Shown: positions 1-64,000, numbered from the stretch's first letter. The stretch is 64,000 bases of DNA from a bacterium (GCA_965261595.1 CBDHDG010000007.1:1216001-1280000); one strand, 5' to 3'. Notes: a model not told the origin generated them from the letters alone. Numbers and translations: made by a program.

Positions 1-411
1 GGACGCGGAACGGACAAAATGCCCGTCATCGGCGCGGTGGAACGCGGGGCTTCTGTGGTGGCGAAGGTCGCCAATAATGTATCCGGAAAGGGTATCCTCA
101 AATTCATACAGAAGGCGGTTGACCCTGCGGGTTCCCTGCTCATCACGGATGAGTATCCCGCCTACAACCGAGCCAGAAAAATCATACCTCATGCGGTCAT
201 CAACCACCAAGTCCAGTATGTCGAAGGCTACAAGCATACGAACACGATTGAGGGTTTCTGGAGCCTTCTGAAGCGGGCATGGTACGGCTCTCATCACAAA
301 TACACCCTCAAGCACGCTGACGCCTATATTCAGGAGGCTTGCTTCAAATATAACACGCGCAAGCAACCCGACTTGTTCTCTGCATTCATCAAGCGGGCGG
401 CCTTGGCATGA
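1..411 (+). CDS. IS1595-family transposase, C-terminal part (5' end outside window)
   Basis: TDE and HTNTIEGFW motifs; same sequence as the C-terminus of 8763-9638. Confidence 0.9.
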   Translation, partial: GRGTDKMPVIGAVERGASVVAKVANNVSGKGILKFIQKAVDPAGSLLITDEYPAYNRARKIIPHAVINHQVQYVEGYKHTNTIEGFWSLLKRAWYGSHHKYTLKHADAYIQEACFKYNTRKQPDLFSAFIKRAALA

Positions 412-1871
412 ATCGCCTGTATTATGGCGACTGCCTGACCATCATGCAGGAAATGCGCGCCGGAAGCGTAGACCTCATTTATCTCGACCCACCCTTCAAC
501 TCGAACCGCGAATACAACGCCATTTACAAGGATGAGACTGGACGGCCCTTGCCCGATCAAATAGAGGCGTTCTGCGACCTCTGGACACTTGATGAAGAGC
601 GACAGCGTGTCATTAGACATATGCCCGTTATGTTGCGCGAGGCAGGCCTTGACGATGAGACGACTCAATTCTGGAAACTATGGATGAACGCCTTGAGAAA
701 CACACAACCGCGCCTTCTCGCCTACCTCTCCTATATGGTTGAGCGATTACTACAGATGAAGTCTATTCTCAAGCCCACGGGGAGCGTTTATCTCCATTGC
801 GACCCCACGGCCAGCCACTACATCAAGATCATGATGGATAGTATTTTCGGGCATCGGAATTTCAGGAATGAGATTATCTGGTCATACAAGCGATGGCCCT
901 CTAAGAGTTCCCGATTTCAGACCATGCACGACGTGATTCTGTTTTACGGAAAAGGAAAAACAAACACGTTTCATGTCGCCTATGAACCTGCCAGTGAGAG
1001 TTACCTGAAGCGGTTCAAGGGGAAAACGCAGTATCTCGATCCGGAAACGAAAACGCGAAAAATCCCCGTGGACGAACCCACGAAGGGCATGCCGCTTCGT
1101 GATGTCTGGGACATTTCGATTCTGGCCGGATCATCAAAAGAACGCCTCGGCTACAGAACCCAGAAGCCTCTCGCTCTCCTTGAGCGCATCATCAAGGCTT
1201 CCTCGAATGAAGGCGACGTGGTTCTAGACCCATTCTGTGGATGCGCCACAACGATGGAGGCGGCCCATAGCCTCGGCCGTAAGTGGATCGGAATCGATAT
1301 CGCCATTCACGCCATCAAGCGCGTGGCGCGGATGCGCCTACAGCATCGCCTGGGCTTGGTAGAGGGCGAGGACTTCACCATCGACGGCGTGCCTCGCAAC
1401 GTGGAAGGCGCGAAAGACCTTTGGGAGCGAGACAAATACCACTTTCAAAAATGGGCCGTCGAGGAGGTGGAGGGCTTCGTTACGACCAAGCGGACGGCGG
1501 ACGGTGGAATCGACGGGCGCCTTTACTTCCCGCTTCCCGATAAGCCCGACCTGCAAAGCATGGCCCTTGAGGTGAAGGGCGGAAAGAACGTCAACATAAG
1601 TGATGTTCGCGCCCTCAAGGGTGTATTGGATAATGACGATGCGCTTATGGCGGGTATCATAACCATGGAGCCTTTAGGCGCGGTGAAAGAACGGAATTTT
1701 AGACGTGATATGGCGCAGGCTGGAGATCTCATCGTGAATCGAATGGAGTATCCCCGAATGCAGATGTTGAGCGTTTCGGACATATTCGATGGGAAGCGAT
1801 TTCATACGCCGGGCGTTGTTGGCAAAGGGCAAGGTTCACAAATAGCTCTGCCCGGAACCGTGAAGCGTTAG
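408..1871 (+). CDS. N6/N4 DNA methyltransferase fused to a C-terminal Mrr-like PD-(D/E)xK domain
   Basis: IYLDPPF catalytic motif, DPFCGC SAM-binding motif, C-terminal DGGIDG...EVKGG; ATGA overlap with transposase stop. Confidence 0.88.
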   Translation: MNRLYYGDCLTIMQEMRAGSVDLIYLDPPFNSNREYNAIYKDETGRPLPDQIEAFCDLWTLDEERQRVIRHMPVMLREAGLDDETTQFWKLWMNALRNTQPRLLAYLSYMVERLLQMKSILKPTGSVYLHCDPTASHYIKIMMDSIFGHRNFRNEIIWSYKRWPSKSSRFQTMHDVILFYGKGKTNTFHVAYEPASESYLKRFKGKTQYLDPETKTRKIPVDEPTKGMPLRDVWDISILAGSSKERLGYRTQKPLALLERIIKASSNEGDVVLDPFCGCATTMEAAHSLGRKWIGIDIAIHAIKRVARMRLQHRLGLVEGEDFTIDGVPRNVEGAKDLWERDKYHFQKWAVEEVEGFVTTKRTADGGIDGRLYFPLPDKPDLQSMALEVKGGKNVNISDVRALKGVLDNDDALMAGIITMEPLGAVKERNFRRDMAQAGDLIVNRMEYPRMQMLSVSDIFDGKRFHTPGVVGKGQGSQIALPGTVKR

Positions 1872-2028
1872 ATTGGGAAGTGTAGCCCATAACTACGCAG
1901 TGCGAAGAATAATCTCCCACAGTCCTGAGATTTCCGGAAGAGCCGAACCGCGCGCCATCACGGATCAAGCGGACGCGCGTGTCTTCTTGGTGAGCGGACG
2001 GGGGTGGGGAAGGAGGGAAAGGGGACTG

Positions 2029-2352
2029 TCAGTCGGGGGGCGGCTCCCCGAGATGCCGTTTCGCCTCCTTGTACTCCCGGCGGATCGTCGCCATGAGGTC
2101 CTGAGCGAAATCCTCGGGGATCTCCCGGGAGGGGGCCTGTCGGCAGAGGTCTTTCGTCTTCTCCAGGGAGCGGAACAGGTTCCGGCACGGGGGGCAATCC
2201 TCCATGTGCCGCCCCATCTTCGCCATCAGCTCGGGGTCCAACTCCTCATCCATGAACTCCGAGAGCACGGGAAAGGCGTCGCCGCACTTGACCCACCAGC
2301 GGCGCCGTCTCGACGGAACGATCATATCCAGTAAATGCCTCATGAAGCTCAC
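2029..2352 (-). CDS. zf-HC2 anti-sigma factor
   Basis: HMEDCPPC (HxxxCxxC) motif; directly downstream of an ECF sigma gene. Confidence 0.85.
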   Translation of the reverse strand: MSFMRHLLDMIVPSRRRRWWVKCGDAFPVLSEFMDEELDPELMAKMGRHMEDCPPCRNLFRSLEKTKDLCRQAPSREIPEDFAQDLMATIRREYKEAKRHLGEPPPD

Positions 2353-2406
2353 GGCGCGGACCTCGCTTTCTCCCCCGCGGATTCTATCATCCCTGTCCTC
2401 TTCAAT

Positions 2407-3006
2407 TTATGAGGACGTGAGTTTTTCAAGCTCCTCGCGGACAAACAGCCGCGCCCGGTGGAGCCGGGATTTTACGGCGGCGACGGACAGGCCGAGCATC
2501 TCCCCGGTCTCGTTCGCCGAGTGGCCCTCCAAGTCCCGAAGCGCCAAAACCGTCCTGTACTCCTCGGGCAGCTTGGCGATCGCGGCCTCCAGCAGCGTAC
2601 GGCCTTCCTTTTCCTCGAAAACCTCCTCGGGCCTCGGCGGCCGAACGCTGAAGCCCTCCAGCGTCGAAAGCTGAAACTGCTCCAACATCAGGTCGCCCAA
2701 GGGCGCGGTTTGGGGCCCCTTTCGCCTCTGGAGAAACGTGTTGACCGCGATCCGGTGCAGCCACGTCCCGACGGCGGAATCGCCCCGAAACGTTCCAAGA
2801 CTGCGAAACGCCTTGAGAAACGTGTCCTGGAGAACATCGCGCGTTTCGTCCTCGTCCCAGGACATCCGGTATATGACGTTGTAGAGTCGGTCCTGATAGT
2901 GGAGGACGAACTCCTCGAACGCCTCGACCTCGCCCTTCCGAAACCAGTCGAGGGCATCCCGCTCCCAGCCTGACTCCGTTTTCACCGCCGTCGTCTCAGA
3001 TCCCAT
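2407..3006 (-). CDS. ECF sigma-70 factor
   Basis: Region 2 (DVLQDTFLKAF...TWLHRIAVN) and region 4 (LRDLEGHS...AVKSRLHRAR). Confidence 0.92.
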   Translation of the reverse strand: MGSETTAVKTESGWERDALDWFRKGEVEAFEEFVLHYQDRLYNVIYRMSWDEDETRDVLQDTFLKAFRSLGTFRGDSAVGTWLHRIAVNTFLQRRKGPQTAPLGDLMLEQFQLSTLEGFSVRPPRPEEVFEEKEGRTLLEAAIAKLPEEYRTVLALRDLEGHSANETGEMLGLSVAAVKSRLHRARLFVREELEKLTSS

Positions 3007-3213
3007 GCCGTCATTCTACCCCAACACAGCATCCGAGGGTGCCGGGAAGCTACCACAACGGATTAGAGCACTCTTTATGAAAAAAGGATTCATCCGCTGT
3101 GAAAAGAAATTGCGGGATCTGAGGGAGGGGGATGGGCAACACTGTTGTCGGGGTTGGCCAGATGAAAATTAGATCTGTCCCATTTTCGCTTTCATTTTTG
3201 CTTTTTGTATTGA

Positions 3214-3239
3214 GGGCCGGTACGGAGCCCGGCCCCTAC
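3214..3239 (-). repeat. GTAG-type REP-like palindrome
   Basis: GTAGGGGCCGGGCTCCGTACCGGCCC on the minus strand, overlapping the caspase stop codon. Confidence 0.55.
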
Positions 3240-4769
3240 ATCGGCTTATCGGCTTCCGGGCGTTTCCCCTCTTTCTCGCGCCTCTTCCCATCGGCCCGCT
3301 CCACGGCTTCGCGCAAATCCCTTATCGCCGGGTCCTCGGGGGTGATCCGCCGGGACTTTTCCATATACGCCAGCGCGCGGTGAAGGTCGCCCGCCCTCAG
3401 CCTGGCACGGGCCCAGCCCAGATACATCCCGGCGATCTTCCCCAGTCGCTTCGTGACCTCGGGGTGGCTCGGCCGCAGGACGCCCGCCGCCATGATGAGC
3501 CGGTAGGCGTTCCCTCCCTTCGGCGTGGTCAAGCGCTTGAGGGCGATGAGGGCGTCCGCCTTGGCCAGGAGGGCGCTGAACTTGTCGGCGGGAAGCGATG
3601 CGGGGGCCGGAGGTCTTACGGGAGAACCGGGCCGCCCGCCGGGCGGCGCCCGTCCGGGGGCGAGGCGGGCTGTCACGCCCGCCAGGGCCAGCCGGTACGG
3701 GCCGGGCATCAGCCGTCCGTCCGCAAGCTGCCGGACGAGGGGCAGGAGGAGCGCGCCGCGCTTTCCTCCGATCTCGCCGTCCAGGATCCCGACAGCCTCC
3801 TCGAACTCGACGCCGGTGATCCGCTTGTCCCGGAGGAGCCGCGTCAGCGCGTCGCGGCGGGCATTCTCCCGCGCGAGGGCGGCCGGGTTCAGGCTGATGA
3901 GGAAGCCCGCCGAGAACGAGCCGATGATCCGGGGCTCCTGCGTGTTGTTCCGCCGCCGGGCCTCGTCGGTGACCTTCCGGCGAACATGCGCCCAAACCTC
4001 CTCGATCTCCACGGCGCCGTCGCCGTTCCGGTCGGCCTTTCCCCTCAGGGCTTCCAGCAGGAAATACGTGAAGATCCCGTGGCCGAGCTCCTCCGATTCC
4101 AGGGAGAGCTGCTTGCCGTCGCTGGCCGTGATGGTCACCCTCCCGGTCCCCTGATAGTTCGTGAAAAAATCCTGGTCGAACAGGGCCTTGGGAGCGTCCC
4201 GCTTCTCGACGATGGCGGCCGAGTAACACGAATCCAGGAAAGAGGCCAGCCGCTTCGCCTTGATCCGTTGGAGGCGGCCGGTGATGTAGTTGTTCTCCAC
4301 CGCCGTGGAGGCGATGTCGTCGATGTCGGCGTCGTAACTGACCCAGAACGTCTCGTCACCCTCGGGCGCGCCGTGGCCGGAGTAGTAGACGACGACGGTG
4401 TCGTCCTCTCCCGCTTCGCGGACGAGCCAGTTGAGCCCCTTGCGGATGTTGACGAGCGTCGCACGCTCATCCAGAAGGAGCCGCACGTTCCCTTTCGGGA
4501 ACCGGCCGTGACGGGGGTCGGTCAGGACGTCATACATCGCCCGGGCGTCGGCGACGGTGTACCGAAGGGGAGGAATGCGCCCATCCCGATACCGGCCGAT
4601 CCCGATGATGAGGGCGTACCGCTTGCCCTCGGCCAGTTTGGATTGGATCCGGGGCGTGACGGAGATCGACTTCGTGGCCGCGAGCGAGTCTCCCCGCCCG
4701 CCCGGCGCGAGAAAAACAGGAGCCAGTGTAAAGGAAGAGGACTGCAACGAGGAATGATTGCCGGGGCAA
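3236..4769 (-). CDS. Caspase-family (peptidase C14) protein with C-terminal TPR-like helices; signal-peptide start probably offset by a 1-nt frameshift
   Basis: ALIIGI, YSGHG and LDSCYS catalytic dyad motifs; GGAGG RBS and TTG at 4769 give MPRQSFLVAVLFL, one base out of frame with the main ORF 3236-4747. Confidence 0.8.
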
Positions 4770-4984
4770 GGCCTGCTCCTCCGGGAGGGAGAGAGGGGGG
4801 GGTCCCGGGCTCGGCGGAGAGTATGCCTTACAGGACGGCTCGGGAGCCTTTTTTATCGAGGGGATTATAAAAGATCCCCCCGTTAAAGAGAAACCGGCGC
4901 CAGGGATAGGGGGGGGGAGGCGGAAAGCCGGACGGATCCGGGCGGTATCCGCGCGCACCCGAAGAGAAAACCCCCTCCGGAACC

Positions 4985-6061
4985 CTACGGATGGATAATC
5001 ACCCGAATGGCGCCGTCGATGCGCTCTACCGCCGTCTCCAAACCCGTGGCGAACTCCGTCAGGGGGAAGGTGTGCGTGATGAGCGACTTCAGGTCGATCT
5101 TCCCCTTCACGATGAGCGCAATCGCCTCGGGGCAGGTGTTGGGATTGGCGCGCAGGCCGTACACGTCGATCTCATTCAGCGTGATCTCCCCGAGCGGAAG
5201 CGGGACGTCGCCGAGCATCACGCCCGCATAACAGATCCTCCCGCCCTTCATCACGACGCCGACGGCCTGTTTGCAGGATTCGGGCTTCCCGGCCGTCTCG
5301 ATGACCGCCTCCGCGCCGATGCCGCCCGTCATCTCCCGGATCGTCTCGACCGGGTCCACCGCCTCGAAGTCCACGGTCTCCGCGCCGAGCTCGGCAGCCT
5401 TTTTCAATCTCTCGCCCCGGCCAACAACGATGACCCGGCCCGCGCCCATGGCGGCGGCGCATTGAAGGGAAAGCAGGCCGATCCCCCCCGGGCCGAAGAC
5501 GACGACCGTGTCCCCCGGGCCGACTTTGGCCCGCTTGGCGGAGTGCAGCGCGATGCCGGCGGGGTCCACCAGGCTCGCCTCGTCGTAGGAGAGCGAATCG
5601 GGTATCGGGTAAACGCTCTTGACCGAGATCGAAAAATACTCCGAATACGCGCCGGCCGAGCAGTGGCCGTACTGCTTGTGGCCCCGGTCCTCGTTGCCGT
5701 AATTCAGGCATAGGGTGTACCGGCCAAGGCCGCAGTTCCGGCAGTACCCGCAGCCCTTGTGGGAAGCGGCGCAGATGCGGTCGCCCGGCTGGAAGTCGAA
5801 CACCCCCTCGCCCTGCGCGATGACCTCGCCCGCCCACTCGTGCCCGATGGTGATGGGATAGTAAGGGGGCCAGCCCCAGGCGTCTCAGAACACGCCGGCT
5901 ATCAGCTTGGAGTCCGTCCCGGTGTCGATGGCGATGGAGTGCACCCGGCAGAGGATTTCCATGGGGCCGGGCTCGGGGACGGGGACCTTGCGGAGCTCGA
6001 ACGCCCCGGGGCCGGTGAGAACGAGGGCGTCCATCTCGGAAGGCAGGGTTGCGGTCGGCAT
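4985..6061 (-). pseudogene. Zn-dependent medium-chain dehydrogenase interrupted by an in-frame TGA
   Basis: ORFs 5885-6061 and 4985-5803 are in the same frame and read ...AGVF*DAWGWPPYYPITIGHEWAG...; GHE, CGYCRNC...C and GPGGIG motifs. Confidence 0.85.
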
Positions 6062-6145
6062 GAGAACCTCCTGGATTTGGCGGAAAACAAAAAGCGCCGG
6101 GCGCCTCAATCGGCGCGGCCGATTCCGTGCGAGAACGGGTTCACC

Positions 6146-6460
6146 TCAATATCCGCGGGCCAGATAGTAGACGGCCACCGACAGGCCCAGTATGCCCAGA
6201 CCCGCCGAAACCGCCGCGGGCATGGAGGCGACCTCGGGCCAGACGCGCCACGCCAGCGCGGCCAGCATCGCCCCGACCAGATAGACCCACAGGGTGAGCA
6301 GGATCCGAAACAGGGCCCGCAGGACGCCGGGAGGCGGGGGCAAGCCCACGGCGCCGTATCGGACGGCCAAGCGTCTGAACCCGAGATGGCCCGCCCAGGC
6401 CGACAGGCCCATGCCCCCCAAAGAGAGTCCCGCGAACCAAACGGTTAAATAGGGGTTCAA
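6146..6460 (-). CDS. Small membrane protein
   Basis: Three hydrophobic segments; co-oriented with neighbours. Confidence 0.6.
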   Translation of the reverse strand: MNPYLTVWFAGLSLGGMGLSAWAGHLGFRRLAVRYGAVGLPPPPGVLRALFRILLTLWVYLVGAMLAALAWRVWPEVASMPAAVSAGLGILGLSVAVYYLARGY

Positions 6461-6488
6461 TCTTCGCTCCCGCTGGAGGGGGCGGCGC

Positions 6489-6959
6489 TCAAAACCGAAA
6501 CATCCCGGAAAGAATGATGATCACCGTCATGACCTCGTTGAAAAGACCGAACGGCTTTCGCCGCTCCACCAGGGCGCGGACCGCCTCGGGGACCGGCGGA
6601 CCGGAGACGAACGACAACTCCCGCCCCAGGAGCCGCATGATGAACAGCAGGTGCGCCGTGTTCAGGATCATCGCGAAAAAGGCCACATGCTTGACGGTGA
6701 GCCAGGTCGTCCCGAAAAACCCGTACCCGCTGAGAATGGACATCGCCAGGCCGCTCGACAGAAGCAGGACGAGCCCCCAGATGGCCATTACGAGGACGCG
6801 GAAGGGCATGCGGCTGTTGGCCAGCTCCTCGGCCCCGTCGCCGGCCTCCCGGGCGGCCTGAATCCGGCCGCTCAACAGGTAGGTCACGGCGTGAAAGCCG
6901 ATGTAAAGCCCCAGGCCAATCAAGTGGAAGAAGAGAAGGCCCTTTTGCACCCAGTACAT
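6489..6959 (-). CDS. Four-helix membrane protein
   Basis: GGAGG RBS before ATG at 6959; four hydrophobic segments with His residues. Confidence 0.65.
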   Translation of the reverse strand: MYWVQKGLLFFHLIGLGLYIGFHAVTYLLSGRIQAAREAGDGAEELANSRMPFRVLVMAIWGLVLLLSSGLAMSILSGYGFFGTTWLTVKHVAFFAMILNTAHLLFIMRLLGRELSFVSGPPVPEAVRALVERRKPFGLFNEVMTVIIILSGMFRF

Positions 6960-6980
6960 GGGAGCGACCTCCAGGGGAAA

Positions 6981-7247
6981 GTCGCGGGGGGCGCTTTTTG
7001 AAAGGCGCCCCCCCGCACCCCCCAGCAAAACTTTCGTTTGGCGATGGATTGCCGCCCCTGAAGGGGCGGCAATCCATCGTGGAAGCAAATGGAATTTGAT
7101 CGATACAGTCCCTCTGGCCGCGCCAAGCAAACGAGCTTAAACCATCTCACCTCCAAGCGCGGGTAAGGCCAAGCCGAAGGCTCGACCGCAGAAAGTTCTA
7201 AGGGGGTTCTCAACCCCTGGGGAGCGTCTTTCAGGAAGCCCCCCAGG
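6981..7247. repeat. Hairpin-rich intergenic repeat element, copy A
   Basis: Blocks aaaactttcgtttggcga plus GC hairpin, and ccgcagaaagttctaagggg...gaagccccccagg, recur inverted at 53050-53356. Confidence 0.7.
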
Positions 7248-7302
7248 AAATTTATCGTTTATTACTTTTCGCACTGCGTAGTTATGGGCTACACTTCCCA
7301 AT

Positions 7303-8766
7303 CTAACGCTTCACGGTTCCGGGCAGAGCTATTTGTGAACCTTGCCCTTTGCCAACAACGCCCGGCGTATGAAATCGCTTCCCATCGAATATGTCCGAAA
7401 CGCTCAACATCTGCATTCGGGGATACTCCATTCGATTCACGATGAGATCTCCAGCCTGCGCCATATCACGTCTAAAATTCCGTTCTTTCACCGCGCCTAA
7501 AGGCTCCATGGTTATGATACCCGCCATAAGCGCATCGTCATTATCCAATACACCCTTGAGGGCGCGAACATCACTTATGTTGACGTTCTTTCCGCCCTTC
7601 ACCTCAAGGGCCATGCTTTGCAGGTCGGGCTTATCGGGAAGCGGGAAGTAAAGGCGCCCGTCGATTCCACCGTCCGCCGTCCGCTTGGTCGTAACGAAGC
7701 CCTCCACCTCCTCGACGGCCCATTTTTGAAAGTGGTATTTGTCTCGCTCCCAAAGGTCTTTCGCGCCTTCCACGTTGCGAGGCACGCCGTCGATGGTGAA
7801 GTCCTCGCCCTCTACCAAGCCCAGGCGATGCTGTAGGCGCATCCGCGCCACGCGCTTGATGGCGTGAATGGCGATATCGATTCCGATCCACTTACGGCCG
7901 AGGCTATGGGCCGCCTCCATCGTTGTGGCGCATCCACAGAATGGGTCTAGAACCACGTCGCCTTCATTCGAGGAAGCCTTGATGATGCGCTCAAGGAGAG
8001 CGAGAGGCTTCTGGGTTCTGTAGCCGAGGCGTTCTTTTGATGATCCGGCCAGAATCGAAATGTCCCAGACATCACGAAGCGGCATGCCCTTCGTGGGTTC
8101 GTCCACGGGGATTTTTCGCGTTTTCGTTTCCGGATCGAGATACTGCGTTTTCCCCTTGAACCGCTTCAGGTAACTCTCACTGGCAGGTTCATAGGCGACA
8201 TGAAACGTGTTTGTTTTTCCTTTTCCGTAAAACAGAATCACGTCGTGCATGGTCTGAAATCGGGAACTCTTAGAGGGCCATCGCTTGTATGACCAGATAA
8301 TCTCATTCCTGAAATTCCGATGCCCGAAAATACTATCCATCATGATCTTGATGTAGTGGCTGGCCGTGGGGTCGCAATGGAGATAAACGCTCCCCGTGGG
8401 CTTGAGAATAGACTTCATCTGTAGTAATCGCTCAACCATATAGGAGAGGTAGGCGAGAAGGCGCGGTTGTGTGTTTCTCAAGGCGTTCATCCATAGTTTC
8501 CAGAATTGAGTCGTCTCATCGTCAAGGCCTGCCTCGCGCAACATAACGGGCATATGTCTAATGACACGCTGTCGCTCTTCATCAAGTGTCCAGAGGTCGC
8601 AGAACGCCTCTATTTGATCGGGCAAGGGCCGTCCAGTCTCATCCTTGTAAATGGCGTTGTATTCGCGGTTCGAGTTGAAGGGTGGGTCGAGATAAATGAG
8701 GTCTACGCTTCCGGCGCGCATTTCCTGCATGATGGTCAGGCAGTCGCCATAATACAGGCGATTCAT
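7303..8766 (-). CDS. DNA methyltransferase-Mrr-like fusion (identical to 408-1871)
   Basis: Identical 487-aa translation. Confidence 0.88.
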   Translation of the reverse strand: MNRLYYGDCLTIMQEMRAGSVDLIYLDPPFNSNREYNAIYKDETGRPLPDQIEAFCDLWTLDEERQRVIRHMPVMLREAGLDDETTQFWKLWMNALRNTQPRLLAYLSYMVERLLQMKSILKPTGSVYLHCDPTASHYIKIMMDSIFGHRNFRNEIIWSYKRWPSKSSRFQTMHDVILFYGKGKTNTFHVAYEPASESYLKRFKGKTQYLDPETKTRKIPVDEPTKGMPLRDVWDISILAGSSKERLGYRTQKPLALLERIIKASSNEGDVVLDPFCGCATTMEAAHSLGRKWIGIDIAIHAIKRVARMRLQHRLGLVEGEDFTIDGVPRNVEGAKDLWERDKYHFQKWAVEEVEGFVTTKRTADGGIDGRLYFPLPDKPDLQSMALEVKGGKNVNISDVRALKGVLDNDDALMAGIITMEPLGAVKERNFRRDMAQAGDLIVNRMEYPRMQMLSVSDIFDGKRFHTPGVVGKGQGSQIALPGTVKR

Positions 8767-9638
8767 GCCAAGGCCGCCCGCTTGATGAATGCAGAGAACA
8801 AGTCGGGTTGCTTGCGCGTGTTATATTTGAAGCAAGCCTCCTGAATATAGGCGTCAGCGTGCTTGAGGGTGTATTTGTGATGAGAGCCGTACCATGCCCG
8901 CTTCAGAAGGCTCCAGAAACCCTCAATCGTGTTCGTATGCTTGTAGCCTTCGACATACTGGACTTGGTGGTTGATGACCGCATGAGGTATGATTTTTCTG
9001 GCTCGGTTGTAGGCGGGATACTCATCCGTGATGAGCAGGGAACCCGCAGGGTCAACCGCCTTCTGTATGAATTTGAGGATACCCTTTCCGGATACATTAT
9101 TGGCGACCTTCGCCACCACAGAAGCCCCGCGTTCCACCGCGCCGATGACGGGCATTTTGTCCGTTCCGCGTCCGCGCTTGCCCGGCTTGTCATCATCGCG
9201 CTTGTTGCCCTTGCGAGGCTTCCCGCCGATATAACACTCATCCGCCTCTATGATTCCCTGCAATAAGCCGCCATCAAGGGTCATAGCCTTTCGGATTCTC
9301 ATCGCCAGATACCAAGCCGTCTTATGGTTGATTCCTAAATCGCGCCCTAGTTGATGCGAAGATACGCTTTTCTTGGCATTCAGGAGTAAACCAATGGCCA
9401 GAAACCATATCTGCAGGTCGATTTTCGTCTTTTGAAAGATGGTCTTTGAGAGAACATTGAACGAGGACTTGCAGTCATGGCAATTCCACCGGCCTATGCG
9501 ATGTCCGTCCGCCTTCCGTGCAACCTGCATCCCTCCGCAATTCGGGCAATATGGCTCATCGCCAAAGCGGACCTTCTCAAGATGCTCGATGCAGGATTCG
9601 TGGTCTGGGAAGCGTCTGAAAATCTTTACCAAGTCCAT
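8763..9638 (-). CDS. IS1595-family transposase
   Basis: N-terminal CPNC...CHDC zinc ribbon, HTH, EADE, TDE, HTNTIEGFW. Confidence 0.93.
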   Translation of the reverse strand: MDLVKIFRRFPDHESCIEHLEKVRFGDEPYCPNCGGMQVARKADGHRIGRWNCHDCKSSFNVLSKTIFQKTKIDLQIWFLAIGLLLNAKKSVSSHQLGRDLGINHKTAWYLAMRIRKAMTLDGGLLQGIIEADECYIGGKPRKGNKRDDDKPGKRGRGTDKMPVIGAVERGASVVAKVANNVSGKGILKFIQKAVDPAGSLLITDEYPAYNRARKIIPHAVINHQVQYVEGYKHTNTIEGFWSLLKRAWYGSHHKYTLKHADAYIQEACFKYNTRKQPDLFSAFIKRAALA

Positions 9639-9718
9639 TTTGTATCCCCCTTTGTGATCTGATACTTATAATATAGGGCATGGGGGATTATTCGTCAAGC
9701 CCAAAACTACGCAGCGCG

Positions 9719-9931
9719 AAAATTTATTTCACGAACGATCCGGCGCTTGCGGCGCTGGCACCGTACAGCACGCTCGCGCATTGGCGCTGCGAAGGGCGCG
9801 GGCCAGCATTCATCAAATTGGGGACCAGGGTCGCCTACTCGGGAAAAGTGTTAAACGCCTGGCTACGCGAGCGGACCGTTGAACCAAATGACCGCCCTCG
9901 CACAACCGGCCGGGACGGCGAATCCAAATGA
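9719..9931 (+). CDS. Excisionase/AlpA-like HTH protein, 5' end cut by the IS (in-frame ATG at 9680 lies inside the IS)
   Basis: STLAHWRCEGRGPAFIKLGTRVAY...LNAWL pattern. Confidence 0.7.
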   Translation, partial: KIYFTNDPALAALAPYSTLAHWRCEGRGPAFIKLGTRVAYSGKVLNAWLRERTVEPNDRPRTTGRDGESK

Positions 9932-11175
9932 AAGCACGGCGGAATGAAAATGATGGTCCCGTCGTCAGGGAGCTTCAAAAACCGGCTTCGCCAAAAACCC
10001 CCCACGGTAGCTCTGGCGAAGCCGGCGGAGCTGGCGAAGCTGGCCTGCTGGGATTTGCAAATGTCCCGCTTCACGGCGTCGATTGGCTTTGGTCGGACTG
10101 GTTGCCGCGCGGCAAGACTACACTCCTCGCCGGCGCGGGTGGTTCGGGAAAAGGCACGTTCGCCGGGCACGTTGCAGCTTGTACAACAGGCGGGCGGCCA
10201 TGGCCTGATGACACGCGGACTGAGCCAGCATATGCGGTTATCGTCTCCCCCGACGACGCCCTTGCCGACACCCTTAAACCGCGACTGCTGCACTCCGGTG
10301 CGGACCTCGACCGATGCCTGCGCTTGTGTGCTGGCGACATCCAGGGCGGAATCGAGCGGATCGCAAACACTTTGCTCCGGTCCGACGTAGACATCGCGCT
10401 TGTCGTCGTCGATATGGTCGAGGCCGGAATGCGACACGGGATGGACGGAAACGCTGCCGGCGATGTGGCCCGCCACTTGTCCGCCTTCAACCGCCTGGCC
10501 GAACGATTAGATGCGGCCGTGCTCGTTTGTCATCACCTGAATAAATGGGTCCGCGTGAAAGTTTTAGAAGGGACACTTTCAAATCTGGTGCGCGGGTCTG
10601 GGGCGTGGACGGACGCCGTCCGCATGTTGTGGCTGATGACAGCGGACGAGAACGACGAAGATGGCTCGCGCATACTCATCCGCGCAAAGTGTAATCTGGG
10701 CGGCGTACCCTGGCTTAAAGGGGGGTACAGGATCACCGCCAGGGACGCTTCCTACGACGGCGAGAACGGGCGGCCCGGAAAAACGACTGTTGTGAAAAAG
10801 GTGACTCAGATCGGCGGGAGCGCGCATGCAATTTTCGCCGCCGCCGTTACACCCGCCGAGTCCGCGGCGCCGGTGAAGGCGGGAAGGCAAGGCGCCGCCC
10901 GCGATGCGATTGTGGAATTTCTTAAGCCCGGCGTGCCCGTGCTTAAAACTCACGTTATCGGCGTCCTGACGGGACGCGGGCATGCGCAGCGCACATTGGA
11001 GCGGGCTGCTGATGAGCTTGAACACGGACGCAAACTAATCGGGCGCAAGAAGCACCGGGACGAGTTTTCCGAAGCTAATAACAATGCCGTGGTTTGGGAG
11101 TTGCCAGCTTTGCCAGCTCCGCCGGCTTTTCCATGTGCGGAAATTGGCGAAGCCGAAGGCGACTCCGATATATGA
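9928..11175 (+). CDS. AAA_25/RepA-like replicative helicase of a phage- or satellite-like element
   Basis: VDWLWSDWLPRG, Walker A AGAGGSGKG, Walker B LVVVD, HHLNK...RGSGA. Confidence 0.8.
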   Translation: MKARRNENDGPVVRELQKPASPKTPHGSSGEAGGAGEAGLLGFANVPLHGVDWLWSDWLPRGKTTLLAGAGGSGKGTFAGHVAACTTGGRPWPDDTRTEPAYAVIVSPDDALADTLKPRLLHSGADLDRCLRLCAGDIQGGIERIANTLLRSDVDIALVVVDMVEAGMRHGMDGNAAGDVARHLSAFNRLAERLDAAVLVCHHLNKWVRVKVLEGTLSNLVRGSGAWTDAVRMLWLMTADENDEDGSRILIRAKCNLGGVPWLKGGYRITARDASYDGENGRPGKTTVVKKVTQIGGSAHAIFAAAVTPAESAAPVKAGRQGAARDAIVEFLKPGVPVLKTHVIGVLTGRGHAQRTLERAADELEHGRKLIGRKKHRDEFSEANNNAVVWELPALPAPPAFPCAEIGEAEGDSDI

Positions 11176-11210
11176 AATAGGGTGGCAGACGGTGGCACGG
11201 GAGTATTGAC

Positions 11211-11600
11211 ATGAGAGTCCGGCGTCTCATCCTGGGGGTGGTGTGTTGTGTTCTGATCCCATCCATCGGGGCGACCCAGCAGAAGAAAAAGGAAGACGAT
11301 TACAACAGGGGATTTTGCGCCCGTGTGGGAGGGAGAACCGAGGTGCGGCACGAATACACCTATCCCAACGGCAAAGGGTACGTGAGAGTGGACTGTGAAA
11401 CCGATACCACAGTGTACGAAGGCGGCCTGGACAAGCGGAGCAGTCTGGACAGCGTGCAACAAGCCTTGTTCTTCGCTTCGCTGACTGGCAAGAAGCCTGC
11501 TGTGGTGATTTACGACACAGACGGAAGGGTGGGGAAATAGGAGCACCGCATCGAGGTGGCGTGCGAGGCGGCGGGCGTTGAATTTTTGAGGGGCCGATAG
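11211..11600 (+). pseudogene. Small signal-peptide protein with PD-(D/E)xK-like pattern; probable premature TAG at 11538-11540
   Basis: Hydrophobic N-terminus; RVDCET...YEGGLDK; frame continues EHRIEVACEAAGVEFLRGR after the TAG. Confidence 0.5.
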
Positions 11601-11850
11601 GTCCGATGCACCGCCGCGTTTGAAAGGAGGTAAGCACGTTACCATCCGAGACCTGCGCGCCATGCAAGGCGTTCTGGACAATGACGAGGCGCTTTTGGCG
11701 GGTTTGATTCGCGATTATACACTTGACCCCTCGACCCACTACATGTAGGAATCCGGCCCTGAATCCTAGACCACAAGATGTAGTGGGGGGACAATATATC
11801 GTGATTCTGCCATTGACCCATATGACCGCAAGCTGTAGTGTCGGGGGATT

Positions 11851-12285
11851 ATGGATCAATCGCCAGGAACTATCAGCTACCTTACGGCATTATTGCGAGA
11901 CGAATTGGTCGTACACGGAATCCGATATCTTATTGTCGGAGGTATCGTCGTGATTGGGGTGCTTCGTTTTGGGCGTGGGTATAAGCGGAGGATTGATAAA
12001 CTGGAGAAAATTCAACTGCGGTCCGAAGCAGGGCCTGACACGAAGGAATCTGCCTCTGCGGACTACATCGAAGCCTGTGGTATTGTGGATGCTTATATTC
12101 ATACCGCACTTCATGCAAAGAGTGACAGTGTGAAATTGATCATAAGAAAGGACTTCATGGAGAGATTTGAAAAGACTACCGGTGCTATTATTGGGCTGGA
12201 TCAGTATAACCGGGAATTGCTGCATCAATGGATGCAATCTAATGCCGCAAGGTTCCTGGTCGGTCATAGGGGAGATATGTCTTAA
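11851..12285 (+). CDS. Hypothetical membrane-anchored protein (cassette 1 cargo)
   Basis: GGGGA RBS; one hydrophobic segment YLIVGGIVVIGVL. Confidence 0.65.
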   Translation: MDQSPGTISYLTALLRDELVVHGIRYLIVGGIVVIGVLRFGRGYKRRIDKLEKIQLRSEAGPDTKESASADYIEACGIVDAYIHTALHAKSDSVKLIIRKDFMERFEKTTGAIIGLDQYNRELLHQWMQSNAARFLVGHRGDMS

Positions 12286-12350
12286 ATCGGGCAAGAAGCC
12301 CGCATGCGTTTGTATTGAATCGCCTACGAAATTGAATTTGAGGGTAGGAA

Positions 12351-13296
12351 ATGTCACCAATAGAAGTCTCTATAACGACGGAGCGACCAGAATTGCCGCA
12401 CGCTGATTTTGCATTTTACATTGATTTACAAGAGAGGCGAAGGGCGGGCCTCTCGTATCTTTTCGGCGACACACGAATTTATCAAGGCATGTGAAAAAAT
12501 AGACCGCGAACTCATCACCTCTATCGATGCCAACATAGAAACAGTGATGATGTTGGAAGATATCGAGGCGAGTTCTTTGAAGACTTGGTTTCGCAATGAA
12601 TTAAGGGCTTTCGATGACCAAGCACTGAAAGAACTTGATTGGAAATCAGCAGTTGGGGAATACCTAGTTCATGCGAAATATATTATATTGCGTTGGATGG
12701 ACCAGGACAGAGACGGGAAAAACATATCGGCTTCGAGTGACCTACCGACTCTTAGACGAGAAATCCAAAAGCTCGCTTCGGAAACTGATGTACGACACAT
12801 TCCCGATTATGGCCCAGTTAATCCGTCTGCGTTAATTCGCGCAATCAAAGATTTTGAGGGTGTCAAGGACCACCTAGTAGAAGGCGATAAGGCATCAATG
12901 GTTTTGCCGAACGAAGAAACGGTGGGTTTTAATTTATCGGTTCGTTTGGACGTAGCAAATATTGAGGCGTTGGCAATCCGAGAAAAGCAGGAGTATTCCG
13001 TTCCATCAATGGTTTTAATTGTCAAGAAACCAGACTACCTTGGTAGCAGTATGTGGGACCTGCGACACGGCAACAAGCCTATCACCGCACGGATTGAACA
13101 TGAAGAATGGCTGCGCGAGTTTCAGAACCGGAGGGTCGATGTTCGCCCCGGCGATGCGTTGCGATGTAAAGTCCGAATAGAAATGAATTATGGCCACGAT
13201 AACGAATTGATTTCAGAGAAGTATTATGTGGAGAACGTGCATGGAGTTCTTGAAAATAAATTCCAACAAGATTCTCTTTTCGATCCAGACGAATAA
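12351..13296 (+). CDS. Hypothetical protein (cassette 1 cargo) with an apparent 1-nt frameshift near 12425
   Basis: ATG 12351 after GAGGGTAGGA reads MSPIEVSITTERPELPHADFAFYID; an extra T separates it from YKRGEG... of the 295-aa ORF 12409-13296. Confidence 0.7.
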
Positions 13297-14694
13297 GGAT
13301 GAGCGGGAATCACGCTACCAATTTGCGATATTGAAGCGGCTCGGTGTTCATAATACACTTGATAAGATCCTACATCTTGTGGTTCTGGCTTTTTGGGCCA
13401 TTTTCCTATATGTAGTGGTCGTCTGCGTCAAGACATAACCTCGGTTTGATTATTATGGACCCTCTGGGGCCAACGAAGGACGGGAATTTTCACAGGGATA
13501 TGGGCGCAGGAGGGGGACCTGGAAGTTGATGGGGTCAAATACAGTCCGGACGCAGATACTGATGGTGGGGAGATACTGGAGGGGAGGAGGACAAAGGGTA
13601 ACCACCTAAAAGCCCATAACTCATAATTCCGATTCTCTTGAGTGAGATGCACTTAACCCGCATTTCCCATATGGATCATAAGTTTTGTCGGACCGAATGC
13701 CATTTTCTCGTGTAAGATCAAGGTGTTGGCCTCTCCCTGCCATCATCTTGCGAGGGGACCCAATGGGTGAAGCGAAGAAGGGGGCTTTGAAGATCCGTTT
13801 TGACCGTCGGCTGAGGCTTGAGTTTCACGGAACCAGAATCACTTCGGATGCAGGATTGCTGGCCTGCCGGGAGCTGGATGATGCGCTGGGTTTGACGGTG
13901 AGAGCGCCAGTGCAATTGCAAGAGATCCGTCATGGCCGGAACATCCAGCATGAGTTGGCGCCGCTATTGCGCCAGTCGGTCTATAGCCGCTTGGCAGGGT
14001 ATGAAGACACCAACGATGCCGAGCGGTTGGCCCAGGACCCCGCGATGCAAGCCGTGGTCGGCCGCCGAGCGCTTGAGAAGCAGGCGGCGGGCGCCAACAC
14101 CCTGAGCCGGTTCGAGACCGAGGTTCTCACCAGGGAGGAAAATCTCAAGGGGCCGGAGCGAGCTGAACCGGGAGTGGGTGGACCGGGCCATGGCACACTC
14201 ACCCCATCAGCGAATCATCCTGGACATGGACAGCTCGGAAAGCCCCGTCCATGGGGAGCAGGAAGGTACGGCCTACAACGGCCACTTTCGTTGCACCTGT
14301 TATCACCCTCTTTTTTGCTTTAACCAGTTCGGGGACTGCGAAGGGGCGATGTTGCGCCCCGGCAACGTGCACAGCGCCGATGGCTGGCGCGAGTTGCTTT
14401 CGCCCATCGCGGCCCGGTATGAGCGGGCGGGTGTTCGCCGTTACTTCCGAGCCGATGCCGCCTTTGCGCGCCCGGAGGTCTATGAGTGCGTGATTATGCC
14501 CTTGACGCAGTAAGACACAAGATATGGTGGTCCCTCGAAAATTGAATCCGACCCACTACATGTGGTATATGGAACTTCAAAGGGTGGAAGCCCCGAGGGA
14601 ACCCCGGGGCGTTGCTACAAGAGAGGACCTCACAGACCCTCCTTGTAGCAAATCCCCAAGCCCGTGTCAACCTCGATTTTCTGGGGGTCTGCCC

Positions 14695-15045
14695 ATGCGT
14701 ACTATCGGCGGTTGCATACTTACAACTGCCCTCATCGCATCTTCCGCCGTCATGGCTGGAGAATCCAACAAGGCCTGTTTTATCGGAAAAGGTGCGGTGT
14801 ACAGCCCCGCTTATGTGGATTTGGAACGAAGAAAACTCATACTTCGCATGTTGGACGATCGCGATTTGGTAGCTTTGTATAAACTTGGATACCGAAACGC
14901 AAAGGAGAAATGGCGTATTTTCATGGTGAGTGAGCATCCAAAAGGATTCCAATACCTGAAGAGCATCCCTGGCTCTACGACTTTCCGTTTTGAAGGGGAA
15001 TTCAAGGTTTTTGAGACGTTGTGCGAGTTCATCTCGTGCAAATAA
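14695..15045 (+). CDS. Hypothetical secreted protein (cassette 2 cargo)
   Basis: MRTIGGCILTTALIASSAVMA signal-peptide-like start within ORF 14524-15045. Confidence 0.6.
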   Translation: MRTIGGCILTTALIASSAVMAGESNKACFIGKGAVYSPAYVDLERRKLILRMLDDRDLVALYKLGYRNAKEKWRIFMVSEHPKGFQYLKSIPGSTTFRFEGEFKVFETLCEFISCK

Positions 15046-15138
15046 GTGGAAAATAAGATTTACAAGTGCAGCGCCAGGGGATCCCGCCCCTGGCGCTGCG
15101 GTTCCATCACCACCCAACCTTGAAGGAGGACTGGGGCA

Positions 15139-15354
15139 ATGGAAGCAAAATGCGAAGGATTTGACGTTTTTGAATGGTTCATCTCCGAAGCAGCCTCTAG
15201 GGTTATTGATCTTCTCTTCTATGCGGGTTTCTACTTGATGGGGATAAGGAATAAGAAACCGCCGAAGAAACGCATCCCACTCGAAATTCGGGGCTCTTAC
15301 GTCGGGCCACCAGCCATCATCAATGGGAGGATATGTGGTTCCACGGGTCCCTAA
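15139..15354 (+). CDS. Small hypothetical protein (cassette 2 cargo)
   Basis: AGGAGG RBS upstream of ATG; 71 aa with a hydrophobic stretch. Confidence 0.45.
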   Translation: MEAKCEGFDVFEWFISEAASRVIDLLFYAGFYLMGIRNKKPPKKRIPLEIRGSYVGPPAIINGRICGSTGP

Positions 15355-16447
15355 AAGTGACCCCCTCCTGTTGGATAACCACAACATGTAGTGTCTCAAA
15401 ATCGCACCTATATCTTGTGTCTTACTGCGTCAAAGGCATAATCACGTATGAGTGCCTGGAAGCGCACAGCTTCCTTTACGCCATCCGCCTTCCCGCCAAC
15501 GACGTGGTGCAGCGAGAGATCGACTTCCTCCTCACCCGCCCGGTCGGTCGCCCGCCCAAGAGACCCATCATCTTCTATTACGACTTCCGGTATCAGGCTG
15601 GAAGCTGGGACCGTTCCCGGCGGGTCGTGGCGAAGGTGGAATGGCACTCAGGCGAACTCTTCCCTCGCGTCGGATTCATTGTCACGAACCTGACGGCTCG
15701 ACCCGAGGGGGTCGTGCACTTCTACAACCAGCGAGGCACAGCCGAGCAATGGATCAAGGAAGGCAAGTACGCCCTGAACTGGACACGCCTTTCCTGTCAC
15801 CGGTTCGTGTGCAACCAGGTGCGGCTCCTTCTCTTCGTCCTGGCGTACAACCTGGGCAATTTCCTGCGCAGGCTAGCCTTGCCCAGGGGGCTCAAGCACT
15901 GGTCGCTGCGAAGCCTCCAGGTCAAGCTCATCAAAATGGGCGGGAGGATTGTGCGGCACGCCCGGCAGATCATCTTTCAATTGGCCGAAGTAGCGGTATC
16001 CAGGGAAGAGTTCGCCATCATCCTGGACCGAATCAACCGATTACGGCCGGTGCCGGTCTAACCTTGTGCAGAGGGTTCCCGGCAGCATGAGGTGATTGGT
16101 TAACGGGTTGAACCGCGAACAAAGGGGACCGAAGGGCGAGGGTCCGCCTTTTGGGGCAGTCGATGGCCGTCAGCACCTTGTTGCGGAGGGTTGGAAGGCT
16201 CTTGACAAACCCATCGGAAGGGGATCAACTGGTTTTCATCGGGAAAGGGGACCGGAAACCACCCAAGCAAGTTGATATGGGAAATTCCGGGTACACCCAA
16301 TGTGGATGGACATTCTTCGCCCGCCCGTCGGGTGAGCATGTTAACTTTGTTTTCCCGAATGTGAGGAGAAAAGCCGCATCGCACGGGACGGCCTTCGACG
16401 TCTCCGCGGGCGATTGGCCTCATGCGCAACCGAGAGGGGAGGGAACG

Positions 16448-17521
16448 ATGATGGCTGAGACTTCTCCGCAAGGATGGGAAGGGCCCATCGAGGATTATCC
16501 GCTGACCAACTATCCGGATTTCGAGCCGGGTGTGCCGCCCCGGGTCGAGGTCCTTGAGCAATTCGGCTTCCTCGACGAGGTGGAAAACATCTGGGGCTCC
16601 CGTTGGGGGGGCGGACAGGGGATCGGCAGGCTGCGGGAGGTCGCTCTCATCTGGCCGACCGAGCACGAGGTGGATCCCCTGTGGGAAAAGGACCGCAACT
16701 TCTTCTTCCTCCGCCGGGTCCGCATCGACCTCGAGCGGCTTCAGCGCGGGTTCGAGGACTATGCCAAGCTCCTCGAGAGCCTGGGCGTCAAGGTCCGCTG
16801 GATGAAGGCGCCCCATAGTTGGGGGGCCTACGGGCCCATGCGGAAGCTGTTCATGGCGGCCTTCCCACTTGTGATCAAGGGTGGCGCCATCGTCTCCCGC
16901 CAGGGGCACGCTTCCTACATCCGGGGGCTGGAGGTCAACTTCACGAAATTCTTCGCCGAGATCAATTGCCCGATCCTCCACACGATCCACGGCCACGGGA
17001 TCTGCGAAGTGGGTGTTTTCGTTCCGGTGGCCGAAGACGTGATCATGGGCTACCGGTCCTGTTCGTCCAATGAGGACGGCCTGGCCCAGGTCCTCTCGGT
17101 GTTCGAGCGCAGCGGCGTGAAAGAGACCCCCATTGCCAACTGCGGGACCGTCATCAATGATTTCGAGGCGGGCGGGGAGTTCCATCTGGACATGGTCTTC
17201 GGCGTGGCCGATCTCCGGGTGGCGGTCGTCTACCCCGGGTATCTGGATTACAGCGTCTACCGCTGGCTGAAGGAAAAGGGCTTCCGGATCATCGAGGTCC
17301 CGAAAGACGAGCACCACAAGGTTTATCCGGCCAACTTCATGATCATCGAACCGGGGAAGATCATCATCGACGCACAGGCCAAAGAGACCATCAAGCGCCT
17401 GCGCGCGACCGAAGTCGAAGTCATCGAGTTCGACACCACCGGGCTTCAGGCGGGGACGAACGGGATCCGCTGCGTCACCCTTCCCCTCGTCCGCGACCCC
17501 GGCCCCGGCCTCGATGACTGA
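16448..17521 (+). CDS. Amidinotransferase / arginine deiminase / DDAH superfamily protein
   Basis: GRLREVAL, FHLDM, C-terminal GIRCVTLPLVRD catalytic Cys motif; GGGGAGG RBS. Confidence 0.85.
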   Translation: MMAETSPQGWEGPIEDYPLTNYPDFEPGVPPRVEVLEQFGFLDEVENIWGSRWGGGQGIGRLREVALIWPTEHEVDPLWEKDRNFFFLRRVRIDLERLQRGFEDYAKLLESLGVKVRWMKAPHSWGAYGPMRKLFMAAFPLVIKGGAIVSRQGHASYIRGLEVNFTKFFAEINCPILHTIHGHGICEVGVFVPVAEDVIMGYRSCSSNEDGLAQVLSVFERSGVKETPIANCGTVINDFEAGGEFHLDMVFGVADLRVAVVYPGYLDYSVYRWLKEKGFRIIEVPKDEHHKVYPANFMIIEPGKIIIDAQAKETIKRLRATEVEVIEFDTTGLQAGTNGIRCVTLPLVRDPGPGLDD

Positions 17522-17579
17522 CCGGGAGTCATCCAGGTTCAGACATTCAAGGAGGACGAAGACGTGAGTGGAGATCCCC

Positions 17580-17945
17580 GTTCCAGCAGCTTGAGCGCCT
17601 GAAGAAGAATTGGCCCCTGTGACCAGGGCGGACACATGTATAGCGTAAAGTCTTTATACCGCACAGAGACAGGCGCCTCGACCTTCGGGAGGAACCGGGC
17701 GAGATCATCCGCCGCCAGGAACCCACCGCGTTCCCTAAAAAATGACGCAATCTTCCGCGCAATCGGTCCAACGTAGAACGCATCTCGCGCGGCTTGAAGG
17801 CCGGCGAGTCGCCCGCGACTTCGGGCCTTCCGTTCGGCGTTGACCATTCGGCGAATCACACCGGCCAAATCCCGCTGTACAAACTTTTCTCCGATCTTGG
17901 GTGCAGCCCCGCCGGGTAGGAGTACATCCGCCCCTAGAGGTCCGG
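17580..17945 (-). pseudogene. Internal fragment of a gamma-glutamyltransferase-family gene
   Basis: ARDAFYVGPIARKI...GGFLAADDLA...PPWSQGPILLQALKLLE; both termini missing. Confidence 0.75.
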
Positions 17946-18173
17946 CGCAACTTACGCGAGCGGGTTTGGCAAATACTTGAAGAAACCGGAGCCGCGCAAG
18001 GCTGACATGTGGCGACAAATCGAAAAGCTGAAACGGGCGATTGAAGCCTATCGGGGGGAGGGAAGGTACTCCGTATCGTCCGGGGGCCGGACCGGCTACG
18101 GCGGGTCTATTACGCATGGCGGGCTTCGCAACTCGATTACCGGACAGGGCGGAGCGTTCGACAAGACCGAATC

Positions 18174-18260
18174 TGGAGTTACCCCGTTTCAGTGGACAGT
18201 TTAGGGCTGTCGTCCCCCGCCCTGAGGTGGGCGACAGCCGGTGGACGTAAAGTCTTCTCG
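18174..18260 (-). mobile_element. Orphan right end of a second IS3-family element
   Basis: tggagttaccccgtttcagtggacagtttaggg..., reverse complement of the end at 36355. Confidence 0.75.
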
Positions 18261-18669
18261 CCGGCTCCATTTTGGGGGATGGAGGTGAAAAGGCGCAATG
18301 CTCCCCTTTCCGCTTTATGCACACCATGTAAGGTCTGCATGTTGCCTCCGATCAAGAGGAGCCCGAAAATTCGGACCGCGTACTCGGTTCCCCTGCCTGC
18401 CGACCATCAGGCCCTAGAAGTATCGATCAGTCCACTTCCAGCCGCTGCCCTTACGGGCGACCGCAGCGCGGCCCATGCAAAGCACCGGGATGCAAGGGGT
18501 TGCGCAGAACGTGTCTACGCAGGCCGGATTTGCCAGCAGAGCCCGGAATTTTCGTGCCCGCCTTGCTGTCAGCGGGCGCTCCCGAATATTTTGTCCATCG
18601 CCTCCGGTGTCGGCGGGTTTTCTCGCCTGGCGCGTCACGTCTGGAGCATCCCCAGACCGGGAAAGAAGT

Positions 18670-19347
18670 TCATGCCTTCTGTATCCCAAATTTTGTCGCA
18701 AGAATGTGAGCGTGTGATTTGTCGGCCAGCAGAGCCCGCTTGATTGCGGCCAACCGCCGTTTCAGTTTCCGGGTTTCCCTTCGTGCGGTTTCCAAGAGAT
18801 CATACGTTTCCGCCGATTTCTTTTTCTCGCGCATGAGCGACAGTTCGATCTCGTTTTGCTTGTCCTGGCTGGCGGCACGATCCACCGGACCGGCAGAGGC
18901 AAGTTGCTCCCTTGTTTCCTTAAGCTCCTTCCTCATCTGAGCCGTTTCGACTTCAGCGCGTTCGGCCCGGACGCGATCCGTTTCTACCTCGATTTCCACA
19001 ACCTCTTCCCTGGATGGTTCCTCCGATTCTGGATCGCGCTTCTTTGGAGGCTTCGGAGGAAGAGATTTTAGGGCCGAATCGATGGTTTCAAATTCCCCAA
19101 TTTGGGGAATTTGAATTCGAGCCAGACTCATCAAGCGATGTGACGTACCCTTAGAAATTCCCTCAGTCTCAAGAAAATCCATCCATGAGCCGTGGGCCTT
19201 GAGGTTCTTGATCTCGGTCAGTGCGCGCCCCGCCGTCCATGCCAGCTCGACCGTCATTCGACCTAGCCTTGTAACTTCTGCATAAGTCACCCGGAATTCC
19301 GTTTCCAGGTCGGCGAGGCTCTTTCCTGTTGGCTGTACACCGTTCAT
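18670..19347 (-). CDS. Phage-like protein (DUF3102-like N-terminus, coiled-coil C-terminus)
   Basis: AGRALTEIKNLKAHGSWMDFL pattern; ATGA-coupled to the alpA-like gene. Confidence 0.6.
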   Translation of the reverse strand: MNGVQPTGKSLADLETEFRVTYAEVTRLGRMTVELAWTAGRALTEIKNLKAHGSWMDFLETEGISKGTSHRLMSLARIQIPQIGEFETIDSALKSLPPKPPKKRDPESEEPSREEVVEIEVETDRVRAERAEVETAQMRKELKETREQLASAGPVDRAASQDKQNEIELSLMREKKKSAETYDLLETARRETRKLKRRLAAIKRALLADKSHAHILATKFGIQKA

Positions 19348-19553
19348 TTGCCGCGTCCCAGTTCTCCGGTCGCACGGGGTCGGCTGTCGATGTAGTCGCG
19401 TATTTCGGATTCTCGCCAGCGCACGGCCCTGCTGGAAATCCGGATCGGCAATGGAAATTTTGGCGGTTTCGATCTGATTAGTCTGTAAATTGAGGATCGG
19501 GAAAGTTTGGTGAGCGTTTCGACTTCGGGTCGCGTCAACAATCGATATTTCAT
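19344..19553 (-). CDS. AlpA-family phage regulatory protein
   Basis: LLTRPEVETLTKLSRSSIYRL...FPLPIRISSRAVRWRESEI; GGAGG RBS. Confidence 0.88.
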   Translation of the reverse strand: MKYRLLTRPEVETLTKLSRSSIYRLIRSKPPKFPLPIRISSRAVRWRESEIRDYIDSRPRATGELGRGK

Positions 19554-19657
19554 CACATCCTCCAGGAAAACATTTGATTCGCTACTTCCTGAAAGATGCA
19601 ACTTTTTCCCAGATGCTTCAAAACCTAACGAAAGGGGGGTGCGTTTTAGGGTGTTAA

Positions 19658-21061
19658 TGGACCGCCCCTGGGTTATTGGACACTCGGGTGAGGGTATTCG
19701 ACCTCATGCGGCCTCCGCAACTTGAGCGAGTTTTTCCTGCCTTGCCTGGGCCGGCGTTCGGTAGCCGTAGCCCTCGAGAATCCAATGATGGTTGTACAGG
19801 TTCTTGAACTCAAGCAGCGCCCACCGCAGTTCCTCTACGGTGGCGAAAGAGCGCACCCACAGGAGATTCTCCTTCAAGATGCGGATGAACCACTCACAGT
19901 AGCCATTTCCCTCGGGCGCCCGCACGAAGCTGGGCGAACTGGTCATGCCCAGGTAGGTGATCTCCCGCTGAAAGTCATCGGACAGATAGGCGGGGCCGTG
20001 GTCGTGACGAACTTTAAGCCCCTCGGCGACGTCCGCCTCCAAGCCGGCGAAGCGCTCGGCGACCCCCTGCCGGATCGGCTCCAGGGCCTCGAAGCGGTTG
20101 CCGCTCTTGGCCGCATGGATCCCCACGCAGTCCACCGAGCAGTGATCCACCGCCACGAACACCGAGGCCACCCCCTCCTCGGTGGTCACCGTCGTCGTCA
20201 TGTCCGTGCCCCACATTCGGTCGGGCCGCTCGGTGCGGATGGTCCCGTTGTGGGCCTTGGGACCTCGGGGTTTGCCCACCCGGTGGGGGGCCTGAAGCCC
20301 CGCCTCCCGCATCAGGCGACGCACCCGCTCCTTGCTGGTGCGGATGCCCGCGAAGCGCAGCCTCGCCCACACCTTGCGGTAGCCCTCGCCATGGAAGGGA
20401 GAGTCCTCCAGGACCTGCCGGATGTGGCCGAGGAGTTCCGCATCGGTGCACGGGCCCACAGGGCCGCGCTTATTGGGCGTGGGGCGTTCATGAACGGGGA
20501 CCGCCTCTCGCCGCCGTTGCGCGTAGACCGTGGAGCGCGCCAAGCCCCAAAGGGCGCACACCCGCTTCAGGCCGTAGGCTCTGCCCGTGGAGGTGAAGCG
20601 GGCCTGACTCATCGCCTCCACCTCCTGCCGGCTAAAGGGCGGCCGGCCTCCAGGCGGTCGATCTTCTCCCGCAGGACCTCGCCCTCCATCGTGAGTTCGC
20701 CCACCTTGGCCTTGAGCCGGGCGTTCTCCTCGTCCCGCTCATCCGCCGGGCGGGCTTTGAGCGCCGCCTCGCCCCCGCGAAGGAACGCCTCGCGCCAGGC
20801 GGAAAGCCGAACCGCTGTCGTGCCCAACTCGCGGCAGAGCGTCTCCAGGCTCTCGCCCCGCAAAAGACGCAGGACCGCCTCCCGCTTGCGCTGGCAGGAG
20901 AACCGACCCCGCTCACTGCGATGCCCTGGGGCCTTGGCTCCGTTCGCCCTGCGGGCGCCCTCCGCCAAAGCCCCCTCTTGCTTTTGTTCGTTCATCGCGA
21001 CACCCCTTTCTCCATGAATCATGGATCAATCGAGTGTCCAACAAAACCCTAGAGCGGGGGA
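19658..21061 (-). mobile_element. IS3-family element, copy A (orfA 20609-20995, orfB 19704-20612)
   Basis: 1404 bp; ends tcccccgctctaggg / tggaccgcccctggg; WGTD, HDHG, E-x-F DDE motifs; flanks TTAA and CGGG do not match. Confidence 0.95.
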
Positions 21062-23852
21062 CGGGGAGCTTGGCATACACCTTGATGGCTTCGTTCATCT
21101 CCAGCTGCTCGGCAAAGGTGCGTTCGGTGCCGGACTGGTAGATCACCTGCTCGTGAACCGATTTATTGGCGTCGAGCATGGATTTGAGGTAGCCGACTAG
21201 CTCTTCAGTCTCGAACAGTTGCTGGGCGTAGTAATCCCCGACGCCGATGCGCTGGTACTTAATGCCGTCCACGAGCGCGAGACGCTTCGAACGGTTGATG
21301 ACCTCTGCCGCGAGATCGATGAACTGCTGCGGGTTGCGTTTGAAGTCATCGAGCCGGCCGCTGTCCACGAGGATGCGGTGAATGCTACGCCGCGTGAGCT
21401 GGGTCTTGTCCTGGAGATCTGTCAGGATGTCGGGCAACTCGATGTCGCCCTCATCGAGCGTCACTGGGGCAGAGGTAACAGTCGCCTTCGCGTCTACCCC
21501 GGAGCGCCCGATGGCGAGATCGGCCTTGCGCCATTGCAGGCGCGTCTTGGTGATAGCGAAGTTCGGGACTTTGATCGCCTGGATACAGGTCGCGAGCAAG
21601 GCCTCGTTGTCGAACTGGATGCGGTACGTGGTCTTGTACTTGATGCGCTCCCACAGCGCCTTGAAGTCCTCGCCCTGCAAGACGGCCTGACGGGTCTTCA
21701 CCTGCTTGCGCTCGTCGGCGTTCTTGATCTCCAAGCGTCCTGCCAATTTGCGGAGGATCTCTTTCACCTGCGGGAGTTGGGCAACGAACGGCTCTGGCAG
21801 GGTCAGCGTGCCGTCCTTCAGTTGTTGCCGCAGCGCGTCCTGCACCTTGCCTTGGGCGTTCACGAGACCCGCAGTTTTCAAATGCTCCCACAGCACCTTC
21901 GACTGCTCGAAGCCCAGCGGCGCAGGCTGGCCATCGGTTCCAGAGGCGGTGACCCCGGCGAATTGGTGCGCCTCCACGATGCCGAAGCGAATACCCGTTT
22001 CTTCTTCGATCTCCTTCTGGAGTTTCTCGGCGAACTGTTCGTAGATCTCGGTCGCAATCACAGTCAGCGTGTTGATCTCGAAGCCGCGCAGGCGTTCGCC
22101 TTTCTGGTTTACGCAGAGACGCAGACCACGTCCGATGGTCTGGCGTCGCTGCTGCTCTGAACCCATCTCGCGCAATGCGCAGATTTGAAAGACGTTCGGG
22201 TTGTCCCAGCCTTCGCGTAGAGCGGAGTGGGAAAAGATGAACTTCAGCGGTGTGTCGAAGCTCAGCAACTTCTCCTTGTCCCGCATGATCAGGCCATAGG
22301 TGTCGTCGTCGGCCTGGGTGGTCCCTTTGGTGTCCTTGAACACCTCCACCGTCTTGGTGCCGACCTTCTTCTTATCGATGGAGAAATAGCCGCTGTGCAC
22401 GTCCTCGGCGGCGGTGGTCAGGTCCACTTCCTTGAAGAGGGTCTGGTAGTCGGGATGCTTGGCGAGCCGACGGTATTCCTCCTCGAAGATGCGGGCGTAG
22501 TCGCCCTTCACCGAGTTGCCGTCGGCGTCGTACTGCCGGTATTTCTCGACGGCATCGATAAAAAACAGGCTGAGCACCTTGATGCCCTGCGGGCGGAGAC
22601 GCTTCTCCTTGTCCAGGTGCTCCTTGATGGTGCGGTGGATCATCTGGCGCTGCACAGCCAGCGCGTCCACGTCGCCGTAGGCTTGGCCGGGACGGAGGTA
22701 TTCCTCGCCGCCGGGATAGCGGAGTTCCATGAACTTGTCGTCCTTGGCATCCCGGATGTCCTGCCCGATGATGTGGTCCCGGTAAATCTCCCGCTTGGTC
22801 ACTTCTTCGAGCTTGTCGAGCGGTGCCACGGTGACCGTCTGTCGGTCCACCCCGTGTGCCTTGGCGATGTCCAGCTCCACTCTGGCGCCCACGACGCCCT
22901 TGCCACGGGATACCGGCGCGATGAACCGCACATACGCCTTGTTGTACCCGCCCTCCACGGAGGCCGCCGCTACCTCAATCTGCTTCACCAGTTTCCGCTC
23001 GTAGGCATCCACCGCATCGAGCTTGAACACCATGTGGTGCGCCTCTTTCGGCGTCGCGGAATAGCGCAGGTTGCACAGCGGATTCATCCGCTCCATGGCC
23101 TTCTTGCCCTTGCCGTTGAGCCCGCCTTCCACGCTCTGCGGCTCGTCCACGATGAGGAGGGGGCGCGTCGCCCGGATCAGATCGATGGGCTTCTCCCCGC
23201 CCGTCTTTTCGCTGGGGCGATACATCACGTTCTTCGATTTCTCGCGTCGGGCGGCCTCGTCCGCTTCCTCCGTCTGCGCTTGCTGCTCGTCGCCGAACTT
23301 GTTGATCGCGCCCACCGTCATCACCATGATTTGAATCTGCGGGCTGGTCGCAAAGTTGCGCACCTGGCCGAGCTTCGCCGAGTCGTAGATGAAGAAGTCG
23401 ACGGGCGCGCCCGCGTAGAGCCCCTTGAGGTGCTCCGCCGCGGTCTCAATGGTGTGATAGACGCCTTCCTTGATCGCCACCGAGGGCACGACGATGACGA
23501 ACTTGGTGAAGCCGTAACGCTTGTTCAACTCAAAGACGGTCCGCAGATAGACATAGGTTTTGCCGGTACCGGTCTCCATCTCCACGGTGAAATCCCCGGA
23601 CGTGAGCGAGACTGACGGGGCAAGGCCGTGGCGGAGTTGGATGGCGTGCAGATTAGCGAGGAGTTCTTCGTCAAGAAGAGTCAGCCGATTGCCGATCCCG
23701 AGGTCGTTTTCGAGCAACGACATTTGCCCAGCGGCAGCGTCCCGCGTGACCGTGAATTCAGTCCGACAGGTCTCCTGACCGTGGAAAAGACCGCAGACGG
23801 CTTCGATGGCTTGAAGCTGGTAGTCGAGGTCGGGTTCGAAGTGGAGTTTCAT
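21062..23852 (-). pseudogene. res: Type III restriction Res subunit, C-terminus truncated by IS3
   Basis: EMETGTGKT, DEPQ, SALREGWDNPNVFQIC, QTIGRGLRL; native sequence stops at KVYAKLP at the IS junction. Confidence 0.9.
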
Positions 23853-23861
23853 GCTGCTCGA

Positions 23862-25916
23862 TTACAAGCTGCGGACGGTTTCGAGGCCGTGTTGCTGGAG
23901 GATGGCCGTCAAGTTGGTCTTAGCCACGTCGTCGGTGAACGCGCTGTCGCGGAAGACCACAACGCTCTCGCCAGCTGGGGCTTGTTCTTTGTGCCACGCG
24001 ACTACGCCAAGAGCCAGGGGCTCCGCCTCGGCCTGCGTGATGGAGTCGGCGAGGCAGACGAGGAGAACACCGCCGCCAATACTGTGGATGGCCTTGCCGG
24101 CAATGGTGCGCTGAACGATCGGCACGGTGAGGTCGAGGCCGAGCTTGAGCAGGAGTTCAAAGAGAATGTCCTGCTCGGTGCGGTCCTCTTTCAGGTTCTT
24201 CGTGTGCGCCTCCAGACTGGCGGCGAGGTCGGCGCGGTTAGGATCCCACGCCTGGATGTTGCTGCTATCCAGCTTGAACACGCGGAAGCCGAGGTCACCC
24301 GCGTACGTCGAGTTTTCCTCTTTAATCTTCGTTCGCAGCCGGCGAAGATGTTCCTTGGTCACCTCAGCGATGTTCCGTGGATGCTTCAGCGCGTCGCAGA
24401 ACGCCGCCGCAACCTGCTGATTTTTGTCTTTTGGATCGAGAGGTTCTGGAAGCTGGACCAATACGTATCGTCGAAGCTTTTGGTCAGCCACATTTTGCAG
24501 CAAGAGCGCGTGAGCTGTTGAACCGCTTCCTGCAAAGAAATCGACAAGGAGTCCGTCTGACTCCAGACCAATCTGGATCAGATAACGAAGCAGTTCTTTC
24601 GGTTTTGGATACTGGAAAGGTATACCCATGCTCTCAAGTTCCGAGCGCATCTTTTCGGTGGTCCCCATGTCGCGGAGGATGGAAAGAATGTTGCGGGCCT
24701 TTTCGCGATCTCGCCGGTAGTACACGACCCCGTTTCCTGAGAGGAAAAAAGACACCTTGTCGCCGGCGTCATCGATTGGTTGACAGCCATTCTGAATGAA
24801 TGCACGAAGCTTGTTTACGTTGGCCCACCCGCTGAAGAGTCGGCACTCCGAGACGAGCGCCATACCCTTGACTGCCAGTGGTTCCAACCTAATCGGATAG
24901 TTCACTGAAAACCTGTCTGTCAGCTCTCTGGTGATATAGCCCTGAGTCGCAACTGCTTCGAAGAAGGCAGGGGACACGTCGCTCGCAGGCAAGCGGAGGT
25001 GGTCTACTAGACACGGAAACCCAATTGGGAGCGTGACCTCACTGGGTGGATTACCTGGGCCATTCTTTGTAATTGAGTTCTCCGCAAATCCTTTCCACAA
25101 ATTGCTTTCTTCACAAGTGTTGGGATCTACGACGTGGCCAAGAGACGCTCGTGCACCATTGCGTGCGAACAGCAGGACATACTCGTGGCTAACTTTCACA
25201 TCGAACTGGTTGTCGGTGTGCCCCTCGGTATTCCACACGAACTGCGCGATGAAGTTCTCTTCACCGAACACCTCCGCGCAGATCTTTCTAAGGTTGTCAC
25301 TTTCATGGTCATCCGTGCTCACGAAGATGACCCCGTCATCACGCAGTAGATTCCGCGCCAGCTTGAGGCGGGGATACATCATGCTCAGCCAGTCGGTGTG
25401 GAAGCGGCCGGAGGCTTCAGTGTTGCTATTGATCTTCCGCCCGGCCTCGATCTGGCCGGTCAGTTCCAGATAATGTTTGATGCTGTCCTGGAAGTTGTCG
25501 GGATAGACGAAGTCCTTGCCGGTGTTGTAGGGCGGGTCGATGTAGATGAGCTTGACCTTCCCAGCGTAGGACTTCTGGAGGAGCTTGAGGACTTCAAGGT
25601 TGTCGCCCTCGATCATGAGGTTCTGGGTGGTGTCCCAGTCCACGCTGTCTTCCGGGCAGGGGCGCAGGGTGCCGGTGGAGGGGGTGAGAGCAAGCTGGCG
25701 GGCGCGGCGTTTACCATGCCAGTTGAGGCCGTATTTCTCCTCGGCATCGGTGACAGTCCGGTCGCCCACGAGCTGCTTGAGCACGTCGAGATTCACGGCC
25801 ACGCTGTCCGGCCCCTCGGTGACGAGTTCGGGGAAGAGCGCCCGGAGCCGGGAGACGTTCTCGGCGACGAGGTCGGGTGACTTCGTTTCGGGGTCGTTGG
25901 CGGTGAGTTTCTGCAT
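23862..25916 (-). CDS. mod: Type III restriction-modification methyltransferase (Mod)
   Basis: NLMIEGDNL, IYIDPPYNTG, DFFAGSGST; GAGGA RBS before ATG 25916. Confidence 0.93.
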   Translation of the reverse strand: MQKLTANDPETKSPDLVAENVSRLRALFPELVTEGPDSVAVNLDVLKQLVGDRTVTDAEEKYGLNWHGKRRARQLALTPSTGTLRPCPEDSVDWDTTQNLMIEGDNLEVLKLLQKSYAGKVKLIYIDPPYNTGKDFVYPDNFQDSIKHYLELTGQIEAGRKINSNTEASGRFHTDWLSMMYPRLKLARNLLRDDGVIFVSTDDHESDNLRKICAEVFGEENFIAQFVWNTEGHTDNQFDVKVSHEYVLLFARNGARASLGHVVDPNTCEESNLWKGFAENSITKNGPGNPPSEVTLPIGFPCLVDHLRLPASDVSPAFFEAVATQGYITRELTDRFSVNYPIRLEPLAVKGMALVSECRLFSGWANVNKLRAFIQNGCQPIDDAGDKVSFFLSGNGVVYYRRDREKARNILSILRDMGTTEKMRSELESMGIPFQYPKPKELLRYLIQIGLESDGLLVDFFAGSGSTAHALLLQNVADQKLRRYVLVQLPEPLDPKDKNQQVAAAFCDALKHPRNIAEVTKEHLRRLRTKIKEENSTYAGDLGFRVFKLDSSNIQAWDPNRADLAASLEAHTKNLKEDRTEQDILFELLLKLGLDLTVPIVQRTIAGKAIHSIGGGVLLVCLADSITQAEAEPLALGVVAWHKEQAPAGESVVVFRDSAFTDDVAKTNLTAILQQHGLETVRSL

Positions 25917-25930
25917 CGTGTCCTCGTGCT

Positions 25931-26689
25931 TCACAGGTTTGCGCGAGCAGCAACCTGAGCTGCCTCCACGCGCTTGAGTTCCAGGTTCAGTTCCACGCGC
26001 CGCGCCATCTGCTTTTCTTTGGCGGCGGTGGCGCGCAGGCGGGCGATCTCCGCATCGAGCCTTGCGCATTCCTGTAGGGCGTCGCGCCGGGCGGCGGCGT
26101 GGTCGGAGTTCGCCGCGACCGCGAAGGCACCGGTCACGCGGGCAGCTTGCAGCGCCAGCAGGGTACCGATCCAGCCATGATACAGGGTATGGAGCGTTGT
26201 GCCTGGCTGCTTGCCGAGCGCCAGCGCATCACAGAAGGTGGGCCAGTGTTCGCCATCGTGCTCCGCGTCCCACTCGACGGTGATCACGTCGCCCTCCAGC
26301 ACCGTCATACCCGCCTCAGCCTGCGACCAGCGTTTGTGGGCGACGGAAAGACCGGGCCGTTCGCCTTGCTCCGTCAAGAGCAGCAGCGGATAGGGCACGG
26401 CCCGGTGCACCAGCTCCACCAGCCGCGTCGCCTTGGCCGCGGCCCGCAGGGTGAGGCGCAGCACTGCAATCTCCAGATATTCCCGCACGTCGTCTCGATA
26501 CTCGGGTACACCGATAGTCGTGGGCTTGAGCGCCGCCAGCCAGAGCACCGCCTCTACGCCTTCGTTGATGAAGCGCTTGCCAGCCGCGGTAGGCGCACCG
26601 TGCTCAAGCAGCAGTTTCTTGGGCACGCGCTGATCCACCCGGCTACTGGCGGGCAGGTCGAGGGCGGCGAGCAGCGCATCGCCGGTCAT
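25931..26689 (-). CDS. DUF4391-like protein
   Basis: QRVPKK...VHRAVPYP...EKQMARRVELN pattern; lies between helicase and Mod. Confidence 0.8.
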   Translation of the reverse strand: MTGDALLAALDLPASSRVDQRVPKKLLLEHGAPTAAGKRFINEGVEAVLWLAALKPTTIGVPEYRDDVREYLEIAVLRLTLRAAAKATRLVELVHRAVPYPLLLLTEQGERPGLSVAHKRWSQAEAGMTVLEGDVITVEWDAEHDGEHWPTFCDALALGKQPGTTLHTLYHGWIGTLLALQAARVTGAFAVAANSDHAAARRDALQECARLDAEIARLRATAAKEKQMARRVELNLELKRVEAAQVAARANL

Positions 26690-29600
26690 CCGGTCACTTC
26701 TGGCAGCACCGCGAGCCAGGCCACCACTTCGAAGTCGTTGATGCCCCCGAACTCGCCCTTCATAGCGTGGGTGCCGCCGGGGGTGAACAGGCTCGCCACG
26801 GCGCGCTCGTCGTTCTTGCCGACCACCGAGGCCACGGCCGCGGCGAGCAGCCGCTGCGCGGCGCGCATGTCCTCGCCTTGCTTGGTCGCCTTGTCGAAGC
26901 GTGCGCAGGCACCGGCGTTTAGCAAGTCGCGCCCAAGGCAGAGGCGCTTGAGGCGGTCGAGGATCTGCTTGGCCTGCGTGTATGGCAGCAGCACCGTGCC
27001 GTCGTCGCCCACATGCACGAGATACTGGGCACCGAGCGGATAGCCGGTCTCGGCGCTGCGCTTGGCAGCTTCACCCTCTGCGCGCAGGCAAAAGATGATG
27101 CCTGGTGCGATCTCTGCTTCGGAGGTCGTCGTGACCGCGCAAGTGCCGAGGGGCAGATTCTCCAGCACGCCGGGGTGCGCCCTGAGGTATTGCGCCAAGT
27201 CGATGCGAAGGTCGGTGAGTGTCAGATCGGCAATGGAGACGCCGGTGGAGAGGTCCTCTAGTTCGATCACCGCGTCCTGGAGCTTCAACAGCTGCTTGCG
27301 GCGGTACTCCAGATCATTCATCTGGTTGCCGGAGTCCTGCTCAATCAGGTTCTCTTCGCCGGTGGCGGAGATGTCGAGCAGCACCATGCGGCCGCTGACC
27401 CGCTGTTCCAGCTTGATGTACTCCTCCAGTTCCATGTTCGGCCAGAAATTGACGAGCTGGATGCGCTCGTTGGGCGAGCCGATGCGATCGATGCGGCCGA
27501 AGCGCTGGATGATGCGGACCGGGTTCCAGTGGATGTCGTAGTTGATCAGCCAGTCGCAGTCCTGGAGATTCTGACCTTCGGAGATGCAATCTGTGGCGAT
27601 GAGCAGGTTGAGATCACCTTCGTTCGCGAATTCATCGGGTCGCTCTTTGGCCTTCGGTGCGAACGTGGCGAGAATCGAGGACAGGTCCTTACGCAGGCCG
27701 GCAATCGTCGTCTGGTTGCTGCCCGTGCCGGTCACCAGCGCCGTGTCGATGTCAAGGGTTGTCTTCGCCCACGGGGCGAGCTGGTCATAGAGATAACGGG
27801 CCGTGTCGGCGAAGGCGGTAAAGACGATCACCTTGCGGTTTCCGGGGTTGATCGGGTTCTGGCACTTCTGGTCAATCATCTCGCGCAGGGCCGTGAGCTT
27901 GGCGTCCCGTGAGGCATCCACCTTGGCCGCCGCCGCGTGCAGCGTCGCCAAGCGGTTGCGATCCTCGATCAGCTCTTGCTTCCAGTGGATGAGGTCCACG
28001 TCCTTCAGCAGCACCTTCACCCTACGCCCTACGAGCAGACTCTCGAAGGCGGGATCGTCGAGGTCCACGTCCTCGATGTCGATCTCCTCCAACTCCTCGG
28101 CGTGATTTTCGATGCGGGCCAGCGTGGCCTCCACGTCGCGCAACTGGCGCTGCACCGTCAGGGCGAATGACGGCACGGCGCTTTCCATGCGCTTGAGCAC
28201 GTTGACGCGCAGCAGGTGGATCAGGCTCTCCTCCCGGTCGGCCTGGCGGAAGAAGCCCTCACCGCCGCGAATCTCCGTGCTGTATTTCTTGTCGTACGCC
28301 GCCTGTCTGTGCGGCAGCACGTACCGGAGCGGGGCGTACGAGGCGAGGTTCAGACGTCGGATCTCGTTGTTGATCTCCCGGATCGATTGGAACTCGCCGG
28401 CAACGTCCACGTCAGCCTTGATGTTGATCGGCTTCAGGCGGTCAGGGAAGCGCCCGGTCTCGGCGGTGCCATAGTACTTCCCCACATGCTTGCGCGACCG
28501 GGCGATGGTCAGGCGATCGAGCAAGGTGAAGTAGTCGAACCCGAGCATCTCAACCAGCCGCGATGGTGTCCGTTCGACGTTATCGAGGTCCATCCAGCGG
28601 TTGAACTGCTTCTGCGCGAGGCGCGTCGTGCTGTCGATGCTACTGATGCCGTGATCGAGCAATGCCGTGTCGTCACCCTCGGTGGCGAAGGCGATCTGGT
28701 TGCGCATGTCAGCCATGCGATTGTTGACCGGGGTTGCAGACAGCATGAGCACGCGGGTCTTGACGCCTTCCTTGATGACCTTGCGCATCAGGCGGTCATA
28801 GCGCGTCTCGTTGCCGACTCGTGGCGTCTTCTTGTTGCGGAAATTGTGCGACTCGTCGATCACGACGAGGTCGTAGTTACCCCAGTTGACGTGAGCAAGA
28901 TCGACGTCTCCCGACTGGCCACCGTCTCGCGATAGGTCGGTGTGATTCAGGACGTCGTAATTGAAGCGATCGGGCGCAAGGAAGTTCCGGCGGTCGTTGG
29001 CCTTGTACAGCGTCCAGTTGTCGCGCAGGAGCTTTGGCACCAGCACGAGCACACGGTCGTTCCGGAGTTCGTGGTATTTGATGATCGCGAGCGCCTCGAA
29101 CGTCTTGCCGAGGCCGACGCTGTCGGCGATGATGCAGCCGCCGTAGCGCTCGAGCTTGGCAATCGCACCGACCACGCCATCACGCTGGAACCTGTAGAGC
29201 TTCTTCCAGACCACTGTGTTGCGGATGCCGGTTGCCAACTTGATCACGCGCTCTTCGTCGAGATCCTCGCCACGGTCGCGGAAGAGGTGATGCAGGATGA
29301 GCGTGTAGACGAGGAACGGGTCACGGTGTGCCGCGAGCGACTGCAGGTCGCCGATCAAGACGGTCTTTGCACCGGGGTCCGCCACAAGGCTTGACCACTG
29401 GACATCGAACCATTGACTGAGCAGGTGAGCTTCTTCGGGCGTCTCCGATGCCTGGATCAAGCTTAATGGATTGCCGGGCGTCAGCCCGAGGCCATCGGTA
29501 CTGAATGCGAGCGACCCGAGAAGAGCCTGGAGAGGGTGCCCCTCCCCGTCTCGCAGAACAACAGCGCCTTGGGGAACCGCGCCGGGGGCTCGCCGGATTT

Positions 29601-29883
29601 CGGCCCTGTCAGCCAGCCACTGGGAGAGCCGTTCGGCAAGCCAGCGCGTTTGCAAACGGTTGCGAGCGGCGCGGTCGGCGTCCGATCCCAAGACCGCCAA
29701 GTCTGTACTGGTCGGTGGCAGTAGCAGGCGGAAACGCGCCAGCGAACCGACTTCATTCTGCAGTTCTGAGAAGGCGAACACGGACAGGGAGGGAGTCACC
29801 ACGTCGAGCTGGCCGCCTACCGTGAGACTCGGGCGAAGAAGATCGACGACGCAGTCCGTACCTGCGTTGCGGACAATCTTCAT
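26686..29883 (-). CDS. SNF2-related helicase
   Basis: IIADSVGLGKT, DESH, LSATP, SEGQNLQ, QRFGRIDR; real start is MKIVRN (29883), the upstream in-frame part is IS sequence. Confidence 0.9.
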   Translation of the reverse strand: MKIVRNAGTDCVVDLLRPSLTVGGQLDVVTPSLSVFAFSELQNEVGSLARFRLLLPPTSTDLAVLGSDADRAARNRLQTRWLAERLSQWLADRAEIRRAPGAVPQGAVVLRDGEGHPLQALLGSLAFSTDGLGLTPGNPLSLIQASETPEEAHLLSQWFDVQWSSLVADPGAKTVLIGDLQSLAAHRDPFLVYTLILHHLFRDRGEDLDEERVIKLATGIRNTVVWKKLYRFQRDGVVGAIAKLERYGGCIIADSVGLGKTFEALAIIKYHELRNDRVLVLVPKLLRDNWTLYKANDRRNFLAPDRFNYDVLNHTDLSRDGGQSGDVDLAHVNWGNYDLVVIDESHNFRNKKTPRVGNETRYDRLMRKVIKEGVKTRVLMLSATPVNNRMADMRNQIAFATEGDDTALLDHGISSIDSTTRLAQKQFNRWMDLDNVERTPSRLVEMLGFDYFTLLDRLTIARSRKHVGKYYGTAETGRFPDRLKPINIKADVDVAGEFQSIREINNEIRRLNLASYAPLRYVLPHRQAAYDKKYSTEIRGGEGFFRQADREESLIHLLRVNVLKRMESAVPSFALTVQRQLRDVEATLARIENHAEELEEIDIEDVDLDDPAFESLLVGRRVKVLLKDVDLIHWKQELIEDRNRLATLHAAAAKVDASRDAKLTALREMIDQKCQNPINPGNRKVIVFTAFADTARYLYDQLAPWAKTTLDIDTALVTGTGSNQTTIAGLRKDLSSILATFAPKAKERPDEFANEGDLNLLIATDCISEGQNLQDCDWLINYDIHWNPVRIIQRFGRIDRIGSPNERIQLVNFWPNMELEEYIKLEQRVSGRMVLLDISATGEENLIEQDSGNQMNDLEYRRKQLLKLQDAVIELEDLSTGVSIADLTLTDLRIDLAQYLRAHPGVLENLPLGTCAVTTTSEAEIAPGIIFCLRAEGEAAKRSAETGYPLGAQYLVHVGDDGTVLLPYTQAKQILDRLKRLCLGRDLLNAGACARFDKATKQGEDMRAAQRLLAAAVASVVGKNDERAVASLFTPGGTHAMKGEFGGINDFEVVAWLAVLPEVTG

Positions 29884-29885
29884 GC

Positions 29886-30073
29886 TGGAGTTACCCCGTT
29901 TTGGTGGACAGGTTTGGGCTGTCGCCCCCAGCTCTGAGATGGGCGATGGCCGGTGGACGTAAAGTCTTCTCCATACCCTGGGGATAGGGTATCCCCGGAG
30001 GGTATGTCTTTCCCTTTGGCTCGCCGATCCGGGACGCATCGGGGACGGCTCGAGCCGGACGATGAGCGTTGCG
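29886..30073 (-). mobile_element. Orphan right-end fragment of the second IS3-family element
   Basis: Diverged reverse-complement match to about 36168-36355. Confidence 0.75.
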
Positions 30074-30364
30074 AGCATGCCGTGCCACTTTTCCTGCGGC
30101 AGCTGCCAAAGGCCCAAGCCTGAGCTTGCTCACGGCTCTCGCAAACCGGCTTTGACTTTCGATGATCCGCCTTACCGCCGATTGCTGCTCACGCACCTTG
30201 AGATAAGGCGCCCGGACCGCTTGAATCTGCCTTTGCAGATCGGCAAAGGGCTGCATCGCCTTTTGCAGCCCTTCGCAAATATCGAAAACGGGCTTCATTC
30301 CTTCCAGAAATTGCGCCCCTGCGGTTGCCGTTCTCAAAATTCCGTCGTCGCGTTTCCCATTCAT
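30074..30364 (-). pseudogene. Hypothetical protein, 3' end cut by the IS3 fragment
   Basis: MNGKRDDG... starts 3 bp after the RES gene stop and runs into IS sequence. Confidence 0.4.
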
Positions 30365-30366
30365 GT

Positions 30367-31648
30367 CTATACCCAATCGAACGGCTGCGGCGCCTCGCTG
30401 ACCCAGCGCTCCAAATCGTCCGTCGTAACCTCCCGCTCTTCGCGACCCACGATCCCAATCCAGCGGTCCCGGTTCGGCGAGGCGGTCGAGATGCCCGCAT
30501 CGATCACGTCTGCCAGATTGTCTTGTGAGGCGAACAGCACAAGGGAGCCGCCGCCCGCATGACGCGCGCTCTGGTACCGGATGCCGGCGAGCGGCCCGCC
30601 ATCATGCGCGAATTCCGTGCGGAAGTATTCCGTGACGACCTGCGCGGGTAGGTATTCGACGTGAACGCTACTGTCTCTCGCAATCGGCATGGACAGCTCG
30701 GCGGCGAAATAGTTGAGAAAGATCAGCGGCGGCCGTGGGTCGTACTCGAGTGAATCGGGGACGGGTTCGAAGATGCTCGGAATGCCCGGGATATCGATCA
30801 GGTCCAGTATCCGGACCTGTCGAAGCGTCCGGAACGTCCCGATTGCATAGACTCCCGCATCGCGTGCCGGGTCCTTCGCGACCTCCCGAAGCGCCGTTTC
30901 CGCTTCATCGCTGGCATCGAACATGACAATGCCGGGCGGGCTCATTCGGTTTGCCATTGTCGCCTTGTCCTGCGGCGGCGATCCCAATGCTGCAGCGGTT
31001 TCCAGCTTCTCCCCGGGCTTCTGGAGCCGCGCCCGATAAAGCAGACAGTTGGCCGGAAGAGTTTCGATCAACTCAAAGCATTTGCACCAGCTCTCAAGTT
31101 CCTCCAGGAGCGCGAAAGGACTGAATAATTCCTGATACCCGGGCTCGCGCAGGAAGAAGTAACGCCTGTGATGCTTGATCAGCTCGCAAAACGCTTCCCA
31201 ACTGTAGGTCAGCTTCTCGTCTTTCGTCATGGAAAGGGGATGCAATCGACACCAAGCGCGCTCCCCCAGCCCGTCGCACAACGTCTCCATCAGCGCGCCT
31301 TCGTCGTTTGGCAGGGCGTCGCCAAGATGGGTCTCCAATAGTTCCATCGTCGTCCATATCTGGGCCATGTAGCCGCCCAGCTCACTGTCGTAGGACAGCT
31401 TGTTCTCCGCGACATCGTATTCCCCGGCGATACACATCATTGATGTGAAGAAGCACCTCAACCAGCGGCGCCGCGATGGGATCGGCCGATTCCGCGCCGC
31501 AGAACGTGCAACAGTTCGCGCGGGCCTCGCTCTCGATCAATCCGCGCAAGCCGTCATCGTCGACACAGGCGGCGCAAACATAATCGTGCGCGTGCGCTTC
31601 CGGATTGCCGCCTCCCAATCGGCCCCGCACGTCCTTCCAATACCCCAT
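30367..31648 (-). pseudogene. RES-domain protein with Cys-rich/HEPN-associated N-terminus, frameshifted near 31437
   Basis: CAAC...CTFC in ORF 31382-31648 continues in ORF 30367-31461; LYRAR, NRMSPPG, TALRE, EYLPAQ, GIRYQS RES motifs. Confidence 0.78.
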
Positions 31649-32015
31649 TCCCGGTGTCTCCGATATGGATACTCTTTCCAGCCATGAAATCTCATTATCA
31701 TATTGATATTATTGGATAATACACATTCTTTCTGCTCTCGTTCGGAACCCGACTTCTGTAGTCTGTAATCAAAATGAAAGCGGATTCGTTAAAACTCCTG
31801 CGCATTTCGGCGAGTCCCTGTCGTACCATTGCACCTCCGTCCTCCAAAGTCCGACCCGCAACAGCTTGCTTACGGTTATGCTCCGGTGCCCGGCAACGTT
31901 CATTCAGGAACCACCGGTTACGCCCCCTGACGGTGCCCGATTTGCGCCCGCGGCGCAGTCGACCACAGCGACGATGATCTTCTGAGCGACGCGGGAGCAG
32001 GCTCAATTAGGTTAG

Positions 32016-33017
32016 TCACCGAACGTCAAGACCTATGTGGTCCATCGCGTAATCGGTCAAGATGTCTTCCAAATCCTCTGCAAAAATAAACTTCACATCA
32101 TCCTGGCCTCTGACACCCACGAGGTCACGATTCTCATCCTTCTCTGCTTTGGTAAATATTACTACTTTCTCGATCAGCTTTAGACCGGAAGGATCATCCC
32201 AATAACTTGCCTTCTTTATCTGCTCTATTACGTCCTCGGAAACTGTGCCCTTATAGTCCTTGACCTGAACGGCGATGGCATATCCCTGGTCCGGGCTGAC
32301 GCCTGGGACCTCAATGAGGATATCCGTACCATGCTCCTCCTCTTTACGGCCACCGACCTTCTCGACATGAGAGTGTGGATACCGACTTTGTAGAACTTCC
32401 ACAAGAACCTCTTCCCATTGTTTGTCGCTGAATTCGGTATTGAGTCTCTCATAAACTATCTTTCCAAACTCTTCACGTTTGAAAACTTTATGAAAAGCGT
32501 ACTCGATAGCACCCGTCAGTCTGTCCTTGTCCAGGATGTCATGGTCAAGCTCTTCTTGTTTGGCATCACATATCTTTCCAATATCTTCACGGTGATGATC
32601 GATGTTCCAAAATCGTCCTTGGTTCCTCAATGTTGATCGAATGTTACCCGTGACGTGCTCGCTGTCTCTACGAAAGCTCTTGAGGAATTCCGCCGGAAAG
32701 ATGTGTCCATAGTCTCCCTCATCCTTTGGGATCTCGAACCTGTATCCCTTGTTCCAATCTTCCGTCGCTCGGACAATGGATACCTTGTCCCAAGCCGGCA
32801 GTCTGGGCACGAGAAGGATGTCTCCTTTATTCACTTCCTCGAACATCCTGCAATTCCTGGAAGCCCCCTCATCGACCATTTGGTGTCGAAGATCTTGTCC
32901 CTCGTCGTATCCCCACCCTTGACGCAGGCGACCCTGCTCCAGTTCCCTCCAGAAGAAGTCGATTTGGTTCGTGTCGATTCTGTAACCCCAGTAACGGGGC
33001 GCGGTCGCCCTTGTCAT
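32016..33017 (-). CDS. Mrr-like restriction endonuclease with an N-terminal LRQGWG domain
   Basis: E...GTD...AVQVKDY (PD-QxK) C-terminal nuclease pattern. Confidence 0.75.
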   Translation of the reverse strand: MTRATAPRYWGYRIDTNQIDFFWRELEQGRLRQGWGYDEGQDLRHQMVDEGASRNCRMFEEVNKGDILLVPRLPAWDKVSIVRATEDWNKGYRFEIPKDEGDYGHIFPAEFLKSFRRDSEHVTGNIRSTLRNQGRFWNIDHHREDIGKICDAKQEELDHDILDKDRLTGAIEYAFHKVFKREEFGKIVYERLNTEFSDKQWEEVLVEVLQSRYPHSHVEKVGGRKEEEHGTDILIEVPGVSPDQGYAIAVQVKDYKGTVSEDVIEQIKKASYWDDPSGLKLIEKVVIFTKAEKDENRDLVGVRGQDDVKFIFAEDLEDILTDYAMDHIGLDVR

Positions 33018-33276
33018 GATTGTCTTCCTTTTCTGATTCCCGCTGTCGCGGGAATGGCAGACTAAAGCTGCGGCGGGTAGCCCGGCGGATCCTTAACCCC
33101 GGAATGGCCACGCCCATAGCCATCCTCTCCCTCATCCGCTGAAATGCGCTCGGGTCTATCTGGACCGCCGGGCCGGAAGCGGGCCGGAAGCCGGCGCCAT
33201 GCGTGGCGAACTCTCATGGCTGATGTGACTGCGCTCTCCCCCCTGAGGCGGCCTGAGGAATGTCGTCGCGGCGGGT

Positions 33277-34488
33277 TCAGTGTGTTGATGGCGGGAGTTT
33301 CACGCGGCCCGTCGTTGGACCGGCATCCACCGCTGTGCTCGCCAGGGCACTCAGAAATTCATCAATACCGACGTCTTCAAGTCGTTTGGCTATGAATTCA
33401 ACAGAACCCCCTTTCTCCCAATCGTCCCATTTTTTTTGTATGGCACCGCGCGCGTTCATGATGAGTTCATTACGATTCGGGTGAATGATTACGAAGCGTC
33501 GCCCGCGCTCTGTGTAATACCACTCGATTATCTCCGAGTTGATACCCTTGTCTCCGAAGCTATAGCCGCACACGACCAATTGATCAACTTCGCGGATTGT
33601 CGACCGAAAGCGATAGTGAAGCTCGCGAAACATCCCTTGGCTGTACTCGGAGAGCTTGTTGAACGTGCCGATCAGCAGCAATGGTCGACCGTCGAGCGCT
33701 GTCTGGAAAGTGCCGTCATCCGTTTTCGTGTGATAGCGGTCGCCATCAAGGGGAATGCCGATTCTGTCATCGTACCAGGATTCGGAATCGTTGGGACGAA
33801 GGCGAAACCAGTCTACAGAGCCGTGCAGCTTTAGAAATGGGATCCTCCCGTTCGAAGAGAGATCGCCGTTCCAATACCGAACACCGGCTTCCTCATCAGA
33901 GAACCCATCGGCAAGCGATATGCCTTGATTCTTAAGAAAGGTCTCAACGTGAGTGTCGTGACAAAGCGTCGAAATGCTGGTGACAGTGCCGGATTTGCAG
34001 GCACGCGCGATAATCTCCAAGTTGTTCGTGGACGAAGGCTTGTGGCAGAGACGCCTCCAGACGACATCGGCAACGTAGTTGCGTGTTTCATCGAGTAGCT
34101 CGATGTAGGGGTTCATGCCTGTTTCGGTTCCGATCAACGTTGACATGTCCGCCCTTAGCTCATTTGCGAACGCGCGAACGGCCGGGTTCTCCATTTCACC
34201 CAGTTCTTCTGCCCAAGCTTGGCCGGCCAGGTAGAACAAGTCTTCATAGTTGGGCCGCCTCTCGGCATTTGCCGAGTAGTATCGTTCCGCTTCTGCATGA
34301 ATCCGTCGCGCCATGTGATTGGCGAGCCGGGTTTTCTCGTCCGGCGGATTGGCACCGTCAGTGAAGTAGCTAGCGTCGGTGTGTCTCCAGACTCCGTCAC
34401 CGGACAAAACCAGGTCGGTCAGACATCGGGTAGACGGAAATCCGGCTGGCAACGACGAACCAGCCCCCAACAAGATCGCGGTTTTCAT
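33277..34488 (-). CDS. SIR2-like (SIR2_2) protein
   Basis: ILLGAGSS, LKLHGSVDW, VCGYSFGDKGIN. Confidence 0.88.
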   Translation of the reverse strand: MKTAILLGAGSSLPAGFPSTRCLTDLVLSGDGVWRHTDASYFTDGANPPDEKTRLANHMARRIHAEAERYYSANAERRPNYEDLFYLAGQAWAEELGEMENPAVRAFANELRADMSTLIGTETGMNPYIELLDETRNYVADVVWRRLCHKPSSTNNLEIIARACKSGTVTSISTLCHDTHVETFLKNQGISLADGFSDEEAGVRYWNGDLSSNGRIPFLKLHGSVDWFRLRPNDSESWYDDRIGIPLDGDRYHTKTDDGTFQTALDGRPLLLIGTFNKLSEYSQGMFRELHYRFRSTIREVDQLVVCGYSFGDKGINSEIIEWYYTERGRRFVIIHPNRNELIMNARGAIQKKWDDWEKGGSVEFIAKRLEDVGIDEFLSALASTAVDAGPTTGRVKLPPSTH

Positions 34489-34732
34489 GCGTGGGATCTC
34501 GGTCTTGCCGCTTGGCTAGCAATCGCGGGCTGGTCGACCTTGATGAGCGATTCCGCCGGAATACCCAGCCCCTGGTGCAGCCGCCAGATCATCTTCAGGC
34601 TTAACGGGCGCTTGCGGTTGAGCACCTCGTAAACTCGGCTGCGGCTGCCGATGTAGGGCACCAGATCCTTCGCCGCCAGCCCGTTCTGCTCCATGTGGTA
34701 GCGAATCGCCGAGACCGGATCCGGCAGGTCAA
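34485..34732 (-). pseudogene. HigA-like HTH antitoxin, 5'-truncated
   Basis: PDPVSAIRYHMEQNGL...IGSRSRVYEVLNRKRPLSL...GIPAESLI; ATGA overlap with SIR2 gene; no toxin gene upstream. Confidence 0.8.
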
Positions 34733-34776
34733 GGGGAGTAGTACTTAGCCAATCTAGTGGACACCATGCTTATCTA

Positions 34777-35211
34777 CCGGAATTTCCCATATCAAATCTG
34801 GACAGGCCTGTACCGACCCCTCGTTGCTGTTTAAGTCAATTAGACCCCTCTCTCCCGGACCTGTCCATCCCATTTCAGGTGCCTGAAACCCTAATCGGAG
34901 CGTTATCCACCATTGAAAATCATGCCACCCCTCCGGGTAGGCGAGCCTTCCCAGCAGGTCATCTGGAAGGGACAGAACATTCACCATTTTGTCCTCGGGT
35001 GGACTGCGCTGAGAGCGGTTAAACAGGTACGGGCCGCAATCGGTTGATCCGGTCCAGGATGAGAGCGAACACCTCCCTGGATACGGCTACCTCGGCCAAC
35101 TGAAAGATGATGTGCCGGGCATGGCGCACAATCCGGCCGCCCATTTTGATGCGCTTGACCTGGAGGCTTCGCAGCGACCAGTGCTTGAGCCCCCTGGGCA
35201 AGGCTAGCCTG
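34777..35211 (-). mobile_element. IS1380-family 3' fragment with right IR
   Basis: ccggaatttcccatat at 34777; RLALPRGLKHWSLRSL...RLRPVPV. Confidence 0.85.
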
Positions 35212-35910
35212 GATATCTCACAAAAAAGAAGAGCCAAGCCGGCCTTTTTCGGGTAAACTCTTTTTGGTCAATGGGTTGTCCGAACAAAGGAGGCCGACTT
35301 GACTCGTACACAGTGTGTCCCAGAACGGATGGAGTTTCAACGCTTGGGTTGCCGGGAGGTGACGGCCGCTGCCGACGGCGGGGCGATCACCTCTGATGCG
35401 GGCGCTCTCCTGCTGCGCGAGGCCGAGCGGAGCGTGAATCTCATCGCCGGCCTGGCCGCCTGCTTTGAGGACGGCCGGGACCCGAGGCGGGTGGAGCATG
35501 AGTTGGGGGCATTGGTGCGGCAGCGGGTGTACGCGCTGGCGCTTGGCTATGAGGACGTCAACGACCACGAGCGTCTGCGTTTTGACCCCATGCTCCAAAT
35601 CCTTTCCGGCAAGCTTGCACCCACGCGGCGCAAGGGGGGTCCGGCCCTTGCGGGCAAGAGCACGCTGAACCGCCTGGAGCGTCTTGCGGCTGAGGGCGAT
35701 GAGCGCTACCACAAGATCGCCTACCGGACCGAGGGGATCGACCGACTGTTGATGGAGGGCTTCCTTCGGTCGCAGAAGCGGGCGCCGAGCCGGATCGTTT
35801 TGGACATCGACGCCACCGACGACCCGGTGCACGGCTGTCAGGAGGGGCGGTTCTTCCACGGCTATCACGGTCATTACTGCTACCTTCCGCTTTACATCTT
35901 CTGCGGTGCC
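35208..35910 (+). mobile_element. Different IS1380-family element, 5' part, truncated
   Basis: Transposase from 35299: GGAITSDAG, GYEDVND, LDIDATDDPVHG, HYCYLPL; then joins IS3 sequence. Confidence 0.85.
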
Positions 35911-35913
35911 GGG

Positions 35914-36355
35914 AGATGGAGGTGGTTCCCTCGACCGGGTCGGCCGGGGATTGCTTCGACAACGCCATGGCCGAGAGCTTCTTTGCCACGCTGGAGTGCG
36001 AGCTCATCGACCGGCGCTCGTTCCGTACCCAGGCTGAAGCGCGCCTGGCGATCTTCCAATTCATCGAAGGCTGGTACAACCCACGCCGTCGTCATTCAGC
36101 CCTGGGTTACCTCAACCCCAACGACTACGAACGGGCGGAGGCGGAGGCTATGCCGTGGGCGGCGGCGCGCAACGCTTATAGTCCGGCTCGAGCCGGCCCC
36201 GGTGCTTCCCGGAACAGCGAGCCAAAGGTCAAGACATACCCCCCGGGGGGACCCTATCTATCGGATAGGGAGAAGACTTTACGTCCACCGGCTGTCGCCC
36301 ACCTCAGGGCTGGGGACGACAGCCCTAAACTGTCCACTGAAACGGGGTAACTCCA
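35914..36355 (+). mobile_element. 3' fragment of the second IS3-family element
   Basis: GDCFDNAMAESFFATLECE...YNPRRRHSALGY; end tgtccactgaaacggggtaactcca. Confidence 0.85.
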
Positions 36356-36514
36356 GTGGACGGGACGTGCTCCAGATGCCCAAACAAGACCCGGCCCGGC
36401 CTTCGAATGTGTGCAAAATGCGCCGAACACAATTACAATCTTGTGAAGGCCCGGCTGAAGTAGGTCAGTTGTGAAACGGTAAGGGGATGGAACAGGAAAG
36501 AAAGCTGAACGAAA

Positions 36515-37114
36515 ATGAGCGCCAAGGACGCAAGAGAAAAGCGAGGCTCCGTAGGCCGGCCGACGAAACTGACGCCGGAGGTTTCCGACCGTATCGTTGA
36601 GGCCATGTCTCTCGGACTTTCGTACAAGGATGCTGCACGAGCCGGAGGCGTTTCGGAACAAACACTTATCGAATGGCGGGCCCGTGGGGAGCTTGAGCCG
36701 GAATCCCCATATGCCGAATTACTTGAGCGGATCGAGGGGGCCGTACAGGAAACCGGCGTTGAATACCTGAATGCGATCAAGCGGTCGATCCTGGAATCGA
36801 CCACGATCACGAAAACGCACGTCCGCACCCTTGAAGACGGGTCCAAGATGGAGGAGATCACCAAAGAAGAGCGCCCCCCGGGTATCAAGGGCGCAATGTG
36901 GTGGCTTGAGCGCCGCTTTCCTGATCCCTTTGCCCGAAGGATTGCACATGGCGGAAAGGTTGGAATCGAGACACCCCCGAAGCGGAAGGTCACCATCAAG
37001 CTTGTGAGCCCGGACGGGACGACCGAGGCGTTTGAGCAAACGGGCGGGGAATCTACAAAGAGCAACGTGTCGCCGAATCGTCTGACATCTACAGACGGCA
37101 GGAGGATCTCTTAA
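36515..37114 (+). CDS. Phage terminase small subunit-like HTH protein
   Basis: GRPTKLTPE...AARAGGVSEQTLIEW...WWLERRFP pattern. Confidence 0.6.
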   Translation: MSAKDAREKRGSVGRPTKLTPEVSDRIVEAMSLGLSYKDAARAGGVSEQTLIEWRARGELEPESPYAELLERIEGAVQETGVEYLNAIKRSILESTTITKTHVRTLEDGSKMEEITKEERPPGIKGAMWWLERRFPDPFARRIAHGGKVGIETPPKRKVTIKLVSPDGTTEAFEQTGGESTKSNVSPNRLTSTDGRRIS

Positions 37115-37205
37115 GTGCGGATAAGGCCCTGTTGGGGGCGCAGGATGAATTTAGCCTACCTCTCCCCGCCATTTCAAGGTGCGCGCGGCCGGCGCCCGCC
37201 GCGTC

Positions 37206-38168
37206 CTATTCTACCCCCAACGCCTTCATCATCCGCCGGTATTCGATAGACGCTGTGTCCGGGCCTTTCACGTGGAGCTCTTCGGATAGGTCCAGCGGCA
37301 GCTCCTCCGGCCGCTGGTTCTCGACGATGACGCGGTCCTGTTCGGCCACCAGGTCTTCCACGTCCTCGATCCGCGCGCCGTCTGATGGGCCGGGCTCGTA
37401 GTTCCGGCCTATCAGCGTAAATCGCGTGCACTCGCGCGCCGAATGCGGGGTGCATGCGAAATACAGACGCTCCGCCCGCCCATCCGCCTCGACCCGCCCG
37501 ATGTGACATGCGAAAGGCCGGGTGACCCAGTAGTAGCGTTGATAGGAAGCGCTGTGGAGTCCATCGGGCTCGTTCCCAATCGTGAAACGGATGGTCTCGT
37601 CGTCCCGCTCGGTCGTTACGTCGGGCGTCCGGGGGTTCGCCCGATCTCCCAGGATTCCCTCGTGCACCCAAGGGAAATGAGAGAAATCGAGGAAATTCTC
37701 GATGGTCCGGGCCGCGCTGCACTTCCAGGGCCTTTTGTCATGGACGACCAGGCGGAAGCCCGGGTCCTCGATCGGCGAGAAATCCGGAATGGGCGCGCGG
37801 GGTTTGTCCGACAGGCACACCCACACGATTCCGTATTTTTCTTGGGCGAGATAGGTTGTCAGGCAGGCCTTTTTGGGGATGGGATGCTCCGGCGGAATCG
37901 AGGGGATCCGGACGCACTTTCCGTTCACCCCGTAGGCCCAGCCATGGTAGGCGCAGATGATGCTGTCGCCCTCCACCCACCCCAGGGAGAGGGGCGTCCC
38001 CCGGTGAATGCAAAGGTCGTGAAACGCCGCCAAGCGGTCTCCGACCCGGCAGACGGCGATCGGCTCGTCCAGGAGCCTGACGGCCAAGGGCTTGTCGCAC
38101 ACCTCTTCGAAAAACGCCGCCGGGTGCCAGTAATCGCGCAGCGCCGGCCAGAGATCACTCTCGATCAT
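37206..38168 (-). CDS. Rieske non-heme iron oxygenase alpha subunit (VanA-like)
   Basis: CIHR...CAYH Rieske motif; ENFLDFSHFPWVH; EQD. Confidence 0.9.
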   Translation of the reverse strand: MIESDLWPALRDYWHPAAFFEEVCDKPLAVRLLDEPIAVCRVGDRLAAFHDLCIHRGTPLSLGWVEGDSIICAYHGWAYGVNGKCVRIPSIPPEHPIPKKACLTTYLAQEKYGIVWVCLSDKPRAPIPDFSPIEDPGFRLVVHDKRPWKCSAARTIENFLDFSHFPWVHEGILGDRANPRTPDVTTERDDETIRFTIGNEPDGLHSASYQRYYWVTRPFACHIGRVEADGRAERLYFACTPHSARECTRFTLIGRNYEPGPSDGARIEDVEDLVAEQDRVIVENQRPEELPLDLSEELHVKGPDTASIEYRRMMKALGVE

Positions 38169-38231
38169 TCCGCTGATTCCTTTTACGAAATTGCACCGCA
38201 CCGTTTCCCTGGTCAGAGCCAATGAGTTGAA

Positions 38232-38947
38232 CCGGAATTTCCCATATCAACTTGCTTGGGTGGTTTCCGGTCCCCTTTCCCGATGAAAACCAGTTGATCC
38301 CCTTCCGATGGGTTTGTCAAGAGCCTTCCAACCCTCCGCAACAAGGTGCTGACGGCCATCGACTGCCCCAAAAGGCGGACCCTCGCCCTTCGGTCCCCTT
38401 TGTTCGCGGTTCAACCCGTTAACCAATCACCTCATGCTGCCGGGAACCCTCTGCACAAGGTTAGACCGGCACCGGCCGTAATCGGTTGATTCGGTCCAGG
38501 ATGATGGCGAACTCTTCCCTGGATACCGCTACTTCGGCCAATTGAAAGATGATCTGCCGGGCGTGCCGCACAATCCTCCCGCCTATTTTGATGAGCTTGA
38601 CCTGGAGGCTTCGCAGCGACCAGTGCTTGAGCCCCCTGGGCAAGGCTAGCCTGCGCAGGAAATTGCCCAGGTTGTACGCCAGGACGAAGAGAAGGAGCCG
38701 CACCTGGTTGCACACGAACCGGTGACAGGAAAGGCGTGTCCAGTTCAGGGCGTACTTGCCTTCCTTGATCCATTGCTCGGCTGTGCCTCGCTGGTTGTAG
38801 AAGTGCACGACCCCCTCGGGTCGAGCCGTCAGGTTCGTGACAATGAATCCGACGCGAGGGAAGAGTTCGCCTGAGTGCCATTCCACCTTCGCCACGACCC
38901 GCCGGGAACGGTCCCAGCTTCCAGCCTGATACCGGAAGTCGTAATAG
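38232..38947 (-). mobile_element. IS1380-family 3' half (matches 40311-41026)
   Basis: Right IR at 38232; transposase C-terminus; match stops at 38947. Confidence 0.9.
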
Positions 38948-39167
38948 TCGGGAAACGGCCGGGTCCCAGTTCCGAATCTCCGGCGCGCCGTGCATTCCGG
39001 GGTGGAACCCCCAGGCACCACATACCATGTAGCCGATAAGGGACTTTCCGCCCTTCTCTGCCGTACGGCTACCTGTGTTTCGCCTCTTTCCTCGACCCCA
39101 CCTGCGAAACTACACCAGCGGGCGGTACCAAGCGGGTAGAACATGCCCTACCGGGAGGCATTCGCCC

Positions 39168-40169
39168 TTAGGGGAGGAATTGGTTCGTGTAATATCGGTC
39201 TGTTGATAGAGGTTTCTTCAGTCCCGCGTACTTCGTCAAAAGCTCGATGGTGGCTTTCCAGTCTTTCTCCGACATCCAGCCGATTGGCTTCCCTTTCGAA
39301 TTTTTCGTATGCAGCAACAGCAGATAGTTGTCCAAGGTTTCTCGGGCGACCTTCTCGTCCGACACGGTCACAGGGGACATTCGCTTGAGTGCGGCCACGG
39401 CCTCATCCCGGTTGTCCATCGTATACTGAAAGCTTTTTGTGTAAGCGCGCACGAGGCCTCTCACTGTATCCGGCTTCTCTCGCAGGAAAGCGGAACTGGC
39501 TGTGATCCCTTCGCCGAGGGTGTTGACGCCCAATGAGGCGAAACTCAGGTAATTCACCTTCGCCCCCTTGGAGCGAAGCTTGGGTACATTATCCGGGAAA
39601 TATAGCAAAATGGCGTCCATTTCCTTTCTCAGAAAGGCCGTAGCCAGGGTCGCAAAGGTGGCATTGACGTAGGATATCTTGGATGTGTCAATACCGGTAC
39701 GCCCGACAACGGCCGCGAACATGGCCGTATTGGAGGAAGCCGGTACCCGGCCAACCCGCTTCCCCTCGAGATCCTTGGCAGAGCGGATGTTCTTATCCTC
39801 GTGCGCGACGATGCTCATAGGGCTTGACTGGTAGTAGATGTAGATGACCCGTGCATCGAGACCCTGGGAGATGAATTGCGCGGCCGTGCCGCTATCGGCT
39901 TGGACAACGGGTAACTTGCCGGCGTTCAAAAGCTGCAGATTGTCTCGGGAGCCCCGCCCAGCCTCCATCGTAGCGTCCAGTCCCTCGGCCTTGAAGAAAC
40001 CCTTTTCGATACCGAGAGCCATTGGGGCGTCAGATGCGTTCACGACCCAGGTGTCCTTCAAGACGATTTTCTCGCTGGCCGCCTCCTGCGGCGGAAGGCA
40101 GAACAAAGAGACGAGAAGTACGGATGCGATCACCATCCACAGGGGGTTTCTCTTCTGATAACGAGTCAT
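39168..40169 (-). CDS. NMT1/THI5-like ABC transporter substrate-binding protein
   Basis: Signal peptide; GIEKGFFKAEGL, GRGS, DLEGKRVG, YYTNQFLP. Confidence 0.85.
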   Translation of the reverse strand: MTRYQKRNPLWMVIASVLLVSLFCLPPQEAASEKIVLKDTWVVNASDAPMALGIEKGFFKAEGLDATMEAGRGSRDNLQLLNAGKLPVVQADSGTAAQFISQGLDARVIYIYYQSSPMSIVAHEDKNIRSAKDLEGKRVGRVPASSNTAMFAAVVGRTGIDTSKISYVNATFATLATAFLRKEMDAILLYFPDNVPKLRSKGAKVNYLSFASLGVNTLGEGITASSAFLREKPDTVRGLVRAYTKSFQYTMDNRDEAVAALKRMSPVTVSDEKVARETLDNYLLLLHTKNSKGKPIGWMSEKDWKATIELLTKYAGLKKPLSTDRYYTNQFLP

Positions 40170-40310
40170 GGCGGATCCTCTGTTGTTAAGGAGACTCAAC
40201 TGCCCTATTTTCTTTGACAGCATAGGTCGGGAACATCGCCACGGTTCGACTTTTTCCATGTCAACCGCTGGGGCACTTCCCATTTCTTGACTTATGACGA
40301 TCCATTGAAA

Positions 40311-41978
40311 CCGGAATTTCCCATATCAACTTGCTTGGGTGGTTTCCGGTCCCCTTTCCCGATGAAAACCAGTTGATCCCCTTCCGATGGGTTTGTCAAG
40401 AGCCTTCCAACCCTCCGCAACAAGGTGCTGACGGCCATCGACTGCCCCAAAAGGCGGACCCTCGCCCTTCGGTCCCCTTTGTTCGCGGTTCAACCCGTTA
40501 ACCAATCACCTCATGCTGCCGGGAACCCTCTGCACAAGGTTAGACCGGCACCGGCCGTAATCGGTTGATTCGGTCCAGGATGATGGCGAACTCTTCCCTG
40601 GATACCGCTACTTCGGCCAATTGAAAGATGATCTGCCGGGCGTGCCGCACAATCCTCCCGCCCATTTTGATGAGCTTGACCTGGAGGCTTCGCAGCGACC
40701 AGTGCTTGAGCCCCCTGGGCAAGGCTAGCCTGCGCAGGAAATTGCCCAGGTTGTACGCCAGGACGAAGAGAAGGAGCCGCACCTGGTTGCACACGAACCG
40801 GTGACAGGAAAGGCGTGTCCAGTTCAGGGCGTACTTGCCTTCCTTGATCCATTGCTCGGCTGTGCCTCGCTGGTTGTAGAAGTGCACGACCCCCTCGGGT
40901 CGAGCCGTCAGGTTCGTGACAATGAATCCGACGCGAGGGAAGAGTTCGCCTGAGTGCCATTCCACCTTCGCCACGACCCGCCGGGAACGGTCCCAGCTTC
41001 CAGCCTGATACCGGAAGTCGTAATAGAAGATGATGGGTCTCTTGGGCGGGCGACCGACCGGGCGGGTGAGGAGGAAGTCGATCTCTCGCTGCACCACGTC
41101 GTTGGCGGGAAGGCGGATGGCGTAAAGGAAGCTGTGCGCTTCCAGGCACTCATAGACCTCCGGGCGCGCAAAGGCGGCATCGGCTCGGAAGTAACGGCGA
41201 ACACCCGCCCGCTCATACCGGGCCGCGATGGGCGAAAGCAACTCGCGCCAGCCATCGGCGCTGTGCACGTTGCCGGGGCGCAACATCGCCCCTTCGCAGT
41301 CCCCGAACTGGTTAAAGCAAAAAAGAGGGTGATAACAGGTGCAACGAAAGTGGCCGTTGTAGGCCGTACCTTCCTGCTCCCCATGGACGGGGCTTTCCGA
41401 GCTGTCCATGTCCAGGATGATTCGCTGATGGGGTGAGTGTGCCATGGCCCGGTCCACCCACTCCCGGTTCAGCTCGCTCCGGCCCCTTGAGATTCTCCTC
41501 CCTGGTGAGAACCTCGGTCTCGAACCGGCTCAGGGTGTTGGCGCCCGCCGCCTGCTTCTCAAGCGCTCGGCGGCCGACCACGGCTTGCATCGCGGGGTCC
41601 TGGGCCAACCGCTCGGCATCGTTGGTGTCTTCATACCCTGCCAAGCGGCTATAGACCGACTGGCGCAATAGCGGCGCCAACTCATGCTGGATGTTCCGGC
41701 CATGACGGATCTCTTGCAATTGCACTGGCGCTCTCACCGTCAAACCCAGCGCATCATCCAGCTCCCGGCAGGCCAGCAATCCCGCATCCGAAGTGATTCT
41801 GGTTCCGTGAAACTCAAGCCTCAGCCGACGGTCAAAACGGATCTTCAAAGCCCCCTTCTTCGCTTCACCCATTGGGTCCCCTCGCAAGATGATGGCAGGG
41901 AGAGGCCAACACCTTGATCTTACACGAGAAAACGGCATTCGGTCCGACAAAACTTATGATCCATATGGGAAATGCGGG
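40311..41978 (-). mobile_element. IS1380-family element, full length (transposase frameshifted near 41480)
   Basis: 1668 bp, both IRs present; ORFs 41312-41950 and 40540-41457. Confidence 0.93.
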
Positions 41979-42307
41979 CTTATGCCCTGCGGAAACATCG
42001 GCAAGGGTTAACCTGTCAGGTTGAAAATTGCGACCGATCTCCGGTTTCAAATAATTTGTGCCGGGGGCATTACTTGCGGAAGAGGCGAGGGTATGAACTG
42101 CGTCCGATCCTTCCCGCCCATCGGAAATGGACCCCGGAAGAGGATCGGAAACTGCTTGATTTGATCCGGCATACCCCTGGCGGCGTGGGCCATGGTCCGT
42201 ATGGCGAGACGGCGGGGCTGGCCGATCATCTTTGTCGAACGAGTAACGGATTGCGCGCAAGGCTTGTCGTATTGAGACGACGGAAGAAAGAGGCGCTTGG
42301 CCTTTGA
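41979..42307 (+). CDS. Phage-like protein with CxxxxC...CxxH zinc motif and Myb-like WTPEED motif, 5' end cut by IS1380
   Basis: TCQVENCDR...LCRGHY and RKWTPEEDRKLL. Confidence 0.5.
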
Positions 42308-42386
42308 ACCCCCCTCTCCGTGGTGACCTATTGGTGACTCTCCATTTTATGATTCCCGCCAAATCCATGTAACTTATTGAAAAAAG

Positions 42387-42432
42387 GGAGCAGACTGGCG
42401 GATTTGAACCGCCGACCTACTGATTCTGAATC
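42387..42432 (-). other. tRNA 3'-half fragment (Thr-like); probable att junction
   Basis: GATTCAGAATCAGTAGGTCGGCGGTTCAAATCCGCCAGTCTGCTCC contains a T-arm and acceptor 3' strand, no 5' half; TGGTGAC direct repeats at 42321-42338. Confidence 0.7.
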
Positions 42433-42539
42433 CGGATGCCCCTTCGGGAACAGGAGGGCCCTATATTTTCCGGATTGTTCTGTGAGCTCAAGCTTAAGCT
42501 GATTTTTCCGCCGGCTCCTTCGGGAGAATTCGTTCCGGG

Positions 42540-43943
42540 TCCCCCGCTCTAGGGTTTTGTTGGACACTCGATTGATCCATGATTCATGGAGAAAGGGGTG
42601 TCGCGATGAACGAACAAAAGCAAGAGGGGGCTTTGGCGGAGGGCGCCCGCAGGGCGAACGGAGCCAAGGCCCCAGGGCATCGCAGTGAGCGGGGTCGGTT
42701 CTCCTGCCAGCGCAAGCGGGAGGCGGTCCTGCGTCTTTTGCGGGGCGAGAGCCTGGAGACGCTCTGCCGCGAGTTGGGCACGACAGCGGCTCGGCTTTCC
42801 GCCTGGCGCGAGGCGTTCCTTCGCGCGGGCGAGGCGGCGCTCAAAGCCCGCCCGGCGGATGAGCGGGACGAGGAGAACGCCCGGCTCAAGGCCAAGGTGG
42901 GCGAACTCACGATGGAGGGCGAGGTCCTGCGGGAGAAGATCGACCGCCTGGAGGCCGGCCGCCCTTTAGCCGGCAGGAGGTGGAGGCGATGAGTCAGGCC
43001 CGCTTCACCTCCACGGGCAGAGCCTACGGCCTGAAGCGGGTGTGCGCCCTTTGGGGCTTGGCGCGCTCCACGGTCTACGCGCAACGGCGGCGAGAGGCGG
43101 TCCCCGTTCATGAACGCCCCACGCCCAATAAGCGCGGCCCTGTGGGCCCGTGCACCGATGCGGAACTCCTCGGCCACATCCGGCAGGTCCTGGAGGACTC
43201 TCCCTTCCATGGCGAGGGCTACCGCAAGGTGTGGGCGAGGCTGCGCTTCGCGGGCATCCGCACCAGCAAGGAGCGGGTGCGTCGCCTGATGCGGGAGGCG
43301 GGGCTTCAGGCCCCCCACCGGGTGGGCAAACCCCGAGGTCCCAAGGCCCACAACGGGACCATCCGCACCGAGCGGCCCGACCGAATGTGGGGCACGGACA
43401 TGACGACGACGGTGACCACCGAGGAGGGGATGGCCTCGGTGTTCGTGGCGGTGGATCACTGCTCGGTGGACTGCGTGGGGATCCATGCGGCCAAGAGCGG
43501 CAACCGCTTCGAGGCCCTGGAGCCGATCCGGCAGGGGGTCGCCGAGCGCTTCGCCGGCTTGGAGGCGGACGTCGCCGAGGGGCTTAAAGTTCGTCACGAC
43601 CACGGCCCCGCCTATCTGTCCGATGACTTTCAGCGGGAGATCGCCTACCTGGGCATGACCAGTTCGCCCAGCTTCGTGCGGGCGCCCGAGGGAAATGGCT
43701 ACTGTGAGTGGTTTATCCGCATCTTGAAGGAGAATCTCCTGTGGGTGCGCTCTTTCGCCACCGTAGAGGAACTGCGGTGGGCGCTGCTTGAGTTCAAAAA
43801 CCTGTACAACCATCATTGGATTCTCGAGGGCTACGGCTACCGAACGCCGGCCCAGGCAAGGCAGGAAAAACTCGCTCAAGTTGCGGAGGCCGCATGAGGT
43901 CGAATACCCTCACCCGAGTGTCCAATAACCCAGGGGCGGTCCA
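42540..43943 (+). mobile_element. IS3-family element, copy B
   Basis: 1404 bp; 4-bp TSD CGGG. Confidence 0.95.
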
Positions 43944-44015
43944 CGGGTTCGTTCGGACACTTTACAGCGAAAGAGAGAGCACCGCGCTGGGAGAATCCAA
44001 TAGCGGTGCGCCTTC

Positions 44016-45011
44016 CTATAGGTCCATCGAGCGCCCCAGTCCCTGGGCGGAGGCCCGCTCGAAAACAAAGTGCGCGAGAGCGATGTCCTGTGTGATCATC
44101 CCCTGGGGAACCGCGAGAATGATTTCCTCCTCCCGCTCGCGGCCCGCGGACTTCCCTGAAACAACGTCCCCAAGCTCCGCATGAAGGCCGGATTCCATAA
44201 AAGCGCCGCTCTTCAGACCCGCCGCCAGGTCGCCCCAGAGCTTGCACTTCTCCCAGTCATCCGGAATCACCTTATCGATTCGTTTGAACACCTCGGGGTC
44301 AAGCTCCTGATGGGTCCCCATGGAAAGGACGAGGGATCCTGCCTCCAGGAGACGAGCGGGCACAAGGGGCGCGTCGGCGGTGGTGGCGGTCACAACGACG
44401 TCGGCCCCGTCGAGGGCTTCATCGACCGTGTCCACCGGATGCGCCTGAATCCCCAGCTCCCGCCCCATCCGGGTGGAAAAGGCCTCCCTGCTTTCCGGGC
44501 GGCGGGACGTTACAAAGACCTCCGCGATCGGCAGGATTTCACAGAGCGCCATGAGAACCGTGCGCGCCATCAGTCCGGCCCCGACCATCCCCACCCGGCG
44601 GCTGTCCGGGCGTGCCAGGAATTTCGCCGCCACCCCGGCCTCGGCCCCGGTCCGCAGGAACCAGCTCCACGTCTCGTCAATCATGGCAATGGGTCTGCAC
44701 GTCTCCAAATCGATCAGAAGGATGTAGCGAAAAGACTCCGGCAGACCCCGGCCGGGGTTATCCGAATTCGCCGCCGCACAGCGAAAGCCCATGACCGATT
44801 ACTTCTTGAGTCCGCACATTTTCGAAAAGAAGTAGTGATGTCCCTCCGTCCTCGGAAGCCATAGCTGCATCATGCGGCCCTGAGGATAGAGGGCGTTTTC
44901 CTCCGTCGTCGTCACCACGAAGTCCTCCTCCACCAGGCGGAGGGCCGTTGGCATATCCAACAGTTTTTCGGCACCGGCGTTCGGAATGTACAGAAGCTTG
45001 AAATCGGCCAT
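44016..45011 (-). pseudogene. Ornithine cyclodeaminase / mu-crystallin family, in-frame TAA at 44799-44801
   Basis: ...KMCGLKK*SVMGFR... in one frame; LRTGA, GAGLMA, ADVVVTAT, QDIALA. Confidence 0.85.
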
Positions 45012-45062
45012 CCGGAAACTCCTCTAGCGCGAGCGGCGCCTCATCAAACGTTTCTCCGCGGA

Positions 45063-45917
45063 TCAGAGGGGGGGCTCCACTTCCTGATGCAAGGTGATGG
45101 GCAGGTGGCGGAAGCGCTCCACGATCTCCACCGTATTCCGGACGATGACCTCGTGCACCTTCCGCCCCTTTTCCGCCGTGGCGGTGGTGGGGTCTCCTTC
45201 GACCCCCGAGGGTCTGTCTTTCGGCTCCAATTCTCCCGTCCGGAGCGATACCCCCTGTCGAAATTCCCGCCAGGTGTTCTTGATGGAAACGCGATTTCCT
45301 TCCAGCTCCGGATCCAGCATCAGGAAGGAAAAGGAATACTTGTCCTGTTGAGACCCCATGGATTTTTCGGCGTGCTCCATCTCCACAAGCTCAGGCGCAT
45401 AGTGGAGCATGGCGGAGGTCTCGATCTCGCAGGCATGACCGATTCCGCCCGGGGGAGACTCGCTCAATTCCTTCACTTCCAGAAAGGCGACCAGCGCGAG
45501 GTCCACGGTACAGATGAACGCCCCGGTGCGGTTCCGAAGCCGCGTGGCGACGATCTCCGCCGGGGGCAGGTTGAAGATGCGGTGTCCATTCAGAATGAAG
45601 ATCTTCCGGAAGCCTTGGAAAATCAAACTCTGGCAGACGTCTTCGATCACGGCGGCGAGAGTCTCGGGACGAAGGGTGAGGGTCCCCGGAAAGGCCATGT
45701 GGTGGGGGGTCCAACCGTAAGGAAGTGGAGGGGCCGCAAGGACCCCGGTCCGCTCCGCCACGGCCCGGGCCACTTCCGTTGCCTCCACCGTGTCGGTCTT
45801 CAACGGCAGGTGCCGGCCGTGCTGCTCGGTGCTTCCGAGGGGGAGCAATATGGTATCGTTGTTTTCGAGGTAGGCCTCGACTTCGGGCCACCGCAGATCA
45901 TGGAGCCAGACTTTCAT
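45063..45917 (-). CDS. Creatininase-family amidohydrolase
   Basis: PLGSTEQHGRHLPLKTD, NGH, GHACEIETS. Confidence 0.9.
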   Translation of the reverse strand: MKVWLHDLRWPEVEAYLENNDTILLPLGSTEQHGRHLPLKTDTVEATEVARAVAERTGVLAAPPLPYGWTPHHMAFPGTLTLRPETLAAVIEDVCQSLIFQGFRKIFILNGHRIFNLPPAEIVATRLRNRTGAFICTVDLALVAFLEVKELSESPPGGIGHACEIETSAMLHYAPELVEMEHAEKSMGSQQDKYSFSFLMLDPELEGNRVSIKNTWREFRQGVSLRTGELEPKDRPSGVEGDPTTATAEKGRKVHEVIVRNTVEIVERFRHLPITLHQEVEPPL

Positions 45918-45949
45918 AGAGGCTTCCTCCCAAGATCAAGAGAAGGGAA

Positions 45950-47152
45950 ATGCCAAGGCCAAAACCTTCCCGCCGGGGCCGGGAGATCGAATGCACTCCG
46001 ATCATCGACCTGGAAAATCGACGCATGAAACTTGTGCGCGAGGGGAAAGACATCGTGAATTTCGCCGGTGGAGAGTTCGACCTTCCCACCCCCGACGCCA
46101 TCATCGAAGAGGGCGTGAAGGCGCTTCGTGAGGGTTTTACCCGCTACACGGAAGACGCCGGCCTGCCCGAGCTTCGAGAGGCGTTGTGTCAAAAATTCGC
46201 CCATGAAAACAGGATTCACTATACAACGGATGAGGTGCTGATTACGCCGGGCTCGAAGTTCGCACTCTATACGGCCTTGCAGGTCCTTTGCGAGCCCAGC
46301 GATGAAATCCTTATCCCGGCCCCTTTTTGGCCGACGTACAAAGAGCAGATTCTCCTCGCGAGAGGTCGTCCGCGGGTCATTTCCCTGTCCCGAGAGAACC
46401 ATTTCAAGCTTACGCCTGAGGCCCTGTTGGGAAGCCTGACAGAGAAGGCCCGGGTTCTTATTCTGAATAATCCGGTCAACCCCACCGGCGCCGTATACAC
46501 GCGTGCGGAGCTTGAAGCCCTGGCGGAAATCATCGTGCGCGAGGGCCTGTTCGTCATCGTGGATGAAATTTATGAACACCTCGTCTTTGAGGTGCCCGGG
46601 CATGTCTCCCTCGCGTCACTCGGCGAGGATATCCACTCCCAGACCATTACGGTGGGGGGATGGTCGAAGAATTTCTCAATGACGGGCTGGCGCATCGGCT
46701 TTGCCGCGGGGCCTCGCGATGTGGTTTCCGCGATGAAGGGGATCCAGAGTCAAGTGACCTCCTGCGCAAACGCCGCTGCGCAGAAGGCCGCGGTCATTGC
46801 CCTTTCGGGCGGGCCCGTGCGCGAACTCAAAGAAACCCTTCGTGTCCGAAGGGATGCCTTGCTGGACGGCCTGGAAAACCTCCCGGGGCTTTCCCCTCTT
46901 TTTCCATCAGCGGGGTTTTACATTTTCGTCGAGGTCTCCCCGGAGCTTGGCTTCGAGCGGAAGGGCAAGGGGAAAGCACCCGTCGATTCGGCTTCACTTG
47001 CGAATGCGCTCTTGGAAGAGGCTTCGGTGTCGTTATTGCCAGGTTCCATTTTCGAGGCGGAAGGATACCTCCGGCTCACATTCGCCCCGACTCCGTTGTC
47101 TCGAATCGAAGAAGGCGTGAACCGTCTTCGGACCTTTTTCGCATCGAAGTAA
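45950..47152 (+). CDS. Class I PLP-dependent aminotransferase (aspartate aminotransferase-like)
   Basis: NNPVNPTG, DEIYE, SKNFSMTGWRIG. Confidence 0.92.
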   Translation: MPRPKPSRRGREIECTPIIDLENRRMKLVREGKDIVNFAGGEFDLPTPDAIIEEGVKALREGFTRYTEDAGLPELREALCQKFAHENRIHYTTDEVLITPGSKFALYTALQVLCEPSDEILIPAPFWPTYKEQILLARGRPRVISLSRENHFKLTPEALLGSLTEKARVLILNNPVNPTGAVYTRAELEALAEIIVREGLFVIVDEIYEHLVFEVPGHVSLASLGEDIHSQTITVGGWSKNFSMTGWRIGFAAGPRDVVSAMKGIQSQVTSCANAAAQKAAVIALSGGPVRELKETLRVRRDALLDGLENLPGLSPLFPSAGFYIFVEVSPELGFERKGKGKAPVDSASLANALLEEASVSLLPGSIFEAEGYLRLTFAPTPLSRIEEGVNRLRTFFASK

Positions 47153-47630
47153 ACCCTGGACCGCGCGACGGGAAACGTTCGTCCAATCACCGCATTCAGG
47201 GTTGACCTGTCTTCCCGAAACCGGTCCAGGCGGTGGACTTGCCTGTTTTTTCCCAGTTTCCGTGGGAATCTCACGATCTTTCTCGCTTGAAATCGTGGTT
47301 TCCGATATCTCACGGGATAACCTTCTCTTTTCCGGCAAGCACTCCTTGCGATCCGCTGGCCGGTGGCCAAAATTAGTGATAGATTTGTGAATCCGGTGAG
47401 TGTCAATGTAACATCTGACTCTCCTGAAACTCGCTATGGGAAAATGAAAGCCTGGATGGGTCGTGGCTTTGTTGTTCCGCGCGGTCGCCCGCGAACTGTG
47501 GGTCCGCTGTTTGCGAATTCTCAGTGCGGAGAGTTAGGTTGCCGGCGACTGATGCCGCCGCCAAGAACGGCCATGGAAACTCGCGAAGTCTCGGGGTTCC
47601 ACAAAGATTCGTCTCAAGTGAGTGATCACC

Positions 47631-47722
47631 GGAGAGGTGACCGAGCGGTTGAAGGTGCACGACTGGAAATCGTGTAGGCGGGTAAAACTGCCTCGAGGGT
47701 TCGAATCCCTCCCTCTCCGCCA
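47631..47722 (+). tRNA. tRNA-Ser(GGA)
   Basis: Acceptor GGAGAGG/CCTCTCC, anticodon arm CACGA-CTGGAAA-TCGTG, long variable arm, GGTTCGAATCC, encoded CCA. Confidence 0.96.
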
Positions 47723-47733
47723 GAAAACCCAAT

Positions 47734-48008
47734 GGGTCGTGCTAGGCGGGGCGTTAGCGGTGCCCTGTCGCCCGAAATCCGCTACATGCGGGGCTGAATC
47801 CCCCATGGCGGCCGAATCGTTCGGGTGGATGATCCCGGGTGGAAGGCGTCGAAGGCCGGGTCTTGTGCGACGGGTTGCCTGCGAACCCCGTCAGATCCGG
47901 AAGGAAGCAGCGGTAAGCAATGCGTTCCGTGCGCCGCGAGGTTGCCTGGCCTGAGCCGACCACCCTGGACGCCTCCGGACGGGACGGTCAATGTGGGGTG
48001 CACGACCC
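47734..48008 (+). ncRNA. ffs: Large bacterial SRP RNA (with Alu domain)
   Basis: TCAGATCCGGAAGGAAGCAGC S-domain; Alu-like GTGCTAGGCGGGGCGTTAGCGGTGCCCTGT; termini GGGTCGTGC/GCACGACCC pair; lies upstream of dnaX. Confidence 0.92.
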
Positions 48009-48127
48009 TTGACCCCGCGGTGGGCCGGTCCTGCCTCCCGGCCGGCGTTGATGTAGCCGGATCCGGGAGTCGGCCGGGACTCCCCCCCGCTCCCTGAACC
48101 CGCTCCCCGGAAAAGGCGTTCCGCTCC

Positions 48128-50065
48128 GTGGCCTACCAGGTGACCGCCAGAAAGTACCGGCCCCAGACCTTCGAGGGGCTCACCGGCCAGGATCACGTCC
48201 GGCGGACGTTGCAGAACGCCCTTCGCAAAAACCGCATCGCGCACGCGTACATCTTCTCGGGCCCCCGCGGCGTGGGGAAAACGACCGTCGCCCGGCTGCT
48301 CGCCAAGGCGGTCAACTGCGAAGTCCGCGCCGCGGCCGAGGCGGAGGGCAAGCCCCTCCCGGTCGAGCCCTGCGACCAGTGCTCTTCCTGCCTGGAGATC
48401 ATCCAGGACCGCCATCCCGACGTATTGGAGATCGACGGGGCCTCCAACACCGGCGTGGACCACATCCGGGATCTGCGGGAGAAGGTGCGGTACGCGCCCG
48501 CCCGGGGCGGGCGCAAGGTCTATGTGATTGATGAAGTCCATATGCTTTCCAAGGGCGCGTTCAACGCCCTGTTGAAGACCCTGGAGGAGCCCCCGGAGGG
48601 CGTCATCTTCATCTTCTCCACGACGGAGCCCGAAAGAATTCCGGCCACCATCAGCTCCCGCTGCCAGTGCTTCGACTTCCACCGCCTGCCCCCCGTCGTC
48701 ATCATCGAGCAGCTCGCCCGGATTGCGGAAGGCGAGCGGATCGACATCGAACAGAACGCCCTCCACCTGATCGCGCGCACCGCCGACGGCAGCATGCGGG
48801 ACGCCCAAAGCCTGTTCGATCAGGTTGTCGCGTACACGGGGGGGGGGGAGGGAGGAGGGGGGGAAGAGCGGGGCCGGACGCTGACGGAGGAGAAGGTCTC
48901 CGACGCCCTCGGTCTCGTTTCCGGATCGATCGTCCGGAAGGTCGCCGACGCGATCGCGCGCGACGAGACCCAGGGGCTGCTCGAAGCGGTGCGGGACATT
49001 TTCCGTGAAGGTCAGGACCTGAAGCAGTTTTGCATTTCCCTCATGAGTTTTTTCCGCGATCTTCTCGTGGCGGAGATGGTCTCGGCGGGGGGAGGGGGGG
49101 GAGACCATCCGGACCCGTCCGCGTTGCTGGACCTGACGCCCGAGGAAGCGGGGGAGTTGACGGCCTTGGCGAAGACCTTCGGCCGGGAAAGGCTGCACCG
49201 GTGCTTCCGGATAGCGATGGACCTCGAGCGCGACGTCCGCCTGGCCGCGAGTCCCCAGCCGGTTCTGGAGATGTCTCTGCTTCGCATGGCCGGCCTCAGG
49301 CCCTCGGTCTCCCTCGAAGCGGTCATGAAAAAGCTCGGCGAGGTCGAGGCCGCCCTCGGGGGAGAGAGGGGAGGGGGGGGGGAGTCGGGTGAGGAACGGC
49401 GCGCAACGGCCGAAACGGAGGAGAAATCCGAGACCGCTTCCCGCGTGGAAGCCGGGACCGCCCCCGGCGTGGAAGAAGATGCGGCCGCCTTAGAGGACGC
49501 CGCTCCTCTCCCTCCGCCCGGCGGTTCTGCCGGCGCCAGTTCTGCCGGCGGTAGTTCGACCGGCGGCGGGACGCCCGACGCCGTTTCGCCTGAAGCCGGC
49601 CCGCCTCCGGCGCCCGACGGGGGGGGGGAGGACCAGCGGGGGCTTTGGCAAAGGCTCCTGCACGAGGTGGGGCAATCCAAAAAGGCGGTCTTGCATTATC
49701 TGGAAGGCGGAAACCTGGTCTCGACAGACCGGGGCGAGGTGAAGATCGGGGTCATTCGACACAACCTCCTGCGCGCGCAAACCAATCAGGTTGTCATCAT
49801 GGAGGCCGTCCGGCGGATTTGGGGCGAGGGGAACAAGGTTGTGCTGGTCCCGGTCGCGGAGGCCGAGGACGCCGGCCCGGCTGGCGGATCCCCCGATAAC
49901 GGTGTTCGCGCGGCCGGTCCCGCGGAGTCGGGAACCGATCCGCTCAAGCTCATGGGAGACATCTTTCGGGACGCGGATGAAATCTTCGGCGACACCGGGG
50001 ACGGGTCCGAAGGCGGCGGCGAGCCCCCAGGCGGCGCGCCCCCCGACGCGTCCCGCGCCGACTAG
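48128..50065 (+). CDS. dnaX: DNA polymerase III subunit gamma/tau
   Basis: [35 protein letters not shown]. Confidence 0.96.
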
Positions 50066-50135
50066 CGCTTCCCCCCCCCTCCACCTCCACTTTCCGGCGG
50101 GAGAGGCTTCGAAAACGCGAGGAGATGACCGGAAC

Positions 50136-50459
50136 ATGGCCCGTCAATTCGGAAACATGGGAAACATGATGAAACAGGCCCAGAAGCTCCAGGCCGACAT
50201 GGAGCGGCTTCAGGAGGAGCTGGGCAGCCAATCCGTAGAGGGCACGGCCGGAGGCGGTATGGTCAAGGCCGTCGTCACCGGAAAGCAGGAGGTCGTCTCC
50301 ATCGCGATCGAAAAGGAGGTCGTGGACCCGGAGGACGTGGAGATGCTCCAGGATCTCGTCACTGCCGCCGTGAACGAGGCCCTGCGCAAGTCCAGAGACA
50401 TGATGACCGAGCAGATGTCGAAGCTGACGGGAGGGATGAATATTCCGGGGCTGACGTAG
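50136..50459 (+). CDS. ybaB: YbaB/EbfC nucleoid-associated protein
   Basis: MMKQAQKLQ...AGGGMVK...DVEMLQDLV; dnaX-ybaB-recR synteny. Confidence 0.93.
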
Positions 50460-50507
50460 TGTCGTATCTCGGAGGTGACTTCACGAATTCCGTACCTCCT
50501 CAAAGAA

Positions 50508-50729
50508 GGGTGCCACTGGCGGCTTGTCCGCCAGTGCCGCATCATTTTGCGGGAAATCCAAAGGGCATCCCGTTACCTGAATCTTATTGAAAATAGTCCT
50601 GAGACGAGATACCAGGACTGCTTCAGGAGAGTGCTTTGCGCTACGATGGGGTCGCGCCATTTATGCCTCGGAAGGGGGCGATGGTTCTGACAGAAGGAGG
50701 CACTGGCAGGCCAGCTGCCAGTGGCGCCC
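50508..50729. repeat. Inverted pair of REP-like palindromes
   Basis: gggtgccactggcggcttgtccgccagtgcc (50508-50538) and inverted gggcgccactggcagctggcctgccagtgcc (50699-50729). Confidence 0.65.
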
Positions 50730-50915
50730 GTTCTTAAAAACAATGACTGTTATTCCGGTGAGCCGGCCCCGAGCCTTGCGTGAGAGGGCAGCGAGGAATC
50801 CGCTTAACGGATTGGTCCGCGGGCGCCCAGGTGTCCATACAGGAATAGCGGGTGGGTGTGATGACCTGCCCATTTCTTTCGCGGCGTCGAAGGCGGCGAC
50901 TGAAAGGTTCTCCCC

Positions 50916-51512
50916 TTGGATCCATTCCCCGCTATCCGGTCTTTGGTGAACGAGCTTCGGAAGCTTCCCGGCATTGGGCCGAAGAGCGCGCAGCGGATGG
51001 CCTTCCATCTCCTCAAGCGCGACCGCGCGGAGGTCGAGGCCCTGGCGTCGGCCCTCCGGGAGATGAAAGAGAAGGTCCGGTTCTGCACCCGGTGCCACGG
51101 GATCGCCGAGGGGGAGCTTTGCGCGTATTGCGCGGACCCCGAAAGGGATGCGTCCCTGATCTGCGTCGTCGAGGAGCCGGCGGACGTATTCGCCGTCGAG
51201 AAGACCGGTGAGTTTCACGGCCGGTATCACGTCCTGATGGGTGCGCTTTCTCCCCTGGACGGCATCGGCCCCGAGGAGTTGACCATCGCCTCCCTGGAGC
51301 GGCGGGTCGAGGCCGAGGGGATCAAAGAGACCATCATCGCGACCAACCCCAACATGGAGGGCGACGCGACGGCCATGTACCTGTCGAAGCGTCTTGCGCC
51401 CAAGGGCGTCCGGGTTTCCCGAATCGCGCGCGGAATTCCTGTGGGCGCTTCTCTGGAATTCGCCGACGAGGTGACGCTCTCGCGCTCGCTGGAGGGGAGA
51501 CGGGAGATTTGA
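50916..51512 (+). CDS. recR: Recombination protein RecR
   Basis: LPGIGPKSAQR, C4 zinc finger, ICVVE, ATNPNMEGDATA. Confidence 0.96.
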   Translation: MDPFPAIRSLVNELRKLPGIGPKSAQRMAFHLLKRDRAEVEALASALREMKEKVRFCTRCHGIAEGELCAYCADPERDASLICVVEEPADVFAVEKTGEFHGRYHVLMGALSPLDGIGPEELTIASLERRVEAEGIKETIIATNPNMEGDATAMYLSKRLAPKGVRVSRIARGIPVGASLEFADEVTLSRSLEGRREI

Positions 51513-51698
51513 TCCCGATACAACTCTGTTGCCGCGCGAAATGTTTCACAGGGCGCCGGGAGGGTTTCCGGTGCGAACGGGCCTCGCGGACCGAGCCGGG
51601 GCGCGTTTTTCAAAAAACCCCCCGTCCCCCTCCACCCCCCTCCGCGTCTTATGGGATAAAATCCCGGTTACGGCCTCTGAATTGAAAAGGGATCCGGC

Positions 51699-53045
51699 AT
51701 GAAACCCGACCTCGTCGTCAAGAACGCGAAGATCGTCAACTCCCTGGGGACGTACGAGGGCCACGTTCTGATCCGGGACGGGAAGGTCCTGGCCGTCACG
51801 TCCGACCTCGACGGCGAGGCCGATTCGGTCATCGACGCCGGGGGACGCTACGTCCTGCCCGGCATGGTGGACGACCATGTCCACATGATGGACCCGGGCC
51901 ACACCGAGCGGGAGGACTTCACGACCGGGACGAAGGCGTCCGCGCGCGGAGGCGCGACGACCGTCATCGAGCACCACCGGACCCTCCCGCCGGTATTCAC
52001 GGCCGACTTGCTGCGCGAGAAGAGCGCATACCTCAAGGACAAGTCCGTCGTCGATTTCGCCCAGCTCGGCGGCCTGGCCCCGGACAACCTGGATCAGCTC
52101 CGGCCCATGTGGGAGGCCGGGGCGCTCGGCTTCAAGGGGTTTCTGGTCGAGCTCCACGGCGCGCCCATGCTGAGCGAGGGCGTGCTCCTCGACATCATGC
52201 GGGAGGTCGGCTCGTTCGGCGGGACGTGCCTCTACCATTGCGAGAGCGACTCCATCTGCCGCCTGGAGGAGGAGAAGATCGAGCGGGACGGGCGGACCGA
52301 CTACCGCTCGATGCTGGCCTGGAGGTCGATGGAGGCCGAGTACATGGCCTCGATGGACCTCATCAACCTGGCCGAGTTGACCGGCTGCCAATCCACCATC
52401 GCCCACGTGAGCCAGCCCCGCATCCTAGAGGCCGTTCAGGCGGCCCGGCGGCGCGGCGTCCCCGTGTACGCCGAATCCTGTCCGCATTATTTTTACCTGA
52501 CCGAGGAGGAAGGCGAGAAGCGCGGGCCGTGGGCCAAGTTCACGCCGCCGCCGCGCCCCGAAGCCGTCCGGGACGGCATGCGCGAGGCCCTGGGCAAGGG
52601 ATGGGTGGACATCATCGCCACCGACCACTGCCCGCACGTGAAGTCCGATAAGGAGAAGGGACTGGACAACATCCACAAGGCGCCCTTCGGCATCCCGGGG
52701 ATCGATACGACCTCCCGCCTGATGCTGAACGCCGTGAACGAAGGGTGGCTTACGCTGGAGCGCTTGGTGCGGCTGATGTGCGAGCAGCCGGCGAAGCTCT
52801 ACAACATCTTCCCGAAAAAGGGGACCCTCCAGCCGGGCTCGGACGCGGATCTGCTGATCGTCGATTTGGACCGGAAGGAGAAGCTCACGAACGATGGGGT
52901 CGTGAGCAAGTGCGGCTGGACGACGTTCGACGGGATGGAGACGACCGGCGCGCCCACCCTGACGATGGTCCGCGGAAATGTGGTGATGAAGGACGGCCAA
53001 GTCATGGGCGAGGCCGGAATCGGCGTGGAAGTGACGCGGGTCTGA
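51699..53045 (+). CDS. Cyclic amidohydrolase (allantoinase / dihydroorotase / hydantoinase family)
   Basis: PGMVDDHVH, FKGF, HCE, AHVS, ATDHCPH, GSDADL. Confidence 0.88.
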   Translation: MKPDLVVKNAKIVNSLGTYEGHVLIRDGKVLAVTSDLDGEADSVIDAGGRYVLPGMVDDHVHMMDPGHTEREDFTTGTKASARGGATTVIEHHRTLPPVFTADLLREKSAYLKDKSVVDFAQLGGLAPDNLDQLRPMWEAGALGFKGFLVELHGAPMLSEGVLLDIMREVGSFGGTCLYHCESDSICRLEEEKIERDGRTDYRSMLAWRSMEAEYMASMDLINLAELTGCQSTIAHVSQPRILEAVQAARRRGVPVYAESCPHYFYLTEEEGEKRGPWAKFTPPPRPEAVRDGMREALGKGWVDIIATDHCPHVKSDKEKGLDNIHKAPFGIPGIDTTSRLMLNAVNEGWLTLERLVRLMCEQPAKLYNIFPKKGTLQPGSDADLLIVDLDRKEKLTNDGVVSKCGWTTFDGMETTGAPTLTMVRGNVVMKDGQVMGEAGIGVEVTRV

Positions 53046-53049
53046 AAAC

Positions 53050-53356
53050 CCTGGGGGGCTTCTTGTAAGACGCCCCCCAGGTCCCCTTAGAACTTTCTGC
53101 GGCCGGGGCTTCGGCCCGGCCTTGTCTGGGTTGGGTGTAGGCTTGGCTGAGGTGGTTGAGTTCGGCCTTCCGACGGCTTTCATTTTGGCCGGATGCTCGT
53201 CTGCCGCTGGCAGCCGCAGCATCCGGCCAGGGCGCCAGTTTCTTGCGAAAGAGGGCGGCCCAGAGGGCCGCCCTCTTTCGCCAAATGAAAGTTTTTCAGG
53301 GGTTCCCAACCCCTGGGAGGGGTCCAGGGGGCGGTTTTTCAAAAAAGCCCCCTGGG
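53050..53356. repeat. Hairpin-rich intergenic repeat element, copy B (inverted relative to 6981-7247)
   Basis: Shared terminal blocks and hairpin positions; lies between convergent genes. Confidence 0.7.
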
Positions 53357-53366
53357 ACTTTGGGTT

Positions 53367-53942
53367 TTACTGCCTTCTCCCGTTCCAGCCGAGCTTCCAG
53401 TTTTTCAGGTCGTTGGTCGTGTTCCAGCGGCCTTGAAAGCTGCGGCCGTCTTCCGAGAGCTCGAACAGGAACTCGCCCACCTCGTCCGGAGACGACCAGG
53501 TCCCCTTCAACACGTTTCCTTCCAGTGTGCCATCGATGACATAGCTCGGGTCCAGTCGGTGCAAGCCCCGGACGCGCCGGCCCGTTTGGACAAGGCGCAT
53601 TGTGTAGACGGGTTTCTCCCCCTGCCGCCAGTTGATCCACTTCCCGCTCACGTTGAGGGTGACGGCCTTGGCCCTGGGCGGGGCGGGGGTTCGGGACTCC
53701 GGCCGGCCGGGAAATTTCCCCCGCAACGGCGATGGCGTTTTCGGGAGGAGGATGTTCAGGACGCGCCACCACTCCTGGTCGAGGAGAATCGTCTGCCGCG
53801 TTCCGTCGCGGTACTCGATGACGAGCTTTCGGGCCTCATCGGGCGCGCGTGATCCGTCCTGGGCGCCGGCGTTGAGCGTGAGCGCCATCAGGCAGAGCAT
53901 CCCGGCGGACGCCGAAGCGAGTGTTTTCAAGGCCGTGTTCAC
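53367..53942 (-). CDS. Hypothetical secreted protein with a C-terminal beta-rich domain
   Basis: GTG start, signal peptide ending in AGA; NVSGKW...LKGTWS...FQGRW. Confidence 0.6.
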   Translation of the reverse strand: MNTALKTLASASAGMLCLMALTLNAGAQDGSRAPDEARKLVIEYRDGTRQTILLDQEWWRVLNILLPKTPSPLRGKFPGRPESRTPAPPRAKAVTLNVSGKWINWRQGEKPVYTMRLVQTGRRVRGLHRLDPSYVIDGTLEGNVLKGTWSSPDEVGEFLFELSEDGRSFQGRWNTTNDLKNWKLGWNGRRQ

Positions 53943-53952
53943 GGGAAATTCA

Positions 53953-54792
53953 TCACTGGACGGTGTATCCCCACCACTGGAGGGCGAAGGCGGCGGCGCT
54001 GATGAAGGCGGCGTAGATCCCGGGCCCCCGTCTTCCCATGCCGGCCGCGATGATGCCGGCCGCGACACCGGCTGGGCCGAACCAGGGGAAATAGTGGTCC
54101 GAAGCGAAGCACAACAGTCCCAGGCCGAGCGCGGTCTTGACGACGATCGCGGACCCGCGGGACTTCTCGTCTTTCGCTCTGGTGATGGGCTCGACAAAGA
54201 TCCAGAGCGAGAGCGCGAGGGCGATGGACCCTTTGATCGTCCCTGTGCCGGGCAGAAAGATCGGCCACCCCGTCAGACCGGTGGCAAGGATGGCTATCGC
54301 CACGGCCACCGCCGCAACGCCCAGCCAGACGACCTGTTTTTTCAGGCGCTCAGGATCGCCGGACAGCGAGCGGAAGGGGCCTGTTTTGATCACGTCATCC
54401 CGCGGCTTTTCGGGCGGGCCCCGCCGATCGGGTTCGGCGGATTCCGGACCCGGGTCAGCGCCGCCTTCCACCGATCCCGCTGAAGCGGGGGGGGGGGATT
54501 CTTCCATTCCCGGGGCAATCACCGGGGTTCTGAGCGCCCGCCATCTGCCGATGGCGAGCCAGAGGCCGTACAGGTCGACGAACGTCAGAACCGCGATGAA
54601 GGCGGAGAACGACAGGTTGAACGCGAGGGGCCGGTCCGTCGCCCGAAGGCTGAAGTAGCCCACCAACACCATCCACAGAAGCCAGCCGACAATGGTGAGA
54701 TAGAGTTGAAGGGCTTGCGCCATCGTCATCCCGGGACGCTTTTGGATGGGCGGTCTCATTTTGGACAGGGCGCCGAGGTCTTTGGAGTTCAT
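53953..54792 (-). CDS. Hypothetical membrane protein
   Basis: Several hydrophobic segments; ATGA overlap with the rhodanese gene. Confidence 0.65.
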   Translation of the reverse strand: MNSKDLGALSKMRPPIQKRPGMTMAQALQLYLTIVGWLLWMVLVGYFSLRATDRPLAFNLSFSAFIAVLTFVDLYGLWLAIGRWRALRTPVIAPGMEESPPPASAGSVEGGADPGPESAEPDRRGPPEKPRDDVIKTGPFRSLSGDPERLKKQVVWLGVAAVAVAIAILATGLTGWPIFLPGTGTIKGSIALALSLWIFVEPITRAKDEKSRGSAIVVKTALGLGLLCFASDHYFPWFGPAGVAAGIIAAGMGRRGPGIYAAFISAAAFALQWWGYTVQ

Positions 54793-55130
54793 GCGTTCCC
54801 AAATTTTTCAGGAGGCGTGGGGGGGGGGGGAGGGGGGGGCCAAGCCGTCAGGCCGCCCGCCAGGCTGCGCACGTTTTCAAAATCCCGCCCGCGGAGAAAT
54901 TCGGCCACTGAGGCGCTCCGCTGTCCCCGGGCGCAGCAGACGACAATCTCCGCCTCCGGGTCGAGCTCGTGCGTGCGTCCGGGGAGGTCCCCCATGGGGA
55001 TGTGCACGGCGCCCGGCGGGCCGGGCGAGCGGACCGATTCCTCGGTTTCGCGGACGTCCAGCAGAAGGATTTCCTCGCCGGCGTCGAGCTTCGCCCGCAG
55101 GTCCTCCGCGCTGATCTCGACCGGCGCCAT
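54789..55130 (-). CDS. Rhodanese-like protein
   Basis: LLDVRE, VCCARGQRS, SLAGGLTAW. Confidence 0.85.
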   Translation of the reverse strand: MAPVEISAEDLRAKLDAGEEILLLDVRETEESVRSPGPPGAVHIPMGDLPGRTHELDPEAEIVVCCARGQRSASVAEFLRGRDFENVRSLAGGLTAWPPPPPPPTPPEKFGNA

Positions 55131-55133
55131 TTG

Positions 55134-56036
55134 TCAATCCGCCTTCAATTGGGGCCAGAGGGCCTTTGCCACGCAATCGATGGGACGGACCGACCGGGCC
55201 TTCGGCAGGTCGCCCGACATTCCGTCCAGGATGACTTGGACGCCCTCCAGGGAGGGGACCGGCGGGTCCGGGATGTGCTCCGCCCAGAAGGCGTACGTGG
55301 CCTCCAGGTTCTCTTCGCCGCCCATGCTGGGCAGGTTCTCGCGCAGGACGCGCCGGGCCAGGTCCGGGTCGGATTTGAACCGCCGGACACCCACGGTGTA
55401 CGCGCGGAGGAATCGGCCGGCCAGCTCCGTTTTCTCCGCCGCGAACGATTTCAGCGCAAAGCCGACGCCGCCCTGATAGGTCATGCCCCGGCCGTCCCAG
55501 ATGAGGTGATGGCCCGCTTTGACGGCCCGGTCGCTGAAAGGCAGCGGCAGGATGGCCGCCTCCACCTCGCCCGCGAGGAGGCCCTCGCAGGCGGCCTGGA
55601 AGCCGTCCCAGTAGGGGACCCGCTCGGGGTCTCCGGCTTCACCTGTCAGGCCCCACTCGGCGAAGAGGAGGTCGAGGGTGAAGTCCGCGTTCCCCTTGAG
55701 GCTGAACCCGCCGATCCTGCGGCCCTTGAGGTCCCGGGGAGACTCGATGCCCGGTTGGGCGACGATGCTCAGGTGGTTGAAGCCGTTCAGGTTGAGGACG
55801 ATCTCGGCGTCCTTGCCCTCGACGGCGGCCCGGACGACGGGGTATCCGCCGAACAATCCCACGTCCACCTCGCCGTCCACGACGACCGCCAGTGTGCGCA
55901 CGGCGGGCGGCTCGAACGTGATCACCGTGTCGAGGCCCTCTTCCCGGAAGAGCCCGGCTTCCCGGCAGAGCCAGGGGATGCACTGGTTCGCCGAAAGCGC
56001 GCCCAGACCGATTCGGATCGTTTCAAGGTTTGCCAT
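55134..56036 (-). CDS. NMT1/SsuA-like substrate-binding protein
   Basis: AGLFREEGLD, DLKGRRIG, LLAGEVEAA; no evident signal peptide. Confidence 0.78.
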   Translation of the reverse strand: MANLETIRIGLGALSANQCIPWLCREAGLFREEGLDTVITFEPPAVRTLAVVVDGEVDVGLFGGYPVVRAAVEGKDAEIVLNLNGFNHLSIVAQPGIESPRDLKGRRIGGFSLKGNADFTLDLLFAEWGLTGEAGDPERVPYWDGFQAACEGLLAGEVEAAILPLPFSDRAVKAGHHLIWDGRGMTYQGGVGFALKSFAAEKTELAGRFLRAYTVGVRRFKSDPDLARRVLRENLPSMGGEENLEATYAFWAEHIPDPPVPSLEGVQVILDGMSGDLPKARSVRPIDCVAKALWPQLKAD

Positions 56037-56278
56037 CCGTCGTTCCCGGAGACCGCCGAAATCCCTTTGCCCGCGAATGTGTAAGCGTATCAGGAGAAGG
56101 TTTCAAAGCAAAGACGGTTATGGATGAGGGAGGGCGCGACAATTCCCTAAGGACGCTCTAGGGGACAGGCTTCAGGTGGCCGATTGGAAGCTAGGGGATC
56201 TGTCCGCCGTCTTCTCTGTGGGGGCCGTCGATTACAAGCTCTGTAGTCAATGGATACGCTGCTAAAATTCAGTCTGCC

Positions 56279-58697
56279 TAGTGTCGCGTCCCGGAAATAC
56301 ATTTACAAAGTCGTCCGAGTTTCTCGAAGATCGAATCGGCCGTGGCGACCCACCTAAACGGAGTTCCCCCGCTCTAGGGTTTTGTTGGACACTCGATTGA
56401 TCCATGATTCATGGAGAAAGGGGTGTCGTGATGAACGAACAAAAGCAAGAGGGGGCTTTGGCGGAGGGCGCCCGTAGGGCGAACGGAGCCAAGGCCCCAG
56501 GGCATCGCAGTGAGCGGGGTCGGTTCTCCTGCCAGCGCAAGCGGGAGGCGGTCCTGCGTCTTTTGCGGGGCGAGAGCCTGGAGACGCTCTGCCGCGAGTT
56601 GGGCACGACAGCGGCTCGGCTTTCCGCCTGGCGCGAGGCGTTCCTTCGCGGGGGCGAGGCGGCGCTCAAAGCCCGCCCGGCGGATGAGCGGGACGAGGAG
56701 AACGCCCGGCTCAAGGCCAAGGTGGGCGAACTCACGATGGAGGGCGAGGTCCTGCGGGAGAAGATCGACCGCCTGGAGGCCGGCCGCCCTTTAGCCGGCA
56801 GGAGGTGGAGGCGATGAGTCAGGCCCGCTTCACCTCCACGGGCAGAGCCTACGGCCTGAAGCGGGTGTGCGCCCTTTGGGGCTTGGCGCGCTCCACGGTC
56901 TACGCGCAACGGCGGCGAGAGGCGGTCCCCGTTCATGAACGCCCCACGCCCAATAAGCGCGGCCCTGTGGGCCCGTGCACCGATGCGGAACTCCTCGGCC
57001 ACATCCGGCAGGTCCTGGAGGACTCTCCCTTCCATGGCGAGGGCTACCGCAAGGTGTGGGCGAGGCTGCGCTTCGCGGGCATCCGCACCAGCAAGGAGCG
57101 GGTGCGTCGCCTGATGCGGGAGGCGGGGCTTCAGGCCCCTCACCGGGTGGGCAAACCCCGAGGTCCCAAGGCCCACAACGGGACCATCCGCACCGAGCGG
57201 CCCGACCGAATGTGGGGCACGGACATGACGACGACGGTGACCACCGAGGAGGGGATGGCCTCGGTGTTCGTGGCGGTGGATCACTGCTCGGTGGACTGCG
57301 TGGGGATCCATGCGGCCAAGAGCGGCAACCGCTTCGAGGCCCTGGAGCCGATCCGGCAGGGGGTCGCCGAGCGCTTCGCCGGCTTGGAGGCGGACGTCGC
57401 CGAGGGGCTTAAAGTTCGTCACGACCACGGCCCCGCCTATCTGTCCGATGACTTTCAGCGGGAGATCGCCTACCTGGGCATGACCAGTTCGCCCAGCTTC
57501 GTGCGGGCGCCCGAGGGAAATGGCTACTGTGAGTGGTTCATCCGCATCTTGAAGGAGAATCTCCTGTGGGTGCGCTCTTTCGCCACCGTAGAGGAACTGC
57601 GGTGGGCGCTGCTTGAGTTCAAGAACCTGTACAACCATCATTGGATTCTCGAGGGCTACGGCTACCGAACGCCGGCCCAGGCAAGGCAGGAAAAACTCGC
57701 TCAAGTTGCGGAGGCCGCATGAGGTCGAATACCCTCACCCGAGTGTCCAATAACCCAGGGGCGGTCCAGAGTGGCTTTCGCATTGTACTGTTGGACAAAC
57801 GCTTCAATGTTGTCAACCAAGTCCTTCACACTCCGAAACGTCCCGCGGCGGATGACCCGTTGGGTGATGAGGTCAAACCAAATCTCCACCTGATTCAGCC
57901 ACGAGGCGTAGGTGGGCGTGTAGTGCACATGATAGCGCGGGCGCGCCGCCAGCCACGCTCGCACCTTGGCGTGCTTGTGCGTGGCGTAGTTGTCCACAAT
58001 GAGGTGGAGCGCTAAATCCGCAGGGACGTTGGCGTCGATGTGGCGCAGGAACGCAAGGAATTCCTGGTGACGATGACGGCGTTTGCATTGCCCGAGCACC
58101 TCTCCGGTGGCGATGTCCAGCGCCACGAACAGCGTCGTGATGCCGTTGCGAACATAGTCGTGCGTCACGCCCTCGACATAGCCCAGACCCAGGGGCAAAA
58201 GGGGCTGGGTGCGGTCCAGGGCCTGGATCTGGCTTTTTTCGTCCACGCACAAGACCAGCGCCTTGTCGGGCGGATTGAGGTAGAGCCTCACGATGTCGCG
58301 GACCTTCTCGACAAAGAAGGGGTCGGTGGAGAGCTTGAAATGCTTTTGGCGATGGGGCTGAAGGGCGAAGGCCCGCCAGATGCGATTGACCGTGGATTTG
58401 GAAAGGCCAGTCGCCTCGGCCAGGGTGCGGCAGCTCCAATGGGTGCCGTCGGGCGGCTTGGTCTTCAGGGTCTTTCGGTCCGCCTCGGCGACCCGTTCAT
58501 CGGAGATCGAGCGCGGGCGGCCAGGAGCACAATCCGCGCCCGCCTCACCAGGCCGTGAGGGAAGGGGCGGGAGGCGCCCAGGGCCTGAAGTTGTTCGCGC
58601 TGTCCGTCCGTCAGGTCCACCGGGGGCATGGGTCGTCCGAGTCGCATGGGCATCCTCCTTTCGAGGGGAAGATACCAGATTGGGCCGTATACTTAAA
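56279..58697 (-). mobile_element. IS630-family element, internally deleted and interrupted by IS3 copy C
   Basis: CVDEK, IVDNY, SWLNQVEIWF; C-terminus PFRWVATADSI...ISGTRH* lies at 56278-56364, ending at tagtgtcgcgtcccgg; left end uncertain. Confidence 0.85.
56365..57768 (+). mobile_element. IS3-family element, copy C
   Basis: 1404 bp; 4-bp TSD GAGT. Confidence 0.95.
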
Positions 58698-58705
58698 TAA
58701 CTTAT

Positions 58706-59605
58706 GGGAATTATAAAGGTTTTGACACTAATTGAGTGAGATGTTGGACCACCAGGGGAAAGAGATCCTGGTGTCGGTGATTGTAACGGAATTCCATCTC
58801 CTTCAGGTAGAGGGGGAACCGCTCTTTGGACACCCCATGATGTTTGATGAGCCTCTCCTTGGCGTAGGCCCAAAAGCCTTCCAGGCCGTTGATGTGCACT
58901 TTGCCCCGACTGAAGCGCCGATCATGATCCACCCGCAAGTGGCGATAGCCGCAGAACATCAGGGCGTCATAGACCCGGTAGCGGTCGGTGTAGACCACGC
59001 TGCCCCGACGGACCAACTTCACGGTGGAGGCCAAAAGGGTCTGGGCCTTGACGTTGCCGACCGCCTCCACCTTCACCCGGCCGCCCCGCTCCAATATGCC
59101 GAAAACAGGGACTTTACCCGCTGCGCCTCGGCCTCTCTTGCCCTTGCGCTTGCCCCCGAAGTAGGCCTCGTCCGCCTCCACCTCCCCTCGAAGAAGCTCC
59201 TGTCCCCCCGGCGTGCCGGCCACAAGACTGCGCCTGAGCGTCGTCACGGCCCGCAGCGCTGTCGGATAGCTCACGGCGAGTTGCTGGGCCATCTTGCGGG
59301 CCGAGACCTCCAGCTCAAAGAGCTTCACCACCCAAAGCCACTGCCGGGCCGAGAGGCGAAGTTGGCCCAGCCAGCGGCCCGTGAACGGCCCGAAGGTGTA
59401 CCGACACCCAGCGCAGCGAAAGCGCCCCCGCGTGCCCAAAACGTAGCGTTTTCGACCCTCACAACGAGGGCAGATTTTACGCCCGTTTTTCTGACACGCC
59501 ATGAGCAGATGGCGTCTCGCTGTAGCTTCCGATTTTACAAGGACTTCAAAGCTCTTCAGGTCCACGACACCAGCCTAATCCGGTGTCATATCTTTTACAA
59601 TCGCC
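58706..59605 (-). mobile_element. Second IS1595-family element (900 bp; transposase 58711-59565)
   Basis: CPRC...CAGC, EADEAY, YTD, HINGLEGFW; TIRs gggaattataaagg / ggcgattgtaaaag; 8-bp TSD TAACTTAT. Confidence 0.92.
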
Positions 59606-59617
59606 TAACTTATTTAA

Positions 59618-62600
59618 CCCGCATTTCCCATATGGATGATAATTTTTAACGCCCCGAAGGCCGTTTTCTCGTGTAAAATCAAGGTGTTGGCCTCTCCCTG
59701 CCATCATCTTGCGAGGGGACCCAATGGGTGAAGCGAAAAAGAGGCCGTTGAGGCTCCAATTCGACGGTCGGCTCAGGCTGGAGTTTCACGGAGCAAAGGT
59801 TACGAGTGACGCCGGTTTGCTTGCCTATCGTGAACTGGATGAGGTGTTGGGGCTGACGAAGGCGGCCGAGGGGTTTCTGTCCGATTCACGGACGGGCGGG
59901 AACACCCGGCACAGCCTCACCGCTTTGGTGCGCCAGTCGGTCTACAGCCGCCTGGCAGGATATAAAGACACCAATGATGCCGAGCGGCTCTGTGTCGATC
60001 CCGCCATGCGTCAGGTGGTTGGGGGGCGAGCGAAGTATCACACCGCTGCCTCCACCAGCCAGATGAGCCGATTCGAGACGCAGACCCTCACCCGGCCCCT
60101 TAACCCCTCAAGGCGCTGAGCGGTCTGCCCGGTGTGTTGGTGGATCGTGTCCGCAAACGCAAGCCGATTCGCAAGCTGATCCTGGACATGGACAGTTCGG
60201 TCAGCCCGACCCACGGTGAGCAGGAAAGCTCTTCTGGACCGCCCCTGGGTTATTGGACACTCGGGTGAGGGTATTCGACCTCATGCGGCCTCCGCAACTT
60301 GAGCGAGTTTTTCCTGCCTTGCCTGGGCCGGCGTTCGGTAGCCGTAGCCCTCGAGAATCCAATGATGGTTGTACAGGTTCTTGAACTCAAGCAGCGCCCA
60401 CCGCAGTTCCTCTACGGTGGCGAAAGAGCGCACCCACAGGAGATTCTCCTTCAAGGTGCGGATGAACCACTCACAGTAGCCATTTCCCTCGGGCGCCCGC
60501 ACGAAGCTGGGCGAACTGGTCATGCCCCCAGGTAGGCGATCTCCCGCTGAAAGTCATCGGACAGATAGGCGGGGCCGTGGTCGTGACGAACTTTAAGCCC
60601 CTCGGCGACGTCCGCCTCCAAGCCGGCGAAGCGCTCGGCGACCCCCTGCCGGATCGGCTCCAGGGCCTCGAAGCGGTTGCCGCTCTTGGCCGCATGGATC
60701 CCCACGCAGTCCACCGAGCAGTGATCCACCGCCACGAACACCGAGGCCATCCCCTCCTCGGTGGTCACCGTCGCCGTCATGTCCGTACCCCACATTCGGT
60801 CGGGCCGCTCGGTGCGGATGGTCCCGTTGTGGGCCTTGGGACCTCGGGGTTTGCCCACCCGGTGGGGGGCCTGAAGCCCCGCCTCCCGCATCAGGCGACG
60901 CATCCGCTCCTTGCTGGTGCGGCTGCCCGCGAAGCGCAGCCTCGCCCACACCTTGCGGTAGCCCTCGCCATGGAAGGGAGAGTCCTCCAGGACCTGCCGG
61001 ATGTGGCCGAGGAGTTCCGCATCGGTGCACGGGCCCACAGGGCCGCGCTTATTGGGCGTGGGGCGTTCATGAACGGGGACCGCCTCTCGCCGCCGTTGCG
61101 CGTAGACCGTGGAGCGCGCCAAGCCCCAAAGGGCGCACACCCGCTTCAGGCCGTAGGCTCTGCCCGTGGAGGTGAAGCGGGCCTGACTCATCGCCTCCAC
61201 CTCCTGCCGGCTAAAGGGCGGCCGGCCTCCAGGCGGTCGATCTTCTCCCGCAGGACCTCGCCCTCCATCGTGAGTTCGCCCACCTTGGCCTTGAGCCGGG
61301 CGTTCTCCTCGTCCCGCTCATCCGCCGGGCGGGCTTTGAGCGCCGCCTCGCCCCCGCGAAGGAACGCCTCGCGCCAGGCGGAAAGCCGAGCCGCTGTCGT
61401 GCCCAACTCGCGGCAGAGCGTCTCCAGGCTCTCGCCCCGCAAAAGACGCAGGACCGCCTCCCGCTTGCGCTGGCAGGAGAACCGACCCCGCTCACTGCGA
61501 TGCCCTGGGGCCTTGGCTCCGTTCGCCCTGCGGGCGCCCTCCGCCAAAGCCCCCTCTTGCTTTTGTTCGTTCATCGCGACACCCCTTTCTCCATGAATCA
61601 TGGATCAATCGAGTGTCCAACAAAACCCTAGAGCGGGGGACTTCCTACAACGGCCACTTCGGCTGCACCTGCTATCACCCACTGTTTTGCTTCAACCAGT
61701 TTGGCGATCTGGAGCGGGCGCTGTTGCGCAACGGCAAGGTCCACAGCGCTGATGACTGGTGGTCTGTATTGGAGCCGGTGGTAGCTCGCTACCGGGATGC
61801 GAAGGTCTGTCGGTTTTTTCGAGGCGACGCGGCATTTGCCAAGCCGGAGGTGTACCGATACCTTGAGGCGGAGGGCTACTCCTATGCGATTCGGCTTCCG
61901 GCCAACGCCATCTTGTACAGGGACATCGAATGCCTTCTGACCCGGCCGGTTGGCCGACCGCCCAAAAGGCCCATTATCTTCTACCACAGCGTCTCCTATC
62001 AGGCGGCTAGTTGGGAGAAGCCTCGCCGGGTGGTGGTGGCGGTCGAGTGGCACCAGGGCGAGTTGTTTCCAAGAGTCAGCTTCATCGTGACCAACCTGCA
62101 CTGGCGGGAAGAGAACGTCGTGAGGTTCTACAACCAGCGTGGGACGGCGGAGCAGTGGATCAAGGAGGGCAAGTACGCCCTGAACTGGACGCGCCTGTCC
62201 TGCCACGGCTTTGAAGAGAACCAGGTCCGCTTGCAACTATTTGCCTTGGCGTACAACCTGGCAAACTTCCTGCGGCGGCTGGCGTTGCCCAGAGCGGTGA
62301 AGCACTGGTCGCTGACGACGTTACGCGAGAAGCTGATTAAGATTGGGGCCAAGGTGGTCACCCACGCCCGGCACACCACCTTCCAGATGGCCGAGGTGGC
62401 CGTGCCGCGTCAACTGTTCAGGGCAATCCTTGAACGAATTCGACGGTTGTGGTTACCGCCTCCCGTACCAGATACCGGATGACGGAGCAGATGGCCCGGA
62501 AGCTTAGTGACGTGGTGGAGACGGGGGATCAGTCTGTGCCGAACTCCCCTGAGTGTGCCGGTAGAGCTGGGTTTTCAAGGGATTGCGGCTTTAGGACGGC

Positions 62601-62722
62601 CGTTGCCCCTCGATTGAGCAGAGGGTTCTGCAAAGAGACCCTGAATCTGTAGTAAAATGGGGTACTTTGATGACACAGGAGGACCGCAGGATGGCTAAGA
62701 GTGGTCATCTGGGAAATCCCGG
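59618..62722 (+). mobile_element. IS1380-family element (distinct variant), frameshifted and interrupted by IS3 copy D
   Basis: cccgcatttcccatat...gggaaatcccgg; 5-bp TSD TTTAA; transposase pieces 59723-60234 and 61641-62482. Confidence 0.9.
60235..61640 (-). mobile_element. IS3-family element, copy D (orfB frameshifted by 2 extra C near 60525)
   Basis: 1406 bp; 4-bp TSD CTTC. Confidence 0.95.
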
Positions 62723-62727
62723 TTTAA

Positions 62728-63331
62728 ATCAAGACAACTCTTGTATTGACCACCCGTTGCTCTTTAACTCAATTAGAGCCCTCTTTACCGGGGCTGTCAA
62801 CACCATTTCGGGCGCCTGAAACCCTGATCGGAGCGGTATCCGCCATTGGAAAACCATGTCAGCGCCGGCGTGTAAACGGGCTTGACCACCAGGTTTGGAG
62901 TCTTCGTCATTTTGCCCTTGTGTGGACTCCGCTTAGGGTCGCTAGACAGGCACCGGGCATCATCGCTTGATTCTCTCCAAGATAAGGGCAAATGTCTTCC
63001 TGGATACACCGACCTCGGCCAACTGGAAGGTGATGTGGCGGGCGTACCGCACGAGCCGGCCGCCCATTTTGAGGAGCTTAAGCTGAAGGCCGCGTAACGA
63101 CCAGTGCTTGATCCCTCTCGGCAGGCCAGCAATCCCGCATCCGAAGTCATTCTGGTTCCGTGAAACTCAAGCCTCAGCCGACGCTCAAAACGGACCTTCA
63201 ACGCCCACTTTTTCGCTTCACCCATTGGATTACCCCGCGAGAGGATGGCTCGGGGAGGCTCATGCATTGATTTTACTCCAGAAAATGTCCTCCGGTCCGA
63301 CAAAAGTTATGATCCATATGGGATATCTGGG
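62728..63331 (-). mobile_element. Internally deleted IS1380 derivative
   Basis: Left end cccagatatcccatatggatc; ...[11 protein letters not shown] is joined directly to the C-terminal KHWSLR block; 3' UTR resembles 34790-34930. Confidence 0.8.
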
Positions 63332-63472
63332 TTTAAAGGACGATACACTAGTTGCAATTGTCATATTTGCATCTGTCAGGGCAGTGAATTTTGCACAATC
63401 CTCCTGGACTAAGATTCTGGGTTTAAGGAAAAGGTTTCACTCTGTTGAATTTCGGCTAAACGCAGTTGAGCA

Positions 63473-64000
63473 TTGGATTGGGGGCCGGATCTCGGAACAA
63501 CAATTGTCGCGTGGCTCAGCAATTTTCTCGCGGCCTCAGATATCCTCGCCTTTCGATGGCCGCGGAACTTGGCAGATGATCGGAGGACAAGGCATCAATG
63601 GAAGTTAAGAGAAGGACAAATACGAACGGTCAAGATCTTTCGAAGTATTCAAAGGGCGCCTTTTTGTTGGGCTCGAACAGCCTAAAGGCGAGGTTTGGGC
63701 GTGGGACGGGAAGGCCTGGGAGAAGGTTTGCGGCGATGGAATCGCGGGTTCGTGGTCCGAAAGCTTGGGTGTTCCCGTGCTGAAGGCGTCCAATGGTCGT
63801 CTTTACGCGGGTGTCTATTATGACCGCCAACTTCGCGGCGAGGTGTGGGCATATGACGGTGCGAAATGGGAGGCGGTTGGTCAGCCTAGATCAATAAAAG
63901 GTCAGCTGGAAAAAGGGTTTTGCAGTCCGTATTCCATGACCGTCATGGATGACTCTCTAATTATCGGATTCACAAGCCGAAAGCAGGCTTGCCTTTTCAG
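63473..64000 (+). pseudogene. Degraded beta-propeller-like repeat protein (runs off window)
   Basis: Repeats GRLFVG...EVWAWDGKAWE and GRLYAG...EVWAYDGAKWE; in-frame TAA at 63606-63608 (INGS* versus IAGSW). Confidence 0.6.

Follow-up and report, generated by a model that had tools for sequence, protein, structure and literature searches.

The window analysed here, a stretch of bacterial DNA of 64,000 nt, holds two neighbouring cassettes, each end of which carries two 16-bp palindromes that resemble the operator boxes of NrdR, the cell's sensor of DNA building blocks. The first-pass annotation of this DNA proposed that the mobility or cargo expression of a whole cassette family is wired to this sensor, and named subterminal transposase sites as the alternative. 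We asked what these elements are, and which protein is likely to read their boxes.

Two gene-carrying cassettes without a transposase

Both elements are non-autonomous mobile insertion cassettes of an IS1595-family lineage that carry genes but no transposase; the lineage looks ISNwi1-like, of the kind "with passenger genes". The cassettes, their flanks and their cargo are laid out as follows (strand given where assigned):

11702..11709: left copy of the 8-bp target duplication of cassette 1 (identical 8-mer at 13444-13451)
11710..13443: cassette 1, a 1734-bp transposase-less mobile insertion cassette of IS1595 type
11800..11843, + strand: internal old-end unit with tip-like sequence, TTGAC, degenerate third box and -10-like hexamer (weak profile hit at C7:1227800)
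11851..12285, + strand: cargo ORF, 144 aa, no family match
12409..13296, + strand: cargo ORF, 295 aa as read in the window, C-terminal part matching PDC-S42 (PADLOC, E = 2.8e-8)
13685..14488, + strand: 5' part of an interrupted IS4/IS1380-like (DDE_Tnp_1_4) transposase gene, split by cassette 2
14481-14488 and 15447-15454: perfect 8-bp target duplication of cassette 2, both copies identical
14489..15446: cassette 2, 958 bp, transposase-less
14695..15045, + strand: cargo ORF, 116 aa, hydrophobic N-terminus, no family match
15139..15354, + strand: cargo ORF, 71 aa, no family match
15447..16061, + strand: 3' part of the interrupted IS4/IS1380-like transposase gene (from ORF reading, empty-site contigs and an uninterrupted copy)

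Because perfect 8-bp target duplications flank both cassettes, their true ends could be fixed. An ORF and Pfam scan found neither a transposase ORF nor a transposase family match within 11710-13443 or 14489-15446, and since their own transposase is absent we file both as non-autonomous derivatives. IS ends, passenger genes, the lack of a transposase and evidence of movement, which together define a mobile insertion cassette, were all found. The ends of cassette 1 fit the end profile drawn genome-wide, and its GC content is 0.45-0.50, compared with about 0.63 for the genome. Cassette 2 has inverted repeats of 37 nt with 97% identity.

The "cassette family" of the first-pass annotation is an IS1595-family set of transposase-less cassettes. 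About 30 paired elements are present genome-wide, among them eight full 958-bp copies (cassette 2 is one) and three 1315-bp variants. Perfect 8-bp duplications flank 21 of the 30, and several elements that lack one show swapped halves, which fits recombination between copies. This genome has 55 places with the two-box end structure and one relative has four, against no match to a reversed control pattern. Most copies are near-identical: four groups among the 38 distinct ends hold 11, 11, 11 and 10 identical copies.

Movement can be followed at the sites themselves. Cassette 1 is present or absent at its own site within natural populations: three runs, from different studies, yielded contigs in which 11700 is followed directly by 13443, a skip of 1742 nt (1734 + 8), with depths of 21.6, 30.2 and 8.5 for the empty site against 13, 6.3 and 4.9 for the filled site. 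For cassette 2, contigs of four runs join 14480 to 15447 and skip 966 nt. The IS that it interrupts has an uninterrupted copy elsewhere (L003), which matches PF13701 at 2.2e-96.

Some of the passengers have a defence flavour. The 295-aa cargo ORF of cassette 1 likely starts at an ATG at 12352, which this assembly places in a different frame; one base at 12428 is missing from the contigs of three other runs. The passenger of an autonomous copy matches the same PDC-S42 model far more strongly (PADLOC, 1.1e-40), and across the genome this element type carries a PDC-S42-like candidate, a GmrSD-like nuclease and a methylase-nuclease fusion. Upstream of the first cargo ORF, the internal old-end unit stops 8 nt before the ATG at 11851, and an analogous internal unit precedes the ORF of a 908-bp cassette type, again downstream of the boxes.

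Autonomous partners and the terminal promoter

Autonomous copies elsewhere in the genome encode 295-aa Zn-ribbon/DDE transposases and share their tips with the cassettes. Three transposases of 295 or 296 aa match PF12762 (DDE_Tnp_IS1595; 1e-35 to 1e-37) and PF12760 (Zn_ribbon_IS1595; 1e-9 to 1e-12), and the cassette 2 tips agree with the tips of an autonomous copy (C7:637984-639734) over the whole of their first 18 nt. Judging by these shared tips, the cassettes are presumably moved in trans by the 295-aa transposases. Duplications of 8 bp, an N-terminal zinc finger and a DDE domain are all described for the IS1595 family in one study (PMC8101967). The best plasmid relatives of the transposase are less than 40% identical to it. 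The ISNwi1 group has the end consensus ggnnatTAT.

Each autonomous end is a compact unit, in which a 13-nt tip is followed by TTGAC(A) as a -35 element, a 17-nt spacer that terminates in the conserved motif CCACAAGATG, a -10 hexamer and, a few bases on, a start codon. By its sequence, TTGAC is the -35 element of an inward terminal promoter. This promoter appears intact in the autonomous copies, whereas that of the cassettes looks degenerate, with a -10 that lacks its last T. The only two promoter-like sites within 2 kb of one autonomous copy are the terminal, inward-facing ones, with 11/12 and 10/12 matches. The arrangement extends to alphaproteobacterial relatives: TTGAC lies 5' of the transposase start in 65 of the 75 parsed, followed about 17 nt on by a TAG-type -10, a Shine-Dalgarno sequence and ATG, as judged by eye from the listing.

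Paired boxes and the protein that may read them

The boxes and the inward -35-like elements beside them are listed below; scores are in bits under a matrix trained only on 26 nrd-promoter boxes, and the TTGAC entries come from sequence reading.

11723..11727, + strand: inward TTGAC (-35-like), left end of cassette 1
11736..11751, + strand: outer box, cassette 1 left, 14.3 bits
11771..11786, + strand: inner box, cassette 1 left, 35 nt from the outer box, 19.4 bits
13367..13382, - strand: inner box, cassette 1 right, 16.4 bits
13403..13418, - strand: outer box, cassette 1 right, 36 nt from the inner box, 16.4 bits
13427..13431, - strand: inward TTGAC, right end of cassette 1
14515..14530, + strand: outer box, cassette 2 left, 19.8 bits
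14553..14568, + strand: inner box, cassette 2 left, 38 nt from the outer box, 14.7 bits
15379..15394, - strand: inner box, cassette 2 right, 19.0 bits
15405..15420, - strand: outer box, cassette 2 right, 26 nt from the inner box, 16.6 bits

The geometry first reported for these ends holds throughout. All eight 16-mers, two per end, stand at the starts listed; the outer box, described as 25-26 bp from the terminus, begins 26 nt from the duplication-fixed tip at all four ends, with the inward TTGAC just outside it at tip positions 14-18; the start-to-start spacings are 35, 36, 38 and 26; and cargo and inter-box spacers differ between the two cassettes. The outer box is made up of the conserved inner part of the terminal inverted repeat and the first -10 bases, and the inner box repeats the same motif once more, in direct orientation. 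A third, weaker box (11826-11841) lies inside the internal end-like unit of cassette 1.

As NrdR boxes, these sites are of high quality. They score 14.3-19.8 bits, compared with 12.0-21.4 for the nrd training sites, which is far above background and within the range of genuine sites, and C4, A6, A8, T9, T11 and G13 are present in all eight; these six positions are reported as highly conserved in NrdR boxes (PMC13584703). A stricter core pattern has 10 matches on both strands, at six places, in the 64-kb window, compared with 1.65 +/- 1.56 in shuffles (maximum 6; 0/100 reached 10). The left boxes of cassette 2 escape that pattern, having G at position 12, and are caught by looser ones. Genome hits of the nrd-only matrix fall largely in element ends (72/88 at >=16 bits; 85/139 at >=14 bits). 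The host has the sensor itself: one complete nrdR gene, encoding Zn_ribbon_NrdR and ATP-cone domains.

Nonetheless, the reading that fits best is that the boxes are subterminal transposase sites, the alternative of the first-pass annotation, and we favour it with moderate confidence. We propose that the boxes are putative cis-acting sites for the element's own transposase, which would serve end recognition and transpososome assembly; in autonomous copies, they might additionally serve self-repression of the terminal promoter. Both boxes of each end point the same way relative to the tip, and the tip-side flank CCA is nearly invariant while the opposite flank is free. We compared 21 distinct two-box ends, three of them from another genus (G003), locating the outer box by fixed offset so that the matrix could introduce no bias. 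Conservation of the outer box was C4 21/21, A6 17, A8 18, T9 18, T11 18 and G13 17. The inter-box spacers cannot be aligned across these ends, yet 13 bases of the inner box are almost invariant and a spacing of 35-36 is kept in 17 of the 21; a retained inner box and spacing amid diverged spacers is a signature of selection in cis.

Some observations count against transposase sites. Taken one by one, the boxes match NrdR boxes excellently. The bases that are kept are two-fold symmetric, a pattern seen more typically with dimeric regulators than with transposases. In addition, the equivalent spacer is variable in the alphaproteobacterial clade, so the box is not a universal need of the family. 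In favour of transposase sites, the motif is an intrinsic feature of such ends: among the 75 single-box ends from this clade, 26 have a box of at least 10 bits within the scanned stretch, 23 of these at offsets 25-27, and 10 have the full six-base core, compared with 0.46 in shuffles; no second box was found in the 26.

A doubtful but substantial possibility is that the host NrdR has been co-opted, binding the paired boxes and so coupling the end promoter, transposition or both to dNTP/ATP, or bending DNA as a host factor. Apart from the complete nrdR gene, the six critical bases and scores like those of genuine sites, this is consistent with the placement of two boxes right after TTGAC, an arrangement shared with the host nrdJ promoter and with 95 operator-like matches from metagenome and viral contigs, and with the pattern of kept and free positions, which is that of NrdR: positions 5, 7 and 10 of the outer box vary, and these are the ones NrdR does not read. 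NrdRs bind heterologous boxes, flanks being of little weight (PMC13584703). At every box, NrdR introduces a kink of about 90 degrees into the DNA (PMC9110341), a property that could fit an architectural role.

Spacing is the main obstacle, and the first-pass annotation's own caveat about it proved serious. As described in two studies, NrdR requires two boxes with spacers of 14-18 or 24-27 bp, and spacers of 18-24 bp are derepressed in vivo (PMC12051234, PMC13584703). The spacers of the window pairs, 19, 20, 22 and 10 bp, lie outside the operator range (15-16 bp; tolerated 14-18 or 24-27) and in the poor-binding, derepressed range: with off-phase spacers, binding by the four NrdRs tested there is 10- to 300-fold weaker, and repression of E. 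coli reporters is relieved (PMC12051234). Off-phase pairs do retain some binding and repression according to the same source, in which the Listeria NrdR still bound a 19-bp spacer at 51 nM and some repression was left in E. coli reporters at every spacer length (PMC12051234). The 56 element pairs of this genome have start-to-start spacings of 35 (30 pairs), 36 (3), 26 (11), 38 (11) and 18 (1), and 0/56 have the 31-32 of the host's candidate operators: nine of 18 non-element pairs have it, with neighbours that include nrdJ, dcd, mazG, vsr-dcm and a glycosylase. Of 95 matches to this pattern in viral and metagenome contigs, 66 have a spacing of 31-33 and none has one of 35, 36, 38 or 26.

Other features of the ends also argue against NrdR. 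The 35-36 spacing kept across diverged ends suggests a protein of another geometry; the boxes repeat directly and are oriented relative to the terminus, with a single invariant flank; and distant relatives carry a lone box at the corresponding offset, to which NrdR could not bind. Nor does the surrounding context resemble that of a repressed promoter of ribonucleotide reductase (RNR) or nucleotide metabolism: the -10 at cassette ends is incomplete, the cargo is a defence candidate or has no family match, and the boxes of cassette 1 are badly placed to repress it, being upstream of the internal promoter-like unit that precedes the ORF. Canonical NrdR repression is unlikely, because the two boxes of a pair lack the helical phasing that an NrdR tetramer requires. 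None of the titles listed by a literature search concerned a tie of NrdR or its box to a transposase or insertion sequence. By the refuting conditions set in the first-pass annotation, the wiring first proposed is not refuted, given the host gene and the high scores, and it is partly supported. A more elaborate version, which we regard as a doubtful possibility, is that the transposon family copied the host NrdR box into both ends, and that NrdR, its nucleotide load set by the dNTP/ATP state, binds these copies with low affinity or in some atypical arrangement, for instance by linking ends or by competing with the transposase. This could gate transposition or end transcription to dNTP demand during replication or phage attack; alternatively, the elements could act as a sponge that shifts the RNR set-point.

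It is improbable that the boxes have no present function, the outer box being a remnant of promoter and inverted repeat, the inner box a duplication carried along, and their sameness a result of recent common descent. Most copies are indeed near-identical recent amplifications, cassette end promoters look degenerate, and one end type with a 1-nt deletion in the outer box persists at three or more loci; the retention of inner box and spacing in 21 ends whose spacers have diverged beyond alignment speaks against it. Least probable, and by our estimate very improbable, is a shared reading head, in which the N-terminal zinc ribbon of the transposase, as a relative of that of NrdR, reads the same type of box with NrdR uninvolved: both ribbons are N-terminal DNA-binding domains and profile comparison aligns them (75% probability, 31 columns), but the Cys-x2-Cys scaffold carries the alignment, the solved-structure profile search returned generic zinc ribbons of RNA polymerase and ribosomal proteins (NrdR in 0/28 hits, E up to 10), and D15, R17 and the RRRR motif, described as NrdR specificity determinants in PMC9110341, are present in the host NrdR and absent from the transposases.

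Significance and comparison with known systems

Anti-phage-flavoured passengers on mobile cassettes offer a concrete route for shuffling small defence genes. The layout of the ends, with a tip, a built-in -35, a box that covers the -10 and a further box in the cassettes, is also relevant to where the limits of similar ends are drawn elsewhere. The genome is also a natural set of more than 100 near-perfect NrdR-like boxes, all avoiding the permitted spacing. If NrdR ignores them, this would confirm in vivo how strict the phase rule is; if NrdR binds them, this would be the first link between a dNTP sensor and transposition that we have found, in a literature judged mainly by titles.

Paired boxes make NrdR operators an obvious comparison. 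In the published accounts (PMC9110341, PMC12051234, PMC13584703), these share with the cassette ends six-base 16-bp boxes, two per site, adjoining or overlapping a -35, in a host with nrdR. They differ in spacer length (15-16, or 24-27, bp, compared with 19, 20, 22 and 10 bp), and the cassette boxes are direct repeats with one fixed flank, at transposon tips, with no nucleotide-metabolism gene downstream.

The closest relatives by family are the ISNwi1-type elements, a group with passenger genes within IS1595 that was reportedly described by Siguier, Gagnevin and Chandler in 2009 (cited in PMC8101967). They share Zn-ribbon and DDE_Tnp_IS1595 domains (in the autonomous partners), 8-bp duplications, inverted repeats and passenger genes beside the transposase; unlike them, the window cassettes have no transposase. 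No second, directly repeated subterminal box was seen in the autonomous IS1595 relatives examined, whereas the cassettes have one per end.

As a class, mobile insertion cassettes (MICs) are known from examples such as MIC231, an IS4/IS231 derivative of the Bacillus cereus group. Like these, the window cassettes have IS-type inverted repeats around passenger genes, no transposase, target duplications, multiple copies and, presumably, movement in trans; they differ in belonging to IS1595 rather than to IS4/IS231, and in having a two-box module that lies outside an older unit of end and promoter. Tn7 and Mu have several sites for their transposases near each end. These too have repeated, terminus-oriented sites with unequal spacing at the two ends, as in cassette 2 (26 and 38), although their transposases belong to other families and the cassettes show just two putative sites per end.

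Two mobile cassettes and the boxes at their ends

The true ends of the two cassettes in the window are fixed by perfect 8-bp direct repeats:

11710-13443, cassette 1, 1734 bp
14489-15446, cassette 2, 958 bp

Since neither contains a transposase gene, we describe both as mobile insertion cassettes of the IS1595 family. Cassette 2 has a 37-nt inverted repeat (97%) and sits within an IS4/IS1380-like transposase gene; the inverted repeat of cassette 1 is looser. What the first-pass annotation had noticed at these ends is real. Read directly from the sequence, all eight of its NrdR-box-like 16-mers, an outer and an inner box at each end, lie exactly where it had placed them, start-to-start spacings are 35, 36, 38 and 26 bp as it had reported, and an inward-facing TTGAC occupies tip positions 14-18, with the outer box running from position 27. 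The six positions listed as highly conserved in NrdR boxes in the available part of PMC13584703 (C4, A6, A8, T9, T11 and G13) are present in all eight. A stricter core pattern matched the window 10 times, counting both strands, at six places; shuffled versions of the window gave 1.65 +/- 1.56 matches, and none of 100 shuffles reached 10.

The case for the cassette 1 insertion being polymorphic in nature is good, though short of perfect. Contigs of three sequencing runs from different studies connect 11700 directly to 13443, skipping 1742 bp, which is the cassette plus one 8-mer. Depths in the three runs were 21.6, 30.2 and 8.5 at the empty site, 13, 6.3 and 4.9 within the cassette, and 37, 35 and 19 in the flanks. 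The reservation is that the joints have short sides, of 21-30 nt. For cassette 2, 14480 is connected to 15447 in four runs, including an RNA library, with a skip of 966 bp, which shows that copies of its host IS exist without it. The RNA contigs of run X15 cover neither cassette and carry no information on expression. Compared with the window, contigs from other runs are one base short at 12428 and again at 14153-14155. Without the base at 12428, the ATG at 12352 would be read in the same frame as the PDC-S42-like ORF, so the window copy is either frameshifted or has a consensus error at 12428.

For that ORF, the 295-aa cargo of cassette 1, the PADLOC match is to the candidate PDC-S42 (2.8e-8), a model that the passenger of one autonomous copy hits at 1.1e-40. 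A larger cassette encodes a DUF262/GmrSD-N plus HNH protein, and another a methylase-Mrr fusion interrupted by an IS3. No family matches were obtained for the cassette 2 cargo or for the 144-aa ORF.

An IS1595 family with a probable terminal promoter

The host genome (6.17 Mb in seven contigs, C1-C7) contains many such elements; the window corresponds to C7:1216001-1280000. A search with an end profile gave 83 matches, which resolved into 30 paired elements and 12 unpaired ends; 21 of the 30 have perfect 8-bp duplications. A 908-bp cassette is present in 11 paired copies, the 958-bp type of cassette 2 in 8 full copies plus three 1315-bp variants, and several larger elements occur singly. Judged by the target duplications, the TTGAC of this family is internal to the element, 13 nt in from the tip. 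For the strict two-box pattern, 55 occurrences were counted in the host genome and four in a genome from a different genus of the same family, with none in the remaining 49 genomes of the phylum; a reversed control pattern was absent from every genome scanned.

Three autonomous kinds share the cassettes' tips, at C5:10860-12674 (with two more copies), C6:703409-705509 and C7:637984-639734, and these tips probably match the ISNwi1-group consensus. In each kind, one passenger gene accompanies the gene for a 295/296-aa protein that has both a DDE_Tnp_IS1595 and a Zn_ribbon_IS1595 domain. According to the accessible text of PMC8101967 (citing Siguier et al., 2009), members of the IS1595 family are characterised by 8-bp duplications and by a single transposase gene, whose product has a zinc finger at its N-terminus and a DDE domain. 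Beyond these genomes, a plasmid collection contained 490 records with relatives of the 295-aa transposase, all below 60% identity (the best at 39%), and so offered no close ends for comparison. Pattern scans of metagenome and viral contigs (95 of 96 loci parsed, with L211 left out; near-identical records may be uncounted) found no further two-box transposon ends.

Several observations concern neighbouring or nested elements. Another clade of IS1595-family transposases, with 36% identity to the 295-aa type, is represented by genes at 8763-9638 (minus strand), 2 kb before cassette 1, and at the start of the window; the genome has 21 matches to the IS1595-type transposase family. Some 908-bp copies (C6:1667271 and C7:905605; C7:8746, C7:29393 and C3:129361) have swapped halves of their 8-bp target duplications, a pattern left either by inversions or translocations through recombination between copies or by joins made at repeats during assembly. 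A 339-aa transposase in the 4.1-kb two-box element C6:352755-356887 was considered as the cognate enzyme and rejected, since it belongs to a distinct IS that is nested there and bounded by ends of its own. This IS (L001:3187-4190; C6:355741-356744) is a complete alphaproteobacterial-type IS1595-family IS inside a cassette of an unrelated phylum. A Paracoccaceae MAG encodes a transposase with 89% identity to that of the nested IS, which points to recent cross-phylum transfer. Because the 339-aa protein belongs to the nested IS, a scan of genome contigs with it returned mostly the alphaproteobacterial clade, which we kept as an outgroup.

The ends of the autonomous copies resemble promoters, reading 13-nt tip, TTGACA, 17-nt spacer, -10 hexamer, about 7 nt and ATG. 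Over 2 kb, the copy at C7:637984 shows promoter-like sites at two places only, both terminal and inward-facing (11/12 and 10/12 matches). In the outgroup, 65 of 75 loci (of 80; the other five were left out because the match started at the locus edge) have TTGAC no more than 160 nt before the transposase start, typically followed, as judged by eye and uncounted, by about 17 nt, a TAG-type -10, a Shine-Dalgarno sequence and the start codon. Within the 295-aa clade the spacer terminates in a conserved CCACAAGATG, and the outer box is this CCACAAGATG plus the first bases of the -10. The two-box cassettes have lost the last T of the -10, and their ends were not flagged by a consensus promoter scan. 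Cassette 1 (at 11800-11843) and the 908-bp type both have an older, internal end-plus-promoter unit ahead of the cargo ORF, downstream of the boxes.

Likeness to NrdR operators

The first-pass annotation had proposed that the cassettes are wired to the host regulator NrdR. The regulator is indeed present, as a single gene with Zn_ribbon_NrdR and ATP-cone domains. The only ribonucleotide reductase detected in the genome, which is 96.7% complete, is a 933-aa nrdJ-like gene, and NrdD was not found in it. The nrdJ promoter has TTGACA, box 1 immediately after it and box 2 31 nt later, and the best pairs upstream of nrdJ are likewise 31 or 32 nt apart in five out of six relatives from the order; G004, the sixth, offers no more than a weaker candidate at 42 nt, outside the pairing rule. 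A symmetric matrix built from 26 distinct nrd-promoter boxes of the phylum, none from elements, scored its training sites at 12.0-21.4 bits and the eight window boxes at 14.3-19.8 bits, above background, so the proposal survives this comparison. Genome-wide, 72 of 88 positions scoring at least 16 bits, and 85 of 139 scoring at least 14 bits, fall within the first 100 nt of element ends.

NrdR-like pairs at the canonical 31-32 bp also occur at C6:1638040 (dcd), C6:1740928 (mazG), C1:205130 (vsr and a C5 methylase), C7:799300 (HhH-GPD glycosylase), C2:98756 and C6:1127359. Their position beside nucleotide- and DNA-metabolism genes suggests that the NrdR regulon of this organism has widened beyond the reductase. 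A strong pair 31 bp apart (C7:790278-790324, L003:279-325; 17.3 and 17.8 bits) is followed by TTGACA, roughly 400 bp in which neither a clear gene nor an Rfam family is evident, and a 2.6-kb two-box element, whose insertion may have severed the original target gene. A riboswitch leader in this interval was considered and dropped, Rfam having given no family.

What binds the element ends

We think it rather unlikely that NrdR takes part at the element ends; wiring of the cassettes to it is unproven, and disfavoured by geometry. In its favour, the outer box, placed by a fixed offset free of matrix bias, keeps exactly the six positions that NrdR reads in 17-21 of 21 distinct two-box ends, while positions 5, 7 and 10 vary, a symmetric pattern that suits a dimeric regulator. 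The equivalent spacer is free in the alphaproteobacterial clade, so the box is no general need of the family. By contrast, the pairs at element ends (n=56, both boxes at least 9 bits) are spaced at 35 (30), 36 (3), 26 (11), 38 (11) and 18 (1), whereas 9 of 18 non-element pairs, which adjoin nrdJ, dcd, mazG, vsr-dcm, the HhH-GPD glycosylase gene and others, stand at 31-32, and TTGAC-box-box arrangements in metagenome and viral contigs are at 31-33 in 66 of 95 cases and never at 35, 36, 38 or 26. Spacers between element boxes are 19, 20, 22 and 10 bp. In the excerpts available from PMC12051234, four NrdRs bind well only with spacers of 14-18 or 24-27 bp, a 19-bp spacer costs from 50-fold (Listeria) to more than 200-fold (pneumococcus), and Escherichia coli reporters are derepressed at 18-24 bp, although weak binding and partial repression remain for off-phase pairs. 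A single box is not bound by NrdR, according to the part of PMC13584703 at hand, whereas heterologous boxes are bound by the NrdRs of E. coli and S. coelicolor.

Spacing of 35-36 is kept in 17 of the 21 distinct ends although the spacers are otherwise unalignable, which argues that some protein geometry, other than that of NrdR, is under selection there. Moreover, the two boxes of an end share their orientation relative to the tip, and the tip-side flank is almost invariant while the opposite flank is free. Flanks carry little weight for NrdR and are not among its critical positions in what is accessible of PMC13584703, so we dropped the missing GTG flank as an argument against it. In alphaproteobacterial ends, a lone box of at least 10 bits occurs in the scanned stretch of 26 of 75, at offsets 25-27 in 23 of them; the full six-base core is found in 10 of 75, where 200 shuffles gave at most 2 and an expectation of 0.46. 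A second box at 17-49 nt is absent from all 26 (best second score, 4.3 bits). These lone boxes show the box-like motif to be a recurrent property of such ends in a setting where NrdR could not act. Our preferred reading is that the boxes are subterminal transposase sites.

Common ancestry of the transposase and NrdR zinc ribbons is weakly indicated at best: their profiles align at 75% probability, but the alignment is confined to the cysteine scaffold and has no support beyond it, the NrdR residues D15, R17 and RRRR (as given in the portion of PMC9110341 available) are missing from the transposases, and NrdR is not among the 28 weak matches of a PDB search.

Box arrays of two further kinds occur on metagenome and viral contigs (L147, L155, L161, L224 and relatives; L171 and L205), one with TTGAC and NrdR-like boxes at a 34-bp period and the other a 42-bp tandem repeat bearing an NrdR-like box; these are not transposon ends of the two-box type. 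A limited literature search on NrdR and transposons found no description of the two-box subterminal module or of its box-by-box identity with the NrdR box. The elements themselves are of already known kinds, namely IS1595 elements with passenger genes and transposase-less cassettes.
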